Made by a program: the position numbers and the translations under genes
Assembly: GCA_963851325.1 (NCBI GenBank)
Contig: CAWKOR010000002.1
Location: 167,960-231,959, forward strand
Source of the DNA: an uncultured delta proteobacterium
GTDB taxonomy: Bacteria > Desulfobacterota > Binatia > Binatales > Binataceae
Reading direction: 5' to 3'
Length of the DNA stretch: 64,000 nucleotides
The notes under the pieces: model-generated
Databases searched by the model: none
Told to the model about the DNA's origin: nothing
The model's input: the letters and a program-made list of their open reading frames with translations, nothing else
Shown: piece after piece, positions 1 through 64,000 of the stretch
How positions within the stretch are numbered: position 1 is the stretch's first letter
Layout: the number at the start of each line of letters is the position of its first letter

Positions 1-1
1 T

Positions 2-1153
2 CCTAAGTCCGCGCTCAAAGCTCACTTGAATGACTTCAAGCGATTCGTTCTGGCCTTGGGAGTGATTGCCGGCTTGGATCAGAAGTTTGTCACCCCGCTG
101 CAGGTCAGTCTTCCATTCGCGATACCGTCCAGCCGTCTCGTAATTTCGGGTGCCGGGGTGCTCCAGATTGACGCTCTGATCGACGGCCATTTAGAGGTGA
201 CCCGGGCCGGTACGAAGCTGAAGCTTCCCCTCGTTGCATGCTCGATCGAATCTTTGACAGTTCGCGAATCTCCAGTTGCGATTGCGCAGAACTATGAGCT
301 GCTGCTGCAGCCGGAGGCATTCAATCTGCCGGGATTGAACGAAGGCGCGCCGCTGCGTCTCCTGCCGCTATCATTTCAGGCCGAGCATGCCACCCTCACT
401 GGGCAGGCATTGGAGCTCATACATCGGCACTGCCCGGAGACCTTCGAACATTTTCGGCAGGTCGTCCGACTGATTGCGCTGAAGCCTTCAGAGCTCGGCG
501 AGTACAGCAACATCAGCCATTCTGACCTGCCCGGGAGCTTCGCGATTTCGGTCGCCAATGATCCGTACCTGATGGCGGATTTCTTCATCCACGAGTTCCA
601 TCACAATCGCTTTTTCTTCGTCGAAGAGCGCGGCGCGTTTTTTGCGCTGGACCGCGACAATCAGGCCACCGGAGAGGCGTATTATTCGCCATTCCGCGAC
701 GACCTACGCCCGTTGCATGGAATCTTTCATGGACTTTACGTCTACATCGCGGTGTGGCGATTCTGGTTCGCGGTCTATCGGAGTGGCGAAACCTCGGGAC
801 TGCGTCTTGACCAGGTCCGCGATCAGGTTGCTTTCATTTCGATTCAACTCGCGATCGCGGTTTCTCAGCTTAGACGTTTCGCGCACTTCTCGCCGCTTGG
901 GATCTTGCTGTTCGAGGAGTTGACCGGGGAAGCGACACGCATCCAGAAAACTACCCGCGCACTCGATTTCCCTTCCGATCTACCCGCCATCCGATGCAGT
1001 GACGAAGGTATCCTCTCAGTCCGTTGCGACCCAGATACCCACCTGCCGCTGACAGTCTCGGAGATGATTCTAGGGCACGCGCAACGCTGCGACCGGCGGC
1101 ATCAGTGCCAAGACCTCGACTCGATCATTGAGGCGAGCCTCGCGTCCCGATAG
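2..1153 (+). CDS. HExxH-motif protein (possibly aKG/Fe HExxH-type peptide hydroxylase-like); 5' end probably cut by window edge
   Basis: Track ORF 26..1153 starts at TTG, but the frame stays open back to nt 2 with no stop. Motif FIHEFHHNRFFF plus a downstream PLHGIFHG. GC-rich third codon positions. Confidence 0.6.
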   Translation, partial: PKSALKAHLNDFKRFVLALGVIAGLDQKFVTPLQVSLPFAIPSSRLVISGAGVLQIDALIDGHLEVTRAGTKLKLPLVACSIESLTVRESPVAIAQNYELLLQPEAFNLPGLNEGAPLRLLPLSFQAEHATLTGQALELIHRHCPETFEHFRQVVRLIALKPSELGEYSNISHSDLPGSFAISVANDPYLMADFFIHEFHHNRFFFVEERGAFFALDRDNQATGEAYYSPFRDDLRPLHGIFHGLYVYIAVWRFWFAVYRSGETSGLRLDQVRDQVAFISIQLAIAVSQLRRFAHFSPLGILLFEELTGEATRIQKTTRALDFPSDLPAIRCSDEGILSVRCDPDTHLPLTVSEMILGHAQRCDRRHQCQDLDSIIEASLASR

Positions 1154-1163
1154 CACCCTCATC

Positions 1164-2468
1164 TCAGTCGTCCCGGATGGGCGTCCCTTCGGGCGCGATT
1201 TCGCATAGCGCGGCCATGAACTTGCCACGCTTGGTCCGCGGGATCTCGTTCACCCTTTCGAGGTCCACGGTAACTCCTCCGCCAATCCCATCCGCAATGT
1301 TTTTCTTGAGTGTTGCCGCGACTTCCAGAGCAAGCGGCTCATCGCGAACAAACCGCACGATGAAGTGATCGAGCCCGCGCTGAACGAGTTGAAGTTGCCG
1401 GACTTCGGTCAGAGTTTCGAGAAAGTCATAGATCCGCCATGGCAAATAGAGCTCACCGGTCTTGAGGCGAAACAGGTTTATCGACCGGCCGACTACCTTT
1501 CCGATGAGCGGCAGGGTGCGGCCGCATGAGCAGTCGCCTTCCACTGCCATCGCATAGTCACCGAAATCGTAGCGAATCAGCGGTGCCAGGTAGTTCTCGA
1601 GTGTGGTGACCACCACGCGGCCCAGCTCCCCCGCTTTTACCGGTCTGCCCTCGTCATCAAGCAGCTCGAGGATCAGGTGCTCGGCGTTCAAGTGATAGCT
1701 ACCGACCGGACATTGCCACGCGGGAAACAGTTCAGTGGTACCGTAGTTATCCGCGATTTCCACCCCTAGCATCTGCCGGGTCCGCTTGCGCAAGGAGTCG
1801 TCGAGAACCTCGCCGCCGGTGAAAACTTTGCGCAGTGCCGGAAGCCGCGGCTCCTCTTTTCCGAACATCGTCAGCAGCGCGTCCAGGTTCGAGGGCAAGG
1901 TATAGATGAAGTGCGGGTTCATTTTGCGCAACCAGGCAATCTGCTTGCTGAAGTCTTCGGTATGCGACATGAACTGCGAACCCAGCATGAAGCGGCTGCT
2001 GCTAAGCTGCGAATCCGGGGACGGCGGCTCGGCGCGCAGGCCCAGCGCCCACGCGGTACGATGGGTAGGGAGCCATCCGTTCCCCACCAGGTAACGCGCG
2101 CGGGCAGCATTACGGCCGCTTTGATGATTCCGGTCGAACAGCAGTTCCACGCTTTGGCCGGTCGTCCCGGACGATTTCGCCTTTATGTAGTACGTGTCCG
2201 GCGGATAAATCCCGCGCACCGAGCGGCTGATTTCCTCAATCTCCGGGCGCTGGAGAAGCGGAAGTTTGGTCAGTTCCGCGACCGACGGCAGGGTGCCGAA
2301 GCGGCGCGCATAAAATGGGATCCGCATCGCGGCCCGGAAGGTCTTGGCGAGGCGATCCCGCCGAAGAGCTTCAAGACGATCAGGATCCCAGCGCTGCGAA
2401 CGCGTCAGTTGCAGATAGCGTGGCGCGGCCTCCAACAATACCAAGAGCGATGTATCGAGTATCGGCAA
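1164..2468 (-). CDS. phenylacetate-CoA ligase / coenzyme F390 synthetase-like adenylate-forming enzyme
   Basis: 434 aa. AMP-binding-type SSGTTG motif, YGTTE, and a PaaK-like length and C-terminal domain. Paralogue of 51829..53109. Confidence 0.8.
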   Translation of the reverse strand: MPILDTSLLVLLEAAPRYLQLTRSQRWDPDRLEALRRDRLAKTFRAAMRIPFYARRFGTLPSVAELTKLPLLQRPEIEEISRSVRGIYPPDTYYIKAKSSGTTGQSVELLFDRNHQSGRNAARARYLVGNGWLPTHRTAWALGLRAEPPSPDSQLSSSRFMLGSQFMSHTEDFSKQIAWLRKMNPHFIYTLPSNLDALLTMFGKEEPRLPALRKVFTGGEVLDDSLRKRTRQMLGVEIADNYGTTELFPAWQCPVGSYHLNAEHLILELLDDEGRPVKAGELGRVVVTTLENYLAPLIRYDFGDYAMAVEGDCSCGRTLPLIGKVVGRSINLFRLKTGELYLPWRIYDFLETLTEVRQLQLVQRGLDHFIVRFVRDEPLALEVAATLKKNIADGIGGGVTVDLERVNEIPRTKRGKFMAALCEIAPEGTPIRDD

Positions 2469-2595
2469 GGGAGCATCACTAGCATCAGCCGAGATCGATT
2501 TCTAACCTCTTGGGACCTCGAGCGGCGAGGGATGGCGCGCGGCCGCGGGACGTGGCATGAGTCGGGGGGAAATTCGGTGATCGACCGGGGACGTC

Positions 2596-4194
2596 GTGGC
2601 CGCAACAACTCTTGTCGGCGAGCTTCAACTCGAGACGACCGCACCAACCCACAAATGGCTGGTCGCGATCGCCGTTATGCTCGGCACCGCTCTCGAAGTC
2701 CTCGACAACTCGATCATCAACGTCGCCCTGCCCCATTTGCAAGGTGCGTTTTCCGCCAGCGTCGACGAGATCGCGTGGGTGCTGACCAGCTATCTGGTCG
2801 CCAACGGCATCATGATCCCGATGTCGGGCTGGATCGCTTCCAGGTTCGGACGCAAACGCTACTTTCTGACTTCGGTGTTTATTTTTGTGGGAGCTTCAGC
2901 ATTGTGTGGCGCCGCGCAATCGCTCGATCAGATGGTGGCGTTTCGGCTCATCCAGGGCGCAGCCGGTGCGGCCATGATTCCATCTTCGCAAGCGATCCTG
3001 ATGGAGACGTTTCCGCCCGAGCAGCAACAGATGGCGATGGCGATATGGGGGATGGGCTTGATGGTTGCGCCAATCGCCGGGCCGACCCTGGGCGGTTGGA
3101 TCACCGACAACTGGAACTGGCGCTGGAATTTTTATATCAATCTGCCACTTGGCACGATTGCATTTCTGATGGTCTCCGCGTTCGTCCACGATCCGCCCTT
3201 CATGCACGAGCGACGCACCCGCGGCGGCAAGGTCGATTACGTGGGAATCATGCTGCTGGTGCTGAGCGTTGGATTGCTTCAGATCGTGCTCGATCGCGGA
3301 CAGCGCGCGGACTGGTTCGAATCGGCGTGGGTGGTGTCGGCAACCACCATTTCGGCGCTCTGTTTCCTCCTGCTGATCGGGCGCGAGTTGACCTTCTCCG
3401 AACCGATTCTGGATCTGCGAATTTTCAAGGAAACCACGTTCATCGTTGCGGTGGTGCTCACGATCGCGATGAGCTTCGTGCTGTTCGGCAGCATCCTGCT
3501 CAATCCGCTCTTCCTCCAGGAACTGCTGGGATATAGCGCGTGGAAGACCGGGCTGGTGCAGGCGCCGCTGGGGCTATGTTCCGGAACCTCGATGCTCATG
3601 ACCGGGCAGTTGTCGCGCCTCGGCCTGAACACACGGCCGCTGGTAGGTCTCGGCTTTGCCCTGGTCGCATTCGGGGCATGGCGAATGGCGGGGATGAACT
3701 TGCAGGTCAGCCTGATGGCGGTGCTGAAGCGCAACGTCCTGATGTCGTTCGGGTTCGGGATGATTTTCCCCAATACCTCGGCGGCGGCGCTCTCGTGCGT
3801 GTCCCGCGAGCGCATCGGATATGCGGCCAGCTTGTTCAACATGCTGCGCAACACCGGCGCCGCGATCGGAATCGCCTTCATGACCAACTCGCTGATTAGC
3901 CACCAGCAGATTCATCAGGCGCATCTGGTCGAGCACTTCTCGATCTTCGATGCGTGGAAGTTTGGTCGAATGATGCCGCCCGGGGCGGCGCGCGCGTTCA
4001 CCTATCTTCCCGAGATGTCACAAGCATCTCCGCATGGCCTCGCGCTGCTGTATGGACTGGTTCGGCAGCAGGCGATGATGCTGGCGTTCAACGACATCTA
4101 TCGGACCATCGCCATCGTGCTGATTCCCCTGATCCCGCTCTTCGTGTTTCTGCCCAGCAGCAAGACCAACACGAGCGCCCCCTCGGCTCACTGA
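2596..4194 (+). CDS. MFS transporter, DHA2 (EmrB/QacA-like, 14-TMS) drug:H+ antiporter family
   Basis: 532 aa, highly hydrophobic. N-terminal LDNSIINVALPHLQ and GWIASRFGRKR motifs typical of the EmrB family. Confidence 0.85.
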   Translation: MAATTLVGELQLETTAPTHKWLVAIAVMLGTALEVLDNSIINVALPHLQGAFSASVDEIAWVLTSYLVANGIMIPMSGWIASRFGRKRYFLTSVFIFVGASALCGAAQSLDQMVAFRLIQGAAGAAMIPSSQAILMETFPPEQQQMAMAIWGMGLMVAPIAGPTLGGWITDNWNWRWNFYINLPLGTIAFLMVSAFVHDPPFMHERRTRGGKVDYVGIMLLVLSVGLLQIVLDRGQRADWFESAWVVSATTISALCFLLLIGRELTFSEPILDLRIFKETTFIVAVVLTIAMSFVLFGSILLNPLFLQELLGYSAWKTGLVQAPLGLCSGTSMLMTGQLSRLGLNTRPLVGLGFALVAFGAWRMAGMNLQVSLMAVLKRNVLMSFGFGMIFPNTSAAALSCVSRERIGYAASLFNMLRNTGAAIGIAFMTNSLISHQQIHQAHLVEHFSIFDAWKFGRMMPPGAARAFTYLPEMSQASPHGLALLYGLVRQQAMMLAFNDIYRTIAIVLIPLIPLFVFLPSSKTNTSAPSAH

Positions 4195-4200
4195 TTTGCG

Positions 4201-5403
4201 CTACGGCAGAACCGGCGCGAGCAGGCTCAGCGCCGTCATTTCATCGTCCAGCCCAAACTGTTGGAGATAGGCATCGAGATGCTGATGGATCATCTGCAGT
4301 GGGAAGGGCAATTTGGGGATTAACGCACAATCGAGTCGCATGCCCTCGCCGCATATCTGGCGATAATGTAAATCCTTCACGCCGGCAGCGACCTTCTCAA
4401 TCAGCGGATCGAGAAATTTTTTGTCCGAGCTGGAGAGTTCGTAAAGCTTCGAAGTTTCGCGCATCGCGTCAGGAACGAATGCCTTCGGAACCACATCGAG
4501 GTTGTTCCAGACCCGAACACACTTGTCCTTCAGGGTGTCGTCCGAGTGCTTCGCGAAGGCTTCGTTACCGGCCGTCGGCCCGGCGAAGCTATAGCAATTG
4601 ATGGTCGCCTTGCTTTGAGGATCCCACTGTTCGGAAGCAGTCGCCTGCGGCCCCTGCGTGTCTTTCAGCCAAAGCGCAACCGTGGAACTGAGCGCGCCTC
4701 CCTTGCTATGTCCGGTGACGAAAATTTCGGAGGCGGGTACCTTCGATATCTGATCCGCCAGGAATTCTTTGACCGATTTCCCATTTGAGATCAGTGCTGC
4801 GTCGGCGTGCTTACGAAGCAGCTTTAGTGGATTGAATCGTTCGGCGACCAGTTCCCTGACGTTGAGCCCCAAGGTTTGTATAACTGTCGAGGCAGTCTCG
4901 GAGGTCAATCGCGCCTGCAGAAGATCCCTCGGATTAAAGGGAGCCGGGGGCGCCGCCGCTTGCGCGTCGCTCCAGGTTAGATGCTGCAGAATCCCCAGCC
5001 CGATCATGGTGCTGGCCGATACTTCCGCGCCTTGCATCGCTTGCTGGTTGCCGTAAGCCCATGGCACTTGATGGGTCACCATCAGATCGCCGAACACCCA
5101 ATCGCTCACCGAGATCGGATTGGTGCCGCGAATCGCAATCGCAAATGATGAAGGCTTTTCACTGCTCTGCGCGACGTACATGAGCGCATCATCGAGGCCC
5201 GGGGAAACCGCGCTGAAACTTGCCGGTCCCCAGACGATTTTCCACTTGCCCGCGACCATCGAAAACTTCGCCATGCACTCATCCATCAACTGGCGCAGGC
5301 GCGCGCGCTTGTGCGCCTCGGGCGCAATCAAATTGACTCCTCGGTAAGAAATCGCGGCCAGGGTGAGCATCAATCGCGCGGTAGCATTTTCTCGTGGCAA
5401 CAT
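4201..5403 (-). CDS. class 3 lipase (Lipase_3) family protein
   Basis: 400 aa. Nucleophile elbow VTGHSKGGALS (GxSxG) in a lipase-3-like context. No obvious signal peptide. Confidence 0.7.
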   Translation of the reverse strand: MLPRENATARLMLTLAAISYRGVNLIAPEAHKRARLRQLMDECMAKFSMVAGKWKIVWGPASFSAVSPGLDDALMYVAQSSEKPSSFAIAIRGTNPISVSDWVFGDLMVTHQVPWAYGNQQAMQGAEVSASTMIGLGILQHLTWSDAQAAAPPAPFNPRDLLQARLTSETASTVIQTLGLNVRELVAERFNPLKLLRKHADAALISNGKSVKEFLADQISKVPASEIFVTGHSKGGALSSTVALWLKDTQGPQATASEQWDPQSKATINCYSFAGPTAGNEAFAKHSDDTLKDKCVRVWNNLDVVPKAFVPDAMRETSKLYELSSSDKKFLDPLIEKVAAGVKDLHYRQICGEGMRLDCALIPKLPFPLQMIHQHLDAYLQQFGLDDEMTALSLLAPVLP

Positions 5404-5491
5404 ATTATAACCTCACACGCTGCGATGCGGTTGCCAGACGGTTAGCACATTGAGCGCTTTGGACAAGTAGCATTCAACTTTTTGTGGGATA

Positions 5492-6850
5492 GTGACCATG
5501 CCGGATTTAGCATCTCATTTTGGCGATTTAATCAATAAGCTGATGGGCGTCGCCGACGTCTCCGACTCGGCGCAGAATCTGATGAACGCGCTGCGCATCG
5601 CGCAACGGACGGCTATCGGAGTCACGGCCAACGGTCCGTCGCCCGAGGAGGCCATGATCAAGCATCTCGCCGGCCTCGACGACAAGGCATTGCGCGCGCT
5701 CGGCATCGATCCACTCAAACTGCAATTGGTTTTGGCCAACGCGGTTGGCGGTGTAGTCGCTCATCCCGGCCCCTACGAGATCGACGTCGGTTGGGGCCAA
5801 AGTTTGATCAACTACTACAAGTACCTGGACCAGCGCGTTCCATTCCCGACCCACATGCAGCGCGCGAACTACTCGGGAGTTCAGGATCTAGTGAGCGATG
5901 CTACCGGCGAAATACGCATCGCCCTGGTTGGCGACTGGGGCGTTGCTCCCTCCTATCCGATTGCGAAAAAGGTTATCGATCGAATTGCGTCGAGGAATCC
6001 GCACTATGTGATCCATCTCGGCGATGTTTACTACTCCGGCCTGCCCACCGAAGAGAAGGACGCTTTTTTCAACACATTGTGGCCTTTCCAATCGCCGACA
6101 GTTTCGCTCGCACTCAACTCCAACCACGAAATGTATTCGGGCGGCGTCGGATACTACAACGGTCTGCTGAAGGACCCCCGCTTCACCACGCAAAGGGAGA
6201 TCGGCTACTTCGCCTTGCAAAATCAAAACTGGCTGATAGTCGGTCTCGATACCGCCTACTTCGCGCGTTGGAGCAGCCGCCTCTATCAGGATGGCACCCT
6301 GGGCAACACCATCGACACCGATGGGATGGTGCAGCGCAACTGGTTCAATCGGCTCCTTCATGATCCCGCTCAGACCGGCAAGCGTGTGATCATCCTGACC
6401 CACCATGATGGCTTTGATATCGATCCTCTTCGCGGCGGAGTCAAATTCAAGACGCTGTGGACGGAGATGACCGGCTCCGTACGGGGAAAAAATGATCCCA
6501 CTCAACCCGGTAATCGGATCGGAGTGCACGATTGGTGGTGGTACTGGGGCCACGTTCATGCACCAATCGTGTATGAGCGGATCTTCTTCTCCGATAATTC
6601 TTCGGTAACCGCGCGATGCGCCGGACATGGGGCGGTTCCCTATCTGCCCTATCCCGTCAACTACGCCAACTTCGGGGACGGAACCTTCGTAATAAAATGG
6701 GCTGAGACAGCAACAGAGAATCGAACACCTACAGATGGGACCGACAAAGACCGCGCCCCAAATGGTTATGCGCTACTGACCTTGACCGGGACCACTATCA
6801 AGGAAGAGTTCTTTGACGAAGATGGGCGAAGCCGGTGGTCCAATTTCTGA
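5492..6850 (+). CDS. metallophosphoesterase, purple-acid-phosphatase-like motif set, with ~130-aa unique N-terminal extension
   Basis: Motifs in order: GDWG, GDVYY, NSNHE, LTHH, GHVH. Start is either GTG 5492 or ATG 5498. Confidence 0.75.
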   Translation: MTMPDLASHFGDLINKLMGVADVSDSAQNLMNALRIAQRTAIGVTANGPSPEEAMIKHLAGLDDKALRALGIDPLKLQLVLANAVGGVVAHPGPYEIDVGWGQSLINYYKYLDQRVPFPTHMQRANYSGVQDLVSDATGEIRIALVGDWGVAPSYPIAKKVIDRIASRNPHYVIHLGDVYYSGLPTEEKDAFFNTLWPFQSPTVSLALNSNHEMYSGGVGYYNGLLKDPRFTTQREIGYFALQNQNWLIVGLDTAYFARWSSRLYQDGTLGNTIDTDGMVQRNWFNRLLHDPAQTGKRVIILTHHDGFDIDPLRGGVKFKTLWTEMTGSVRGKNDPTQPGNRIGVHDWWWYWGHVHAPIVYERIFFSDNSSVTARCAGHGAVPYLPYPVNYANFGDGTFVIKWAETATENRTPTDGTDKDRAPNGYALLTLTGTTIKEEFFDEDGRSRWSNF

Positions 6851-6880
6851 GGTCGAATCCCAAGCGATAGGAGTGCGCAC

Positions 6881-7825
6881 GTGCTTTCGATAAGTAATAC
6901 CCCAGGTTACGCGATAGTTACCTTAATTCAGGACACCCTGGCAGGAGCTCTCGCCGGCAAGATTCCCTTGACCAGGATAAATTCCACTATCGCCACCTCG
7001 GTCGCGCATGAGCTCCGCAATGGGCAACTGGTGCCGCGCAACCTCGCGCTCGATTTCTCGCCGCTGCTGGATCTTCTCAAACTACCGGCACTGGGCGGAG
7101 CTCCCCCGGTCGACGGTGCGGGTAAGGTCGACATTCAGAAAATGCTCGGGGGATTGTTAAATCCAAGCCAAACCCTCAACGACATCCTGACGACCAACTC
7201 GCCGATGGTGGCCTTCAATCGCATCCAGGACTTCTTCCATCAGCGGCCCGACCTCGGCAGTGTGTTCTCCTCGCTAGGTTCTTTCACAGAAGGACAATTC
7301 GGAATCGCGCTGTCGCTCATAACCACCTTCAGAAACCTGCTCGATCCGAAATTTCCGCAGGCGGTGCTGGATGCGCAACTGCAATATTTCTTCGGCGTCG
7401 ACGGCTTCACCACGGTCGACGAGATCATCATCACGCCGCCGATGCAGCTTAGCGGAGCGCCCGTACAACTCAGTGACCTTAGAAGCCTCTTTGCCGAAAA
7501 ATCCGGTGAGCGCTTTGTGCGCGACATGATCACCATCACCGTCGAAGCGGCGGGCGATGTGCAGTATGACCTGAGGAACCGCTACCATCGGATCGGCACG
7601 ATCCTCTCCGGTGCGCAGCTCGATACCGCGAAGCGCTGGATCAAGGGATTCGCCACCATGGCTGAATCGGGGGTGACCTCGGCAGTCGAGGAAACCGTGC
7701 TCGGCGTTTCGCAGTTCCAGACCAATGCGCTGATTGCGGCGTCGGCCGGGGCCTACGCCGGAACTGTTGCGCGTAAAGCCACCCAGCACGTGTTCCTCAG
7801 CGAGTTAGGCCTGCTGGCCCAGTAG
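6881..7825 (+). CDS. hypothetical protein (no recognisable motif)
   Basis: 314-aa ORF with GTG start preceded by a GGAG. GC3-rich frame. Lies 30 nt after the phosphoesterase gene on the same strand. Confidence 0.55.
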   Translation: MLSISNTPGYAIVTLIQDTLAGALAGKIPLTRINSTIATSVAHELRNGQLVPRNLALDFSPLLDLLKLPALGGAPPVDGAGKVDIQKMLGGLLNPSQTLNDILTTNSPMVAFNRIQDFFHQRPDLGSVFSSLGSFTEGQFGIALSLITTFRNLLDPKFPQAVLDAQLQYFFGVDGFTTVDEIIITPPMQLSGAPVQLSDLRSLFAEKSGERFVRDMITITVEAAGDVQYDLRNRYHRIGTILSGAQLDTAKRWIKGFATMAESGVTSAVEETVLGVSQFQTNALIAASAGAYAGTVARKATQHVFLSELGLLAQ

Positions 7826-7848
7826 GTTGGCGAGGAGCGCGGCGAACT

Positions 7849-8436
7849 TTAGATCGCGGCGCGTTTATGCGGAACTGCCTGCGGCTTCGGCCTGAGCAGT
7901 CGCAGCGCGCCAACATAGTAATCGATGCCCGACCACACGCTCAGGCCCATCGCGATCCAGAGGATGAACATTCCGGCGGCAAAAAAATCGATGTGGAAAT
8001 AAGTGTAGCGGATCAGCAACCCCTGAATGGCGATGGACTGCAGCACCATCTTGTACTTTCCCAGCTCCTCGGCCGCCATCACCACCCCTTCCGCCGCTGC
8101 GATTGCGCGCAGACCGGTAACCATGATTTCGCGAATCACCAACACTGCGACAATCCACGCCGGCACCCGCGGCAACTGCGGCGTTCCCGCCAACATGATG
8201 AGCGCTGAAATCACCACCACCTTGTCGGCTAGCGGATCGAGGAACTTCCCCAGGGTCGTCCCGGAGCCGTAATTGCGCGCAATGTACCCGTCAAGAAAAT
8301 CGGTGATGGTCGCGAGAAAAAACACCGTGGCAGCCAGCGCCGCGGCGATCGGACCGGGAAGCAACAGCAGATACACCAGCAGCGGTGCTGTTGCGATTCT
8401 GCATAAGGTCAGGATGTTGGGAGTTGTCCAGGCCAC
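7849..8436 (-). CDS. pgsA: CDP-diacylglycerol--glycerol-3-phosphate 3-phosphatidyltransferase
   Basis: CDP-alcohol phosphatidyltransferase motif DFLDGYIAR..G..GKFLDPLADK. 195 aa, multi-TM. Confidence 0.9.
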   Translation of the reverse strand: MAWTTPNILTLCRIATAPLLVYLLLLPGPIAAALAATVFFLATITDFLDGYIARNYGSGTTLGKFLDPLADKVVVISALIMLAGTPQLPRVPAWIVAVLVIREIMVTGLRAIAAAEGVVMAAEELGKYKMVLQSIAIQGLLIRYTYFHIDFFAAGMFILWIAMGLSVWSGIDYYVGALRLLRPKPQAVPHKRAAI

Positions 8437-8587
8437 GCGAAAAATCCGCTCTCCGTCGCGACTAGATGCGATTCCCCCGCCCTTGGTCTCACACTATGGC
8501 AATCGAGTGTGCGGGGCAAACTACCATGCCCAACTGCGCACGTGATGCTTTCCGGCCGCGACATCAGGTAACCTGATCACCATAAAG

Positions 8588-10201
8588 ATGAAACCGTCCT
8601 CGCGCTTCGACTCAGATTTCCTGGTTATCGGCGGCGGCATCGCAGGCCTGATGTTCGCTCTCCGCGCCTCCGAGGTCGGCACCGTCACGGTCCTGACCAA
8701 GGCCGCGAGCTCCGAGGCCAATACCGCCTATGCGCAGGGCGGTATCGCCAGCGTATGGAGCGTCGCCGATTCCTTTGAATCCCACATCGACGACACGCTC
8801 AAGGCGGGGGCCGGGTTATGCGACCGCACCGCCGTCGAAACCATTGTGCGCGAAGGTCCGGCCGCGGTTCGCGAACTGATTCGACTCGGCACCCAGTTTA
8901 CCCGCATCGAAGCCGGCGGCGAGGACGAATACGACCTTGGGCGCGAGGGCGGTCATAGCCATCGCCGTGTGCTGCATGCGCAGGATCTCACTGGCCGTGA
9001 AATCATGCGCGCGCTCGGCGCGGCTGCGTCTGCGCGCGAGAACATCCGCGTGCTCGAGAATCACGTCGCGGTGAACCTGCTGATCAAAAAGGACCGTACC
9101 ACCGGCAAGCCCAAGTCATGCTGGGGCGTATACGCGCTCGACCGCAACACCAATCAGGTGAACAAAATCGTCACGCGCGCCACCATGCTGGCGACCGGCG
9201 GCGCGGGCAAGGTTTATCTCTATACCACCAATCCCGATATCGCCTCGGGCGACGGCGTTGCGATGGCGTATCGAGCGGGCGCGCCGATCGGGAACATGGA
9301 GTTCATCCAATTCCACCCAACCTGCCTGTATCATCCAGCCGCCAAGTCGTTTTTGATTTCCGAAGCGCTGCGCGGCGAGGGCGCGATTTTACGGCTACCC
9401 GACGGCACTCCCTTCATGAAGAAATACGACTCGGCTGGGGAACTGGCGCCCCGCGATATCGTTGCACGCGCTATCGATGCCGAGATGAAGCGGCTTGGGC
9501 TCGATTGCGTTTACCTCGACCTCAGCCACAAGCCGGTCGACTTCATTCGCAATCGATTTCCCAACATCCACGCGCGATGCTTGAGCTTCGGCATCGACAT
9601 GACTCGGCAGCCGATTCCGGTGGTGCCGGCGGCGCACTATATGTGCGGCGGTGTAATGACCGATCTCAACGCGCGCACGCCCATCGAACGACTTTATGCG
9701 GCGGGCGAAGTGGCGATGACGGGTTTGCATGGCGCCAACCGACTCGCTTCCAACTCGCTGCTGGAAGCCGCGGTGATGGGCCATCGTGGCGCGATGGCGG
9801 CGCATCGCGAGATTGAGGACTCGCCGGACGGCACGGTGCCGGACTTTGCCGAATGGGAGACCGGGCGCGCCATCAAGAGCGAGGAGCGCGTGATGGTCAC
9901 GCAGAGTTGGGACGAAATCCGGCGCATGATGTGGAACTATGTCGGCATCGTGCGCAGCGATCGTCGCCTCGCACGCGCAGAGAGCCGGCTCGCGCTACTG
10001 AATGAGGAAATCCACAGTTACTACTGGGATTACCTGCTCGACTCGGACCTCATCGAATTGCGCAATCTGGTGAACGTTGCCGAGCTGATTGTGCGTGCGG
10101 CCTCGATGCGCAAGGAATCGCGCGGGCTGAACTACAACCTCGATCATTTGGAGCGCGACGACGCCCATTGGCTGCATCCCACGGTCATCACGCACCATTA
10201 A
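8588..10201 (+). CDS. nadB: L-aspartate oxidase
   Basis: 537 aa. FAD-binding N-terminus DFLVIGGGIAGL, succinate-DH/fumarate-reductase flavoprotein-like core, and typical NadB length and C-terminus. Confidence 0.9.
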   Translation: MKPSSRFDSDFLVIGGGIAGLMFALRASEVGTVTVLTKAASSEANTAYAQGGIASVWSVADSFESHIDDTLKAGAGLCDRTAVETIVREGPAAVRELIRLGTQFTRIEAGGEDEYDLGREGGHSHRRVLHAQDLTGREIMRALGAAASARENIRVLENHVAVNLLIKKDRTTGKPKSCWGVYALDRNTNQVNKIVTRATMLATGGAGKVYLYTTNPDIASGDGVAMAYRAGAPIGNMEFIQFHPTCLYHPAAKSFLISEALRGEGAILRLPDGTPFMKKYDSAGELAPRDIVARAIDAEMKRLGLDCVYLDLSHKPVDFIRNRFPNIHARCLSFGIDMTRQPIPVVPAAHYMCGGVMTDLNARTPIERLYAAGEVAMTGLHGANRLASNSLLEAAVMGHRGAMAAHREIEDSPDGTVPDFAEWETGRAIKSEERVMVTQSWDEIRRMMWNYVGIVRSDRRLARAESRLALLNEEIHSYYWDYLLDSDLIELRNLVNVAELIVRAASMRKESRGLNYNLDHLERDDAHWLHPTVITHH

Positions 10202-10492
10202 TCTCCGCAGCCTCGCTCCCACTCCACTTACGTGGCTCGACGCTTGCGTGGCTCGAAATACTTGATTCGGTTGGTCACTATTGAGTCGTTGCCCCAGCCG
10301 CGGGCGCCTCCGAACCCTCGCTTGATGCGTTCCCGCGCGAGGCCATTAGAGATGGATGGCAGAATACGCGAAAGTTGTTCTCGGAAAGCTTTCAAAAGCG
10401 CCCCTCTGTCCGAACCCTCGCCCGACCGGGCGAGGACGATTGCGACCCTCCTCTCTCATCATCGGGAGAGGGAATGAAAGAAGGAATCTGAT

Positions 10493-11401
10493 CTAACGGT
10501 TCGTCGGCTCGCCTTGCGCGGAAATCCACCCGGCACGGCCAGGTAAGGTCGAACGAATTACAGGACACACCGGCAGCTCCGCGACATTGAGGCTCGCGGC
10601 TACTTCCTCGAGGCGCACGAACTCGGTGCCACGTTCCTTCAGCGCCCGCACCAGCGCGGTGAACATTTCGAGCTGGCCCATGCCTTCGGTCTCGGCATGG
10701 ATGGTGTGCACATTGAGGGCATCGCCTTTGAACTGCTCCAGGTAGAAGCGATGCGCCGCCTCCGCATCCGGGACCTCGGCAAGTCCCATCACCTCATCCA
10801 GCGTCGGCAGCGTAGTGGGAATCTCGATGGTGTTGAGGACGCGGCCTTCGACGATGCATCGATAGGGTGCGCGTCCGCGGGTGTCGCTCCGATATGCGAG
10901 GTTGGCCTCCTCGAGCGCGAGCAGCGCGGAGTCGTTGGTGCGCCATCCCGGCGCAGCAAAACTGCGCGCCGGAGTTCCGATGATCGCGCGATACGCCTCG
11001 AACGCTTCGGAGAGTTCAGTTCGAATGGCGTCGTCGCCAATGCTGTCGAGCTGATCTTGCCATCGCACATGATCGTAGCCGTGGACGCCAACCTCGAAGC
11101 CTGCACGCTTGAGATCGCGCATCACATCCGGAAACGCCAGCGCAATTGGACGCGCCGGGAGCAAGGTGCCGGACAGGACGGTGCGCAGGCCGTACATCGA
11201 AACGGCCTTGGTCCGAAACATCTTCGAGAGGAAGCCGCGATTGCGAAGGACGCGGATGATCGCGCGCCCGGAATTGTCGGGTCCCATCGTTATATAGAAC
11301 GATGCGGCGATGGCCTCGCGCTGAAGCATCGCGGCAAGCCGCGGCACACCTGCACCCAGCCCCTGATGCGTATCGACGTCAATTTTGAGGGCGACTTTCA
11401 C
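10493..11401 (-). CDS. arnD: 4-deoxy-4-formamido-L-arabinose-phosphoundecaprenol deformylase (polysaccharide deacetylase family)
   Basis: N-terminus MKVALKIDVDTHQGLGAGVPRL..GPDNSGR..GVHGYDHVRWQ aligns closely to my recollection of E. coli ArnD. Confidence 0.85.
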   Translation of the reverse strand: MKVALKIDVDTHQGLGAGVPRLAAMLQREAIAASFYITMGPDNSGRAIIRVLRNRGFLSKMFRTKAVSMYGLRTVLSGTLLPARPIALAFPDVMRDLKRAGFEVGVHGYDHVRWQDQLDSIGDDAIRTELSEAFEAYRAIIGTPARSFAAPGWRTNDSALLALEEANLAYRSDTRGRAPYRCIVEGRVLNTIEIPTTLPTLDEVMGLAEVPDAEAAHRFYLEQFKGDALNVHTIHAETEGMGQLEMFTALVRALKERGTEFVRLEEVAASLNVAELPVCPVIRSTLPGRAGWISAQGEPTNR

Positions 11402-11426
11402 GAACGATCAGAGGGAACCACAGCGG

Positions 11427-11519
11427 CACAGAGACACCACGGTTGAGCAGCCAAAGAGGTCAACATGATCTGCACCAATCTCAACTCGCCGAATGGTTTT
11501 CTCACTCTGTGTCTCTGTG
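11427..11519. repeat. inverted pair of an 11-bp core (cacagagacac at 11427-11437 / gtgtctctgtg at 11509-11519), REP-like
   Basis: Read directly in the arnD / decarboxylase intergenic gap. The same core plus flank recurs at 30019-30046. Confidence 0.6.
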
Positions 11520-11532
11520 GTGAATTTTGCTC

Positions 11533-12498
11533 CTAGCGGTTCTGTTCCTGGCGGAACCACTCCATTGAGCGCGCTGTGCCATCCCGCAGTGATACTTTCG
11601 GCGTCACGCCGAGCAGCGTCTTCATCTTGGTGTTGTCGGGAACGCGGCGTGGAATGTCCTCGTAGCTGTTGCCGTAGACATCTTCCTGGCTGACGAATTT
11701 GATCTTCGATTTAGTCGGCCCGTACAGTTCGATCATCAGCTTGGCGAATTCGAGCACCGTGGTCTCGACCTCGATTCCGATGTTGATGGCTTGCCCGTCG
11801 GCTTCCGGCTTCATGCCGGCCGCGACGATTGCCGCGACCGCATCGGTGACGTAGGTGAAGCATCGCGTCTGGCTGCCGTCGCCGATGACGGTGAGATCGA
11901 CCCCGCGCAGCAGTTGCCCCATGAAGATGGTGAACAGGCGGCCGACATCAACCTTGTCGAGGCGCGGTCCGTAGACGTTGAAAAATCTCACCACCGTGAC
12001 CGGCAAGCCGAGCTTGTGATACGCGAAGCAGAAATGCTCGCCGACCGCTTTCGAAGTCGAGTAGCACCACCGGTCGATGGTGGTGGCGCCTAGCACGCGA
12101 TCGTCATCCTCGCGCCAGGGAACCTTGGGATTGCGGCCGTAGACCTCGGAGGTCGAGCTGAACACGACTTTCTTGTTGTACTTGTAGGCGGCCTTGAGGA
12201 TGTTCTGGGTGCCGTTCACATTGACGTTGAGGGTTTCGTAGGGATCTCCGACATAGTGTTCAACGCCGACCACCGCCGCGAGATGATAGATGAGGTCGAC
12301 CTTGGCGGCGAGGCTGTCGATCAATTCGAGATTGAAAATCGAATCATGGACGTAGTGGAAACGCGGGTTGTCGAGCAGATGGCGGACCTTGCCGATCGCT
12401 CCGGTGTCGAGCACGAATACTTCATCGCCGCGCGCGATGAATGCGTCGGAGACGTGGGAGCCCAGGAATCCCGCTCCGCCGGTGATGAGAACCTTCAT
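11533..12498 (-). CDS. NAD-dependent epimerase/dehydratase, ArnA C-terminal (UDP-glucuronate decarboxylase)-like
   Basis: Rossmann GGAGFLGSH, STSEVYG and YSTSK (YxxxK). Sits between the arnD and formyltransferase genes. Confidence 0.8.
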   Translation of the reverse strand: MKVLITGGAGFLGSHVSDAFIARGDEVFVLDTGAIGKVRHLLDNPRFHYVHDSIFNLELIDSLAAKVDLIYHLAAVVGVEHYVGDPYETLNVNVNGTQNILKAAYKYNKKVVFSSTSEVYGRNPKVPWREDDDRVLGATTIDRWCYSTSKAVGEHFCFAYHKLGLPVTVVRFFNVYGPRLDKVDVGRLFTIFMGQLLRGVDLTVIGDGSQTRCFTYVTDAVAAIVAAGMKPEADGQAINIGIEVETTVLEFAKLMIELYGPTKSKIKFVSQEDVYGNSYEDIPRRVPDNTKMKTLLGVTPKVSLRDGTARSMEWFRQEQNR

Positions 12499-12571
12499 TT
12501 ATCCTCCGCTGGCCGCATCCGGGAAATCCACGCAGATGCTGTCGCGCGAACATTATAAGGGAATGAGCGGG

Positions 12572-13531
12572 CTATAGCAGCGCGCGCGGACGCCCTTTCG
12601 CGATTCCCAAAACCTTACCCGCGACGCCTTCGCTACCGCCTTCGAACTGCACGCGCCGCACAAAGAGACTGCCCTGCCCCGCCGCGGTTTCCAGCTCACC
12701 CTCCGATTCGCCGACGATTTCTCCCGGCGCTCCGCGGGCTCCATCCTCGCTTGCGATGCGCGTTTCCCAGATGAAAAGCTTCCTGCCGCTCGCGTAGCAA
12801 AATGCGCCGGGATACGGATGCGTGACGGCGCGGGCCAGGTTGAAGATGCGCCGCGCCGGCCATCGCCAATCGATGCGGCCGTCTTCGGGTCGGCGGCGTC
12901 CGAAATAGCTGCCGCAGCTGAGGTCCTGCTTTATCCGTGGCGCGCGACCGGTGACGATCAACGGATGGTTCTCGCGCATGATTTCGGCGCCGAGCGGCAC
13001 CAGCTTGCGATAAAGCGTCAGCGCGGTGTCGCTATCGTCGATGGCGCAGGCGCGCTGCGCAACGATATCGCCCGCATCGGCGCGCGCCACCATATGATGC
13101 AGCGTCAGTCCCGCCTCGCGCTCGCCATTGACGATCATCCAGTTGACCGGCGCGCGTCCGCGATATTTCGGCAGCAGCGAGCCATGCATATTGAAGGCGC
13201 CAATGGTCGCGGAGTTAAGAATCACGTCGGGAAGCAGGTGACGATAGTAGATCGAATAGATGACCGCGGGACCAAGCGCGGCGACGCGCGCAATGAGGTC
13301 GGCGTCGATGCGTTCAGGTGAGTACACCGGGATTGAATTGCGCGCCGCGAGGTCAGCGCATGAGCGCCACCAGATTTCCTCGTGAGGATCATCCTGATGC
13401 GTGAACAGCGCGGCGATCGGCGCGCCGAGCGCGAGCAACGCCTCGAGGCAGGCGTAGCCAGTATCGTGGTATGCGAACAGGACGCATCGCGCGAGCTTCA
13501 CTGCGGTGGCGATGGAACTCGAATCAGCCAC
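12572..13531 (-). CDS. formyltransferase, ArnA N-terminal (UDP-Ara4N formyltransferase)-like
   Basis: VLFAYHDTGYACLEALL.., NMHGSLLPKYRGRAPVNW and HHMVARADAGDIVAQ resemble the ArnA/Fmt formyltransferase core. Confidence 0.85.
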   Translation of the reverse strand: MADSSSIATAVKLARCVLFAYHDTGYACLEALLALGAPIAALFTHQDDPHEEIWWRSCADLAARNSIPVYSPERIDADLIARVAALGPAVIYSIYYRHLLPDVILNSATIGAFNMHGSLLPKYRGRAPVNWMIVNGEREAGLTLHHMVARADAGDIVAQRACAIDDSDTALTLYRKLVPLGAEIMRENHPLIVTGRAPRIKQDLSCGSYFGRRRPEDGRIDWRWPARRIFNLARAVTHPYPGAFCYASGRKLFIWETRIASEDGARGAPGEIVGESEGELETAAGQGSLFVRRVQFEGGSEGVAGKVLGIAKGRPRALL

Positions 13532-14548
13532 CTAACCGCGCGTCGCGAATTTCGGATCTTCGCCGGCTTCATCGCCGTGAACCTTGCGCACCAGGTAGGT
13601 CGGACGGCGGCGAACTTCAAGATAGATACGCCCGATGTATTCGCCGATCAGCGCGAGGGCGAAGAAGATGAATCCTATGAATCCAAACAGGACCGTGAAC
13701 AGCAGCCACAGCGCGCCTTCTTGCTGCGGTCCGTAGATCAGGCGGTGCAGCGCCAGCACCGTCACCAGCAACCCATCGAGGAACAGGATTCCGATTCCCA
13801 TCAGGCTGAGAATCTGGATCGGAATCATCGAGAAACCCGTGATCAGGTTGAGGCTCAGCGTCGCGAGGCGTAGCAGGTTGTACTTTGAATCGCCCGCCGC
13901 GCGCTCGGCATGGCCCACTGGAATCTCGGCCACCCGCTTGGCGAACGAATTGGCCAGCGCCGGCACGAAGGCCGCCTTCTCATCGCATTCGACCACGGTA
14001 TCGACGATGTGCCTGCGATACGCGCGCAGCATGCATCCGTAGTCATGCATCGGAACGCCGACGATCGCGGAGGTGAGCTTGTTGTGAAACCGCGAGGCGA
14101 TGCGGCGAAAGGCCTGGTCCTGGCGTTCCTCGCGCCATCCGCCGACCACATCGTTGCCGTCGTCGATCGCCTGGATGAGCCGCGGGATCTCCTCGGGAGG
14201 ATTTTGCAGATCGGCATCCAGCGTCACGATGATGTCGCCCTTGGCCTGCTTGAACCCCGCCAGGATCGCCGAATGTTGTCCGAAGTTGCGCGCCAGCTCG
14301 ACGACCCGCACATGCCCAGGCGCTTCTTCGCGGAGTGCTTTCAGCATGCTGAGGGAGTCATCCGCCGAGCCGTCATCGACGAAGACTACTTCCCATGGCC
14401 GGTTCATCTGCTTCATGACGGCCGCGAGGCGAGCCCACAAATCCGGAATGGTCGCGGCCTCGTTGTAGACCGGGATCACCAACGAAATCACTTCCGGCGC
14501 GACCTGTCGGCTATCATGAATCGGAAGAATGTTTCCTTGACTGCTCAA
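13532..14548 (-). CDS. arnC: undecaprenyl-phosphate 4-deoxy-4-formamido-L-arabinose transferase (GT2)
   Basis: VIPVYNE..DDGS.D.S, LDADLQNPPEEIPRL and GDYGCMLRAYRRHIVD are near-colinear with E. coli ArnC. Its stop abuts the formyltransferase start. Confidence 0.88.
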   Translation of the reverse strand: MSSQGNILPIHDSRQVAPEVISLVIPVYNEAATIPDLWARLAAVMKQMNRPWEVVFVDDGSADDSLSMLKALREEAPGHVRVVELARNFGQHSAILAGFKQAKGDIIVTLDADLQNPPEEIPRLIQAIDDGNDVVGGWREERQDQAFRRIASRFHNKLTSAIVGVPMHDYGCMLRAYRRHIVDTVVECDEKAAFVPALANSFAKRVAEIPVGHAERAAGDSKYNLLRLATLSLNLITGFSMIPIQILSLMGIGILFLDGLLVTVLALHRLIYGPQQEGALWLLFTVLFGFIGFIFFALALIGEYIGRIYLEVRRRPTYLVRKVHGDEAGEDPKFATRG

Positions 14549-14702
14549 AGCGACGCCCCAACATGCCTACACGTGCTCACCAGCATTGTTACAGACCCAT
14601 TCGGCCTGCAAAAGATGCCCCCCAGCGTGTAACTTTTACATTCCGCACCATAGACAGGCTCCCGGTCAAATAACTACTCCTGCGGCAGCGTCCAACATTA
14701 TT

Positions 14703-15776
14703 ATGGGGCTCCAGCGCACCACCTGCTCTCTCCTGCTCCCATTGTGCATCCTCCTTGTTGCCGGATGTGCCTCACATCAGAACTTTGAGTCGCGGCCTTT
14801 CTACCAGAAAGAAATCGCGGTCGAGACCCACGGCAAGAAGACCCTGTTCGACAGGATTGTCGAGGTCGATCCCGGCGGCCTCGATGTCGATTTGGCGAGC
14901 GACTATGTCAAACGTCCGCCCGCAACCATCGCGGTGCTGCCGTTCACCGATCGCGGCTCCGCGCAATACACCGTCGACAAGATTCCGCTCAGCTTCCGCA
15001 ACAAGGAAGAGCGCGATCAGTGGGCATGGACCGACGCGCAGCGATTGCGCAAGTCGTTCATCGGATATCTCTCGCAGCGCGAATTTATTGTGGTCAATCC
15101 AATCGCGGTGGATGCGGTGCTGCAATCGCACGGAATCAACAACGCCGAGGATCTCGAGAAAGTCAGCGTCCTGACGCTGGGCAAATGGTTTCAGTGCGAT
15201 GCCGTGATCTACGGAACCGTCGATCATTATGAGGCGTACTACCTGGCGCTGGTTTCCGGCTACGAAGTCGGGGTGACCTCGCGCATGGTCTCGACCCACG
15301 ATGGCGAAACCTTGATGCGCAGTCATGGCAGCCGCTTCTCGCTCAATGTTCTGCCCGCGATGTCGATGGAAGACATCCTGATAAATTCCGCCGAATCGCT
15401 GCTCCAGCTCCGCGACGTCGTGCTGGCGCGCGCCGAGGAAGAGGTCGCGCGCGAGTTGGTGATCCGCATCCCACGATCCGAGACATTGCGCACCCGCATC
15501 GCCACCGAAGCGGTCCGGCGTGCGAGGGAATCGGAGGAGATCGAAGAGGATGTGGCAGCGCCTCGTCCGCCGTCGGTTGATGCGATGCAGGCCAACGTCT
15601 GGCCGCCTCCATCCGCGAACGAGATCAGCTTTCTGCAAGCGGCCGCGATAGGCGACGACGCGGCATACGACCAGCATGCTGTTGACGAGGGCAGCCGCCA
15701 CCTTAAGACTGCATCGTCATGGCAAATCCCCAGCGGCCAGCGCTCCGTCTCGTTTTCATCGCAATATCAGCGCTGA
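14703..15776 (+). CDS. putative lipoprotein
   Basis: Internal ATG at 14703 gives a signal peptide with lipobox LLVAGC. The upstream part of track ORF 14586 has no signal. The 3' end overlaps the ArnT-like gene by 58 nt. Confidence 0.6.
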   Translation: MGLQRTTCSLLLPLCILLVAGCASHQNFESRPFYQKEIAVETHGKKTLFDRIVEVDPGGLDVDLASDYVKRPPATIAVLPFTDRGSAQYTVDKIPLSFRNKEERDQWAWTDAQRLRKSFIGYLSQREFIVVNPIAVDAVLQSHGINNAEDLEKVSVLTLGKWFQCDAVIYGTVDHYEAYYLALVSGYEVGVTSRMVSTHDGETLMRSHGSRFSLNVLPAMSMEDILINSAESLLQLRDVVLARAEEEVARELVIRIPRSETLRTRIATEAVRRARESEEIEEDVAAPRPPSVDAMQANVWPPPSANEISFLQAAAIGDDAAYDQHAVDEGSRHLKTASSWQIPSGQRSVSFSSQYQR

Positions 15777-17422
15777 TTTTGTATTTGCCGGGGCTTGGCC
15801 GGCCCGCATTATGGGAGCCCGACGAGGGCCGCTACGCCGAAATCGCGCGGGAGATGTACCTGAGCGGCGACTATGTCACGCCGCGCGACAACTTCGTTCG
15901 TTACTTCGAGAAACCGCCGCTGGTGTACTGGGCCGAAGCCGCCGCGATGTCGATCTTCGGCCCGCATGAATTCGCGGTCCGCCTTCCTGCCGCGCTCTTC
16001 AGTGCCGCCGACGTTGTAGTCACCGCCGCTATCGCCGAGGTGATGTTTGGCGAGGCGGTGGCAATCCTCGCGGCGATCGCACTCGGGCTGAGTCCGCTGT
16101 TTTTCGGATTCGCACGGTTTGCCACGCTCGATCCCGCACTCGCGTTTTTCATGACTGCCGCGCTCGGCGCATTTTACCTGGCCGCGCGGTCGAGCGATTT
16201 CGCCCGCGGCAGGGGACGCCAATGGTTCATCACGTCCGCCGCCTTGCTCGCGCTCGGCACGCTAGCCAAGGGTCCGGTGGCTCCCGTGCTCTGCGGCGCC
16301 ATCGGGCTTATCTGGATATTGCTCGAGCGACGCGCCCGCGAGATAAGGCGCATGCCGTGGATTTTCGCGACCGCGGTCTACTTAGCGATCGCGGCGCCAT
16401 GGTTCATCGTCGCGGCCCATCGCAACCCAGGCTTTCTGCAATTCTTCTTCGTACACGAACATGTTCAACGCTACCTGGAGGACACCGAGCATGGATGGGG
16501 CTTGTGGTTCTTTATACCGATCGTGATCGGAGGCGCGTGGCCGTGGGTCTTTTTCGCGCCGTTGGGACTGCGTGGGTTGCGCGCCCCTGAATCACCGGAG
16601 TCCTCGTCGCATCGCTCAGCGATGCGATTCCTGATGACCTGGTTTCTCGTGATCTTCGTGTTCTTCTCGATTCCGCGCGCCAAGCTGGGATCCTATATCC
16701 TTCCCGCGCTTCCTGCTCTTTCGATCGTGGCGGGATTGGGAATGTCGAGGCTATGGCGCCTGGAGGTTCGCTCGATATGGCGAATCGTCGGCGCGTTCGC
16801 CGCGCTCACGTTACTGGGGTCGATTGCGGCGGCGCTCGCAGCCGCGGCCGCGAGCGGAAAACTCTCATCGGCACTCACGATCGACGCCTACCTGATCGCC
16901 GCGCTGCTGGCAGCGATCGCAGTCGTATCATTCATCGTGGATCGCGACGGGACGCGGCCGGGAGCCTTGGTCATTACGCTCGCGCTCGGAACGATCCTGA
17001 TCATGGGTGTCGCAACGCGGGCACGCAAAGACGGAGCATCATCGACATCCTATCGAACACTGGCAAAGCAGATATCGCCATACCTGCAGATGGGATGCAT
17101 CGTCGCATCGTATCGGCACAACGTGCATTCCATCCCGTTCTACACCGGATTTCGCGAGGCTCTGGTCTCATATCGGGGCGAGCTCGCTCCGTTCGGCGAT
17201 AGTCCGGATGCGGCCGCCAGTTTCATTCGCAACGATGACGAGCTACGCCGGATGTGGTCATCGAATGAATGCTTCGTGCTGATCGCGAATCGAAAGGACC
17301 TCGGCACGCTTCGAACCCTCGCGCCGGCGCCGGTGGTGATTGGATGCGAAGGGAAGAAATTCGCGCTCTTCAATGGTCCGAAGGCCCGCCCGGCGGCCGA
17401 CTGCCGCACCGAAGTCCATTGA
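15719..17422 (+). CDS. arnT: ArnT-like undecaprenyl-phosphate-sugar:lipid A / protein glycosyltransferase (GT39/GT83, PMT_2-type)
   Basis: 567 aa, polytopic. N-terminal LWEPDEGRYAEIAREM motif typical of ArnT/PMT-family enzymes. Adjacent to the arn genes. Confidence 0.75.
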   Translation: MANPQRPALRLVFIAISALILYLPGLGRPALWEPDEGRYAEIAREMYLSGDYVTPRDNFVRYFEKPPLVYWAEAAAMSIFGPHEFAVRLPAALFSAADVVVTAAIAEVMFGEAVAILAAIALGLSPLFFGFARFATLDPALAFFMTAALGAFYLAARSSDFARGRGRQWFITSAALLALGTLAKGPVAPVLCGAIGLIWILLERRAREIRRMPWIFATAVYLAIAAPWFIVAAHRNPGFLQFFFVHEHVQRYLEDTEHGWGLWFFIPIVIGGAWPWVFFAPLGLRGLRAPESPESSSHRSAMRFLMTWFLVIFVFFSIPRAKLGSYILPALPALSIVAGLGMSRLWRLEVRSIWRIVGAFAALTLLGSIAAALAAAAASGKLSSALTIDAYLIAALLAAIAVVSFIVDRDGTRPGALVITLALGTILIMGVATRARKDGASSTSYRTLAKQISPYLQMGCIVASYRHNVHSIPFYTGFREALVSYRGELAPFGDSPDAAASFIRNDDELRRMWSSNECFVLIANRKDLGTLRTLAPAPVVIGCEGKKFALFNGPKARPAADCRTEVH

Positions 17423-17476
17423 GCCCGCCTCGTTGGGACTTGGTTTGAAGCGGCGTGAAATATACCCTGTATAGCG

Positions 17477-17980
17477 GTGGTGGGCATGAAGAAGTTGGGG
17501 ATCCTCCTTGCGGGAGGCCTGCTGACAGTTACTTTCGCGGCGTGCGTCGCGCAGGTAAATCAAAGCTCCGCGCAAACGGCGCTGGCGGCCGGACGCCTTG
17601 ACGAAGCTGCCAACGACATCCAGACTGCGCTCGCCCACGATCCCGACAACCTGCAACTCAAACAACTCGCCGCGGATATCTTCACCCGTCGCGGAGTCCA
17701 GTACTACCAGACCGGGACCATGATCGCGGCGGCCGACGATTTCCAGCGCGCGGTTGCATACCAGCCCACTTACGCGATGGCGTGGAATTACCTCGGGCTG
17801 ATCGCATCGCAGCAACACAACTGGCAAAAGGCCATCGACTATGGCGGCAAAGCCGCCGGCCTCGAGGGCAAAGCCGATCCTGCTTACGTAGTGCAGGCGC
17901 GTAAGGAATTGCTTAAGGTCCAGGCCGGCGGCATCCGTCCCTACCTACCCCCCGGCAAACGACCCAAGCTGGGGGATTGA
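17477..17980 (+). CDS. TPR-repeat protein with signal peptide / possible lipoprotein
   Basis: Signal-like MKKLGILLAGGLLTVTFAAC. TPR-like A..AL..DP.N...W..LG repeats. Confidence 0.65.
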   Translation: MVGMKKLGILLAGGLLTVTFAACVAQVNQSSAQTALAAGRLDEAANDIQTALAHDPDNLQLKQLAADIFTRRGVQYYQTGTMIAAADDFQRAVAYQPTYAMAWNYLGLIASQQHNWQKAIDYGGKAAGLEGKADPAYVVQARKELLKVQAGGIRPYLPPGKRPKLGD

Positions 17981-18825
17981 GGCGGATGTCGGAAAATTGG
18001 ACTGTAGAGGCCGTGGCTGACAGCAAACCTGAAGCGCCACCGGAGAAACCGCCCGAAGCCGCGGTCCCGGCAATTCCGTCGGTCCTGTCCAGCGACCATT
18101 CGCTGGGCGAGATTATGACGATGGCACGGGAGGCGCGCGCCTTTTCGCGCGAGCAGGCGGCCAAGGCTTCCAATATTCCCGGCTACTACCTGACCATGAT
18201 CGAAACCGACGACTACTCGTCGATCGCCGATCAGCTTTATCTGTTGCCGTTTCTACGCCGCTACGCCACCTTCGTCGGGCTCGAGCCCGAGGAAGTGGCC
18301 AGCCGCTTCATCCGCGATGTGCAGCGCGCCGACATGAATCCAGGCCGCGCTACTGAGCCGATTCCGATCTTCGTAAAGCGCAAGGGCTTTCCCTGGCGCA
18401 TCGCGCTAACCGCCGGCGTTATCGCGATCGGCGTGGTTGGATGGTTTGGGTATCGTCATTTTGTGGCGCGAAAATTTTCGACCGCAAACTCGAAAGCTCC
18501 CGTGTCGACGGAACAAGTTGCTCCATCAAGCAGCGAAGTCGCTCCTAATCCCGACGACGCGGCGCCGGAAGAGACCGTTCCGGTACCGATGGCTGCTCCT
18601 TCCGCGATAGCGCCGGCAGCTTCGCCAGTTGCCGTGTTGTCTCCGGCGGCAATGGCGTCCGCTGCGATCGCACCGGTGGCGGCCTCGACGCAGAGAATAT
18701 CCGCGCCCAAGCAGGCAGCGCATTCGGCCGCCGCATCGTCAACCGGATCTTCGCGATCGGCTGGCGCGCACCCACGAGGACTCAAACCGGGCGCAAGTTC
18801 GCATCGGATGTCAATGCAGAATTGA
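17977..18825 (+). CDS. RodZ-like helix-turn-helix membrane protein with Ala/Pro-rich tail
   Basis: HTH segment SLGEIMTMAREARAFSREQAAKASNIPGYYLTMIE, one TM (IALTAGVIAIGVVGWFGY) and a low-complexity C-terminus. ATGA overlap with the upstream gene. Confidence 0.65.
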   Translation: MRRMSENWTVEAVADSKPEAPPEKPPEAAVPAIPSVLSSDHSLGEIMTMAREARAFSREQAAKASNIPGYYLTMIETDDYSSIADQLYLLPFLRRYATFVGLEPEEVASRFIRDVQRADMNPGRATEPIPIFVKRKGFPWRIALTAGVIAIGVVGWFGYRHFVARKFSTANSKAPVSTEQVAPSSSEVAPNPDDAAPEETVPVPMAAPSAIAPAASPVAVLSPAAMASAAIAPVAASTQRISAPKQAAHSAAASSTGSSRSAGAHPRGLKPGASSHRMSMQN

Positions 18826-19491
18826 GTTGGCGATCTCCTCGGCCACTAGCTGTTTGGCCGATCGCACATCGTCGCGCGGATGGACCACGACCACCGCCAG
18901 CATCTGATCAGGTGAGCCACCCACCGAGGCACGCGCGACAATCGCTCGATCGTAGATTTCTTCGTCGCCGGCATTGCCGTTAGGGCCGAAGCGCGGCCCC
19001 TCGGGACGCTGCATTTCGTTCTTGAAGGCCTGATAGTTGCGCAGCCCCACCATCGGATCGTTCGGATCCATGATCTGTCGCCGCGCGGACTCGGAATAAG
19101 GATCCAGAGGTTTGCTGCCAGTGTCACCGATCGGCGGCGGTTCGGCCCCGGCGGCGCGCAACAGTCTCGCAATCACCCACGGATCGCCGGGTCCGAGGTC
19201 GCCGAGTACGACACCGGGTTTGAGCAGCTTCTCATTCAAGGTGACGGTTACGGTGACCGGCGAACCATGACCGCTGTCGGGGCTTCGATGAGCACCGCGA
19301 AAATCCTGTTCGAGGGTTTGTTGCACCACGGGATCCGTGCAGACGGCAAACACCGGCGCGGTCTGGGGAACGGTGATTTTCCCGTCGGTCTGAACCTCGC
19401 TGGCAAGCGCGATACTCGCGCCCAGGAGTACCAGCGCCAGCAGCGTCGCGGATAAAATATGGAGAGCCTTGGCCGTCATGTCGCAATCCAA
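18811..19491 (-). CDS. hypothetical secreted protein
   Basis: 226-aa ORF with an N-terminal hydrophobic signal-like segment (ALHILSATLLALVLLGASIALA). The start may be the ATG at 19479. Confidence 0.5.
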   Translation of the reverse strand: MDCDMTAKALHILSATLLALVLLGASIALASEVQTDGKITVPQTAPVFAVCTDPVVQQTLEQDFRGAHRSPDSGHGSPVTVTVTLNEKLLKPGVVLGDLGPGDPWVIARLLRAAGAEPPPIGDTGSKPLDPYSESARRQIMDPNDPMVGLRNYQAFKNEMQRPEGPRFGPNGNAGDEEIYDRAIVARASVGGSPDQMLAVVVVHPRDDVRSAKQLVAEEIANSILH

Positions 19492-20553
19492 TTAACGATA
19501 CGCCCGCGCCGCTTCGATCGGCCATATCGCGACTACCTCGTCGCCGCGCATCACGTAGTATTCGCTGTGCAGGTTGATGGTCGTATCATTGTGACTCGGC
19601 ACGATCTCGATTTTCATGCCCGCATCGATCTCGGTTCCCGACCCATCGAGTTGGCCGTGCTCTTCCGAAAGACGCGACATTTTGATCGGCAGATCCTTCC
19701 CCGCCGGCGGCCCAAACTCGTTGGTGAGCGATTTCATCCCGGCATCGATGATGACGCGATCGCCGCGGCGCGAAATCACCGTGCTCAGAAGCGTCAGCGC
19801 GGATCGCCCAAGGTCGGGCCGCACATTGCGATAGGCGCCATCCATGAAGACATAAGAGCCGGCCTGCACTTCGGTGACGTCGGGCCATGAACCGGTGATG
19901 TCGTAAGTCCCGGTGCCTCCGGCGCTGACGATCTCCGGCGCGAATCCCTCCCCGCGCAGCGCCTCGACATGACGACTCAATTCGGTAAGCGCCGCGCGCG
20001 CGATGCGCTCGCGTTTCTCTTTCTCGGGGACCAGGACGGCGTGCCCTTCGTAACCCATAATGCCGCGATAGCGCAGCGGACCCTGTTTAATGCGTTGCGC
20101 CAGTGCGATGGTCTCCTCGGGCTTCGCGGTACCGCATCGATGCATCCCGGTGTCGACTTCGATGATAACGTCGATCGCGCGACCCGCGCGCACCGCGCCA
20201 TGCTCGAGTTCGCGGACGTTGAACTCGCTTTCAACTGCGACGATGATCTCGGGCCTGGACGGCAGTGCGAACAGACGCTCGATTTTCTTCGCGCCCACGA
20301 TTTGATTCGCGAGCAGAATCGGACCGAGTCCCGCGCGCGACAGAACCTCGACCTCGCCGAGCTTCGACGCGGTAATGCCGATGGCGCCGGCTTCGAGTTG
20401 GCGTCGCGCAACCTCGGGCGTTTTGGGTGTCTTGAAATGAGGCCGCAACTTCTGCGGGCGATCGGCAAAGAACGCCGCCATCGAGCGAACGTTGTCCTCC
20501 ATCACTTCGAGATCGAGGAGCAGCGCCGGCGTATCGATGTCAGTCTTGCGCAT
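19492..20553 (-). CDS. PLP-dependent D-serine dehydratase-like / D-threonine aldolase-like enzyme (alanine racemase N-terminal fold)
   Basis: [16 protein letters not shown].., [10 protein letters not shown] (Lys-PLP region) and C-terminal HNDTTINLH. Start moved to ATG 20553 (RBS GAGGGAAAG) to avoid overlapping purE. Confidence 0.7.
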
Positions 20554-20573
20554 CTTTCCCTCAGGATTTTGCC

Positions 20574-21086
20574 TCAGGGTAGTTTGGCGTTCAAAACTTC
20601 CTGGGCACGCGAGGCGCGCCATTTCGTCAGGCGAGCACCCAACTCATCATCACTCAGCGCAAGGATCGCGACGGCGAACAAGCCAGCATTCGCTGCGCCG
20701 CCCTTGCCGATCGCCATCGTCGCGACCGGCACACCCTTGGGCATCTGCACGATCGATAGCAGCGAATCGAGACCGTTGAGCGCACTCGTCATCGGCACCC
20801 CGATGACGGGGAGAGTAGTCTTCGCCGCGACGACTCCAGCCAGGTGGGCCGCGCCGCCCGCACCCGCGATGATCACGCGCAGACCGCGGTCGCGCGCGCT
20901 GGCGGAATAATCCAAAACCACATCGGGCGTGCGATGCGCGGACATCACGCGGACTTCATGTGGTACTTGAAGTTCGCTCATGACCTCGCACGCCGCCGAC
21001 ATGAACTCATAGTCGCTCTTACTCCCCATGATCACTCCGACCATGGGTTTGATTGCTGCTTCTGCCATTACGCGAGGATACGACAC
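20574..21086 (-). CDS. purE: 5-(carboxyamino)imidazole ribonucleotide mutase
   Basis: [17 protein letters not shown] and [27 protein letters not shown] are classic PurE motifs. The exact start is uncertain. Confidence 0.9.
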
Positions 21087-21294
21087 TGGTTGCGCAATGA
21101 AAAACGTCCCTGCGCGTTTTGGGCGGCGGCGAGCATTCGCGAGAAAAAAGCCAACCGAGGATGCGCTCCCGGCGTCGCTCCGAGATGCCTAACAGGCTCT
21201 GAATATCATATATATTCCAATGAAAGGCATAGAAGGGCTTGTACGTGCTTTTGCATCCGTGCAGAGTAAATTTCCATTTCGCCAACCCATCGAT

Positions 21295-24200
21295 ATGCTC
21301 GTTTTAGCGAAACACCGAACGAAGACGCGAAACCACGGCGCGGTGCTCGCTTCTCTCCTCACCCTGGCGCTGGCCTCGATGGTGTCGTCCTCCAACGCAG
21401 ACGCTCTGAACCGCATCCAGTTGGAAAACGCGCATCGCGGGACTGATGACTGGATTTCCACCCGCATCGACGCGCCCCATGACCTGGAGGGTTATGCTTC
21501 TCTCTCCAGCGTGAACGTCGGCCAATCAGTCGGCTTTTTCGTCAATTCGGCGGATCCCAAATACTCTATCACAGTATACCGCCTGGGATACTACCAGGGC
21601 CACGGTGGCCGCCTGATGGCCGCTCCAGTAACCCTCGACGGGATACGGCAGCCAATCCCAAAGCCGGACCCGGTCACGGGCCTCATCGAATGCCAATGGA
21701 CCAATCCCTACATTCTGGATGTGCCGCCGAACTGGGCCAGCGGCCTTTACGTGGCCAAGTTGACCGCCGTCCCCTCGGGCCAGCAACGCCTCATTCCGTT
21801 CGTGGTCCGCAACGATGACCACTTCTCCGATCTGATTTTCCAGAGTTCGTTTGCCACCGCCGAGGCTTACAACGCATGGGGTGGGAAATCGCTTTACGCC
21901 TTCAACAGTTCCGACGGGATCGCTGCGACGAAGGTGTCGTTCAATCGGCCCTTCGATGATGTTGACGGGGCTGGACAAATTCTCATCCGCGAACTGAACA
22001 TGGCTGCCTTCCTCGAAAAGGAAGGCTACGACGTGGTCTATTCCACCGATCTCGATACTCATGAGCACCCGGCACAACTGGCGCTCCATCGCGGATTCCT
22101 CGCGGTCGGACATAACGAGTGCTGGTCCGATCAGATGCGCCGCAATGTCGCCTTCGCACGGAACCGAGGCGTGAGCCTCGGATTCTTTTCCGCCAACGAT
22201 GCATATTCATCAGTTCGGTTCGAAGCGAGCGCGCTGAGCGGCGCGTCCGATCGCACGATGGCTTCCGTCAATGCGCGCGGTTCGCAAGCCATCGACGAGG
22301 CGATCGACGCGGATATCGTCGTCACCGATGCCTCGAATTGGGTATTCTCCGATACCGGCCTCGCGAAAGGGAGCATTCTTGGCGGCCTGTTGGGTTACGC
22401 AGCCGGCGAGACCCACGGAAACGCATCGATGCCGGCCGGAAGCATCGAGCTTGCGCACACTCCCTATGTCCAATCTGACGGCGTCACTCGCTTTTCGGAT
22501 ATGACCGTCTACTCCACCAGCAGCGGCGCGACGGTGTTCACCGCCGGTACGGTCCAGTGGGCATTTGGACTGAGCGAGGTTAGTCCGCGCAGTCCCAACC
22601 CGTCGCGGGTGAACCCCGCGGCGCAGCAAATTACCCGCAACGTGCTGTCACGCTTCATCGACGGCGCGCCAAGTTCTTCCGTGGCATCGATCACATCATC
22701 GGAGCGGACCGCCTGGGTGGCATCGGCTATCTCTGATGCCCTGCGCGGTGCGGCCGTATCCGCGACGTGTTGGATCGCGATGGATGCCGCAACCAGCGGC
22801 GCTCATGCGGGGCTGGACAACTTCACCCGCATAGCGGGCACCAATTACCTGACGGACTGCGTCGATCAAGTGCAACCGACGATGCCCGCCGATTCGCAGT
22901 TGGTAATGAAAGTGGACACCAGGGGCGGAACTATCACCGGCGTCAACGACCTCCGAAAAGCAAAAGCTGCCTCGGCGAACGCCGGTCCAGCAGCCGCGCT
23001 GAACGCATTCGGCGCAAAATGCGATTCTTCCTCCGACGACGCCAAAGCGTTGCAGGCCGCCATCAACGGAGCCGCCAACGGATTGCTGCAGTTGCCCGAG
23101 GGAAATGTGACCTGCGTGTCGAGCCAGCCGCTGCTGATATCGCGGCCCATCACGATTGATCTGAACGGTTCCAGCTTGCGCTTCAGCGGCGCAGACGGTG
23201 GCACCTGCGCGCAAGGAGCGGGCGGCCAAATTCAAATTCGCCAGGGCGGCGCCGGCCCCGTGACAATCAAGAACGGCAGCATCACCACCACCAACCCCGG
23301 CACCCGATGCCTTATCAACGTCGGTCGTGCGGGACTCTTCACGCATCCGGTGTCGCTCGACAACCTGGTTATCTCGGGCGCGCCGGGCAACGCAGGCACT
23401 GTTGGCGTCTACCTGAACTTCACCGGAGAATTCAGCCTCACGCGCAGCTTGCTGTACTACAATCTGCAACAGGATGTGGTCGGACGAAATGTCGTGAATG
23501 TTGCAACCGTAGCAGGCAACACTTTCGGGCCGCTCCTCAATCCCGCCAACTATCAGGTGGACCTTCAGAATCCGCAGAGCGTGCTGCTGCAAAACAATAC
23601 TCACGAGAGCGGCCCCAATGGCGTCAACCTTAGCGGCGGCGGCCACGGCAACCAGATCGAATCGATCTGGGCGGGCGACACCACCGAGGCGGGCGCATGG
23701 ATTCATGTCGGCCCAGGAGTGTCGGCGACCAAAATCAGCGGCTTCATGGGAGGCGCCAGGATCGCGGGAAGCGTCGGCGTGCAAATCGATGCGGGCGCTT
23801 CGGCGGGTGAAGTATCAGGCCTGACGTTGCAGGGATTCGACACCGGATTGAGTCTCAGCGGACAGGGATGGTCGGTGCATGGAAACTCGATCCAGGGCAA
23901 GTCCTATTCGATCCGCGCGATGGCTACCAATCTGCGCATTTTTTCCAATCAGATCATCAACGGCACCGCAGGTGGAATCGGCCTCAGCCTCGAGCAGCCG
24001 TTCGAGGATGCGATCAACAACAACTATCAAATCGGCGGCGGGGCCATTTCATTGGGATGCGCCGCGCCCGCCCTGGTGATTCAGGAACAAGTCGACAACA
24101 TCCCGCCCGGATGCACCGCGGGCGGCAACATCGTCACCGCGGTCGATGGGCGCTGGATTAGCATGGGCGGCGGCACCATCGGAAATCTGGGAGCCCCGAC

Positions 24201-24447
24201 CGCGGCATCGATGGCGCTATCCGAAGGTCACGCGATCGGAGCGATCGCGCCGGCATCAGGAGCTTTCACCGCGCTGAAGGCCAACACCTCGATGCAGGTC
24301 GGGTACCCGCTGAAGGCACCCGGAGGCGGCAGGGCGGCAAAGCTCGGCAGGATCGGCGGAACCGGCCCCGCGCGAGCGTCCCAGGATAGCTGGCTTGAGA
24401 TAAAAGATAGTGCCGGACAGTCATTCTGGGTCCCCACCTGGCGGTAG
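21295..24447 (+). CDS. large secreted protein: N,N-dimethylformamidase-large-subunit-like N-terminal domain fused to right-handed beta-helix (pectate-lyase-fold) repeats
   Basis: ATG 21295 gives a signal peptide (..LLTLALASMVSSSNADA). The N-domain has YRLGYYQGHGGR, W.SGLYVAKL, FVVRND and AYNAWGGKSLY. The C-half is Gly/Asn/Ser-rich repeats typical of a parallel beta-helix. Confidence 0.65.
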   Translation: MLVLAKHRTKTRNHGAVLASLLTLALASMVSSSNADALNRIQLENAHRGTDDWISTRIDAPHDLEGYASLSSVNVGQSVGFFVNSADPKYSITVYRLGYYQGHGGRLMAAPVTLDGIRQPIPKPDPVTGLIECQWTNPYILDVPPNWASGLYVAKLTAVPSGQQRLIPFVVRNDDHFSDLIFQSSFATAEAYNAWGGKSLYAFNSSDGIAATKVSFNRPFDDVDGAGQILIRELNMAAFLEKEGYDVVYSTDLDTHEHPAQLALHRGFLAVGHNECWSDQMRRNVAFARNRGVSLGFFSANDAYSSVRFEASALSGASDRTMASVNARGSQAIDEAIDADIVVTDASNWVFSDTGLAKGSILGGLLGYAAGETHGNASMPAGSIELAHTPYVQSDGVTRFSDMTVYSTSSGATVFTAGTVQWAFGLSEVSPRSPNPSRVNPAAQQITRNVLSRFIDGAPSSSVASITSSERTAWVASAISDALRGAAVSATCWIAMDAATSGAHAGLDNFTRIAGTNYLTDCVDQVQPTMPADSQLVMKVDTRGGTITGVNDLRKAKAASANAGPAAALNAFGAKCDSSSDDAKALQAAINGAANGLLQLPEGNVTCVSSQPLLISRPITIDLNGSSLRFSGADGGTCAQGAGGQIQIRQGGAGPVTIKNGSITTTNPGTRCLINVGRAGLFTHPVSLDNLVISGAPGNAGTVGVYLNFTGEFSLTRSLLYYNLQQDVVGRNVVNVATVAGNTFGPLLNPANYQVDLQNPQSVLLQNNTHESGPNGVNLSGGGHGNQIESIWAGDTTEAGAWIHVGPGVSATKISGFMGGARIAGSVGVQIDAGASAGEVSGLTLQGFDTGLSLSGQGWSVHGNSIQGKSYSIRAMATNLRIFSNQIINGTAGGIGLSLEQPFEDAINNNYQIGGGAISLGCAAPALVIQEQVDNIPPGCTAGGNIVTAVDGRWISMGGGTIGNLGAPTAASMALSEGHAIGAIAPASGAFTALKANTSMQVGYPLKAPGGGRAAKLGRIGGTGPARASQDSWLEIKDSAGQSFWVPTWR

Positions 24448-24575
24448 CGGTTTTACTAGGTGACCCGATCCTGCCGACGAACCCTCAAGTAGCGACGCTC
24501 AAGGAACGTACTCGAGTTCGTAGCGACGATATATCCAATCTCGCGGTAAACGGACAAAATCGAGCATAGTTCGCG

Positions 24576-26027
24576 ATGGCTACCACGATTCCCACCAATG
24601 CCGCCGAGTTTACGCTTGCCGAAGTCGCACTCGCGACCAATGGCGAGGCCTTCGGCAATGGCAGCTTGAAAGTGCGCGGGGTCAGCATCGATAGTCGCAA
24701 CCTCCGTGGCGGCGAGTTATTCGTCGCATTGCGCGGCGTCGCCGACGGACACAACTTTCTCGCCCAGGCTGCGCAGCGCGGCGCGAGCGCCGCACTAGTC
24801 GAACGCGGCCGTCGTATCGCGGAGATCGCGTGCGTCGAGGTCGATGACACCCTGGTCGCGCTGGGACGCCTGGCGCATCATCACGTGGATCGAATGCGCG
24901 GCGCGGGAACGATTCCCCTGATAACGATTGGCGGCGCGGCGGGCAAAACCACCACCAAGGAGATCACTGCCGCGCTGGCGCGGGCGGTTTTCGGCGCGAC
25001 GCTTTCGACCCCCGGCAATCTCAACAATCTCATTGGGGTGCCGATGACGCTGTTGATGCTCACCGAGGAGCATCGCGCGATGGTCATTGAGTGCGGGACC
25101 AACACGCGCGGCGAGATCCCACGGCTGGCGGAAATTGTCGCGCCGGATGTCGCGATGGTGCTCAACGTGGATCTCGAGCACACCGAAGGACTCGGCAGCA
25201 TCGAAGAAATCGCCGATGAAGAAGCGGCAATTTTCGCGCATACGAAGAATGCGGCGGTCATCCCCACCGATGACGCACGAATCGCACTGCGGGTGCCGTC
25301 GAACCTGCCGACGGTGACCTTCGGTGTCAGCGACGAGGCGAAGGTACGACTGGTCGAACGAGCGGTGACAGCGCATGGACGGGCCGCGATTGTAATTCGC
25401 CTCGATAAATCGATGGTTGAGCCGAGAGTGGAACCTGTCATACGCGCGGAGCTCTCATTGATCGGCCGCTCCGGCGCGATGAATTGCACCGCGGCCGTGG
25501 CGGCAATCGCGGCCGCATCGCCGATTCCATTGCGCGCTGATCAACTGCGCGCTATGGAAACCGTGCTGGCGGAAATCCAGCCGGTGCCGGGGCGGCTCGC
25601 GGTCAACGAAATCGGTGGCATCGTAATCATCGATGATTCGTACAATGCACAACCGCCTTCGGTCCGCATCGGACTGGAGGCCGCACGCGAGGTGGCTAAG
25701 CGACTCGACGCGCGACTGGTGATCGCGCTGGGCGACATGCTGGAACTCGGAGCGCTCGCGAAACCTGCCCATGCGGTGGCAGTTCAGGACGTTTTCGCCT
25801 CGAATCCCGCAGTCTTCCTGGCGATTGGAGAGGAAACCTGCGCCGCAGCCGCGGCAGCGCGTCCGCGCCAGCACGATTGCGACCTGCGCCTCTGTGCAGA
25901 TCGCGAGGAGGCCGCGTGGCTCATCTGCGGCCTGGTGCGCAAAGGCGATGTTGTGCTGGTCAAGGGGTCGCGCGGCATCGGCACCGACCGCATCGTCGAA
26001 GTGCTGGTAAAAGGTTTCGGCGGCTAG
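24576..26027 (+). CDS. murF: UDP-N-acetylmuramoyl-tripeptide--D-alanyl-D-alanine ligase
   Basis: N-terminus ..VSIDSRNLRGGELFVALRG...DGHNF, Mur-ligase P-loop GGAAGKTTTKE and C-terminal DDSYNA. Confidence 0.85.
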   Translation: MATTIPTNAAEFTLAEVALATNGEAFGNGSLKVRGVSIDSRNLRGGELFVALRGVADGHNFLAQAAQRGASAALVERGRRIAEIACVEVDDTLVALGRLAHHHVDRMRGAGTIPLITIGGAAGKTTTKEITAALARAVFGATLSTPGNLNNLIGVPMTLLMLTEEHRAMVIECGTNTRGEIPRLAEIVAPDVAMVLNVDLEHTEGLGSIEEIADEEAAIFAHTKNAAVIPTDDARIALRVPSNLPTVTFGVSDEAKVRLVERAVTAHGRAAIVIRLDKSMVEPRVEPVIRAELSLIGRSGAMNCTAAVAAIAAASPIPLRADQLRAMETVLAEIQPVPGRLAVNEIGGIVIIDDSYNAQPPSVRIGLEAAREVAKRLDARLVIALGDMLELGALAKPAHAVAVQDVFASNPAVFLAIGEETCAAAAAARPRQHDCDLRLCADREEAAWLICGLVRKGDVVLVKGSRGIGTDRIVEVLVKGFGG

Positions 26028-26034
26028 CGAGCCG

Positions 26035-27099
26035 TCAATCGGCCTTCACCAGGGCTTCGAGTCCCGAGCGCTCGCCGATCGCGACCAGTAGATCGCCAGC
26101 CTGGACTGGAATGCTGGGCCGAGGAATTATCCTGATGGGATCGTCGTTGCGCTTGAGCGCCACGATCCGCAACTTTCCGATCGCGGCTTCGATCTCAACG
26201 ACGCTCTTCCCGATCATCTTGCTGTTTTCAGGGATGCGAATTTCCTCGAGGTCAACCTCCTCGCCGCGGCCCGAGGTGAACAATTCGATAAAATCCACCA
26301 CCGAGGGGCGGACAATCGTCGATGCGACCCGATAGCCGCCATATTGGTACGCGGAGATGACCTGATCGGCGCCCGCCAGCTTGAGCCGGCGCAGCCCCAC
26401 TTCACCTTCGCCGCGCGCATGAATCGAGATGTTGCGATTTTTCTCACGCGCCGCCAGCGTGATGTAGACGTTGTCGGCGTCGGAAGCGGTGGCTGCCACC
26501 AACGCGCGGGCGGAACGAATTCCCGCGTCCTCCAGGACGTCGTCGTGCATCGCGTCGCCAATCAGGTACGGCGTGTCGAGCCGGGCCAGTTCTTCGGCTG
26601 CTTGAGGATCGGTATCGATGATGACCGTCGGCACGCGATGGCGTGCGAGTTCCTCGGCCACGGCGCGACCGAAACGACCGAACCCGCAAATGATAACGTG
26701 GTCTTTCAGATTGTGGATTCTTCGCAGCATTCCCCTCGCTCCCAGGTAGTCTCGTAGCTGCCCTTCGATAATGATTTCAGTCATCGTGGCGAACAGATAG
26801 AAAGCGGTGCCCACGCCAAGCACGATCAATAACATGGTGAACACCCGGCCCGCTTCGTCCAGCCGTTTCACCTCGCCATAGCCGACCGTGGAAATCGTGA
26901 TGACCGTCATGTAGAGCGCGTCGAGCAAAGACATGTGGTCGACCAAGATGTAACCGAGGGTGCCGAGCCCGGTGAGAATCGCGATCCCCGCAATCGCGAT
27001 AGCCATCCGCAGCGCCGGCGAGCGGGGTGGGTGAGGCCGAGCGTGGTGCGTCAATTCCGGCATCCTCAGGGCCGAGGTTTTTCGATCGCTGGAATCCAA
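26035..27099 (-). CDS. potassium channel protein with RCK/TrkA-N and TrkA-C domains
   Basis: Selectivity filter TISTVGYGE. Rossmann VIICGFGRFGRAV. Confidence 0.85.
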   Translation of the reverse strand: MDSSDRKTSALRMPELTHHARPHPPRSPALRMAIAIAGIAILTGLGTLGYILVDHMSLLDALYMTVITISTVGYGEVKRLDEAGRVFTMLLIVLGVGTAFYLFATMTEIIIEGQLRDYLGARGMLRRIHNLKDHVIICGFGRFGRAVAEELARHRVPTVIIDTDPQAAEELARLDTPYLIGDAMHDDVLEDAGIRSARALVAATASDADNVYITLAAREKNRNISIHARGEGEVGLRRLKLAGADQVISAYQYGGYRVASTIVRPSVVDFIELFTSGRGEEVDLEEIRIPENSKMIGKSVVEIEAAIGKLRIVALKRNDDPIRIIPRPSIPVQAGDLLVAIGERSGLEALVKAD

Positions 27100-27129
27100 C
27101 CGGCACCGATGGCGCGTATCGCCCTGAGG

Positions 27130-27564
27130 CTATTGATTCAGTTGACGCTGCTGCATGGTCGCGCCGAGCGACGGCTTGACAATAACACCGGCAAAGCCGG
27201 TCGCCGAGCGTCCATCGGCGGTCGTTATCGTGACGGAAGCGACATAGTTTCCGGGTCGCGTATAGCGGTTGTATGCCAGCAACGGCGGAGCGGTCGAAGT
27301 GTGGCCATCGCCGAAATTCCAGTTGAAGGACACGATCTCGGCCCCCGACGGGTCCAGCGCATGCAACAGGAATCCCGCCAGCAGCGGCGCCGGACCGTAG
27401 CCCGGCAGCGCCTGCACTGTAACCAGCAACGGCTCCGGCATTGCGATGCGACCGCTGGGGGTGGGATTTCCGGCCGGCATTGGTTCCTGCGCGCGTGCGA
27501 TGCCGCACGAAACGGCGACCATCAACATCGCCACTGCACCGGCGACGAGCGTGGAAGTCCTCAC
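27130..27564 (-). CDS. small secreted PKD-domain protein
   Basis: Signal peptide, then the FNWNFGDGHTS PKD signature. The start overlaps the upstream SDR stop by 4 nt. Confidence 0.65.
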   Translation of the reverse strand: MRTSTLVAGAVAMLMVAVSCGIARAQEPMPAGNPTPSGRIAMPEPLLVTVQALPGYGPAPLLAGFLLHALDPSGAEIVSFNWNFGDGHTSTAPPLLAYNRYTRPGNYVASVTITTADGRSATGFAGVIVKPSLGATMQQRQLNQ

Positions 27565-28349
27565 TGCATTACGACGCCGCCATCAGGATGCAAAATCGAG
27601 CCGGTGTAGTAGCGGCCCTCCTCACTGGCGAGGAACAGCGCGGTGTTGGCGACGTCAACCGGTTCGCCGATTTGTCCCAGCGGCACGCGATTGACCAGCC
27701 GTTTCATGAAACCGGTGGCCTTCTGGATGTCCGCCGTCATAGGAGTGTTGATGAAGCCCGGCCCGATCGCATTGACGGTGATCTTGCTGGGCGCGAGCTC
27801 GACTGCGAGCACCTTGCTGAGCATCCACACGCCGGCCTTGCTGACCGCGTACTCGCCCGCGCCGGGGGTCGGCAGCTTCGCCGCGCCGGACGCGATGTTG
27901 ATGATCCTGCCGCCCTTGCCGGCCTTGACCATCTCGCGTGCGACCGCGCGATCGCACAGAAAGACCCCATCCAGGTTGATGCTGAGCACCTTCTTCCAAT
28001 CTGCCAGAGGCTTCGCACTCAGCGGTGTGGGATTGCTGGCGCCCTCTTCTCCGTAACGCGCGTGCGAGATGCCGGCTGCCGCAACCAGAATATCGACGCC
28101 ACCGAGTTCGCTGACGGCGCGCGCAACCATCGCATCCACCTGGGCCTCGTCGCTGGTGTCGACCTGAATCGCAACCGCCTTGCGGCCGAGCTTGCGCACT
28201 TCGGCGGCGACGCCGTCTGCTGCGGCGAGGTTACGATCGGCAACCGCGACGTTGGCGCCCTCCTCAGCAAAACGAATCGCGGTCGCGCGCCCGATACCGC
28301 TGGCGCCGCCGGTGATCAATGCATTTTTGTTTTCCAGTCTTAGTGCCAT
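27561..28349 (-). CDS. SDR family oxidoreductase (FabG-like)
   Basis: TGGASGIGRA cofactor motif, NIASGA and catalytic YAVSKAG. Confidence 0.85.
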   Translation of the reverse strand: MALRLENKNALITGGASGIGRATAIRFAEEGANVAVADRNLAAADGVAAEVRKLGRKAVAIQVDTSDEAQVDAMVARAVSELGGVDILVAAAGISHARYGEEGASNPTPLSAKPLADWKKVLSINLDGVFLCDRAVAREMVKAGKGGRIINIASGAAKLPTPGAGEYAVSKAGVWMLSKVLAVELAPSKITVNAIGPGFINTPMTADIQKATGFMKRLVNRVPLGQIGEPVDVANTALFLASEEGRYYTGSILHPDGGVVMQ

Positions 28350-28506
28350 CTGTTGAAATCCTTACCAAAACGTTGTCAAGCTCGCGGAAAGCGTCCGTGC
28401 CGATGCTACTGTCGATCTTAACGGTTGTTACCACGATGATCATCGGACCCGCCAGCATCCCATCGCATTGCGCCGGACGCCACGACCTCGCGCCAGATGC
28501 TTTGCA

Positions 28507-28869
28507 TCACTCCAGCTTGACCGCCGTTCCTTTGACCGTCGTGCAGGTGAAGCTGAAGACATTGTACACGGGAATGAATCCATAGAGGCTGCTCGATGTC
28601 GTGACATTAACCAGTGCATCGCCGCCGGTCGGCGCCAAGGCTTTATCTACCGCAGTCTGAACATCTGAGTTGCCGAACGGGATCACCGCAATAACAAAGT
28701 ATCGGCAGGCCTGTCCCTCCGCTGGTCCGAGTTCCCTCACTGAATGACCCGTCTTCAGAACGGAAGCGGGGTCAACGGAACTTTTCGTGATTACACCGAG
28801 CGAGCCCACCGAGACGCATCCGCCGAGGGCGAGTAAACTCAAAATACCGATCGAGCGTATCAGTCGCAC
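28507..28869 (-). CDS. small lipoprotein
   Basis: Signal peptide with lipobox LLALGGC. 120 aa. Confidence 0.6.
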   Translation of the reverse strand: MRLIRSIGILSLLALGGCVSVGSLGVITKSSVDPASVLKTGHSVRELGPAEGQACRYFVIAVIPFGNSDVQTAVDKALAPTGGDALVNVTTSSSLYGFIPVYNVFSFTCTTVKGTAVKLE

Positions 28870-29047
28870 AATTGCCTCACTTCAGAAAAAATACTGTTGC
28901 CGGTACCAACAGTTTACCACTTGGGAAGACTACGGGGCGGTCGATTACTTCACATAGCAGCGCCGGCCAGGCGAATCGGTCGCCATCCCGACAACGACCG
29001 CGGCTCCCTGTGCCTCGACGCGGAGTCCCTGCTAAAATTCGTCCACC

Positions 29048-29932
29048 ATGGCATACGAACAAGCGGCTACCGTCGCGACGGAGCCGACCAACTCCTTCTT
29101 CGAACACGAGGATCTCAAACTTCACTACCTTGATTGGGGTGGCGATCCGAAACAGCGCACCTTCGTGCTGCTCCACGGCGGTGGCGCGCATGCGCATTGG
29201 TGGGACTACGTCGCGCCCGAGCTCGTCGCCTGCGGCCACGTGGTAGCGCTCGATTTTCGCGGCCATGGGCGCAGCGCATGGTCGCGCGATGCCGACTATG
29301 GTCCGCCTTCGTACATTCATGATGTCCGCGCGCTCATCGATCATCTCGGCACCAAGGTCGTACTGGTGGGGCATTCGATGGGGGGCGCGGTAGCGCAATG
29401 GTGCGCGGTGACGTTCCCGGAAAAACTCGCGGCATTGATCATCGTGGATTCACCCGCCGGCCCGCCTCCGCTGCTGCGTCGCCTGCAATGGCGATGGCGT
29501 CGGCGCGCGCAAGGCGGCAAGCGACCGGAGTTGAAATCATCCGATGACATCATTCGCAAATTTCGCCTCTCGCCGCCGGGAACCTACTTGAGCAAGGACC
29601 AATTGGAACAACTCGCGCTTAAGGGCGCGCTGCAACTTTCCAATGGGCATTGGGCCTATCGCTTCGATCCGGAAACCCGCGCGTGGCGCAAGCATAAGGG
29701 GCGGATGAAGCGGCCAAATCTGAAGCGGCTCGACCTGCCCACGCTGATTTTGCGTGGCGCCGAAAGCACCCTGGTGGGCGGACGGCACGCCCGGCGGATG
29801 AATCGCAAGGTCAAGGGCTCGGTGTACAAGGAAATCCCGCGCGCGTTCCATCACGTGCCGCTCGACAATCCCGAGGCTACGGCTGCCGCGATCATCGAGT
29901 TCGTGGAGCAGAAGAAGATCGGAGCGGAGTAA
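29048..29932 (+). CDS. alpha/beta hydrolase
   Basis: HGGGAHAHWW oxyanion region and nucleophile elbow VGHSMGGAVA. Confidence 0.8.
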   Translation: MAYEQAATVATEPTNSFFEHEDLKLHYLDWGGDPKQRTFVLLHGGGAHAHWWDYVAPELVACGHVVALDFRGHGRSAWSRDADYGPPSYIHDVRALIDHLGTKVVLVGHSMGGAVAQWCAVTFPEKLAALIIVDSPAGPPPLLRRLQWRWRRRAQGGKRPELKSSDDIIRKFRLSPPGTYLSKDQLEQLALKGALQLSNGHWAYRFDPETRAWRKHKGRMKRPNLKRLDLPTLILRGAESTLVGGRHARRMNRKVKGSVYKEIPRAFHHVPLDNPEATAAAIIEFVEQKKIGAE

Positions 29933-30018
29933 ACCGCACAGGCACAAAGCCAGGAAAAGCAGCATTCGACAGTAGGCGCCGGATCAACTGGTGGTGAGGC
30001 TTTTACTAGAGACCGACC

Positions 30019-30046
30019 CTCAACCGTGAGTTACCGTGTCTCTGTG
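30019..30046. repeat. third copy of the REP-like motif (ctcaaccgtg-N7-gtgtctctgtg)
   Basis: The reverse complement of 11427-11447 reads ctcaaccgtg gtgtctctgtg. Here the two halves are separated by agttacc. Lies in a convergent intergenic gap. Confidence 0.55.
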
Positions 30047-30071
30047 ATTTGGCTGGGTCCTGTTCCTGGTG

Positions 30072-30413
30072 TCAGGCCCGCAGCATGAAGTCGCTGAGGT
30101 CCATCGCGAACGCGCCGTCGGTGAGCTGCATCGATTTCGGCGAGCGCTTGAGCTGCAGCCGGGTGAGGTCCTGATCGCGCGGCAGCACGAAGACGATATC
30201 GCCGGCGGCCAGCGTGATAATGCGCACCCGCTCCTCGCCGCGCCGTTCCGCGCCGCTGACTTCATAAGGGCTGACGTGAAAGGAGAATCCGCGCGCTCGG
30301 ATCACCTCGGCCACAAACTCCTCGACGATGCCGACGAACAACCGCGTGTTGTCGTCCTTGAAGAGGCGCTTGTCGACGACCAGTATCCTGTCCCCTTCGG
30401 TGACTATCGCCAT
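30072..30413 (-). CDS. hypothetical protein, 113 aa
   Basis: GC3-rich ORF 42 nt downstream of the 30456..31325 gene on the same strand. No motif recognised. Confidence 0.5.
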   Translation of the reverse strand: MAIVTEGDRILVVDKRLFKDDNTRLFVGIVEEFVAEVIRARGFSFHVSPYEVSGAERRGEERVRIITLAAGDIVFVLPRDQDLTRLQLKRSPKSMQLTDGAFAMDLSDFMLRA

Positions 30414-30455
30414 TGTGCCGCCCTCCGATCCGCTGCTGCCACTGCTGATTCTACG

Positions 30456-31325
30456 TCAATGGAGATCAGCGAGGAAATCGAGCATCGCGCGATTGGTCTC
30501 CGTTGGCGCCTCCTGCTGCGTCCAATGTCCGCAATCGATGCGTTTCACGGTGACGTTGGGGACGTATTTTGCAATCGAGTCCGCCATCTCGGGACGCACC
30601 ACCGGATCCTTCTCGGCCAGCAGCATCAGCGCCGGGGTCATTACCAGTTTGCCCGCGTGATTGGCCGTTATCTCCCAGTTGTGGTTGAAGTTGCGATAGT
30701 ACTCGAGCGCCGGCGTAATCCCGCCGGGACCGCGGAATCCGTCGGCGAAGATCTTGAGCTCCTCGTCGGTAATGAAATCCTTCTTAGCGGCATTATTGAT
30801 GAAGGCGGTGCGGATGAACCCATCGATGTCGGGTTCGATGGCGGCCTCGGCGACTCCGCGCTCCTGGAAGAATCTGATGTAATCGAAGCGCGCATCGGTG
30901 AGCATTTCGAGCGGCGGCTTGGGTCCGCGCGGAATGAACGAGACGTTGAGCGCCATCAGCTTCGAAAGCGCCTCGGGATACTCCAACGCGAAGCTCCATA
31001 AGATGATTGCGCCCCAGTCGTGCCCCGCTACCACCGCCTTCTCGTACCCGAAGGCGCGGATGAGGCCCATCACATCCCCGCATAGGGTCTTGATGTCGTA
31101 GGGACCGGCCCGCTCGCTCAGGTTGTACCCGCGCAGGTCGGGCGCGACAACTTTGAAGCGCTCCGCCAGCGGCGCCATCTGGTAGCGCCACGAGTAGTGA
31201 TTTTCCGGAAATCCATGCAGCAACAGCACCAGCGGCCGATCATTCTGCCCCTGGGTGATGCAATGAAATCGAATGCCATTGGCTGAGACGTATTCGTGCT
31301 TCCAGGTTTCCGCGACTTTCGCCAT
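30456..31325 (-). CDS. alpha/beta hydrolase, epoxide-hydrolase / haloalkane-dehalogenase-like
   Basis: LLHGFPENHYSWRYQ and an Asp-nucleophile elbow AGHDWGAII. Lies 75 nt downstream of the 1282-aa gene on the same strand. Confidence 0.8.
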   Translation of the reverse strand: MAKVAETWKHEYVSANGIRFHCITQGQNDRPLVLLLHGFPENHYSWRYQMAPLAERFKVVAPDLRGYNLSERAGPYDIKTLCGDVMGLIRAFGYEKAVVAGHDWGAIILWSFALEYPEALSKLMALNVSFIPRGPKPPLEMLTDARFDYIRFFQERGVAEAAIEPDIDGFIRTAFINNAAKKDFITDEELKIFADGFRGPGGITPALEYYRNFNHNWEITANHAGKLVMTPALMLLAEKDPVVRPEMADSIAKYVPNVTVKRIDCGHWTQQEAPTETNRAMLDFLADLH

Positions 31326-31400
31326 CGTGTTTCTCCCGGCTTGATAGTAGCCGCTGACGGATGTTTGGAGAATGCGTGATCGAAGAATCGCTGGATCTGT

Positions 31401-34400
31401 CTACTCGACGGCCGCTTGCGTCGGGTCGCCACCACTCGAGGGCGTCTCCGCAATCGGGTTGGTGTTGGACATCCATCCGCGAATCGCATCGGTCAATTCG
31501 CGGGCGCCGATCAGGTCGAGGCCGAAACGAATCGGGAATGAGCGCGGAAGCGCGTCGATAGCATCGCGTCCACCGCGTCGCGCCGCGAGTCGATCCAGCA
31601 ACCGGGCCACCACCAACTTCCTGGTCGAGCGCAAACCCGCATCGGCATAGATGTTCACGATAAGTTCGGCCGCGAGGATTACCGCATCGGGCATCCTGAC
31701 GCTTTCAGTCGCAAACTGATCGAGCGCCTGCTTGAGCGGAAACTGATCGGCATTCCATCGCGATAGTGCGCCTGCACGCATCAGCGTCTCGAGGCTCGGG
31801 GTGGTGAACGTGTATCCCCATCCTGCCAGCTTGGTGCTGGCGGTGGCGAGTTCCGCCGCTTCCAGGCTACCGGACTGCACCCGCGCCATCAGCGCCGATT
31901 GGGTCCAGATGCGGCGCACGCCGAACTGGTTGCGCGCGAGGTTGGCGAGAACGCGATCATCGGTCCACAGCACATGCCCCGGCATCGAGGCGAGCAGGAT
32001 CGTTTCCGCGCCATGCCGTCCGAAGTGGCCGACCAGATTTTCCCGCAGACTCGGTGCAAGCGTGGATAGCACGGCGCCATCGGCAACCGTACAGATCGAG
32101 GCGATCAGATCCGCGAGTCCGCTCAATTCGAGATCCGCCGATGCGATCTGCGATCCGCTCCAATTCCCAGCGGCGGCCGCGGAGCTGCGCTCGAACTGGA
32201 ACCTGCGCAGCTCCTGCAGCGTCGCTTGCGACACAATGAAGCGGCGCGCCCAGCTCTTCAGAAGGTCGAGTCCGCCGAGCAGGCAGAGGGTCGCGATCGC
32301 GCTCAGGTCGAGCACGATCGAATTGGCGCGATTGTATGCAGTGAGCGCCGCCTCCAGTTCCTCTTCGGAGCCCTGGCAACACTTGACGATCGCATCCGAT
32401 TGGGTGGCGAGCGAAAACAGGCCTCGCAGATCGCTGAGTCCGACCCGCTCGCCGTAGCCATGAATCGACATCGGCGTCAGCGCATAAAACTTATGTGCGT
32501 TGTCCCGAATGTCCGCATCGCTCATTCCGTTCCCCACCTCGGCGAAGTCGTAGGGAAGCTCGACCACCGCTTTGGTGTCGGCATGGACCATTTCGATTTC
32601 CGGGAGCCCCGGGAATCGGCGCGCCCAGCCGTAAAGGCAATCCTGGTAGCGATACGCATACTTCGAAATTAATTGCTTGACTACCGCGCTCTTGCGCCCG
32701 ACGCGCGCCCCGTCCGGAAGCTGGAACTTGTCGCCGCGACGCCGCCCGCGAAGTTGCTTCATCAGTGGCGATGACGGCCCGTGCTCGCCCATCGTCTCAT
32801 CCGCATCGCGAGCATCTTCGAGTATCGCCCAGGTCTCGAGATTACGTTCTGGCTCGACGAAGCAGACCGCGCACCCGAGCTGCGCGGTTTCAAAATCCGG
32901 CACTGTCGGCATCGGTCCGAACGGTCCGAGCGCCGACAGGAACGCGCGATGCGCATCGGGATCGCCGGGATTACGGCGCAGCAGCTCGTACGCATAACTG
33001 AGCGCCTGGTCGGGATGACCCGATTCCCGCATCAGATGGACCGCGACTCGCCCGAGTGACGGCAGCACCTCGCGCGGGGGCGGCATCGATTCGGGATCGG
33101 CAATCACCTGTTCATGGTGTCCGCTCGCGCGCGCGGCGGCCGAACGACGCAACTGCATGATCCGGTCGCCAGGATGCACTTCGAGATATTGATCGAGAAG
33201 ATGGATCGCGGCATTGAGGTCGCTGCGCTCCAGGATTTCCAGCTCGAACTCAAATGCGCCTTCGACCAGCGCACCATCGGTGCGCAGCTTGCGGCACACC
33301 TCGAGCACCACCTCGTTGCGGCCCAGGCGGGTGGCGCATTCAAGCAGGCGGCGCATGTCGCTGGCGGTCGCACCCATCTGCGGCGTATCACCCAACATCG
33401 CAAAGCCGCGGATCTGGATGATCGATTCCCAAATGACCAGCGCCTCGCTGTAGCGGCCGAGATCGTGCAGCAGCGCGGCCAGGTTGCGGCGCTCGTCGGC
33501 GCTGGTTTCCAGCCGCAACTCGCCAAGCGCCTCGTCGGCCAAACGCGACGCCTTGGCGCCATCGCCGCGTGACAATTCCATTCGGGAGCGCAGGGTGTGC
33601 AGCGCGGCGGCGGGAATTCGATCGGCCGGAAGCTCCGTCAGCAGAGTTTCCGCCTGATGCCATTGCTCCAAGCGCGAGAGAACGTCGACCGCACATCCAA
33701 CCGCAAAGAGATAGTCGCCGCTGGGAACCACAGCGGGATTGCGCACCGAGCGCATGAGGATGTCAGCCGCCTCGCGCAGGTCGCCCGGCAGGTCGCGCTC
33801 GCGCAACGTGATGCCGAGATGAAATTCCGCGTCGTCGCGGCCGCCGATTTTGACCGCGCGGCGGAAAATGTCGATCGCGCCGGTCAGGTTGCCTCGGCTG
33901 CGCAGCAGGATCGCATACTCGCAAAGCCCGTTGGTGTCTTCGCGCTCAAGCGAGTGAGCGTTCTCGATGTCGCGGCCTGCGCCTTCGATTTCATGCACCG
34001 CGATGCGCGCCTGCGCCCGTGCCAGCAGCGCCTGGACCTCGTTGGTAATCGACGCTTCCTCCTGCGCCAGCGCGATTGCGCGCGAGAAACACGCCTCGGC
34101 CTCGTGTACCCGTTCTTCGCGCACCGGACCCGGGTTGGTTTCGATCTCGCATAGCAGGATCGATTGTCCCAGCGTCAGCCACGGATCGGATTTTTCGGTG
34201 AACGCCTCGGCGGCGCTACGAGCGAAGCGTTCAGAGCGGGAATAGTCACCCGCGGCGATGGAACGAAGCGCCATCACCATCGCGACTTCCGGATCCATCT
34301 TCAGGAGCGGCGGGACCTTGCGTTCCAGCTCGTTTAAGGGAGCCGAGGCTGGGGTGTTGTTCAGCCATAGCGCGTGAGCGCGTCCGCTTCTGGAAAATTT

Positions 34401-35249
34401 CGCGCAGACGCTTTCCGCCATCGCGCACGCACGCTCTGGTTCGCCAAGCATTTCGTAAGCCAGAACTTCGTTGGTGCAGGCGTTCTCGTCGTCGGGCCGG
34501 ATGGATCGCGCGGCGATGAAGAGCATCGAGGCTTTGCGAACTTCACCTTCCTTGAGCCATGCGCGTGCGAGGTTCGCCAGCAACGCGAGCCGCTGATCGA
34601 TACTGAGCTGCTCCCACTTCTGCTCGCGCAGCTGCATCAGCTTGATCCGGCCGAGCTGATGATGGCGCTGATCGATAAGCGTCGCCGCCTCGGCGATCTC
34701 GCCTCCGGCTTCGTCCTTGGTCTGCGCCGAAGGCAGATGGGGCCAAATGGGTTGGAACCGAAAGCCCGAGTTTGCCTTGGTCAACGCCTGCCGCTTTGGG
34801 CTGGATTCGAATTCGGTCAGGAGATCCGGATACTCATCAAGCAGCTCCTCGATATCCTCCCAGCAGAGCACGTCGACGGTAAACAGGTTGGCTGCACGAT
34901 TGTCGCGGTTCAGCTCGAACACTGCATGCTTGAGCGCTTTGGAGCGCCACGCCGTGCTCGCGATGGTAAAATGTCCGAGTGGAAGCGCGAGGCTGGCAGC
35001 CCGCTCAATCGCCACGCGCAAATCGGCTGGGGTGGGAGGCTCGCGCAGCTCACGCAGGTCGCATCGGACCGCCGAAAGCCGCGGGCGTCCGCTGACCTCG
35101 ATCAGGTCGATCCCAAGATCGCGATCGCCGGCTTCCTGAAAGCGCTCGAGGGCAGGCATCTGCCAGTGACGCCGCAGGAGCTTCAGGCACAGGCGGCGCA
35201 GCTCCCCGGAATCGCGTGGCAGGGCATAGGGCGGACCAAAATGCGACAT
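31401..35249 (-). CDS. 1282-aa multidomain protein: degenerate Mrr-like endonuclease core + TPR-like array + GreA/GreB C-terminal-like domain + PIN-like nuclease domain
   Basis: Uninterrupted 3849-nt GC3-rich ORF. By-eye motifs: aa 1-145 GDRDLGIDLIEV..SAVRCDL..HFTIASTA..LCWEDIEELL. aa ~200-780 helical repeats. aa ~786-862 GPSSPLMKQLRGRRRGDKFQLPDG. aa ~977-1125 IVLDLS / LQELRR / LWTDDRVL. Confidence 0.6.
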   Translation of the reverse strand: MSHFGPPYALPRDSGELRRLCLKLLRRHWQMPALERFQEAGDRDLGIDLIEVSGRPRLSAVRCDLRELREPPTPADLRVAIERAASLALPLGHFTIASTAWRSKALKHAVFELNRDNRAANLFTVDVLCWEDIEELLDEYPDLLTEFESSPKRQALTKANSGFRFQPIWPHLPSAQTKDEAGGEIAEAATLIDQRHHQLGRIKLMQLREQKWEQLSIDQRLALLANLARAWLKEGEVRKASMLFIAARSIRPDDENACTNEVLAYEMLGEPERACAMAESVCAKFSRSGRAHALWLNNTPASAPLNELERKVPPLLKMDPEVAMVMALRSIAAGDYSRSERFARSAAEAFTEKSDPWLTLGQSILLCEIETNPGPVREERVHEAEACFSRAIALAQEEASITNEVQALLARAQARIAVHEIEGAGRDIENAHSLEREDTNGLCEYAILLRSRGNLTGAIDIFRRAVKIGGRDDAEFHLGITLRERDLPGDLREAADILMRSVRNPAVVPSGDYLFAVGCAVDVLSRLEQWHQAETLLTELPADRIPAAALHTLRSRMELSRGDGAKASRLADEALGELRLETSADERRNLAALLHDLGRYSEALVIWESIIQIRGFAMLGDTPQMGATASDMRRLLECATRLGRNEVVLEVCRKLRTDGALVEGAFEFELEILERSDLNAAIHLLDQYLEVHPGDRIMQLRRSAAARASGHHEQVIADPESMPPPREVLPSLGRVAVHLMRESGHPDQALSYAYELLRRNPGDPDAHRAFLSALGPFGPMPTVPDFETAQLGCAVCFVEPERNLETWAILEDARDADETMGEHGPSSPLMKQLRGRRRGDKFQLPDGARVGRKSAVVKQLISKYAYRYQDCLYGWARRFPGLPEIEMVHADTKAVVELPYDFAEVGNGMSDADIRDNAHKFYALTPMSIHGYGERVGLSDLRGLFSLATQSDAIVKCCQGSEEELEAALTAYNRANSIVLDLSAIATLCLLGGLDLLKSWARRFIVSQATLQELRRFQFERSSAAAAGNWSGSQIASADLELSGLADLIASICTVADGAVLSTLAPSLRENLVGHFGRHGAETILLASMPGHVLWTDDRVLANLARNQFGVRRIWTQSALMARVQSGSLEAAELATASTKLAGWGYTFTTPSLETLMRAGALSRWNADQFPLKQALDQFATESVRMPDAVILAAELIVNIYADAGLRSTRKLVVARLLDRLAARRGGRDAIDALPRSFPIRFGLDLIGARELTDAIRGWMSNTNPIAETPSSGGDPTQAAVE

Positions 35250-35426
35250 ACAGTAGCGAATCCTAACACGCGCGTAGATATACTAGAAGCTCCTTTATTC
35301 GCCTGTTTGTAGGATTTCTTAGCTGCGGTTCCCTTTCCGGCCGCATCGATGCCTGTCGCGCTCGATAGTCTGCTGCGGGAGCGATATTTGTTCCGTCTTC
35401 CGCGGCTGCTACGATGTTCGTTTCAC

Positions 35427-37436
35427 GTGCTTAGTCTCGACAACATCTCCAAGTCGTTCGGCGCCCGCAAGATTCTCGCCGACGTGAGCTGGTCCATGGC
35501 CGATGACGGCAGGGTCGGCCTGGTCGGTTTGAATGGCGCGGGAAAGTCCACCCTGCTGAAAATCATCGGCGGCGTGCTGCCAGCCGATTCCGGCCGTATC
35601 TCGTTGCCGCAGCGCGCGCGGGTCGGGTATCTGCACCAGGAATCGCCCGACATGAGCGGACGCTCGGTGCTCAACGAGACGCTTTCGGCGCTGACCCGGC
35701 TGCAGGAACTCGACCGTCGCCGCCATGAACTGGAAAAGACTCTCGCGCAATCGCAGGAAGGCCCGGTGCATGACGCCGCGATGAATGAGTACGGCGATGT
35801 GCTCAGCGAACTGGAACATCGTGATTTCTACACCGCCGAGAGCCGCGCCGAGGCCGTGTTGTTCGGATTGGGCTTCGCGGAAAAAGACCTGCACCGCGAT
35901 GTCGCGGAGTTTTCCGGCGGTATCCGGATGCGCATCGCGCTGGCCAAGCTGCTGCTCGATCAGCCCGAATTCATGATGCTCGACGAGCCGACCAACCATC
36001 TCGACATCGAAGCGCGCAACTGGCTGGAAGACTACCTCGCCTCCTACGCGGGCGGCATCATCGTGGTCTCGCACGATCGCTACTTCCTCGATCGCATCAC
36101 CAAAAAGACGGTCGAGGTTTCGCGCGCCCGGCTCACCGAATACGTCGGCGGATACTCGCGTTACCTGGTGCAGCGCGAGGAACGCTTTCAACTGGAGATG
36201 CAGGCCTACCAGAACCAGCGCGAAGAAATCGAGCACATGGAGGCCTTCATCAGCCGTTTCCGCTACCAGGCGAGCAAGGCCAAGCTGGTGCAGTCGCGCA
36301 TCAAGCAGCTCGAAAAAGTCGAGCGCCTCGAACCTCCGGCGGGCAGCGAAAAGCCTCCCTCGATCCACTTTCCGAAGTGCGAACGCAGCGCGCGGCGGGT
36401 CTTCGAGATCAATGGCGCGGTCAAGAAATACGGCGACCTGACGGTTTATGACGGCGTCGACCTGGTGATCGAGCGGGGCGCGCGCATTGCGTTGGTCGGC
36501 CCCAACGGCGCCGGTAAATCAACCATGATGAAGCTGCTCGCAGGCCTCGAACCGATGACGGCGGGCGAGCGTTTCGTCGGCGGCAACGTCGCGATCGGAT
36601 ACTTCGCGCAAAACCTGGCCGACACCCTCGACTACACCAAGACCGTTTATGACGAATTGAGCGGCGCCACCGACGCGATGAGCAGTCGCGAGATTCGCAG
36701 TCTGCTCGGCGCGATGCTGTTCTCCGGCGATGACGTGGAGAAAAAAGTCGCCGTGCTGTCCGGCGGCGAGCGAGCGCGGCTGGCACTTTCGAAGGTTCTG
36801 GCGCATCGCAACAACGCGCTGCTGCTCGACGAACCGACCAACAACCTCGACATCGTGGCCAAGGACACCCTGCTTGAAGCGCTCAAGGGATTTCCCGGAA
36901 CGATCCTGCTGGTGAGCCATGATCGGTTCATCCTGAATGAACTGGTAAACGAAGTAGTCGAGGTCGGCCGCGGTCACGCCATCCGCTATCTAGGCAATTA
37001 CGACGACTACCTGCGCAAGAAGGCAGAAATGGAACTGGCGAATGCCGGCCAGGCCGCGGCCAGAATCAACGCCGCGAAAAGTTCGGCGCGCGCCTCCGTT
37101 CTCGCGTCCACTAATGGAATCGCGCAGAGCGATCTCAACGGCGCTCACTCCAAGCCCGACAAGCGGACCGATCAACCGAAGCGCACCGACGACCGGGAGG
37201 CGAAGCGCCGTCACGATCAGATGCTGAAGCGCCGCCAGCAGCTCGAGGCCAGTATCGAGGGCAAGGAAACCGAACGCGCCGGCCTCGCCAGCGAGATGAA
37301 CGATCCGAATTTCTACCTCAAGCGCAAAGATGCCGACGATTTGATCGCGCGCTACCAGCAGCTCGAGCGCGAGATCGAGCGCCTCTACGCCGATCTGGAA
37401 AGACTCGAGGTCGAAGGCGCGCCGCTAGCCTCCTGA
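35427..37436 (+). CDS. ABC-F family ATPase (two ABC domains, charged coiled-coil C-terminus)
   Basis: Two Walker A motifs (GLNGAGKST, GPNGAGKST) and two signatures (FSGGIRMR, LSGGERAR). No TM domain. Start set at in-frame GTG 35427 (VLSLDNISKSFG), the typical ABC-F N-terminus. Confidence 0.85.
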   Translation: MLSLDNISKSFGARKILADVSWSMADDGRVGLVGLNGAGKSTLLKIIGGVLPADSGRISLPQRARVGYLHQESPDMSGRSVLNETLSALTRLQELDRRRHELEKTLAQSQEGPVHDAAMNEYGDVLSELEHRDFYTAESRAEAVLFGLGFAEKDLHRDVAEFSGGIRMRIALAKLLLDQPEFMMLDEPTNHLDIEARNWLEDYLASYAGGIIVVSHDRYFLDRITKKTVEVSRARLTEYVGGYSRYLVQREERFQLEMQAYQNQREEIEHMEAFISRFRYQASKAKLVQSRIKQLEKVERLEPPAGSEKPPSIHFPKCERSARRVFEINGAVKKYGDLTVYDGVDLVIERGARIALVGPNGAGKSTMMKLLAGLEPMTAGERFVGGNVAIGYFAQNLADTLDYTKTVYDELSGATDAMSSREIRSLLGAMLFSGDDVEKKVAVLSGGERARLALSKVLAHRNNALLLDEPTNNLDIVAKDTLLEALKGFPGTILLVSHDRFILNELVNEVVEVGRGHAIRYLGNYDDYLRKKAEMELANAGQAAARINAAKSSARASVLASTNGIAQSDLNGAHSKPDKRTDQPKRTDDREAKRRHDQMLKRRQQLEASIEGKETERAGLASEMNDPNFYLKRKDADDLIARYQQLEREIERLYADLERLEVEGAPLAS

Positions 37437-37457
37437 ACGAGCTGGATTGTCACTTGC

Positions 37458-38057
37458 GTGAAATCCGACTACCACTCCGCATCGTACCTGAGATGTGGCG
37501 TGGCTAAGGCAACCGACAACCAAACCCCCGATCGCGAGCTGGTAGCGGCAATGGCAAACGGCGATGCCGATGCGTTGCGTGCGCTCAGCGCCCGTTACGC
37601 GCGCATGCTGGGCGCGCTCGCCTATCGCTTCGTCAAGGATCAATCCGATGCCGAGGAGATCGCCGCCGACACGCTGTGGCAGGCGTGGCGGGAAGCAACC
37701 GCCTTCGATCCGGCCCGCAGCTCGGTCAGCGCGTGGCTGGTGATGCTCGGGCGAAGCCGCGCTATCGATAGATTCCGGGCCTTGCGGGCGCGCAAGTTGC
37801 CCAGCAGTCCGCAACCCGAACCCGCGCCGATGGCTGACGCGCTATCCAACCTGGAAGCAGCCGAGCGCGCCAGGATGGTCCAGAAAGCGGTCGGCGAACT
37901 CGAGGCTCGTGAACGCGAGCTCCTCGAACTGGCGTACTTCTCCGACCTGACACAAACCGAGATCGCCGCAAAAGTCGGCATCCCGCTCGGCACCGTAAAG
38001 ACCCGAATGCGAACCGCGCTCATCAAGTTGCGCGATGCGTTGAGGCGGTTGCGCTAA
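37458..38057 (+). CDS. ECF-type RNA polymerase sigma-70 family factor
   Basis: Region 2 (DRELVAAMANGDADALRAL...DAEEIAADTLWQAW) and region 4 HTH (LTQTEIAAKVGIPLGTVKTRM). Start uncertain: GTG 37458 or GTG 37500. Confidence 0.85.
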   Translation: MKSDYHSASYLRCGVAKATDNQTPDRELVAAMANGDADALRALSARYARMLGALAYRFVKDQSDAEEIAADTLWQAWREATAFDPARSSVSAWLVMLGRSRAIDRFRALRARKLPSSPQPEPAPMADALSNLEAAERARMVQKAVGELEARERELLELAYFSDLTQTEIAAKVGIPLGTVKTRMRTALIKLRDALRRLR

Positions 38058-38061
38058 CGTC

Positions 38062-38955
38062 ATGACCCACGACGAATTCAAAGCCTTGTTGCCGCTTGCC
38101 GCTCTTGCGCAACTCGAGCCCGACGAGCTGGCGAGTTTGCGCGAGCATCTCGCGGGTTGTCGGGAGTGCGATGCTGAATTGCGCGAGTTCGAACATGCCG
38201 CCGCGATGCTGGCGCTCGCCGTCGAATCGCCCGTCCTCGAGGATCGCGTGACGCGCAAGCTCGAGGCGCGGCTGGCCGCCGGAACCACGTCAACTGCACG
38301 GCAGGCAGCGACGTCGGTCCCGGATCGAACGTTGACGCGCATAGCGGAGCCGCCGCCCCGTCGTGAGGGTGCGCGCCGCTTCATTTCACGATTCGCGATC
38401 GCGGCGGCAATCCTGTTGGCGATATACGGGGCCGCGGTGACCTCCCGGCTGATGGACCTCAAGCGGGCGTACGACGATCGCGGCGACAAGCTCGTGTATC
38501 TGAAAAATCGTTTCAACACCCTTCAATATGATGCGCAGTACCAGGCGCAACGGATCGATGCGCTTTCGAAGGTTCTCACCGACCGCATTCAGCTCGAACA
38601 GGTCCTCGAGGCTCCCGATTTGCAACTGACGCGGCTCGCACCGCAGGCTCCGGCTCCAAGAGCCAATGCGCTGCTCGCGGTGAGCAAAGCCTCGCGCGAG
38701 GCGGTGCTGCGTGCGAGCGGCCTCGACGAGCCGCCCCCGGGGAAGGCCTACGAATTCTGGTGGATAACCAGGGAACAGGGTCCGGTCCGCGCCGGAACGT
38801 TTACCGTGGAGGCGGGCAAGGACGTCGTCGCGAAGGTGAATCCTCCGCCAGCCGGCGATCACGTCGTGGTGGCGGCAGTTACCCTCGAACCGGCGGGAGG
38901 AGTTCCCAAGCCGACCGGAGCGATGTACCTGAAGGGATCGCCGGAGCGCGAATAG
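38062..38955 (+). CDS. anti-sigma factor (zf-HC2 N-terminus, single TM, RskA-like C-terminal domain)
   Basis: HLAGCRECDAEL zinc-finger motif, TM FAIAAAILLAIYGAAV and C-terminal YEFWWI..AGTF. Lies 4 nt after the sigma gene. Confidence 0.8.
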   Translation: MTHDEFKALLPLAALAQLEPDELASLREHLAGCRECDAELREFEHAAAMLALAVESPVLEDRVTRKLEARLAAGTTSTARQAATSVPDRTLTRIAEPPPRREGARRFISRFAIAAAILLAIYGAAVTSRLMDLKRAYDDRGDKLVYLKNRFNTLQYDAQYQAQRIDALSKVLTDRIQLEQVLEAPDLQLTRLAPQAPAPRANALLAVSKASREAVLRASGLDEPPPGKAYEFWWITREQGPVRAGTFTVEAGKDVVAKVNPPPAGDHVVVAAVTLEPAGGVPKPTGAMYLKGSPERE

Positions 38956-39290
38956 CGCCAAGCAATCCGATCCGACGCCGGCGTTGTGCCTGAATATATC
39001 GGCGACATCTGGCGACGCTGGCCAACCTCGCAGCCCGGAAAGCAACAACGACTACAAACATTCGCGCCCATCGCTTCGACCTCGAAAAGTATCTACGCAT
39101 TTGCGGAGCCGACCCGACTCGTTGAAATGGTCCCCTCCCGGCCCGCGGCGCGGTTTTGCTTGGTGCCGCAATCGAGGATCGCCAAATCCCGCGCGCTCGA
39201 CACCTCCGCCCATCAGACGGTCCCGACAGGACCTCGGATCATTTACTTTCGGTCCGGTCGAGCTACCATTGATCCCAAGGCAACTAACTT

Positions 39291-39722
39291 ATGAATCACA
39301 TTCGGACTATCTACATATTGGCGGCGGCGCTTTCGGCGTTGTTAGTGATCTCTTCTTCGGCGCTGGCGGATCCATCGGCGCAGGCGATGATTGCGGCGGA
39401 CAACGCGCAGAGCCGGCGGCCAGACGTCAAGGAGGCACAGCGGCTGTACAACGCCGGAGCTACATTCGTCGATGTTCGCAGCGATCAGGAATGGCGCGAA
39501 GGACACGTGAAAGGCGCGCTTCACATGCCGGTCAAAGAATTACCCTCAGATGCTTCGGAAAAATTGACCGATAAGAATCAGCCGATCGTGACCTATTGCG
39601 AGTTGGGAGGACGTGCGGCGAAAGGCGCCGCCATTCTGCGCCAGCTTGGATACCACAACGTGACTGCGATGAGCGGTGGTTTCCCCGACTGGCAAAAAAT
39701 CAAACTTCCCAGCGCCCGCTAG
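39291..39722 (+). CDS. secreted rhodanese-domain sulfurtransferase
   Basis: Signal peptide. Active-site loop YCELGGRAAKG (CxxGxR). Confidence 0.8.
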   Translation: MNHIRTIYILAAALSALLVISSSALADPSAQAMIAADNAQSRRPDVKEAQRLYNAGATFVDVRSDQEWREGHVKGALHMPVKELPSDASEKLTDKNQPIVTYCELGGRAAKGAAILRQLGYHNVTAMSGGFPDWQKIKLPSAR

Positions 39723-39741
39723 GCAGGACGCTCCAGGACCT

Positions 39742-40905
39742 CTAGCTCAAGTCCCTGAAATAGGCGCGGATGTCGTTGGCGAGGAGCTCCGGTTCCTCCA
39801 TCGCCGCGAAATGCCCGCCCTTCGGCATCACGGTCCATCGCTTGACGTTGTAAATGCGCTCGGCCCAATGGCGCGGCGGCCGAACCAGCTCGCCCGGGAA
39901 CATCGCCATCGCGGTGGGAGTCTCGATGCGGGTGCCGGGCTTGAGCCGCCATGGATGATGACGCGATTCATAGTAGAGCCGGGTCGAGGAGTTAGCCGTC
40001 TGTGTGATCCAGTAAATCATCACATTGGTGAGCAACTGATCCTTGGTGAAACTATTCTCGACCACACCGTGGCAATCGCTCCAGGTGCGAAACTTCTCGA
40101 CGATCCACGCGCATAGTCCGGCCGGCGAATCGTTGAGGCCGTAGGCGAGCGTCTGCGGCTTGGTTCCCTGAATCCATTGATAGCCGGTTTCCGCCTGGCG
40201 AAATTTTTCGATATCGCCGAGGAAAACTTTTTCCTCCGCGGTGAGATCCGCGGCGCTGCGTCCCTCAGCCGGACCGGCGGCGATCATGTTGAGGTGGATG
40301 CCGAACAGATGCGGCTGAAACGCCTCCCCGATGCGCGATACGATTGCGGATCCCCAATCGCCCCCCTGCGCCCCATAGCGTTTATAGCCGAGGGTCTCGG
40401 TCATCAGCTTGTGAAAGATGTCGGCGATCGCCGGGATGTTCATCGCGCGGGCGGTGGGATGGCCGGAAAATCCGTAGCCCGGAAGCGAAGGCGCGATCAC
40501 GGTGAACGAATCGCGTGCATCGCCACCATGCGACGAGGGATCGGTGAGCATCGGAATGATTTCCATGAACTCGTAGATCGATCCCGGCCAGCCATGGACC
40601 AACAGCAGCGGCTTGGGATTGGGGCCGCGCCCTTCCTCGCGAATGAAGTGAATCTTGAGGCCGTCAATCTCGGTAGTAAAATGCTTCAGGTGATTGAGCG
40701 CAGCTTGGTGCTTGCGCCAGTCGTATTGGTTGCGCCAGTAGTCGAGCAGCTCGCGCATGTAGGCGAGATTGGTGCCGTACTCCCATCCGGTATCCGGCAC
40801 TTCGTCGGGCAGGCGCGTGCGATCGAGGCGCTCGCGGAGATCTTTCAGAACAGCATCCGACACTTCGATTCGAAACGATTCGATTGCCATGCGAACTAAC
40901 CCCAA
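39742..40905 (-). CDS. epoxide hydrolase (microsomal-type, EHN N-terminal domain)
   Basis: N-terminal F.I.VSD..L.DLRERL..TRLPDE motif, HGWPGS and nucleophile GGDWGS. Confidence 0.85.
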   Translation of the reverse strand: MGLVRMAIESFRIEVSDAVLKDLRERLDRTRLPDEVPDTGWEYGTNLAYMRELLDYWRNQYDWRKHQAALNHLKHFTTEIDGLKIHFIREEGRGPNPKPLLLVHGWPGSIYEFMEIIPMLTDPSSHGGDARDSFTVIAPSLPGYGFSGHPTARAMNIPAIADIFHKLMTETLGYKRYGAQGGDWGSAIVSRIGEAFQPHLFGIHLNMIAAGPAEGRSAADLTAEEKVFLGDIEKFRQAETGYQWIQGTKPQTLAYGLNDSPAGLCAWIVEKFRTWSDCHGVVENSFTKDQLLTNVMIYWITQTANSSTRLYYESRHHPWRLKPGTRIETPTAMAMFPGELVRPPRHWAERIYNVKRWTVMPKGGHFAAMEEPELLANDIRAYFRDLS

Positions 40906-40945
40906 GCCCCTCCCCCCCGAGAGAAGGGCGACCGAACAGAATCAG

Positions 40946-42163
40946 TTACAGCAACTCGCTCCCGCCTGTTGCGGCACGGGTGCTGCCGTCGCGCTTGTAC
41001 CAATCGAGCAGGTTGCGCGCGATGAGCGACAGGTGAACCTCGTCGGCCCCATCGACAAGGCGCGCGGAGCGTGCATGCCGGAACATATCTTCAAGTGGCG
41101 TGTCGGAAGAAAATCCCAACGCGCCGTGAACCTGGATCGCGCGATCCAGGACCCGCCACAGCATGTTCGCGACGTGATACTTGGTCATCGAGACTTCATG
41201 GCGAAACGGCAGGTTGTTCTCGATTAGATACGCCGCGTGAAGCACCATCAGCTTCGCCTGATATAGCTCCAGCGCCGACTGCGACATCATGAACTGGATG
41301 CCCTGCTTCTCCGCCAGCTTGCCGCCCTGAACGCTGCGCTCCAACGCGCGCTTGGCCGTCATCTCGAGCGCGATTTCCGCATTGCCGATCCATCGCATGC
41401 AATGCGCGAGGCGTGCCGGGCCCAGGCGCACTTGGCCGAGCTTATGACCCTCGCCGCGCCCGCCGAGCATCGAATCGGCTGGCACCGTGACGTTCTCGAG
41501 GCTTATCTCGCAATGATTTCCCTTGCCCGCCATGGTGTCGATGTCGCGGACAATTTTGAATCCCTCATTGGGCAGCTCGACGATAAATGCCGAGTTACGC
41601 GCCTGCGGGGGATCGGCGTCGGGATCGGTCTTCGCAATCACGATGGCGAACTTGGCGCCGTGCGCACCCGAGATGAACCACTTGTGGCCATTGATGATCC
41701 AGTTGTCGCCGACTTTCTCGGCGTGGGTTTTGATTTGGGTCGGATCCGAGCCAGCCGCCTCGGGCTCCGTCATCGCAAAGCAGGAGCGGATTTTTCCGTC
41801 ACACAACGGACGTAGATATTTTTCCTTCTGCGAGGGCGTCGCGAAGTGCAGCATGGTATGCATGTTGCCCTCGTCGGGCGCCTGCGCGTTGATGATGAAC
41901 GATGCGAGCCGGCTGCGACCGCACTCCGCCGACACCATCGCCATCGCCAGCGGCCCGAGGCCCATCCCGCCGAACTCCGGCGGCATATGCGGGCACCATA
42001 GACCCTGCGCCTTGGCCTTGCGCCGCAGCTCGCCGATGCCCTCGCGCCAGCGTTGCGTTTTGCGCAGCTCCTTCTCGGCCGGATCGATCTCGTCCTTGAT
42101 AAAGGCGCGGATCTTGTCGCGCACGGCGAGGACGTCGGGCGACATCATGAAGTCGATGGACAT
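40946..42163 (-). CDS. acyl-CoA dehydrogenase
   Basis: 405 aa. CFAMTEPEAAGSD, the catalytic C-terminal region and ACAD length. Confidence 0.85.
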   Translation of the reverse strand: MSIDFMMSPDVLAVRDKIRAFIKDEIDPAEKELRKTQRWREGIGELRRKAKAQGLWCPHMPPEFGGMGLGPLAMAMVSAECGRSRLASFIINAQAPDEGNMHTMLHFATPSQKEKYLRPLCDGKIRSCFAMTEPEAAGSDPTQIKTHAEKVGDNWIINGHKWFISGAHGAKFAIVIAKTDPDADPPQARNSAFIVELPNEGFKIVRDIDTMAGKGNHCEISLENVTVPADSMLGGRGEGHKLGQVRLGPARLAHCMRWIGNAEIALEMTAKRALERSVQGGKLAEKQGIQFMMSQSALELYQAKLMVLHAAYLIENNLPFRHEVSMTKYHVANMLWRVLDRAIQVHGALGFSSDTPLEDMFRHARSARLVDGADEVHLSLIARNLLDWYKRDGSTRAATGGSELL

Positions 42164-42182
42164 GCTGCAGTACTCCTTTAAG

Positions 42183-42428
42183 TTTCCCTCGACCCCAGTA
42201 GGGGTTCTCGGGGCGCCTGCGGCGCGGCTCCGCCCGCTTCGCGTTTCAATTCAAACTCACCCCTCGGTTTTCCCTCGACCCCAGTAGGGGTTCTCGGGGC
42301 GCCTGCGGCGCGGCTCCGCCCGCTTCGCGTTTCAATTCAAACTCACCCCTCGGTTTTCCCTCGACCCCAGTAGGGGTTCTCGGGGCGCCTGCGGCGCGGC
42401 TCCGCCCGCTTCGCGTCTCGATTCAAGC
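42183..42428. repeat. 86-bp tandem repeat, about 2.8 copies (42183-42268, 42269-42354, 42355-~42428)
   Basis: Copies 1 and 2 are identical at all 86 positions by direct reading. Copy 3 is identical for the first ~64 nt, then diverges (gcgtctcgattcaagc vs gcgtttcaattcaaac). Lies between the divergent ACAD and SDR genes. Confidence 0.95.
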
Positions 42429-42600
42429 ATCACAAAAAGCCTCTTCCAATGTCAGGCTTCGGTTCGAGTTCAAGCGGATACGCCCAAAGTGATAGAGGGA
42501 AATGCGCCAAGTCGTCAACTGCGAACGACTCTGGCGTTTATCCAACTTCCGTGCGATAGGGACACCGTGAATGTCTGATCGTTTCATGGAGGAAAACAAC

Positions 42601-43377
42601 ATGGCAGGAAGAATCGCGGATCGCGTGGCTATAGTTACCGGGGGCGCATCGGGTATCGGCAAGGCGACGGTGGAGTTGTTCGCGCAGGAAGGCGCGAAGG
42701 TCATCATCGGCGATCTGCAGGACAGCGAAGGTGAGAAGATCGCCAAGGCGATCGGCGGCACCTTCGTTGCCACCGATGTCAGCGATCCCAAGCAGGTCGA
42801 AAAGCTGGTCCGCGCCGCGGTCGACAAGTTCGGCAAGCTCGACATCATGTACAACAACGCCGGCATCGGCGTCACTTCGCCATTGCTCGAGCACACCGAT
42901 GAGCTCTACTACAAAACCATCCGCATCGATCTCGACGGGGTTTTCTGGGGACTGCGGTACGCCGGCAAGGTGATGGTCGCGCAGAAGCGTGGCGCGATCG
43001 TGAATACCGCCTCGGTCGCGGGGATTCGCGGCAGCGTCGGCTTGTCGGCCTACAACGCGGCGAAGCACGGGGTCGTCGGACTCACCCGCAACGCGGCGCT
43101 CGAATTTGCGCCCGCCGGCGTGCGCGTGAATTGCGTATGCCCCGGCATTATCGATACGCCGCTGGTCGCGCGCGCATTCGGCCACACCGAGGAGATTCGC
43201 GAATCGATGCATCGGTTTCATCCGCTCGGCCGCATGGGCAAGCCGTCGGAGATTGCAAGCGCGGTGTTGTTCCTCGCCTCGGATGACGCATCATTCGTTA
43301 CCGGCCACGCGCTGGTCGTCGATGGCGGCATCTGCGCGGGAGCGGGCAGCACGCAAGGCATCACCACCAACGACTGA
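42601..43377 (+). CDS. SDR family oxidoreductase
   Basis: ATG 42601 preceded by GGAGGA. TGGASGIGKA, NTASVAG and YNAAKHG. Confidence 0.85.
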   Translation: MAGRIADRVAIVTGGASGIGKATVELFAQEGAKVIIGDLQDSEGEKIAKAIGGTFVATDVSDPKQVEKLVRAAVDKFGKLDIMYNNAGIGVTSPLLEHTDELYYKTIRIDLDGVFWGLRYAGKVMVAQKRGAIVNTASVAGIRGSVGLSAYNAAKHGVVGLTRNAALEFAPAGVRVNCVCPGIIDTPLVARAFGHTEEIRESMHRFHPLGRMGKPSEIASAVLFLASDDASFVTGHALVVDGGICAGAGSTQGITTND

Positions 43378-43450
43378 GACGAGACTACACTTCGATGTAT
43401 CCCGCTCGGTGAACGACCTGCAGCTAATGCCGATCACCTGAGGAGTATCG

Positions 43451-44032
43451 ATGCTGACGCTTTATTTTTGTCCGGGGACCAGCTCGATGGCGCCGCATAT
43501 TGCGTTGCATGAGATCGGTGCGCCGTTTGAGAGCCGCGCGATCTCGCTCGCGAAGAAAGAGAATCGCAAGCCAGACTTTCTCGCGCTGAACCCGGAGGGC
43601 AAAGTTCCCACGCTGCTGATCGATGGTCGCCCGATGACCGAAGTCGCCGCGATCCTCTTCTATCTCGCCCGGCGTTTTCCAGACGCCGGGCTGCTTCCAC
43701 AAGGCGACCTCGAAGCTGAGGCGCAAGTCATCTCGTGGATGTCGTTCATCGCGGCAACGATCCATCCGGCGCGCCGCCAGGGCCTCGACTATGCGCGCGC
43801 CGTATGGGCGCTGGCGGAGGGGCGTTTGGGCAATCGCGAGTGGGCGGTTGGCAGCTACTCGATTGCGGACATCCACCTCTTCCGGTTGTTCTGGCGCTTC
43901 CGCGGTTCGCTCAATCCGAAGCCCGGGGAATTCCCGAATCTGACGTCGCATCATGACCGGATGATGGCGCGCGCGGCGGTCAAGCGGACCATCGAGGTGG
44001 AAGCGGCGATCGGGTATGACCTGCCGGCTTAA
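43451..44032 (+). CDS. glutathione S-transferase
   Basis: 193 aa. N-terminal thioredoxin-like LYFCPGTSSMAPHIAL..NPEGKVPTL, and a C-terminal GST helix domain. Confidence 0.8.
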   Translation: MLTLYFCPGTSSMAPHIALHEIGAPFESRAISLAKKENRKPDFLALNPEGKVPTLLIDGRPMTEVAAILFYLARRFPDAGLLPQGDLEAEAQVISWMSFIAATIHPARRQGLDYARAVWALAEGRLGNREWAVGSYSIADIHLFRLFWRFRGSLNPKPGEFPNLTSHHDRMMARAAVKRTIEVEAAIGYDLPA

Positions 44033-44034
44033 GG

Positions 44035-44059
44035 CTCTATCGACATCGTGTCGATAGAG
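44035..44059 (+). terminator. perfect 11-bp stem / 3-nt loop hairpin immediately after GST stop
   Basis: ctctatcgaca-tcg-tgtcgatagag read directly. No U-tract follows, so an intrinsic-terminator role is uncertain. Confidence 0.35.
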
Positions 44060-44073
44060 TTCAGCCAGGCTCG

Positions 44074-44192
44074 AAGTGGGTTTGTTTTTGCGATTTCGGC
44101 CAGTCCTAGCGTCTGCTTAGCTACGGTTCTCGACGCCACCTCAAATCCAGAAAACCCAGGAAATTCCTACACTAAGTGGGTTTGTTTTTGCG
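44074..44192. repeat. 19-bp exact direct repeat aagtgggtttgtttttgcg (44074-44092 and 44174-44192) plus degenerate third copy at 44231-44246
   Basis: Read directly. The repeats are exactly 100 bp apart in a 345-bp convergent intergenic region. Confidence 0.8.
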
Positions 44193-44377
44193 TTTTTCTC
44201 CTTCGCCGACCGCAGTATTGGGAGGGCCGCGGTGGGTTCGTTTATGTAATCACGCCATGCGCGCTCGTTTCGGCATAAACAGCGACGGCGCCAACTCGGC
44301 GCCGCAACTCGATGCTAGCATATTGCGACTCCCGAGTAATCCGGGTGTGGGAGGGATCCAGCCTCAGGTCGAATGGC

Positions 44378-44818
44378 TCAGGATTTCGGGGCGAGTTCCT
44401 GCTTGACCATTTCGCTAGCCATCTTGCCGTCGAGGCGCGCGCCGAATTTGTCGCGCAATGATTTCATCAGTGGACCGATTTGAGTCGCTCCGCCCGCGAT
44501 CGCTTCTTTGACTGCCGCGCGCAATTCTTCCTCGCTGATGCCGGCCGGAAGGTAGCCTTCGATGATCTTCAGTTCCGCCTCGTTCTGCTCGACGAGTTCC
44601 TGGCGGCCGCCTTTACGCGCGAACATCAAGGTCTCTTCGCGCCGCGCCTTCTCACGCTTGAGAATTTGCACGATGGCGGCCTCGTCGGCTTCGCGACGGA
44701 CATCTTTTTCGACCTCGAAGCGCGAGACCTCGGCGAGCACTCCGCGCAGCACCATGGTGCGGAGCTTGTCGCCGGATTTCATAGCGGTGGTCAATTCGTC
44801 GCGCAGTTTCTGCTTCAC
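44378..44818 (-). CDS. GatB/YqeY domain-containing protein
   Basis: 146 aa. LRDELTTAMKSGDK..LR....EV and the typical YqeY length. Confidence 0.8.
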   Translation of the reverse strand: MKQKLRDELTTAMKSGDKLRTMVLRGVLAEVSRFEVEKDVRREADEAAIVQILKREKARREETLMFARKGGRQELVEQNEAELKIIEGYLPAGISEEELRAAVKEAIAGGATQIGPLMKSLRDKFGARLDGKMASEMVKQELAPKS

Positions 44819-44935
44819 AACTACCTCGTGTACCCGGCTAGCTTATCCGTCTCGCCTGCATGGCAAAAGCCGTCCCTCAAACGCGCTCGACGTTATCAAA
44901 CCCCAACGTCATACTTGGCGAAGGAGGATGAAAAC

Positions 44936-45337
44936 ATGTCTAACGATTCGAGGCTCGCCTATCTTCGAATCGCGCTCGTAGTTGTGGGCACGATTTTCCT
45001 GATCGGCATCTACCCGCTCACGATTCTATGGCCCTCGGGATGGACCTGGCACCCGGGGCCATCAATGTACCTCCAGATGATCCTCGGTGTGTACGCGACG
45101 CTCGGGGTGTTTTTGATCATGGCGTCGCGCAACCCGCTGGAGAACCTCAGCCTCATCTGGTTCACCGTATGGTCGAGCGTGGTGCACGCAGCGATTATGC
45201 TGATCCAGGCGCTGGCCTATCCTGAACACGAGGGACATCTGTTAGGCGATGTACCGGCGCTGTTTGTCGTCGCAATCGTGCTCGCCGTGCTGACTCCGCG
45301 CGGCAATGCACGGGACGAATCGCGCGCCGCCGCCTGA
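44936..45337 (+). CDS. small integral membrane protein (about 4 TM)
   Basis: Internal ATG 44936 of track ORF 44480. The upstream part is antisense to the YqeY gene and was discarded. Hydrophobic segments are present throughout. Confidence 0.55.
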   Translation: MSNDSRLAYLRIALVVVGTIFLIGIYPLTILWPSGWTWHPGPSMYLQMILGVYATLGVFLIMASRNPLENLSLIWFTVWSSVVHAAIMLIQALAYPEHEGHLLGDVPALFVVAIVLAVLTPRGNARDESRAAA

Positions 45338-45365
45338 TCGCCGTCGTGAAAATGACCCGAAACGG

Positions 45366-46223
45366 TTAGTAGTGTATCGATGGCACGTATGCGCTGGACG
45401 GCTCGTTGTAGAGTCCTATGGTCATGAGCGTCATCTGCTGCACCAGGCGCAAACCGTTCGCCATGCACCATCGAAAGAGCTCGCCGTTGCGGGTCGGCAC
45501 CAGGATGCCCGGGCCCATTATCATCGGCGCGGCCCCGATGAGCGCGCGCACATCGTCGTTGCTCTCGCCCACTACGTGCCCGAAGAATGCGATCGCGCTC
45601 GCGTACCCGGTGAGGCGTCCCAGCCGCTCGACCACGGTTGCGCCACCGCCCCGGATCGCATCGAGGAGTTCGCCGCCGCGATGATGTCCATGCACGCGAT
45701 GGCATAGTTGGTTGCAGGCCTCGAGATCCGCCTCCATTGCCTTGCGGACCTCGTAGCCCGGAAGCTTGAGGTTGAGCGGTTTACCTTGCATGACCGAAAG
45801 CGGCTCCCGCGTTTCGAATCCGAGCTTGGTGTAAAGGCATAACGAGCGGTTGTGGTAAGCGGTCTGGACCAGGCGCACTCCGGCGAACTTCCGCGCCTGC
45901 GCGCGTTCCAGCACATTCTCCATCAGAGAACGCCCGATGCTCTGATTCTGCACCGATGGATCAACGCTGATAGGACCGATGCCGGCAATCGCGGTGCGCT
46001 CATCCATAAAATTGCTGCCCGCGATTTTGCCGTCGACCTCGCCCACCACCGAATAGAAACCCGGGTTCGAAGCGAGCGCCGTCACCGTGCGGACCGCGTC
46101 CTCGACAGACGGAAAGTCGGGCGGAAAGCCGTGTTCATCGCCGATCGCTTTGAAAGCGTCGTAGTTGATTTGCCCCAGGACCGCCGCGTCTTCGAGGGTT
46201 GCGCGCCGCATATTCAGCTTCAT
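45366..46223 (-). CDS. GNAT family N-acetyltransferase
   Basis: Start set at ATG 46223 (MKLNMRRATLEDA). Acetyl-CoA motif QNQSIGRSLMENVLERA..G. The longer track ORF would overlap the divergent M20 gene. Confidence 0.7.
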   Translation of the reverse strand: MKLNMRRATLEDAAVLGQINYDAFKAIGDEHGFPPDFPSVEDAVRTVTALASNPGFYSVVGEVDGKIAGSNFMDERTAIAGIGPISVDPSVQNQSIGRSLMENVLERAQARKFAGVRLVQTAYHNRSLCLYTKLGFETREPLSVMQGKPLNLKLPGYEVRKAMEADLEACNQLCHRVHGHHRGGELLDAIRGGGATVVERLGRLTGYASAIAFFGHVVGESNDDVRALIGAAPMIMGPGILVPTRNGELFRWCMANGLRLVQQMTLMTIGLYNEPSSAYVPSIHY

Positions 46224-46312
46224 GTTGTTCTCCCGCGCATCAGGCGCTAGATAGCAATCTCCGTCATAGGTGCCGAAGAAATCAATCAGCCCAAGCATCG
46301 GGGAGGAACGCG

Positions 46313-47479
46313 ATGGACGCAAAAGCCGGAGCCAATGAAAAACTGCGCGCGATGCAATCCGGGCTAATCGATCTGAGCCATCGCATTCATGCAAACCCCG
46401 AACTCGGCTTCGAGGAGCTTCGAGCGTCGATGTGGCTATGCGAGATGCTCTCCGATGCGGGTTTCCAGGTCGAAGCGGGTGTCTGCGAGATGCCGACCGC
46501 GTTCATCGCGCGCGCCGGCTCGGGTCCTCTGCATGTCGCGATTTGCGCCGAGTACGACAGCCTCCCGCAAATAGGGCATGCGTGCGGGCATAACCTGATC
46601 GCCGCGATGGCGGTCGGAGCGGGAATCGCCGCGGCACGGGTTGCCGATGAGGTCGGTCTCACCGTCAACGTATACGGGACGCCCGCCGAGGAGGTCGGCG
46701 ATGGCGGGGGCAAGGTTTTGATGCTCGAGCGCGGCGGCTTTGAGGGCATCCATGCTGCAATGATGGTGCATCCGTCGCCGGCCGATGCGCTGGACTTGCC
46801 CGGTAATGCGATCACGACCTTCGACGTCCACTACACCGGCAGGGAAGCTCATGCCGCAGCGTTTCCGGAACTCGGAATCAACGCACTCGACGCATTGACC
46901 ATCGCGCAAACCTCAATTGGCCTGCTGCGCCAGCACATGCGGGCGAGCGATCGCGTCCACGGCATCATCACCCATGGCGGCGATGTACCCAACGTGATCC
47001 CGGCGCACACCAGCGCGCGATATATGGTGCGCGCGAAGACCATCAACGACCTCGACGACATCCGCGACAAGGTTCGTCGATGCTTCGAGGCCGGCGCGCT
47101 CGCCACCGGATCGAAGCTGGAAATCGTCGGCGGCAACAAGCCCTACGCCGAGCTGCATCACGACCCGCGCATCTCCGCGCTCTATGCGCGCAATGCGGAA
47201 ATCCTCGGCCGCTACTTCGTCAAAATGCCGCCGGGCGCCAGCGCCGCGTTTTCGACGGACATGGGTAATGTTTCGCTCGCGATTCCCTCGATTCATCCGA
47301 TGATCGGGATCGCCTCGATGCCGGCGGTAAATCATCAGCCGGAGTTTGCCGCCCACTGCATCAAGCCCGAGGCCGACCAGGCGCTGATGGACGGAGCGCT
47401 CGCGATGGCGTGGACGGCGATCGACCTCGCCACTGACCACCTGTTGCGCGATCAGCTCATCAAGCGGCCTGTGATATAA
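46313..47479 (+). CDS. M20 family amidohydrolase / metallopeptidase (M20D-like)
   Basis: ATG 46313. IHANPELGFEE, GHACGHNLIA, and dimerisation and catalytic domains of typical length. Confidence 0.8.
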   Translation: MDAKAGANEKLRAMQSGLIDLSHRIHANPELGFEELRASMWLCEMLSDAGFQVEAGVCEMPTAFIARAGSGPLHVAICAEYDSLPQIGHACGHNLIAAMAVGAGIAAARVADEVGLTVNVYGTPAEEVGDGGGKVLMLERGGFEGIHAAMMVHPSPADALDLPGNAITTFDVHYTGREAHAAAFPELGINALDALTIAQTSIGLLRQHMRASDRVHGIITHGGDVPNVIPAHTSARYMVRAKTINDLDDIRDKVRRCFEAGALATGSKLEIVGGNKPYAELHHDPRISALYARNAEILGRYFVKMPPGASAAFSTDMGNVSLAIPSIHPMIGIASMPAVNHQPEFAAHCIKPEADQALMDGALAMAWTAIDLATDHLLRDQLIKRPVI

Positions 47480-47586
47480 ATAACGTGATGCGCGTGCTCT
47501 CTTTCGGCGTATGTCTCCCTGAGCCGAAAGATGACCGCGATTTTTCGCCGCGATTTTTCGCACAGTTCCACCGGAGGAGCTTCTCC

Positions 47587-47871
47587 ATGGCAGACGGCAA
47601 CAATTCGGGAGTCGTATATTTAATCGTCAATCGCGCCGAGGTTGTATCCGAAGGATGCAGCGCGTGCGGACAGGGCTTCGCCTCCGAACCTGCAGGCGCA
47701 CAAGCACTCAGCGCCGCGGTCGGAGCCGCAAACACCACCTATATGTTTTGCGCGGGATGCGGCGAGTCGATCATGTCGCATCTGCAGAACGACGCGGCGC
47801 GTCAGCATTACGGATGGGACTGGACGGTTCCACTGCGCGGTAAACCGCTGGACGGCAACGGCACTCATTAG
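47587..47871 (+). CDS. 94-aa CxxC...CxxC zinc-ribbon-like protein (copy 1 of a triplicated domain)
   Basis: ATG 47587 preceded by GGAGGAG. LIVNRAEVVSEGCSACGQ...FCAGCGESIMSHL...YGWDWTVPL. By my manual count, 44 of 75 aligned residues are identical to the N-terminus of 48177..49040. Confidence 0.65.
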   Translation: MADGNNSGVVYLIVNRAEVVSEGCSACGQGFASEPAGAQALSAAVGAANTTYMFCAGCGESIMSHLQNDAARQHYGWDWTVPLRGKPLDGNGTH

Positions 47872-47947
47872 GCACGTGGACAACTGCTCGCGACCCGAGA
47901 CCCATCACGACCTAACGCCGCTCGGCTCCGAGGTCGCGTAAAGCCTG

Positions 47948-48238
47948 ATGTTCTGGCGATTTGCATTCCGCGAGGAGACCGGTCCGCGGGTCCTGCTGGT
48001 AAATACCGCCGAGATCGTCGAATCGATATGCGCGGCCTGTGGTGCACGCCTCGCCTCCGATCCCAAGGGCGAATCGATCCTCGTCGCAGCGTCGAGCGGC
48101 AACGGAAATCGCCACCAGTGCTACTGCGCGGACTGTAGCGATGAGCGATGGGTTCCGACCCTCGCAGGCCGCGCGCTCAATCGCTACGCGCTGGACTGGG
48201 CGATGCCGTTGCGTCAATCGCTTGAGTCGGCTGGTTGA
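47948..48238 (+). CDS. 96-aa diverged copy of the same zinc-ribbon-like domain (copy 2; possibly decaying)
   Basis: LLVNTAEIVESICAACG...CYCADCSDE...RYALDWAMPL keeps four Cys and the DW..PL end. Weak RBS. The 3' end overlaps the convergent gene by 62 nt. Confidence 0.45.
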   Translation: MFWRFAFREETGPRVLLVNTAEIVESICAACGARLASDPKGESILVAASSGNGNRHQCYCADCSDERWVPTLAGRALNRYALDWAMPLRQSLESAG

Positions 48239-49040
48239 GGGCGGCAGACGTCTTCGACGCCCAGGTCGCGCTCGAAAGCTCATCCTCGGAGAACAACAGC
48301 AGCGCTTCTTTGGTCTGGACATCTTCCTTGATAAGCGCTGCGAACTCGCAGATCGGTTTGATCGATTCCTGCGGATCTCCGACGCTGCGGGCGAAGCGCA
48401 GGAGCTTTTCGCGGTCCGGAATGGTCGGGTTGCCCAGGTACTCCTTGAATCCGCGACCTTCCTCGGGCGCGACCTCGTGCGTCTCGCCACCCAGTTCGAG
48501 CAGCCGCTGGTCGAAGATCCTGGCGTGATAGGTCTCGCGCTCCGCGATCATGCGGATACCCAGCCTGAGGGAATCGGTAGTGCATACCGCGGCCCACGCA
48601 GCAAATGCTTCGCCACCGTTGGCCTCGCCGGCTCGGATTTTATGCAGGAAGCTGAGGATTGCGGCGCGCTCGGACTCGTAGACCCTGCCGAATGCGTGGA
48701 AGCTGGCACCGTTACTTGCGGGCGATGCCCCCTGGCGCGCGGTCGTCGCTTCGAGGGAGGCGTGGCCGTTCGGGTTCGCTTGGGCTGAATACAGCGGAAG
48801 CACCCAATCCCATCCATAGCGCTGACGCACCGCCTCGGCCTCGAGATGGCTCATGATGGTATCGCCGCAGGCCGCACAGAACACGCAGGTTTTGCCGCCC
48901 GGCGACAGCTCGACGCTGAGCGCCCGCGTGCCCGCCGGATCCCAGGTAAAATTCTGCCCACATGCCCGGCATCCTTCGGACACGATTTCGGCGCGATTGA
49001 CCACCAGATGCTCGACCCCTGCCGGCTTGCTGTGTTCCAT
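48177..49040 (-). CDS. 287-aa fusion: N-terminal zinc-ribbon-like domain (copy 3) + C-terminal ferritin-like/ExxH four-helix-type domain
   Basis: N-terminus LVVNRAEIVSEGCRACGQ..FCAACGDTIMSHL..YGWDWVLPL. C-terminus FGRVYESERAA...MIAERETYHARIF...EDELS. The C-domain is paralogous to 60466..61119. RBS GGAG. Confidence 0.7.
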   Translation of the reverse strand: MEHSKPAGVEHLVVNRAEIVSEGCRACGQNFTWDPAGTRALSVELSPGGKTCVFCAACGDTIMSHLEAEAVRQRYGWDWVLPLYSAQANPNGHASLEATTARQGASPASNGASFHAFGRVYESERAAILSFLHKIRAGEANGGEAFAAWAAVCTTDSLRLGIRMIAERETYHARIFDQRLLELGGETHEVAPEEGRGFKEYLGNPTIPDREKLLRFARSVGDPQESIKPICEFAALIKEDVQTKEALLLFSEDELSSATWASKTSAALNQPTQAIDATASPSPARSD

Positions 49041-49133
49041 TTGAGAAGCTCCGAATATCGGTAGCTATCCTATCGCCGGAACCGCACATTTGGCAGCGGT
49101 CGGTTGATGCTGGTGGCCGTCCGTGGTCTGACC

Positions 49134-49949
49134 CTACGGAGTCGTATCTTCCTTCAAACTACAGGTTGTCCCGTCGGCGGTCTGGGTGCACGTGCAGAGG
49201 CATTCGTTCAAAACCGCGGGCGGTGGTCCGTCGAGCCTCAGTGCCAGGAAAGCCCCACTTCCGGTCGGGGATCCGACGTGCAGAGAAGCTCCATTGCTGG
49301 TGGGGTTGGGAACGCTGCAAGCGGAGCATGCATTTGCGTCACAGCGGCTCCCAGGGGCTGCCGATGGATCGTACGGCCCAAAAAACTGGTATCCCAAAGC
49401 ATCTGAGCTACCCGGCGTCGCGCCGGTCGAGACGGGGCACGAGCACATGATCTCACGATTGCGTAGTCGGCCCTCGAAGCCTGGAAACCTCTTGCCCCTG
49501 CTGCTGTTGAAGCATAGACCACCATCGCATTGGCCATATGCAACCGGCGCCGGCACTCCGGTTCCCGCATTGTCTGTTCCAGGACAGGTATAGGCTGCGA
49601 GTGTTCCGCCCTTTTTAGCTTCAGGAGGCAGACTGAACGTACTCACCATGTAGCCGTTGCGCTTACCTTCCTGGTTGACGTCGCAAACGTTTTGCTCGCC
49701 CGCCGGTCCGGTGAAGCTCAACTGAAGGCTGATGCTATCGCCGCGTTTTACATCGCACTTGCAATAGGCGACGCCGTCATAGACGAAACAGCTCGCGTCG
49801 GCACAAAGTGCATAGCGTTGATGGGAGCAAATCACGAATGGAGGCTCGGGATCGGCCGCCGGAACGGCGTCAAAACCGAATGCCACAATGGCGGTTAAAA
49901 GTTGGATGGCGACCACGAACGGCGCGGCTTCGAGCAACCTGCGAATCAT
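49134..49949 (-). CDS. Cys-rich secreted protein (about 20 Cys in 271 aa)
   Basis: N-terminal signal-like hydrophobic segment. Many CxC, CxxC and CxxxC pairs (CKCD, CDGGLC, CSCP, CSACS, CLCTC). RBS AGGGGGGA. Lies 93 nt upstream of 48177..49040 on the same strand. Confidence 0.65.
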   Translation of the reverse strand: MIRRLLEAAPFVVAIQLLTAIVAFGFDAVPAADPEPPFVICSHQRYALCADASCFVYDGVAYCKCDVKRGDSISLQLSFTGPAGEQNVCDVNQEGKRNGYMVSTFSLPPEAKKGGTLAAYTCPGTDNAGTGVPAPVAYGQCDGGLCFNSSRGKRFPGFEGRLRNREIMCSCPVSTGATPGSSDALGYQFFGPYDPSAAPGSRCDANACSACSVPNPTSNGASLHVGSPTGSGAFLALRLDGPPPAVLNECLCTCTQTADGTTCSLKEDTTP

Positions 49950-49997
49950 ATTCCCCCCTGCGAGCTTCCAGGATCGAGCCTGGATGTTGTCGTTAGC

Positions 49998-50024
49998 AGT
50001 ATATTGCCGTTTTTAGCGAAGCAA
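49998..50024 (-). promoter_or_regulatory. possible sigma70-type promoter for the 49949->48177 gene pair
   Basis: Minus-strand TTGCTT-N15-TATACT in an AT-richer 123-bp gap. The spacer is short, so this is only a weak call. Confidence 0.2.
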
Positions 50025-50072
50025 TGGCGGGTCCTGCATATTTAGGGATAAATTAGCTCGATTCTGACCGGC

Positions 50073-51308
50073 CTAATCGGAGGGTTGAAATCCGGTGTTC
50101 CCTGGATCGTTCTCCGACGACCATTCGTCGAACAATTGGTAGCCCACCGCGAGGATAGTCGGCCCGAGAAACAACCCAATCAGGCCAAAAGCCATCGCGC
50201 CACCGAGAATTCCGAGCACGATCAGGATGAGCGGAGTGGTGCCGCCGCCCCGGCTGATCAGAAATGGCCTGACGATATTGTCGAGGTTACCCACCACTAT
50301 GATCCACACCACTATGAAGATTGCCGAGGCAACCTGTCCACGATGATAGAGCCAAAACACCGCCGGCGCGGTGACCAGCAGCGGGCCGCCGGGAATCACC
50401 GCCACCACGAAGATTACGAACCCCAATAGCGTCGCGCCCGGAACTCCGGCGATCATGAATCCGATACTCGCCATCACCCCTTGCAAAAGTGCGGTGCCCA
50501 GGACGCCGTACACCACCGAGCGCATCGTGACTCCCGCTACCTCGAGCAGGCGGCTGGCTTGTGCCCCTCCGATACGGCTGAGTGCTGCGTCGAGGCGCGC
50601 CGCCGCGCCCTCCCCGTCGCGATACATCACAAACACCATCACCAGGCTGAGCACGATCTGAAAGACTCCGGCGGCGAGCGCGCGCCCACCTCCAAGCACC
50701 AGGTCGCGGGCCGCGGGTAACCACTTCGCGATCTCGGCAATCCGGGCGGAACTGCTCTCATTCATGAGCGTCCAGTATGACTTGAGCCGCTCGCCGATAA
50801 GCGGGATCGATGCCACCCAGGACGGCGCGGGCAGTCCTTCGTGGAGCAACTTTTGTGACGCGGCGACGATCTCGTTGACGTTGGCCGAAAGCCTGCTCAC
50901 CAGAAATGCAATCGGTGCGATGATTATCGCGGATAACACCAGCGTCGCGATCGCCGCCGCCAGGGTTCTTCGCTCACCCACGACCGTTTTGAGCCGGACG
51001 AACAAAGGCCAGGTGCTATAACACAGGACCGCCGCCCACAAAGCGGCGGAAATAAATGGCAACAGGATGACGAGGCAGCCGATTCCCAGCAAAGTCGCGG
51101 CGGCAAGGCCGATCCAAACCTCGACTCGAGTTCGAGTTTCGCCACCATCGTTCATTTGGGCATTGACGTACCCCAATCCGCGGGTAGAAGCGAGCGGTGC
51201 TAACGAAGGCCGACGACCGCCCGAGGCAGCTGTATCCGAACGCACCATGGACTCGCCGGCCTGATGCGAATCGATGCGCGCCAGCTTCGCCGTCCGTTGC
51301 GACGACAA
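50073..51308 (-). CDS. AI-2E family transporter (PerM/UPF0118)
   Basis: Polytopic, with the typical AI-2E topology and C-terminal motifs (LGILGGAMAFGLIGLFLGP). The true start may be the internal ATG at 51155. Confidence 0.75.
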   Translation of the reverse strand: MSSQRTAKLARIDSHQAGESMVRSDTAASGGRRPSLAPLASTRGLGYVNAQMNDGGETRTRVEVWIGLAAATLLGIGCLVILLPFISAALWAAVLCYSTWPLFVRLKTVVGERRTLAAAIATLVLSAIIIAPIAFLVSRLSANVNEIVAASQKLLHEGLPAPSWVASIPLIGERLKSYWTLMNESSSARIAEIAKWLPAARDLVLGGGRALAAGVFQIVLSLVMVFVMYRDGEGAAARLDAALSRIGGAQASRLLEVAGVTMRSVVYGVLGTALLQGVMASIGFMIAGVPGATLLGFVIFVVAVIPGGPLLVTAPAVFWLYHRGQVASAIFIVVWIIVVGNLDNIVRPFLISRGGGTTPLILIVLGILGGAMAFGLIGLFLGPTILAVGYQLFDEWSSENDPGNTGFQPSD

Positions 51309-51404
51309 ATCATGCCTTTAGCAGCAGGCAAAATTCGCTCCTGCGTCCCTCCGGCGGCGTGGCAGTTTATTTGCTCTCATGTCTGGGCAACAGAGGTGAC
51401 CCCA

Positions 51405-51800
51405 ATGCAAATGCTGCATGTGATGACCAAGCATCCCGAGACTATTGCGCCCGATGACATGCTCTTGAAGGCCAAGGAAATGATGGATTCCGGCGGGTTT
51501 CGTCGTCTGACGGTTGTCAGGGAGGGCCACGTGCTCGGAATCCTCACCGAACGCGATCTTCGCGAGCATGCCGGGTATCTCAAATCGACCAAGGTCGACG
51601 CGGTGATGAAAGCGCCGGTAGTCACGGTAGATTCGCAGACCTCCATCGAAGCGGCGGCGCGCCTGATGCTGGCGAAGAAAATCGGCGGGATGCCGGTGGT
51701 CGATGCGGGCAAGCTGGTCGGTATCGTCACCACCAGCGACATGCTGAGGGCCCTCCTGAGCGTGGTCGAAACGGCACAAAAGGCGTTGCGCCAAAACTGA
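51405..51800 (+). CDS. CBS domain pair protein
   Basis: ATG 51405 preceded by AGAGGTGA. Two CBS repeats (..VVREGHVLGILTERDL.., ..GGMPVVDAGKLVGIVTTSDML). Confidence 0.8.
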   Translation: MQMLHVMTKHPETIAPDDMLLKAKEMMDSGGFRRLTVVREGHVLGILTERDLREHAGYLKSTKVDAVMKAPVVTVDSQTSIEAAARLMLAKKIGGMPVVDAGKLVGIVTTSDMLRALLSVVETAQKALRQN

Positions 51801-51828
51801 CGGAGCCGGAGCGGGTTGATGGTGTTGC

Positions 51829-53109
51829 TTAGCCGGCTGGGACTTCAGACCTGGTGAGCATGAATTTTCCCGCTGGAGTGCGCTCGAGTTCGGCAACCTG
51901 CTCGAACGCGATTGCCAGTTCATACCCCATCAGGCTGCTGAGCTCAGTCTGAATCTGGAGTTGCGCATTCGAGCAGAGCGGCCGATCGGCGACGTATCGG
52001 AGGACGAAGCGGTCGACCAACTTCTGGATGACTTGGAACTGTTTCATCTGAAAACGGCGCAACGGATTGATCATCATCCAACTTGCCACGCAGCTGCCGT
52101 CAGGCTTGCGAAACAGATTCATTGTGCGCCCCAGCACCCGCCCGAACACCGGCAGCGTCCGTCCGCAATCGCACCTCGCATTGGTCGCGATCGCATGGTC
52201 ACCGATTTCATAGCGAATCAGCGGCATCAGGTAGTTATCCAACGTGGTAACCAGAACCCTGCCGGTCGCACCGGCCGCCACCTGGTGTCCCGATTCATCG
52301 ACGATCTCGATAACCACATGCTCCGCGTTGAGATGGTAACTGCCGCGAGGGCATTGCCATGCGAAGAATGCCTCGGTGCTGCCGTAGTTGTCCGCGATCT
52401 CGACATTGAGTTGTCGGCGCACCCGTTCCCGCAGCGAATCGTCGAGCACTTCGGCGCCGGTGAAGATTTTGCGCAGCGACGGGAGGTTCTGCTGCTTCTC
52501 CTCGAAAACCTGTACGATGCCATCGAGAATCGACGGATACAGGTAGAGGTATCGAGGTCGCATTTCGATCAGTCGCGCGACCTGCACCGGGAACTCGGCC
52601 CCGTTAGGAAGAAATCTGACTCCAACGAAAACCCGGCTGATGAATGCCAGATCGTGATCGAAGCGATCGTATGGGCTCTCCAGAAGGACCTGCCCCACCA
52701 GCCACGCGGTGCGATGCAGGGGACTCCATCCGTGGGCGCGCAAGTATCGCGCCCGGGCGGCGTGACGTCCCACTTGATGAGACCGGTCGAACAGGAACTC
52801 CACCGCCGGACCGCTGGTGGCGCTCGATTTTGAGTACGGGAAACGTGAATCTGCGGGATGAAGCGATCGCACCGAATGATTGAGGCGATCGATATCGGAG
52901 CGGCGCAGGATAGGAAATCGCGCCAGGTCCGCCGGGCGCGGATTGACGCCCAATCGGTCGGCATAAAAGGGAATTCTCGACGCCGCATTAAGCGTCCGTT
53001 CCAGATGCTGCTCGCGATACGATGCGATTCGCGCTGGTGGCCAGTATTGCGATCCGAGCAGCGTGACGTATCGCGGCCCTGCCTCCAGCAAACGTGCGAT
53101 CGCGCTCAT
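51829..53109 (-). CDS. phenylacetate-CoA ligase / F390 synthetase-like adenylate-forming enzyme (paralogue of 1164..2468)
   Basis: Colinear with 1164..2468. Long blocks match, e.g. LRKxFTGxEVLDDSLRxR..EIADNYGxTE..WQCPxGSYHLNAEH..GRVxVTTLxNYLxPLIRY. The AMP motif here reads SSATSG. Confidence 0.8.
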   Translation of the reverse strand: MSAIARLLEAGPRYVTLLGSQYWPPARIASYREQHLERTLNAASRIPFYADRLGVNPRPADLARFPILRRSDIDRLNHSVRSLHPADSRFPYSKSSATSGPAVEFLFDRSHQVGRHAARARYLRAHGWSPLHRTAWLVGQVLLESPYDRFDHDLAFISRVFVGVRFLPNGAEFPVQVARLIEMRPRYLYLYPSILDGIVQVFEEKQQNLPSLRKIFTGAEVLDDSLRERVRRQLNVEIADNYGSTEAFFAWQCPRGSYHLNAEHVVIEIVDESGHQVAAGATGRVLVTTLDNYLMPLIRYEIGDHAIATNARCDCGRTLPVFGRVLGRTMNLFRKPDGSCVASWMMINPLRRFQMKQFQVIQKLVDRFVLRYVADRPLCSNAQLQIQTELSSLMGYELAIAFEQVAELERTPAGKFMLTRSEVPAG

Positions 53110-53327
53110 CGGTCGAAGGATTTATCAAGCTGTGCACACAGCGGCCAACGATCTCGAGGAAATCCCGGTGATGGCTGATAGTCACGGAGCGTCGGCGAGG
53201 GTGAGTGGCTCCGGGCTGGCTCGGTATCGCTCGGGTTCTCGCTGATCTTGCGATGTTGGCCGGGTGCCCCAACCGGACAATCATCGCGCTCCAAGCGGAG
53301 GCGGCAAAGCATCGAAGCAGCGTCGTA

Positions 53328-54185
53328 CTAGTCGCCGGCTTTCAATTCCTTCACGCGATTGTCGCGCTGCTGCAGGTAGGCATCCTGGACCGCACCATAC
53401 AAATCGACCGCATAGCGATCCGCTTCCTCGAACTGGTCCAGATGCAACGAACGATAGTTCACGGCCTCGACGATCGTCTGGCCGCCGCGCGCCGCCAGCG
53501 AAATGTACCACGGCACGAAATAGCTCAAGGGATCCATGGCGCCGTCGGCAACTCGTCCGACCGCATCGCCGATCGTCGAGGGTCCGAAGAACGGGATCAT
53601 CAGATACGGACCGGTCGGCGCACTGTAGTATCGCAGAGTAAGGCCGAAATCGTCGGGATGCTCTTTGAGGCCGAACCAGTTGTCGGCGGGATCAAACAGG
53701 CCTATCAGCCCGACTGTAGTGTTGATGCCGAAGCGCGCGACTTCGCTGCCGGCCTGCGGAAACCGAAGCTGAAAAGCGTTGTTGGCGAAACGAGGCAGGA
53801 CCCGCACATTGTCCAGCGCGCGCCCAATCGCCTCGCGGGCCACGGTCGGAATCACCTTGGCGTAGCCGCTCGCCACCGGATGCAGCACATAGTCATCGAC
53901 CTTCAAATTGAAGGTGAACATCGCGCTGTTAAAGGGCTCCAGCGGGTCGCTCTCTTGAGCCTGCAGGTTGGTATCGCTGAGATCAGGCGTATCGGTGGCG
54001 AAGGACGTCGATTGAGTGGTATCGCCAACCCCCTGCGATGAGGCGGGCTGGGCCGCAGATGTTTTCGACGGCGCGTCGGCAGCGATGGCGAACGACGACG
54101 CGGATAGGATGGCGAACCCGGCGAGCATCGTGACCACGATCGCGGGCTGATAATTGAGGAAGAACGGTAGTTTTCGTATCAGCAT
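53328..54185 (-). CDS. mlaA: MlaA/VacJ family outer-membrane lipoprotein
   Basis: DPLEPFNSAMFTFNLKVDDYVLHPVASGY and later VacJ motifs. Downstream of mlaC. Confidence 0.85.
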   Translation of the reverse strand: MLIRKLPFFLNYQPAIVVTMLAGFAILSASSFAIAADAPSKTSAAQPASSQGVGDTTQSTSFATDTPDLSDTNLQAQESDPLEPFNSAMFTFNLKVDDYVLHPVASGYAKVIPTVAREAIGRALDNVRVLPRFANNAFQLRFPQAGSEVARFGINTTVGLIGLFDPADNWFGLKEHPDDFGLTLRYYSAPTGPYLMIPFFGPSTIGDAVGRVADGAMDPLSYFVPWYISLAARGGQTIVEAVNYRSLHLDQFEEADRYAVDLYGAVQDAYLQQRDNRVKELKAGD

Positions 54186-54284
54186 TTATCCTTCGAGCGG
54201 AACCCCCCGGCGCCGCTGCGGCGTTACGGTAGCACAGCGTTACTTGGTAGCAAAAATAACATACCCGGAAATTCCAGGCATCTT

Positions 54285-54968
54285 CTAATCGTGGTCGTGC
54301 GCAGTCCCTAGCTGAGCCTCGAGGCCCTGCTGTTTGCTCTTGAGATCCGACATCAGGGTGTCGAAACCCTTGTTGTTGATGACGCGATTGAACTGGTTGC
54401 GATAGTTTGCCGCAATCGAAATGTTGTCAATTGCGATGTCGTAGATCAGATACTTGCCGTTTTCCTTGCGCAGCGCGTAATTGACCTGAATGGGCGCCTT
54501 GCCGCCCGATTGCTCGATAGTCGTTTTGACCTCGGATCGGTCGTTGCCGAGGTCGATTTCGCCCAGGAAGTTAACCTTGACCTCCTGCCCCGAATAGTCC
54601 GCGATTCTGCTGATGTAGGAATCGCGCAGAAATGCCGTGAAGACCTGGGTGAAGTCCTTGCGCTGCTGTTCGCTCAGGTCCTTCCAATGCATGCCCAGCG
54701 CGGTCCGCGCCATCGCGGTGAAATCGAAAACCTCGCCGCTGACCAGGCTGCGCAGTTTTTCCTGCCGCTCCTTAAGCGGGATCGACTTATCGCCCAGGAT
54801 TTGCAAGGCCGGATTGACCAGCGATTTCACGATGGCGGTCGGGTTCTGATCCGCATCCGCGGGCGCCGCCACTCCAATCGTGAGCGCGGCAATCACGGCG
54901 ATGCTGACTGCCAACATGATTCTGACGAGGGAACTTCTGGTATCGGATTCGTGGTTCATAAGCTTCAA
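54285..54968 (-). CDS. mlaC: phospholipid-binding periplasmic protein MlaC (Ttg2D family)
   Basis: Signal peptide. ARTALGMHWKDLSEQQRKDFTQVF..L and YLIYDIAIDNISIAANYRNQF. Confidence 0.85.
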   Translation of the reverse strand: MKLMNHESDTRSSLVRIMLAVSIAVIAALTIGVAAPADADQNPTAIVKSLVNPALQILGDKSIPLKERQEKLRSLVSGEVFDFTAMARTALGMHWKDLSEQQRKDFTQVFTAFLRDSYISRIADYSGQEVKVNFLGEIDLGNDRSEVKTTIEQSGGKAPIQVNYALRKENGKYLIYDIAIDNISIAANYRNQFNRVINNKGFDTLMSDLKSKQQGLEAQLGTAHDHD

Positions 54969-55502
54969 CTACTTCTTTCCCTTGGTTTCCGGTTTATTCT
55001 GATCGCTGGGAGTCGGCGATGCTGCCGGGCTATTGTCGCCGCCGCCTGCGCTCTTGCTGCCACCGCCATTGACCAGTTGACCGATGGCGTCTTCGAGCAC
55101 GAAAGACGATTCGGTGTGGATGATAGTTCCGTCGTCCTTCAGCGGATCGCCGGCGCCGATCGAGATCGCGACGTACTTGTCACCAATGATGCCGCTGGTT
55201 TTGATCGATGCAATAGCGTCGTCATCAACCATGACGCCTTCGTTGATCTGCAATGTGACGCGAGCACGTTCATTTTTCTGCGACAAGGTGATGGCGGAAA
55301 CCTTACCTACCTTGACCCCGGCGATCTGGATTGCATCGTTGACCTTGAGCCCCGAGACATTGTCGAACATGGCGTAAAGCGTGTAGTGCGGCGCCGCCAC
55401 CAGGGGAATCCTTCCCAGGGTGAAGGCCAACACCGACAGCGCCGCGATTCCGACCAATCCGAAAATGCCGACGATGAACTGTGTAGTGCGACTTGCGTAC
55501 AT
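54969..55502 (-). CDS. mlaD: MCE-domain protein MlaD
   Basis: N-terminal TM, then MCE core GLKVNDAIQIAGVKVGKV. Abuts mlaC. Confidence 0.85.
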   Translation of the reverse strand: MYASRTTQFIVGIFGLVGIAALSVLAFTLGRIPLVAAPHYTLYAMFDNVSGLKVNDAIQIAGVKVGKVSAITLSQKNERARVTLQINEGVMVDDDAIASIKTSGIIGDKYVAISIGAGDPLKDDGTIIHTESSFVLEDAIGQLVNGGGSKSAGGGDNSPAASPTPSDQNKPETKGKK

Positions 55503-55511
55503 CAGGTTCTC

Positions 55512-56351
55512 TCAGTCTGAGTCCAGGTCCGCTCCGTCTCCGGCCGCTTTGCCGGCCATGAACCGATCGAAGATTTCGTCATGCGCGGAGGTCACCTCCT
55601 GGGGAGACCCATAAAGTCTCATTTTGCCGTGATGGATAAAGCCGATGCGATCGCAGATTTCGAATACCGCCGGAACGTCATGGCTGACCATTATCACCGT
55701 CAGACCGTAGGTCTTCTGGGTATCCCGAATCAGTCGATGAATCGCGCCGGTTCGCGCCGGATCGAGCCCGGTAGTCGGCTCATCGAGCATCAGAATCTTG
55801 GGGCGATGGACCAACGCGCGCGCGAGTGCGGCGCGTTTTTGCATCCCGCCCGAAAGCTCGGAGGGAAATTTTTCCTCCACTCCCTCCAGGCCCACCGACT
55901 TGAGGGTTTCGCGCACCCGCACCTGAATTTCTTCTTCACTCAGATGGGTCTTCTCGACCAGCGGAAACGCGACATTGTCAAAAATGCTCATCGAGTCGAA
56001 CAGCGCGCCAGCCTGGAACAGCATGCCGAGCTTTTCGCGCACCTCATTGAGTGACCGATTGCTCAGCCGGGTGACATCTATTCCGTCGATGATGATCTGC
56101 CCGGAATTAGGGCGCATCAGCAGGTTCAAATGCTTGAGCAGAACGGTCTTGCCCCCACCCGAAGGACCGACGATGCAGGTGATCTCAACCGATGGAACGT
56201 CCAGATTGACCCCATCGAGGACGACCTGACGGCCAAAGCGCTTTACCAAATCGCGGACCACGATGGCACTCTCAGCCGCGAGGGCCGCGCCATTGCCGGC
56301 CTGGGGCGAAGCGCCAGGTTCGTGACCGCCGTTATTGCGCGTGGTTTCCAT
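55512..56351 (-). CDS. mlaF: ABC transporter ATP-binding protein MlaF
   Basis: Walker A GPSGGGKT, signature LSGGMQKR and Walker B ILMLDEP. Lies within the mla operon. Confidence 0.85.
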   Translation of the reverse strand: METTRNNGGHEPGASPQAGNGAALAAESAIVVRDLVKRFGRQVVLDGVNLDVPSVEITCIVGPSGGGKTVLLKHLNLLMRPNSGQIIIDGIDVTRLSNRSLNEVREKLGMLFQAGALFDSMSIFDNVAFPLVEKTHLSEEEIQVRVRETLKSVGLEGVEEKFPSELSGGMQKRAALARALVHRPKILMLDEPTTGLDPARTGAIHRLIRDTQKTYGLTVIMVSHDVPAVFEICDRIGFIHHGKMRLYGSPQEVTSAHDEIFDRFMAGKAAGDGADLDSD

Positions 56352-56366
56352 CAGCGAGCCAGCACC

Positions 56367-57143
56367 CTAGAACAGAACCGCAGTTAAAAAGTAGTCCCAC
56401 GCCAGGATGAGAACGCTCGAAAGCACCACCGCTTCAGTGGTGGCCCGGCTGACCCCGGTCGCCATCCGCTTGGCGTTATATCCTTTGTAACAACACACCC
56501 AGATCACATTCACGCCGAAAACCAATGACTTGTAGAGTCCGATTACGATGTCATGCCCGGTCATATAGGTCGCGATTCCATTGAGGTAACTGCTGCCCGG
56601 CGCTCCCATCAGCACCACCCCAATCATGTACCCGCCCCAGATACCGATCACGTCGAAGACTGAAGTCAGCAACGGGAAGCTGATGATGCCCGCCAGCAGC
56701 CGCGGCGATACCAGGTACTGAATCGGGTTTATCGCCATTACCGTCAGCGCGTCGATCTGCTCGGTGGTCTGCATCGAGCCCAGCTCCGCAGCCATCGCGG
56801 AACCCGCCCGCGCCGCGATCATCAGGGCCGCCAGGACCGGGCCTAGCTCGCGGACCAGGGTCAGGGCGACCAAAGTGCCCAGCGCACCTTCGGAACCAAA
56901 GCGTCGCAGCGAATTGTAACCTTGCAGCCCCAGCACCATACCGGTGAAGGCGGAGACCAGAACGATCAGGAAAAATGACTCCGCTCCGATGACGCGGATC
57001 TGGCGAATGATAAGGCGCGGTTTGTAGGGTGGAACGATCGCGAACCAGGCCGCATTGACCACGAACAGGATGAACTTACCCAGCGCGTCGATCCCGTCGA
57101 GGATGAATTCCCCGAAGTCTACGATCAGGTCGGCTAGAACCAT
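56367..57143 (-). CDS. mlaE: ABC transporter permease MlaE
   Basis: 258 aa, polytopic. MlaE-type motifs (RELGPVLAALMIAARAGSAMAAELGSM). Confidence 0.85.
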   Translation of the reverse strand: MVLADLIVDFGEFILDGIDALGKFILFVVNAAWFAIVPPYKPRLIIRQIRVIGAESFFLIVLVSAFTGMVLGLQGYNSLRRFGSEGALGTLVALTLVRELGPVLAALMIAARAGSAMAAELGSMQTTEQIDALTVMAINPIQYLVSPRLLAGIISFPLLTSVFDVIGIWGGYMIGVVLMGAPGSSYLNGIATYMTGHDIVIGLYKSLVFGVNVIWVCCYKGYNAKRMATGVSRATTEAVVLSSVLILAWDYFLTAVLF

Positions 57144-57183
57144 CTGGTGCGGTAGAGGATCCGATTCGCAGTTAGTGAAGACT

Positions 57184-57846
57184 TCAGTTTGAGGCGAGGC
57201 CTAGTCGGGCTAGTTGATTCAAGGTGTTGCCCGGTCCCGCCGTGCGCACAAATTCTATCAGGTCTGCCGGCAAATCAAGATCGAGCCCGGGCCCGCTTTG
57301 ACGGATGACCTCGCATGGCACCGACGCCCGCCGACATTCGTCCAGATGCCTCACCAGACTCATCCGACCGAACATGGTCGGAATCACGTCGGCCGGCGAC
57401 CGCGCAATCATATTGGTTCCGGTAAAGTCGCGCGAGGGCACCAACACCGCGCCTCGTCCGGGCGCAAGTTTGGCGAACACATCATCGATATCATCCGCTG
57501 TCACCAGTGGAATGTCCGACAGGACCGTGCACACCTCGGTCGCACCCGCCCCAGTGAGAACCTCGGTGGCGAGGCCGACTGCGACGTTCAACCCGCGCGG
57601 GTATTCCTCATCGATCGCGACCGCGCCAGCCTCGCGGGCCAATGCCAGCAGACCCGGATCAGAGGTTACTACCGCAACCCCCTGCGCCCGCCGCGAGCCC
57701 GTCGATGCGGCCAGCACATCGCGAAACATCGCCTCGGCCAAGGTCCGGCGTTCCGGCTCCGGCAACGCGGATGCGAGCCGGGTCTTGGCGAAAGCGAGAT
57801 GCTTGGCGGCGATCAAAATAAAGCGCACGCGGTCTTTATACCGCAC
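57184..57846 (-). CDS. cofC: 2-phospho-L-lactate guanylyltransferase (F420 biosynthesis, CofC/FbiD family)
   Basis: N-terminus ..ILIAAKHLAFAKTRLASALPEPERRTLAEAMFRDVL matches the CofC signature (K..AKSRL...L). 220 aa. Confidence 0.7.
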   Translation of the reverse strand: MRYKDRVRFILIAAKHLAFAKTRLASALPEPERRTLAEAMFRDVLAASTGSRRAQGVAVVTSDPGLLALAREAGAVAIDEEYPRGLNVAVGLATEVLTGAGATEVCTVLSDIPLVTADDIDDVFAKLAPGRGAVLVPSRDFTGTNMIARSPADVIPTMFGRMSLVRHLDECRRASVPCEVIRQSGPGLDLDLPADLIEFVRTAGPGNTLNQLARLGLASN

Positions 57847-57984
57847 CCTTGGCAGAGCGCCAACGGCCGACGTCGGCGCGTTGGGGCCGCCTCCTCATTA
57901 TGCTGGCCCTCGCGCCAATCTGTGCTTAAATTGCAGGGGCTCAACGGCGCTTGAACCGAGTCTTCCTTACCTGAGAGGTGCTGA

Positions 57985-58863
57985 ATGATCCGATCCACAT
58001 GGCCGGCCGCCGCCATCCTGACTGCAGCCGCAATCGCCCTGACGTTTTCCGCATGTCATAAGAAATCGGCTGACGACTACGTTTCCGCCGGCGACAGTGC
58101 GACCGAAGCGCAGAAGCTGGACGAGGCCGAGGGCGACTACAAGCAGGCGGTTGACCTTGCACCCAACGACGCGCGTGCGCACGCGGCGCTCGGCAATCTG
58201 TACCTCCTCGAGCATAAAGATTCGGCGGCGCAGGCCGAGTTCATGCGAGTGCTGGAGCTCGATCCGAAAAATGCTCCGGCACACATGGCGCTGGGCAACC
58301 TCTACAATCAACAGGCTCAATATCCGATGGCGGAGGCGCAATATCGTGCGGCCATCGCGATTGATCCGAGCCGCTCCAACTATCACGCGGCCCTGGGTGC
58401 AGTGCTGGGCAAACAGGGGCGGCCCGCCGATGCGCAAACCGAGTTGCGTACGGCGATTGGCTTCGATCCGAAGAATGCAGCGGCGCACTATCAACTTGGG
58501 AATCTTCTCGCCGCGTCGCCGGGTCATGAAGCCGAAGCAAAGGCCGAATACGATCAGGCGCATCAACTCGATCCGAAATTGGTCCCGCCGGAGCCGGCAA
58601 CGCCTCCAACCGTAACCGCTACCGAAGCCCCGACCGGAGGCCCGGTCAGCACGACCAAGGTAAAACCGGTCAAGCCGCCACGGCTTTTCCTTTTAACGCA
58701 CGATTCTCCGGTGTATGCGAATCCGGACCCGACCAGCGGTCAGGTCGGCAAAGTACGCCATCGTAAGTATGTGCGCGTGATCGGCCTCGCCGGAAAGCAG
58801 TGGTTGCAGATAAAACTTAAGGATGGAACGGTGGGATTCATTCCGACCTCGGCGGCCGAATAG
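57985..58863 (+). CDS. TPR-repeat protein with signal peptide and C-terminal SH3-like domain
   Basis: Signal ..AIALTFSAC. Five or more TPR units (A...Y..A..LDP.NA.AH..LGNLY). The C-terminus ..VYANPDPTSGQVGKVRHRKYVRVIG..GKQWLQIKLKDGTVGFI resembles bacterial SH3. Confidence 0.7.
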   Translation: MIRSTWPAAAILTAAAIALTFSACHKKSADDYVSAGDSATEAQKLDEAEGDYKQAVDLAPNDARAHAALGNLYLLEHKDSAAQAEFMRVLELDPKNAPAHMALGNLYNQQAQYPMAEAQYRAAIAIDPSRSNYHAALGAVLGKQGRPADAQTELRTAIGFDPKNAAAHYQLGNLLAASPGHEAEAKAEYDQAHQLDPKLVPPEPATPPTVTATEAPTGGPVSTTKVKPVKPPRLFLLTHDSPVYANPDPTSGQVGKVRHRKYVRVIGLAGKQWLQIKLKDGTVGFIPTSAAE

Positions 58864-58901
58864 TGAACGGGCTCGCCGCATCAACAATTGGAGACTGAAT
58901 C

Positions 58902-59603
58902 ATGGCTGAAATTACTACTCAGGAAGTTAGCTATCCGGGCAAGGCAGGCAATCTGAAAGCCTACGTCGCGCGCCCCTCCGGCGCCAATCCGCGACCCGCG
59001 GTGATCGTCGTCCAGGAATGGTGGGGACTCAATGAGAACATCAAGGACATCGCGCGCCGCTTCGCCAACGAAGGCTACTCTGCGATCGCGCCCGACCTCT
59101 ATTCGCGCCAGGGCAACAAGGTCGCGACTGATCCGAACACCGCGGCGCAACTGATGGGCGGGCTCAAGACCGAGGACGGCATCGAAGACTTGAAGAGCAC
59201 CATCGGCTGGATTCGTGGGCAAAAAGAAACCAGCTCCTCGAAAATCGGCATCACCGGATACTGTATGGGCGGGAGCTACGCGATGCTGCTACCGTGCGAA
59301 TCGAAAGACATCTCGGCGGCAGCGCCCTTCTATGGGGAAATTCCTTCGGACGAGAAGATAAAGAACCTCAGCTGCCCGATTTTCTACGCGTACGGCGCCA
59401 ATGACGGATGGATTCAGCGTCCCGACGTGGAGCGGCTGGCCGCCGATCTCAAGAAGATGGGCAAGCAGGGCGAAGTCAAGATTTACGAAGGCTGCGATCA
59501 CGGCTTCTTCAACGACACGCGCAAGGATGTCTATGCGCCCGCCGCCGCGAAGGACGGATGGCAGCATACGTTGAAGTTGTTCTCGGAAAATCTGAAAGGT
59601 TAA
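58902..59603 (+). CDS. dienelactone hydrolase family protein
   Basis: VIVVQEWWGLNENIKD and nucleophile GYCMGGS. 233 aa. Confidence 0.85.
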   Translation: MAEITTQEVSYPGKAGNLKAYVARPSGANPRPAVIVVQEWWGLNENIKDIARRFANEGYSAIAPDLYSRQGNKVATDPNTAAQLMGGLKTEDGIEDLKSTIGWIRGQKETSSSKIGITGYCMGGSYAMLLPCESKDISAAAPFYGEIPSDEKIKNLSCPIFYAYGANDGWIQRPDVERLAADLKKMGKQGEVKIYEGCDHGFFNDTRKDVYAPAAAKDGWQHTLKLFSENLKG

Positions 59604-59614
59604 AGACGCAGGGT

Positions 59615-60028
59615 CTAAAGCATTAGCACCTTGAGTCCCGGGATTCGCGGAAAACTTCGTGAGTCGAGCGTGGCAACCCGATAGCCGCGAGCGAGTGCGG
59701 TTGCGCCTATCATCAGATCTCGCTCGAGATCTCGCTCGGCGATTTGCGTTCCGGCGCGGACCAGCTGCGCCCATAGTGCGGCATAAACTCGTGCCTCCCG
59801 AAGATCGAAAGGTAACACCGGCAGCATCTCCAACATCGCATCGAGAAACGCTTCTCGACGGATTCGCTGCGCGGTGTTGTGCGCCCGATGAAGGCCGTGG
59901 AGGAGTTCTGCCGCGGTAATTGCCGAGAGAGCGAAGTCTTCGTCCGCGTCGCTTCGGAAAAACTCGTGGATCTCGAGAGCGCCTCTTTCAGCGGCGATTA
60001 AAACGCTGGAATCGATTAACGTCGCCAT
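59615..60028 (-). CDS. vapC: type II toxin-antitoxin toxin, PIN domain (VapC family)
   Basis: MATLIDSSVLI.., ..TAAELLHG.. and ..VATLDSRSF give the PIN acidic residues. Overlaps the upstream antitoxin gene by 13 nt. Confidence 0.85.
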   Translation of the reverse strand: MATLIDSSVLIAAERGALEIHEFFRSDADEDFALSAITAAELLHGLHRAHNTAQRIRREAFLDAMLEMLPVLPFDLREARVYAALWAQLVRAGTQIAERDLERDLMIGATALARGYRVATLDSRSFPRIPGLKVLML

Positions 60029-60285
60029 GGTGACGGCGCGACCGATTTTCGGTTCCTGATGATCTCCTCAACGTCCTTGAAATATTGATCGTCTGGGCGA
60101 GGTGCAGTCCTGATTAATTCAAGAAAGTCCGCCCCGGTAAATCTCTTGGCATTTGCGGCCGGGGTAATCTCACATACGGGACGACCGCTGCGCTCCACGA
60201 CGAAGGTTTCGCCCTTGTAGGCGACGCGATTCAGGATTTCGGAGAACTTCCGGGCGGCCTCGGTCGCCGTCACGTGCGTTTTCAT
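60016..60285 (-). CDS. type II antitoxin, Phd/YefM-like
   Basis: 89 aa. N-terminus VTATEAARKFSEILNRVAYKGETFVVERSGRPV is typical of Phd/YefM antitoxins. Confidence 0.8.
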   Translation of the reverse strand: MKTHVTATEAARKFSEILNRVAYKGETFVVERSGRPVCEITPAANAKRFTGADFLELIRTAPRPDDQYFKDVEEIIRNRKSVAPSPWRR

Positions 60286-60465
60286 TAAATCAGATTATCC
60301 GATTTTCCAAAATTGGGGCTAATTGATCTGGAAAGAATCGTTCTAAGACAACCCCCTTGGACCCTCGCCGGATATACAAGGTTAGTTGCGAGTCTTCGAG
60401 CTACTTAAAAGAACGGGCGGGGTCACTGCCCCGCCCGATGTGATCGCGATACGGACTCTTCTACT

Positions 60466-61119
60466 CTACATAGAAGCTGAGGCCTGCGCGTCCATGGTTT
60501 TGGGGCCCAGGGCAGTCCACGCGGCCTTTTGCCACTTGAGGGTCGACAGCTCATCTTCGGCGAACAACTGCACCATCTCTTTGGTCTGCAAGTCTTCCTT
60601 CAATGATGCCGCGAACTCGAACAGCGGGCGGATGGTCTCCTCGGGATTGGGGAAACGTTCGGCGCCCCGTTTCAATTTCGCGAGGTCGGAAATGCTCGTG
60701 TCGCGCTGATAGGCGAGCTGTTTTTTGAACTCCTCGGTCACGCGCTCCGGCATCGTGCCGCCAAGTTCGGTAAGACGCTGCGCGAACGCCCGACCATGAT
60801 AGGACTCGCGCTCGGCCACCATCTTAAGGCCGCCGCGGATGCAATCGGTAGTGCAGACGTCCAGCCATGCGCGAACCGTGTCACCGCCGTTGGTCTCAGC
60901 CGCGCTGACCGCTTCGAGGAATTTCACCACCGCGGCGCGCTCGGAATCGTAGGCCTTGCCGAAGGCCATGAACTTACCAGCGCCATTTCCGTTGGACGAA
61001 TGAGCGCCGTTCTCCAGATGCTTCATTTCCTGTTCGAAGGTGGATTCATCGATGATGCCGGTGCGAAACGCTCGCAGCAGTTGTTTGAATTCAAAATTCT
61101 TGTTCATAGGATCCTCCAA
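60466..61119 (-). CDS. 217-aa ferritin-like/ExxH domain protein, paralogue of the C-terminal domain of 48177..49040
   Basis: By my manual count, 40 of 69 core residues are identical (FGKAYDSERAA..NGG..VCTTD..MVAERESYHGRAF..LTELGG). It has a different N-terminus (FKQLLRAFRTGIIDESTFEQEMKHL, SHOCT-like). Confidence 0.65.
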   Translation of the reverse strand: MEDPMNKNFEFKQLLRAFRTGIIDESTFEQEMKHLENGAHSSNGNGAGKFMAFGKAYDSERAAVVKFLEAVSAAETNGGDTVRAWLDVCTTDCIRGGLKMVAERESYHGRAFAQRLTELGGTMPERVTEEFKKQLAYQRDTSISDLAKLKRGAERFPNPEETIRPLFEFAASLKEDLQTKEMVQLFAEDELSTLKWQKAAWTALGPKTMDAQASASM

Positions 61120-61268
61120 CTCGCTTGTCGGGGCGACGTAGCGGTGACGTTAGTAACGGTCAGGTTGGATTGTCAAACCGCCGGCCGGCAAGGTCAAGAA
61201 ACCACGCCGCCACGATTGGGAGCAGGGCCAAACATCGAGTATCGGTAGGGATCGGTTAGAGAGGGGGC

Positions 61269-61302
61269 CGGGATGAAGGTGCTGGGTAACACCTTCATCC
61301 CG
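61269..61302 (-). terminator. 13-bp perfect-stem hairpin 75 nt downstream of the CAP-domain gene
   Basis: cgggatgaaggtg-ctgggtaa-caccttcatcccg read directly. No U-tract on either strand. Confidence 0.3.
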
Positions 61303-61376
61303 ACCTTCGCCATGTGGGGGGACACGGCGATCCGCCGCGTGGGGGGACGCAGCGAGCTTGGGAATTCGCGCGATAA

Positions 61377-61967
61377 CTAGTGGGCGAAATCTTCGGTGAT
61401 GTAATTCTCTCCGTTGCGTGAAATGCCCACTGCGATTCCAGTCTTTTCAAATTCAGGCGAGAGCAGGTTGAGCCGATGCCCCTCACTCTGCATCCACATC
61501 ATCACACATTCTTCGGCTACCGCACCTGATACGCCATCACTGGTCTGAAAGATATTTTCGCCAACGCGATCGGTTTCCATTCCCGACGCCGTCACCCGCT
61601 CAAACAGCGCTGGTTCGCCTTGGCCGCGATGCTGAAAGAAGCCTGCTTTCGCCATCGCTATGCTGTGCTGGCGCGCGGCCTTTGCGAGCGCAGGCGATAT
61701 GAAGAGCGGCCTGACGCCGGCACTCTCCCGCTCATGGTTAACCAGGGCGAGGACTCGATCCTCGAGTTCCGGACCGGCACTGTGCGCCTGTCCGAGGACC
61801 TCGATAGTAGCGTCGCGTGAATCGTAGCGGTCATGCATAGGCTTACTCTCCGCGGCAGTCGCGATGGTGCGCGACGCCATGCGATCGTCGGCCAGCCGAT
61901 CGGCCGGTCGCAGACAGGCGCATGCGACGCCCGTGATCGCAAAGATCAGGAATAAGGACCTGTACAT
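61377..61967 (-). CDS. CAP/SCP (PR-1-like, YkwD-type) domain protein, secreted
   Basis: Signal/lipobox-like LFLIFAITGVACAC. CAP motifs ..LAKAARQHSIAMAKAGFFQH.. and GENIF..W..S.GHR.N.L. Confidence 0.75.
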   Translation of the reverse strand: MYRSLFLIFAITGVACACLRPADRLADDRMASRTIATAAESKPMHDRYDSRDATIEVLGQAHSAGPELEDRVLALVNHERESAGVRPLFISPALAKAARQHSIAMAKAGFFQHRGQGEPALFERVTASGMETDRVGENIFQTSDGVSGAVAEECVMMWMQSEGHRLNLLSPEFEKTGIAVGISRNGENYITEDFAH

Positions 61968-62482
61968 TGTATTTACGGTTCACGTCCCTAATCGGAAAAG
62001 CTCCTTACTGCAAGAGTTGAGGGAGCAAGAAGTGTTCCCCATCTTCGGACAAAAAACCCTTCATTATGTAGAGAGAATTTCCTGAATGTATCAGGACTGA
62101 AACCGTGCGCGCCGATTGATGTTGTGCGGCAGGCAACCCGAGTTGCACAGGATTCACCTTGGCTTTCGGCTCCGATGTACTTGTGCGACCGAGCTACACG
62201 ATGGACGATAATGGGACGCGTCGCGAGACATCCGCGTTAGAGTTCTTACATACGGGAAAGTACGTAAATCTTGGTCCAAAGCAAAAAAAGTAACTCGGGT
62301 GTCGAATCCGAAGCGCGACTGGCGCGTCATATCGTGGGGCGATCTGTCAGAAAAATTACTCTGGCCGTATCGAACCTTGACATATGCAATGATGCTGGGC
62401 TTCCTGAAAGCCTGGTTTTCTCAAAAGAACCTGAACTATGCTACTGAATCTCGTCATTGAGGAACTCAAGGGTGGGCAAATC

Positions 62483-63844
62483 GTGAATCGGGCTTTGCGC
62501 ATAGTATGCAGCATTATGGTGGCTTTGTTTCTGCTCGGCGGTATCGCGTCGGCCGATGGCGTCAATGCTACCTCGACGACCTCGAATGCTCTCGGGGTTC
62601 TGATCGATGGAACCAACGTCTCCCTCTTCGTGCCCTATACGACCAATAACTCGCTCAAGATGGGCAACGTCCTCAAGATCATCGAATCTGCGCCTGGCTC
62701 CCCGACGCCTCGGACGATCCGTCTCAAAACTGGATATGCCAATTCCTGTGCGGCGAGCCCCGCGACCGGAATCGCCTTATGTTCCGCGGTGTTTGGAAGC
62801 TCGTATGCCATAAGACCCCCCAACAATGCCGTCACCGGATTCAAAAGCGGGGTCAAAAAGCGCATCCACTTTACTGGCGGATCCTGCGCGAACTGCGGGG
62901 TCGCGATGGACGATGATCTGGGTCTCGCAATCATCGCCACCAGCAAGGGCTATCTGCCCGTGCAGCTCTCACCGCTGAGGCTGCAAACCATCATCTCAAC
63001 CAACGGCGAGGCGATTTCTGGTCAGTTCGGCTACGATCCAATCGATCACATCATCCTGTCGCCCAACTATCAGCTTCTCAACATCCGGCATTTCCAGAGC
63101 GGGCCGCCGCATTATCAGCTAATTGATGTGGCCAACGGTTCGGCATTCGATCTCTCCGACAGCAGCGATTTCTTCAACGCCAAGGGGAACTGCACCACCA
63201 ATACCGGCGGCAGTACGCAGCGCGACGCCCTGCCCGATTCCGGCGCCTATGACACCGTCACCGGGATCGCCTACGGCACCTTTCGCAGCCCCGCGGATTG
63301 CGAGGGCGAGAATGCCGTGGAGGACATCGCATTGTTTGACCTGAGGCAGGCATCATTCGACACCGACGCCGGAACCTGGTCGACTCCAGGCAAGCAAGTA
63401 CAAACGCTCACCGAAATGAGCAAGCTGAGCAACGGAATTACCGGTATCGCGATAGTTCCCGGACAGAGTCTGGCAATTCTTGCGGATCGCCGTGAACATT
63501 CCGGAGGCGGAAGCGGCTTCGGCGCGCTCAGACTCCCAACCACTTCGGGAAGCGGCATCCCTTCCATCCAGGACTGGGTACAGGCCGATATGCCCAACGA
63601 TCCAACCGGGAAACCCTGGAAAATGTCATACATGCCCAATGGCCTGACCGCCTATGCCAGCCCCAATAATGGCCGGGGAATGGGCGTCATCGTGAACCGA
63701 CGCCGTACCTTCGCCGCAGTTGTCGATATCGAGGCTCTTCTCGATGCCTCGCGTCAAGGCGGCACTACGCATACCATAAGCAGCACGGTAGACTTGGTTG
63801 GCGAGGGTATCGTGCGGTTTGTAGATATCCGGCCAGGTAAGTAA
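62483..63844 (+). CDS. hypothetical secreted protein (~453 aa)
   Basis: GTG 62483 (RBS AAGGGTGG) gives the signal peptide VNRALRIVCSIMVALFLLGGIASADG. Track ORF start 62438 is the alternative. No catalytic motif recognised. Confidence 0.55.
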   Translation: MNRALRIVCSIMVALFLLGGIASADGVNATSTTSNALGVLIDGTNVSLFVPYTTNNSLKMGNVLKIIESAPGSPTPRTIRLKTGYANSCAASPATGIALCSAVFGSSYAIRPPNNAVTGFKSGVKKRIHFTGGSCANCGVAMDDDLGLAIIATSKGYLPVQLSPLRLQTIISTNGEAISGQFGYDPIDHIILSPNYQLLNIRHFQSGPPHYQLIDVANGSAFDLSDSSDFFNAKGNCTTNTGGSTQRDALPDSGAYDTVTGIAYGTFRSPADCEGENAVEDIALFDLRQASFDTDAGTWSTPGKQVQTLTEMSKLSNGITGIAIVPGQSLAILADRREHSGGGSGFGALRLPTTSGSGIPSIQDWVQADMPNDPTGKPWKMSYMPNGLTAYASPNNGRGMGVIVNRRRTFAAVVDIEALLDASRQGGTTHTISSTVDLVGEGIVRFVDIRPGK

Positions 63845-63900
63845 GAATCATCAAAACCCCAGTAGGCGTCACCAGGAAACTCCGCACAGCGAGGAGACCG

Positions 63901-64000
63901 ATGGTCGTGAAAACCCTAGCAAAAACATTCATTCGAGCCGCTTCCATAGTCGGCATGACTCTCGTCGCGATTTTGTATTTTGGTGTTGCGGGTGCTTGTG
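63901..64000 (+). CDS. 5' fragment of a gene encoding a signal-peptide (possible lipo)protein; runs off window
   Basis: ATG 63901 preceded by GAGGAG. Translation MVVKTLAKTFIRAASIVGMTLVAILYFGVAGAC. Confidence 0.4.
   Translation, partial: MVVKTLAKTFIRAASIVGMTLVAILYFGVAGAC

Follow-up and report, generated by a model that had tools for sequence, protein, structure and literature searches.

A Cys4 module carried by three adjacent genes, one of them fused to a predicted ferritin-like domain, in Binataceae

What might be the function of a small four-cysteine (Cys4) module that is carried by three adjacent genes, in one of which it is joined to a predicted ferritin-like domain? The question is raised by a locus (Table 1) in a 64,000-nucleotide stretch of DNA, the window of our analysis. 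Binataceae are soil and wetland bacteria; the Binatia abound in soils, wetlands and rice paddies; methylotrophy and hydrocarbon degradation are under discussion for them, and, to our knowledge, they have never been cultured. The locus was found in no RNA-seq run, and the DNA runs that contain it are soil, rice-paddy and wetland metagenomes. An Rfam search of the window gave no matches, and a scan for promoters and terminators around the three genes returned signals at or below chance level. Two of the genes encode stand-alone copies of the module (copy 1 and copy 2); the third encodes the fusion protein, and is convergent with copy 2, the 3' ends overlapping by 62 nt (48177-48238). At another locus, L004, the equivalent genes do not overlap at their 3' ends.

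Table 1. Positions within the window of the three module genes, their parts and a related gene
Feature	Position	Strand	Description or basis
Copy 1	47587..47871	+	stand-alone 94-aa Cys4 module protein (ORF)
Copy 1 motifs			CxxCG aa 24-28; CxxCG aa 55-59; YGWDWTVPL aa 75-83
Shine-Dalgarno of copy 1	47573-47579		GGAGGAG, strong
Copy 2	47948..48238	+	diverged 96-aa Cys4 module protein, N-terminus MFWRFA
Fusion gene, 287-aa protein	48177-49040	-	ORF
Fusion protein, N-terminal Cys4 module (aa 1-85)	48786..49040	-	alignments and AF2 model
Fusion protein, low-confidence linker (aa 86-110)	48711..48785	-	AF2 pLDDT <50 for residues 85-109; poor conservation
Fusion protein, predicted ferritin-like four-helix bundle (aa 111-272)	48225..48710	-	AF2, Foldseek, conservation
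Fusion protein, C-terminal tail and stop codon	48177..48224	-	unconserved in alignment
Canonical ferritin-like paralogue, 217 aa	60466..61119	-	ferritin-domain profile match, E 7e-59

Sequence comparison confirms that copy 1, copy 2 and the N-terminus of the fusion protein are true paralogues, with a similarity far beyond chance. An earlier note on this DNA had claimed a module common to the three adjacent genes, and BLASTP bears this out (E 7e-35 to 2e-11). Copy 1 and the fusion N-terminus are identical at 48 of 92 positions (52%, E 7e-35), so that the note's count of 44 shared residues in 75 was about right. Copy 2, which had been described as more diverged yet in possession of all four Cys, is indeed only 37-38% identical to the other two (E 1e-11 to 1e-15; 29/77 with the fusion, E 2e-11, and 30/81 with copy 1, E 6e-15); it retains the four Cys and the Y..DW..PL motif, and is without the GESIMSH helix motif. 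A profile search of all ORFs in the window found these three module copies only. On the other hand, the local triplication that the note proposed cannot be recent, because each copy falls into an old paralogue clade of its own, with orthologues in further genomes.

All three genes are under purifying selection: dN/dS across four genomes is 0.16-0.34 (0.18-0.25 for copy 1), from which we conclude that they are genuinely coding. That one or both of the small ORFs are duplication remnants that are not translated is scarcely credible. It is true that no clear Shine-Dalgarno sequence precedes the only start codon of copy 2, that genes of the copy 2 type are often missed by gene callers (there are only 4 called clusters), and that the one at L004 was called in the wrong frame. 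However, the dN/dS of copy 2 is 0.18-0.34 at a dS of 1-1.9 in four genomes, its four Cys and Y..DW..PL motif are retained in six genomes, and copy 1 is preceded by a strong GGAGGAG Shine-Dalgarno sequence.

About 80 aa long, the module has the form CxxCG-x27-CxxCG, with 27 residues between the CxxC pairs. In the alignment, the four Cys are present in every full-length family member, including 15/15 fusion sequences: Cys55 and Cys58 are invariant, and Cys24 and Cys27 are absent from one truncated sequence only. Fifty-four representative clusters, among 1.84 billion, match the module at E<=1e-3, and 24 homologous clusters are close to copy 1. All of the genome matches (19/19) are to Binataceae or to MAGs labelled 'uncultured delta proteobacterium', several of which carry 2-4 paralogues each. 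Judged by these matches, the module is a small family that, among genome assemblies, is found in Binataceae (Binatia) only. Fusions of the module to a PadR-type winged helix (P0162; PF03551, E 2.7e-7), to an alpha/beta-hydrolase and to N-terminal classic zinc ribbons also exist. With a median pI of 5.7 (5.0 for copy 1) the module is acidic, which speaks against nucleic-acid binding. Upstream of module paralogues there is a conserved sequence, ATGTTCTGG. We considered it as a remnant of the QWTRIE linker motif of longer architectures, and dropped that reading because a long ORF at L006 holds both motifs separately.

The earlier note had assigned the module to no named family, in agreement with our sequence searches of Pfam, NCBIfam and the PDB, in which every match was sub-threshold. 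No Pfam or NCBIfam cut-off was reached, and the matches were to generic zinc knuckles: TIGR03831 scored 15.2 bits (cut-off 20.2), TIGR03830 13.4 bits (cut-off 61.8), and PF15731 was matched by 6/30 members with a best E of 0.0061, all below 30 bits. Among 30 members, there were weak similarities to the Nudix N-terminal Zn ribbon (16/30), DksA/TraR (13/30) and MqsA (6/30); FCxxCGESIM locally resembles the knuckle-helix of MqsA. Two module alignments, used as profiles against the PDB, gave no significant match, only generic C2H2, LIM and zinc-knuckle entries, with the MqsA/YgiT structures 3hi2 and 3ga8 at E 1.2-1.5 and no match to rubredoxin. Likewise, no rubredoxin or rubrerythrin model was matched at E<=1 by 30 diverse members.

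An AF2 model of the fusion protein as a monomer (overall pLDDT 82, rising above 90 in most of the bundle) has a pLDDT of 77-94 in the module, for which it predicts beta-strands at residues 10-13, 18-20, 38-45 and 50-55, helices at 56-65 and 69-72, and a further strand at 75-83. In this model, which is without metal, knuckle 1 follows a beta-hairpin and the second CxxC is placed at a helix N-terminus. An AF2 model of stand-alone copy 1 (26-sequence alignment; pLDDT 48.6) was unusable, as was the Foldseek search made with it, which yielded matches at E>1 only; the fold class is therefore taken from the fusion model.

We can say with confidence that the fusion protein's C-terminal domain is predicted to be a ferritin-like four-helix bundle; the earlier note had seen a ferritin-like pattern in the fusion partner. 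The top Foldseek matches, at a probability of 1.00, are bacterioferritin 1nf4 (E 1.6e-3, TM to target 0.67) and the Dps-like 8w1e and 8w1d (TM 0.79 for the latter), with E values from 1.6e-3 to 5e-3 and TM scores of 0.67-0.79 overall. Conservation was counted over 120 listed homologues: E124, E139, E169, H172, D209, K212, D240, D253, E254, W149 and W260 are invariant. The ExxH residues E169 and H172 are thus conserved in 120/120 listed homologues, which upholds one of the two motifs, AERETYH, in which the note had seen a ferritin-like pattern; in the other, YESERAA, the conserved residue is E124, and not E122. A profile alignment pairs IAEREAYHARIF..ELGGE with the ExxH of bacterioferritin helix B.

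The candidate metal site nonetheless departs from that of bacterioferritin (Bfr), whose ferroxidase centre comprises E18, E51, H54, E94, E127 and H130 (E. coli numbering). In helix D, E254 is followed at +3 by Ser or Thr in 120/120 listed homologues, an Exx(S/T) motif; hhalign against a single Bfr sequence, in a weak register with a probability below 1%, sets E254 against E127 and S257 against H130. From its helix position only, we infer that E139 may be the helix-A ligand, and we found no clear counterpart of E94 of Bfr helix C. When the ferritin-like alignment was compared by hhalign with single sequences of Bfr (E. coli) and rubrerythrin (D. vulgaris), probabilities were below 1%. With a single ExxH, and Ser/Thr at the position of H130, the domain does not have a complete bacterioferritin ferroxidase centre, and a diiron site of the canonical kind is unsupported.

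Among the 120 listed homologues, over 100 have lengths of ~187-237 aa and align with the query in its C-terminal, ferritin-like part alone. Their name is 'hypothetical protein [Candidatus Binatus sp.]', and those whose sequences were read have a helical N-terminus in place of the Cys4 module. The window encodes one such canonical paralogue of 217 aa, which is 47% identical to the fusion protein's C-terminal domain and which begins with the usual helical segment, NFEFKQLLRAFRTGIIDESTFEQEM, and no Cys4 module; it lies outside the three-gene group, and shows the type from which the fusion originated. These alignments indicate that, in the fusion, the Cys4 module has taken the place of the short, helical N-terminus found in a Binatia family of ferritin-like 'hypothetical proteins'. 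An apparent resemblance of that N-terminus to SHOCT was not sustained by Pfam (no SHOCT match at E<=1). Canonical relatives score 13.7-16.5 bits against PF02915 (cut-off 22.8; E 0.012-0.086), and the fusion protein has no match to it at E<=1.

The trio of genes is present at 6 of 7 fusion loci (the window, L004, L009, L022, L032 and L033), its gene order taking two forms and its neighbourhood four; at the seventh, L035, the fusion has no adjacent free copies. Orthologues of copy 2, starting with MFWRF, occur at L004, L009, L022, L032 and L033, always beside the fusion gene, and copy 2-type genes are absent from all 18 distinct fusion-less module loci. The copy 1-type, copy 2-type and fusion genes travel together as a mobile cassette, and the idea that the three form a functional unit gains support from their being kept together in four different neighbourhoods. 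The same conservation makes the M20 amidohydrolase gene, to which the earlier note had drawn attention, an incidental neighbour: elsewhere the cassette lies beside histidine kinase/response regulator, CAP/BrkB or beta-lactamase/GFA genes. We had considered the M20 amidohydrolase, a GNAT and a Cys-rich 271-aa protein as cassette members, and rejected them on their absence from L022, L032 and L033. Most free paralogues are encoded far from any ferritin-like gene, which indicates that the module also has ferritin-independent roles; their neighbours include GGT, a luciferase-like monooxygenase with an amine oxidase, and DUF4412 with aconitase.

How, then, might the cassette work? We hypothesize, as the leading reading, though one that is plausible rather than probable, that the Cys4 domain is a metal-stabilised docking module through which the free copies assemble or modulate a complex with a ferritin-like di-metal protein. 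The four Cys would hold a structural metal, most likely Zn, in a small, beta-rich knuckle-plus-helix domain that serves protein-protein docking or oligomerisation. The tethered copy would be the docking site on the ferritin-like protein, and the two free paralogues would bind to the fusion either by like-with-like contacts or directly onto the bundle, so assembling or modulating a small complex; copy 2 would be the chief partner, since it occurs only with the fusion. The ferritin-like domain itself probably has one or two metal ions bound by E139, E169, H172 and E254, with D240, D253 or E124 as possible extra ligands, and probably handles iron or peroxide/oxygen chemistry at a non-canonical site. 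In favour of an adaptor role, we note that the module is promiscuous in its PadR, hydrolase and classic zinc-ribbon fusions, and that rubredoxin is never among its weak similarities, all of which are to Zn-binding fingers, some of them partner-binding. The fusion at L035, without free copies, and the remoteness of most free paralogues from ferritin-like genes are observations that go against docking.

The main rival of the docking reading is a redox pairing of the rubredoxin/rubrerythrin type, to which we grant some, rather doubtful, credence: the Cys4 site would bind Fe or Fe-S and feed electrons to the di-metal site, and the free copies would be soluble shuttles. The domain architecture invites the comparison, for the Cys4 domain stands N-terminal to the ferritin-like bundle, as in 'reverse' rubrerythrin. 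Rubrerythrin families likewise exist with and without a Cys4 domain, and the 27-residue spacing falls within the 27-32 residues that separate the CxxC pairs of 'long-spaced' rubredoxin-like domains (PMC5114695); small Cys4 partners encoded beside ferritin-like genes are known from Bfd-BfrB (PMC7760384). The acidity of the module, the sub-threshold matches of canonical family members to the Rubrerythrin Pfam model (E 0.012-0.086) and the oxidoreductase genes beside some solo paralogues point the same way. What weighs against electron transfer is that the 30 members matched no rubredoxin or rubrerythrin model, that ~80 aa, five strands and a WDW motif are unlike the 45-54-aa rubredoxins, that the PadR, hydrolase and classic Zn-ribbon fusions have no need of it, that the di-metal site lacks its second His, and that nothing meaningful came of hhalign comparisons with single sequences of rubrerythrin and bacterioferritin. 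A bolder version, which strikes us as unlikely, is that Binatia independently built a three-component redox system, in which two free Fe-Cys4 shuttles would serve the tethered copy on a one-His, carboxylate-rich di-metal enzyme, and the same module would be reused as a redox or sensor plug-in on PadR regulators and hydrolases. If true, unrelated sequence families would here have yielded a system functionally analogous to rubredoxin/rubrerythrin or Bfd/bacterioferritin.

It is distinctly improbable that the module is a sensor or regulator, with a Zn-thiolate acting as a thiol/redox or metal switch of the attached domain and the free copies as small regulators or anti-regulators. The PadR-type fusion P0162 would suit that role, as would the hybrid histidine kinase/response regulator genes upstream of module genes at six loci (including the cassette at L022), although histidine kinases are so abundant that this adjacency may be chance. 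The conserved 5' sequence common to many dispersed paralogues is compatible with co-regulation, but known redox-switch motifs, such as the HxxxCxxC of ZAS, are absent. Very little probability attaches to a nucleic-acid-binding zinc finger, or to an antitoxin of the MqsA/YgiT type within a toxin-antitoxin pair. In its second knuckle and helix the module is weakly like MqsA/YgiT (TIGR03831, 3hi2 and 3ga8, as above), and a convergent 68-aa ORF adjoins the solo copies in type-A loci. Against this, the proteins are acidic, every score is under its cut-off, there is neither an HTH nor an adjoining toxin family, and the partner in the cassette is ferritin-like, and not a toxin; furthermore, neither the trio of proteins nor the canonical paralogue nor the Cys-rich neighbour matched any PADLOC defence model at E<=0.1.

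The analysis defines two lineage-specific families that have so far been annotated as 'hypothetical protein' only: the Cys4 module, with several paralogues in several genomes, and a ferritin-like family with a non-canonical predicted metal site. The two are linked by domain fusion and by the mobile three-gene cassette. Should the module be a docking or electron-transfer partner of the ferritin-like protein, it would add a new way of handling iron or oxidants to those known, and would aid the annotation of dozens of orphan genes in Binatia genomes; if it is merely a structural zinc finger, what is gained is the definition of a domain family, useful but ordinary.

Among known systems, the cassette resembles rubrerythrins, of the 'reverse' type, in the fusion of a Cys4 CxxC...CxxC domain N-terminal to a four-helix bundle, in having relatives without the Cys4 domain, and in the free small Cys4 proteins encoded nearby. 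It differs in that the canonical relatives of its ferritin-like domain fall short of PF02915 (13.7-16.5 versus 22.8 bits) and its module has no rubredoxin matches, and in that its ferritin-like domain has one ExxH, whereas rubrerythrin has two. Rubredoxin domains measure about 45-54 aa and have CxxCG...CPxCG and a conserved aromatic core; the Cys4 domain of the cassette, in contrast, has ~80 aa, extra strands and the WDW motif. The best structural matches are to bacterioferritin and Dps-like proteins (1nf4; 8w1e/8w1d, PA4880), with which the helix-B ExxH...ELGGE aligns. However, identity is 16-20%, the helix-D His is replaced by Ser/Thr, the helix-C Glu has no clear counterpart, and the cassette domain has a long loop and an extra helix between helices B and C. 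Bfd carries a [2Fe-2S] centre, its Cys follow a C-x-C...C-x2-C pattern, and its fold is helix-turn-helix. The Bfd-Bfr pair is like the cassette in that the gene of a small Cys4 protein, a possible partner, adjoins a ferritin-like gene (PMC7760384), but no sequence similarity was detected, and one of the cassette copies is covalently fused.

With its invariant four Cys in two CxxC knuckles, and beta-rich in the model, the module may belong to the generic Cys4 zinc ribbon or treble-clef class. MqsA/YgiT, the Nudix N-terminal domain and DksA/TraR are similarly small and metal-stabilised, with two CxxC(G) knuckles ~27-30 residues apart, and the FCxxCGESIM... of the module matches the second knuckle and helix of MqsA, whose Cys4 domain binds a partner protein. 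The module stays below the cut-offs of these families, and has no HTH and no toxin partner; its N-terminal L(I/V)VNRAE strand and C-terminal YxWDWxxPL are specific to the module family.

The ~80-residue Cys4 module (CxxCG-x27-CxxCG) is encoded by three adjacent ORFs: two stand-alone copies and the N-terminus of a fusion protein that ends in a ferritin-like domain. Their positions agree with the earlier note, and its claim of a shared domain held up in pairwise BLASTP (E = 7e-35 to 2e-11): copy 1 has 48/92 identities with the first 92 residues of the fusion (E = 7e-35), and copy 2 is 38% identical to the fusion (E = 2e-11) and 37% identical to copy 1 (E = 6e-15). Alignment of all three gives the motif L(I/V)VNRAE(V/I)V..(G)CxxCG ... 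FCxxCG(D/E)xIM ... YxWDWxxPL, and a module profile run against all ORFs of the 64-kb window finds these copies only. Because dN/dS is 0.16-0.34 for each gene (dS 0.7-2.4; orthologues from the window and loci L004, L009 and L022), all three genuinely code for protein and did not arise as chance frames in DNA of 61% G+C. In the window, copy 2 and the fusion gene overlap at their 3' ends, where the fusion tail is without conservation; elsewhere the two ends overlap by 4 nt (L009) or are separated by 4 nt (L022) or ~50 nt (L004). A terminator scan found no terminator-like hairpin between these converging genes.

Coordinates of the features discussed (L numbers denote other genome loci compared with the window)
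Feature	Locus	Position	Strand	Description
Copy 1	window	47587-47871	+	ORF, 94 aa
Copy 2	window	47948-48238	+	ORF, 96 aa
Fusion gene	window	48177-49040	-	ORF, 287 aa
Overlap, copy 2/fusion 3' ends	window	48177-48238		62 nt, opposite strands
Cys-rich gene	window	49134-49949	-	271 aa, signal-peptide-like N-terminus
VapC/PIN-like gene	window	59615-60028		read from sequence
Canonical ferritin-like paralogue	window	60466-61119	-	217 aa, usual helical N-terminus NFEFKQLLRAFRTGIIDESTFEQEM in place of Cys4 module
Secreted-looking protein	window	61377-61967		196 aa
Fusion gene, alone	L035 (JBGPMZ010000247.1)	2225-3037		
DUF4412 gene after canonical gene	L001; L028; L030	8757-9587; 6759-7583; 6751-7563		convergent
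DUF4412 paralogue after solo module gene	L012, L013, L014, L017, L020	around 8339-8980		
Open frame ending in 94-aa gene	L006; L002; L011	7602-8285; 33-758; 7590-8285		227-241 aa
Tandem genes	L006	13678-14774		three, 115 aa each
14-mer ATGTTYTGGMGAWT	window; L004; L009	47948-47961; 9155-9168; 8347-8360		
14-mer	L015, L016, L018, L019	7962-7975		
14-mer	L021; L027	2348-2361; 11322-11335		
14-mer	L032; L033	5829-5842; 4532-4545		
Degenerate 14-mer, copy 1	window	47551-47569		no ATG

A functional link among the three proteins is best supported by the cassette's content, which stays constant while gene order and neighbours vary. Seven distinct fusion-gene loci were compared, and six hold the whole trio: copy 1 >, copy 2 >, < fusion in a YqeY-GNAT-M20 neighbourhood (window, L004, L009), or copy 1 >, fusion >, < copy 2, either after a hybrid histidine kinase and response regulator (L022), among CAP, BrkB and DUF218 genes (L032), or near beta-lactamase and GFA genes (L033). 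At the seventh, L035, the fusion gene lies alone between a CapK-like AMP-binding gene and an M20 gene. The proposal that the genes form a functional unit is thereby supported, and the M20 amidohydrolase is, by the same changes of neighbourhood, an incidental neighbour. Copy 2-type genes, which all share an MFWRF start, were found only adjoining fusion genes and at 0/18 distinct module loci that lack one.

Two further observations concern the surroundings of these loci. The Binataceae MAG that contains L035 has solo module genes on other contigs (L012, L021). Directly upstream of the window's fusion gene, on the same strand, is the Cys-rich gene, whose product has no Pfam, NCBIfam or PADLOC match and which is not kept beside the cassette in other loci.

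In keeping with the earlier note, which recognised no named family here, the module lies outside named families: all Pfam-A and NCBIfam models score below their cut-offs on each of the three copies, the best scores being DUF6527 (16.1 bits, cut-off 23.6), the YgiT finger (15.2, 20.2) and GFA (14.5, 24.3). When 30 diverse members were scanned singly, sub-threshold matches fell on generic zinc-binding families (Nudix N-terminal Zn ribbon in 16, DksA/TraR in 13, MqsA in 6) and none on rubredoxin; PDB profile searches returned only C2H2, LIM and zinc-knuckle noise, with MqsA aligning to the second knuckle plus helix at E = 1.2-1.5. Across the module, AF2 modelled the fusion with reasonable confidence (pLDDT 77-94), placing two short strands, knuckle 1 (C24, C27) and a beta-hairpin before knuckle 2 (C55, C58) at a helix start, then another short helix and a last strand bearing WDW, a predicted layout of metal-stabilised zinc-ribbon or treble-clef type. 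The stand-alone copy was modelled poorly (pLDDT 48.6), and no structural neighbours of that model were found.

A word-indexed search retrieved 24 close module clusters; when 1.84 billion representatives were searched exhaustively with a profile, 54 clusters reached E<=1e-3 and 35 of them E<=1e-10. All 19 matches in a species-representative genome collection come from soil MAGs labelled Candidatus Binataceae or 'uncultured delta proteobacterium', several with two to four dispersed paralogues. A neighbour-joining tree separates copy 2, the fusion, copy 1 with solos linked to gamma-glutamyltranspeptidase (GGT), and two more solo clades. Hence the local triplication proposed earlier stands as three related adjacent copies but not as a recent duplication; the tree points to three old paralogue lineages. 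Solo copies occupy at least three other conserved contexts: beside GGT; between a luciferase-like monooxygenase and an HTH_17 gene with amine oxidase; and beside DUF4412 and aconitase subunits. Other architectures place the module after an N-terminal zinc ribbon of classic type (Zn_ribbon_3/DZR) with a linker, ahead of a PadR winged helix (cluster P0162) or after an alpha/beta-hydrolase (P0170), or split it by an insertion (P0190, P0193, P0197).

At three GGT-linked loci the 94-aa gene ends a longer open frame whose N-terminus forms a zinc ribbon of classic type (Zn_ribbon_3, E 1.5e-5); these short calls may be truncated versions, since the frame agrees with the called architecture of P0150, P0174, P0176 and P0226. 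The L006 tandem genes, in a Binataceae MAG, have no Pfam match and are found downstream of genes for a Rieske oxygenase and a cyclase. Also of note is a 14-mer, ATGTTYTGGMGAWT, that occurs exactly once per listed locus, at or just upstream of a module gene. Its ATG is the only start of copy 2-type genes (MFWRF...); in many solos it precedes, by 13 codons and in the same frame, an ATG with a strong Shine-Dalgarno sequence, GGGAGGAG. The 14-mer could encode an alternative N-terminus or serve as a cis-regulatory element common to these genes.

Among the matches listed for the 287-aa protein, 14 further clusters have its fused architecture (264-288 aa, covering 88-99% of the query), and more than 100 are clusters of ~187-237 aa whose similarity is confined to the C-terminal ~165 residues (52-75% identity). 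In those whose sequences were read, this canonical family has MSRDFEFKQLLRAYRxGIISxxxFExEM as its N-terminus, followed by an NG-rich linker and the core that the fusion also has; source names, where given, read 'hypothetical protein [Candidatus Binatus sp.]', and Pfam and NCBIfam gave only sub-threshold Rubrerythrin matches. The AF2 model of the fusion (mean pLDDT 82, >90 through the bundle) has long helices at 124-152, 156-182, 209-236 (interrupted) and 241-269, for which the best Foldseek PDB matches are Desulfovibrio bacterioferritin 1nf4, the Dps-like bacterioferritin-type PA4880 (8w1e, 8w1d), Dps and other ferritin-like proteins (probability 1.00, TM to target 0.67-0.79, yet E-values of only ~1e-3). 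The ferritin-like assignment of the partner is therefore sound. A profile alignment sets IAEREAYHARIF..ELGGE against the bacterioferritin helix-B ExxH, and E169 and H172 of this motif, whose conservation had been in question, are invariant in 120 homologues, as are E124, E139, D209, K212, D240, D253, E254, W149 and W260. Because the residue three after E254, which in a weak hhalign alignment falls opposite bacterioferritin's second ferroxidase His, is T in 64, S in 56 and His in 0, the predicted site departs from a canonical diiron centre with two ExxH motifs.

The window's canonical paralogue is flanked by the VapC/PIN-like gene and the secreted-looking protein. At L001, L028 and L030 the DUF4412 gene directly downstream of a canonical gene is followed by an LPG_synthase_TM gene; DUF4412 paralogues also directly follow solo module genes at five other loci. 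This adjacency to both families might be fortuitous, or might tie the two together in another way.

Our tentative preference is for a structural metal site, probably occupied by Zn, which would make the module a docking or oligomerisation domain, with the free copies, above all copy 2, binding the tethered copy or the bundle. We lean this way because the module replaces a short amphipathic N-terminal helix in the fusion, unrelated partners bear it (PadR, hydrolase, zinc ribbons), it is acidic (family median pI 5.7), and its weak similarities are all to Zn fingers, a class in which some members bind partner proteins. The main rival, which we consider doubtful, is redox pairing like that of rubredoxin with rubrerythrin or Bfd with bacterioferritin. 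The Cys4 domain of rubrerythrins may be C-terminal, N-terminal ('reverse') or absent, and a rubredoxin-like domain of the long-spaced kind has 27-32 residues between CxxC pairs (PMC5114695), a range that includes the module's 27; Bfd, the small Cys4 partner of BfrB (PMC7760384), offers a precedent for the free copies. However, the module has no rubredoxin signal and is larger than a rubredoxin-type domain, the ferritin-like site is missing its second His, and some fusion partners are non-redox proteins. Less likely than docking or redox pairing are a thiol or metal sensor, which seems improbable, a nucleic-acid or antitoxin role, which seems highly so, and non-translation of one or both small ORFs, which is barely credible given the dN/dS values.

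What emerges is a pairing of two unnamed families: one of Cys4 zinc-ribbon type, found in genome assemblies only in Binataceae, and a ferritin-like one from Binatia, joined to it by fusion and by the conserved cassette. Defining two orphan families within a soil phylum that is abundant and uncultured is of moderate importance and overturns nothing already known, and the trio yields a clear, testable partner hypothesis. Membership in the rubrerythrin, bacterioferritin, rubredoxin and MqsA/YgiT families was rejected because each time a defining feature was looked for and found wanting; at most, this system would resemble those four in its manner of working, if at all.
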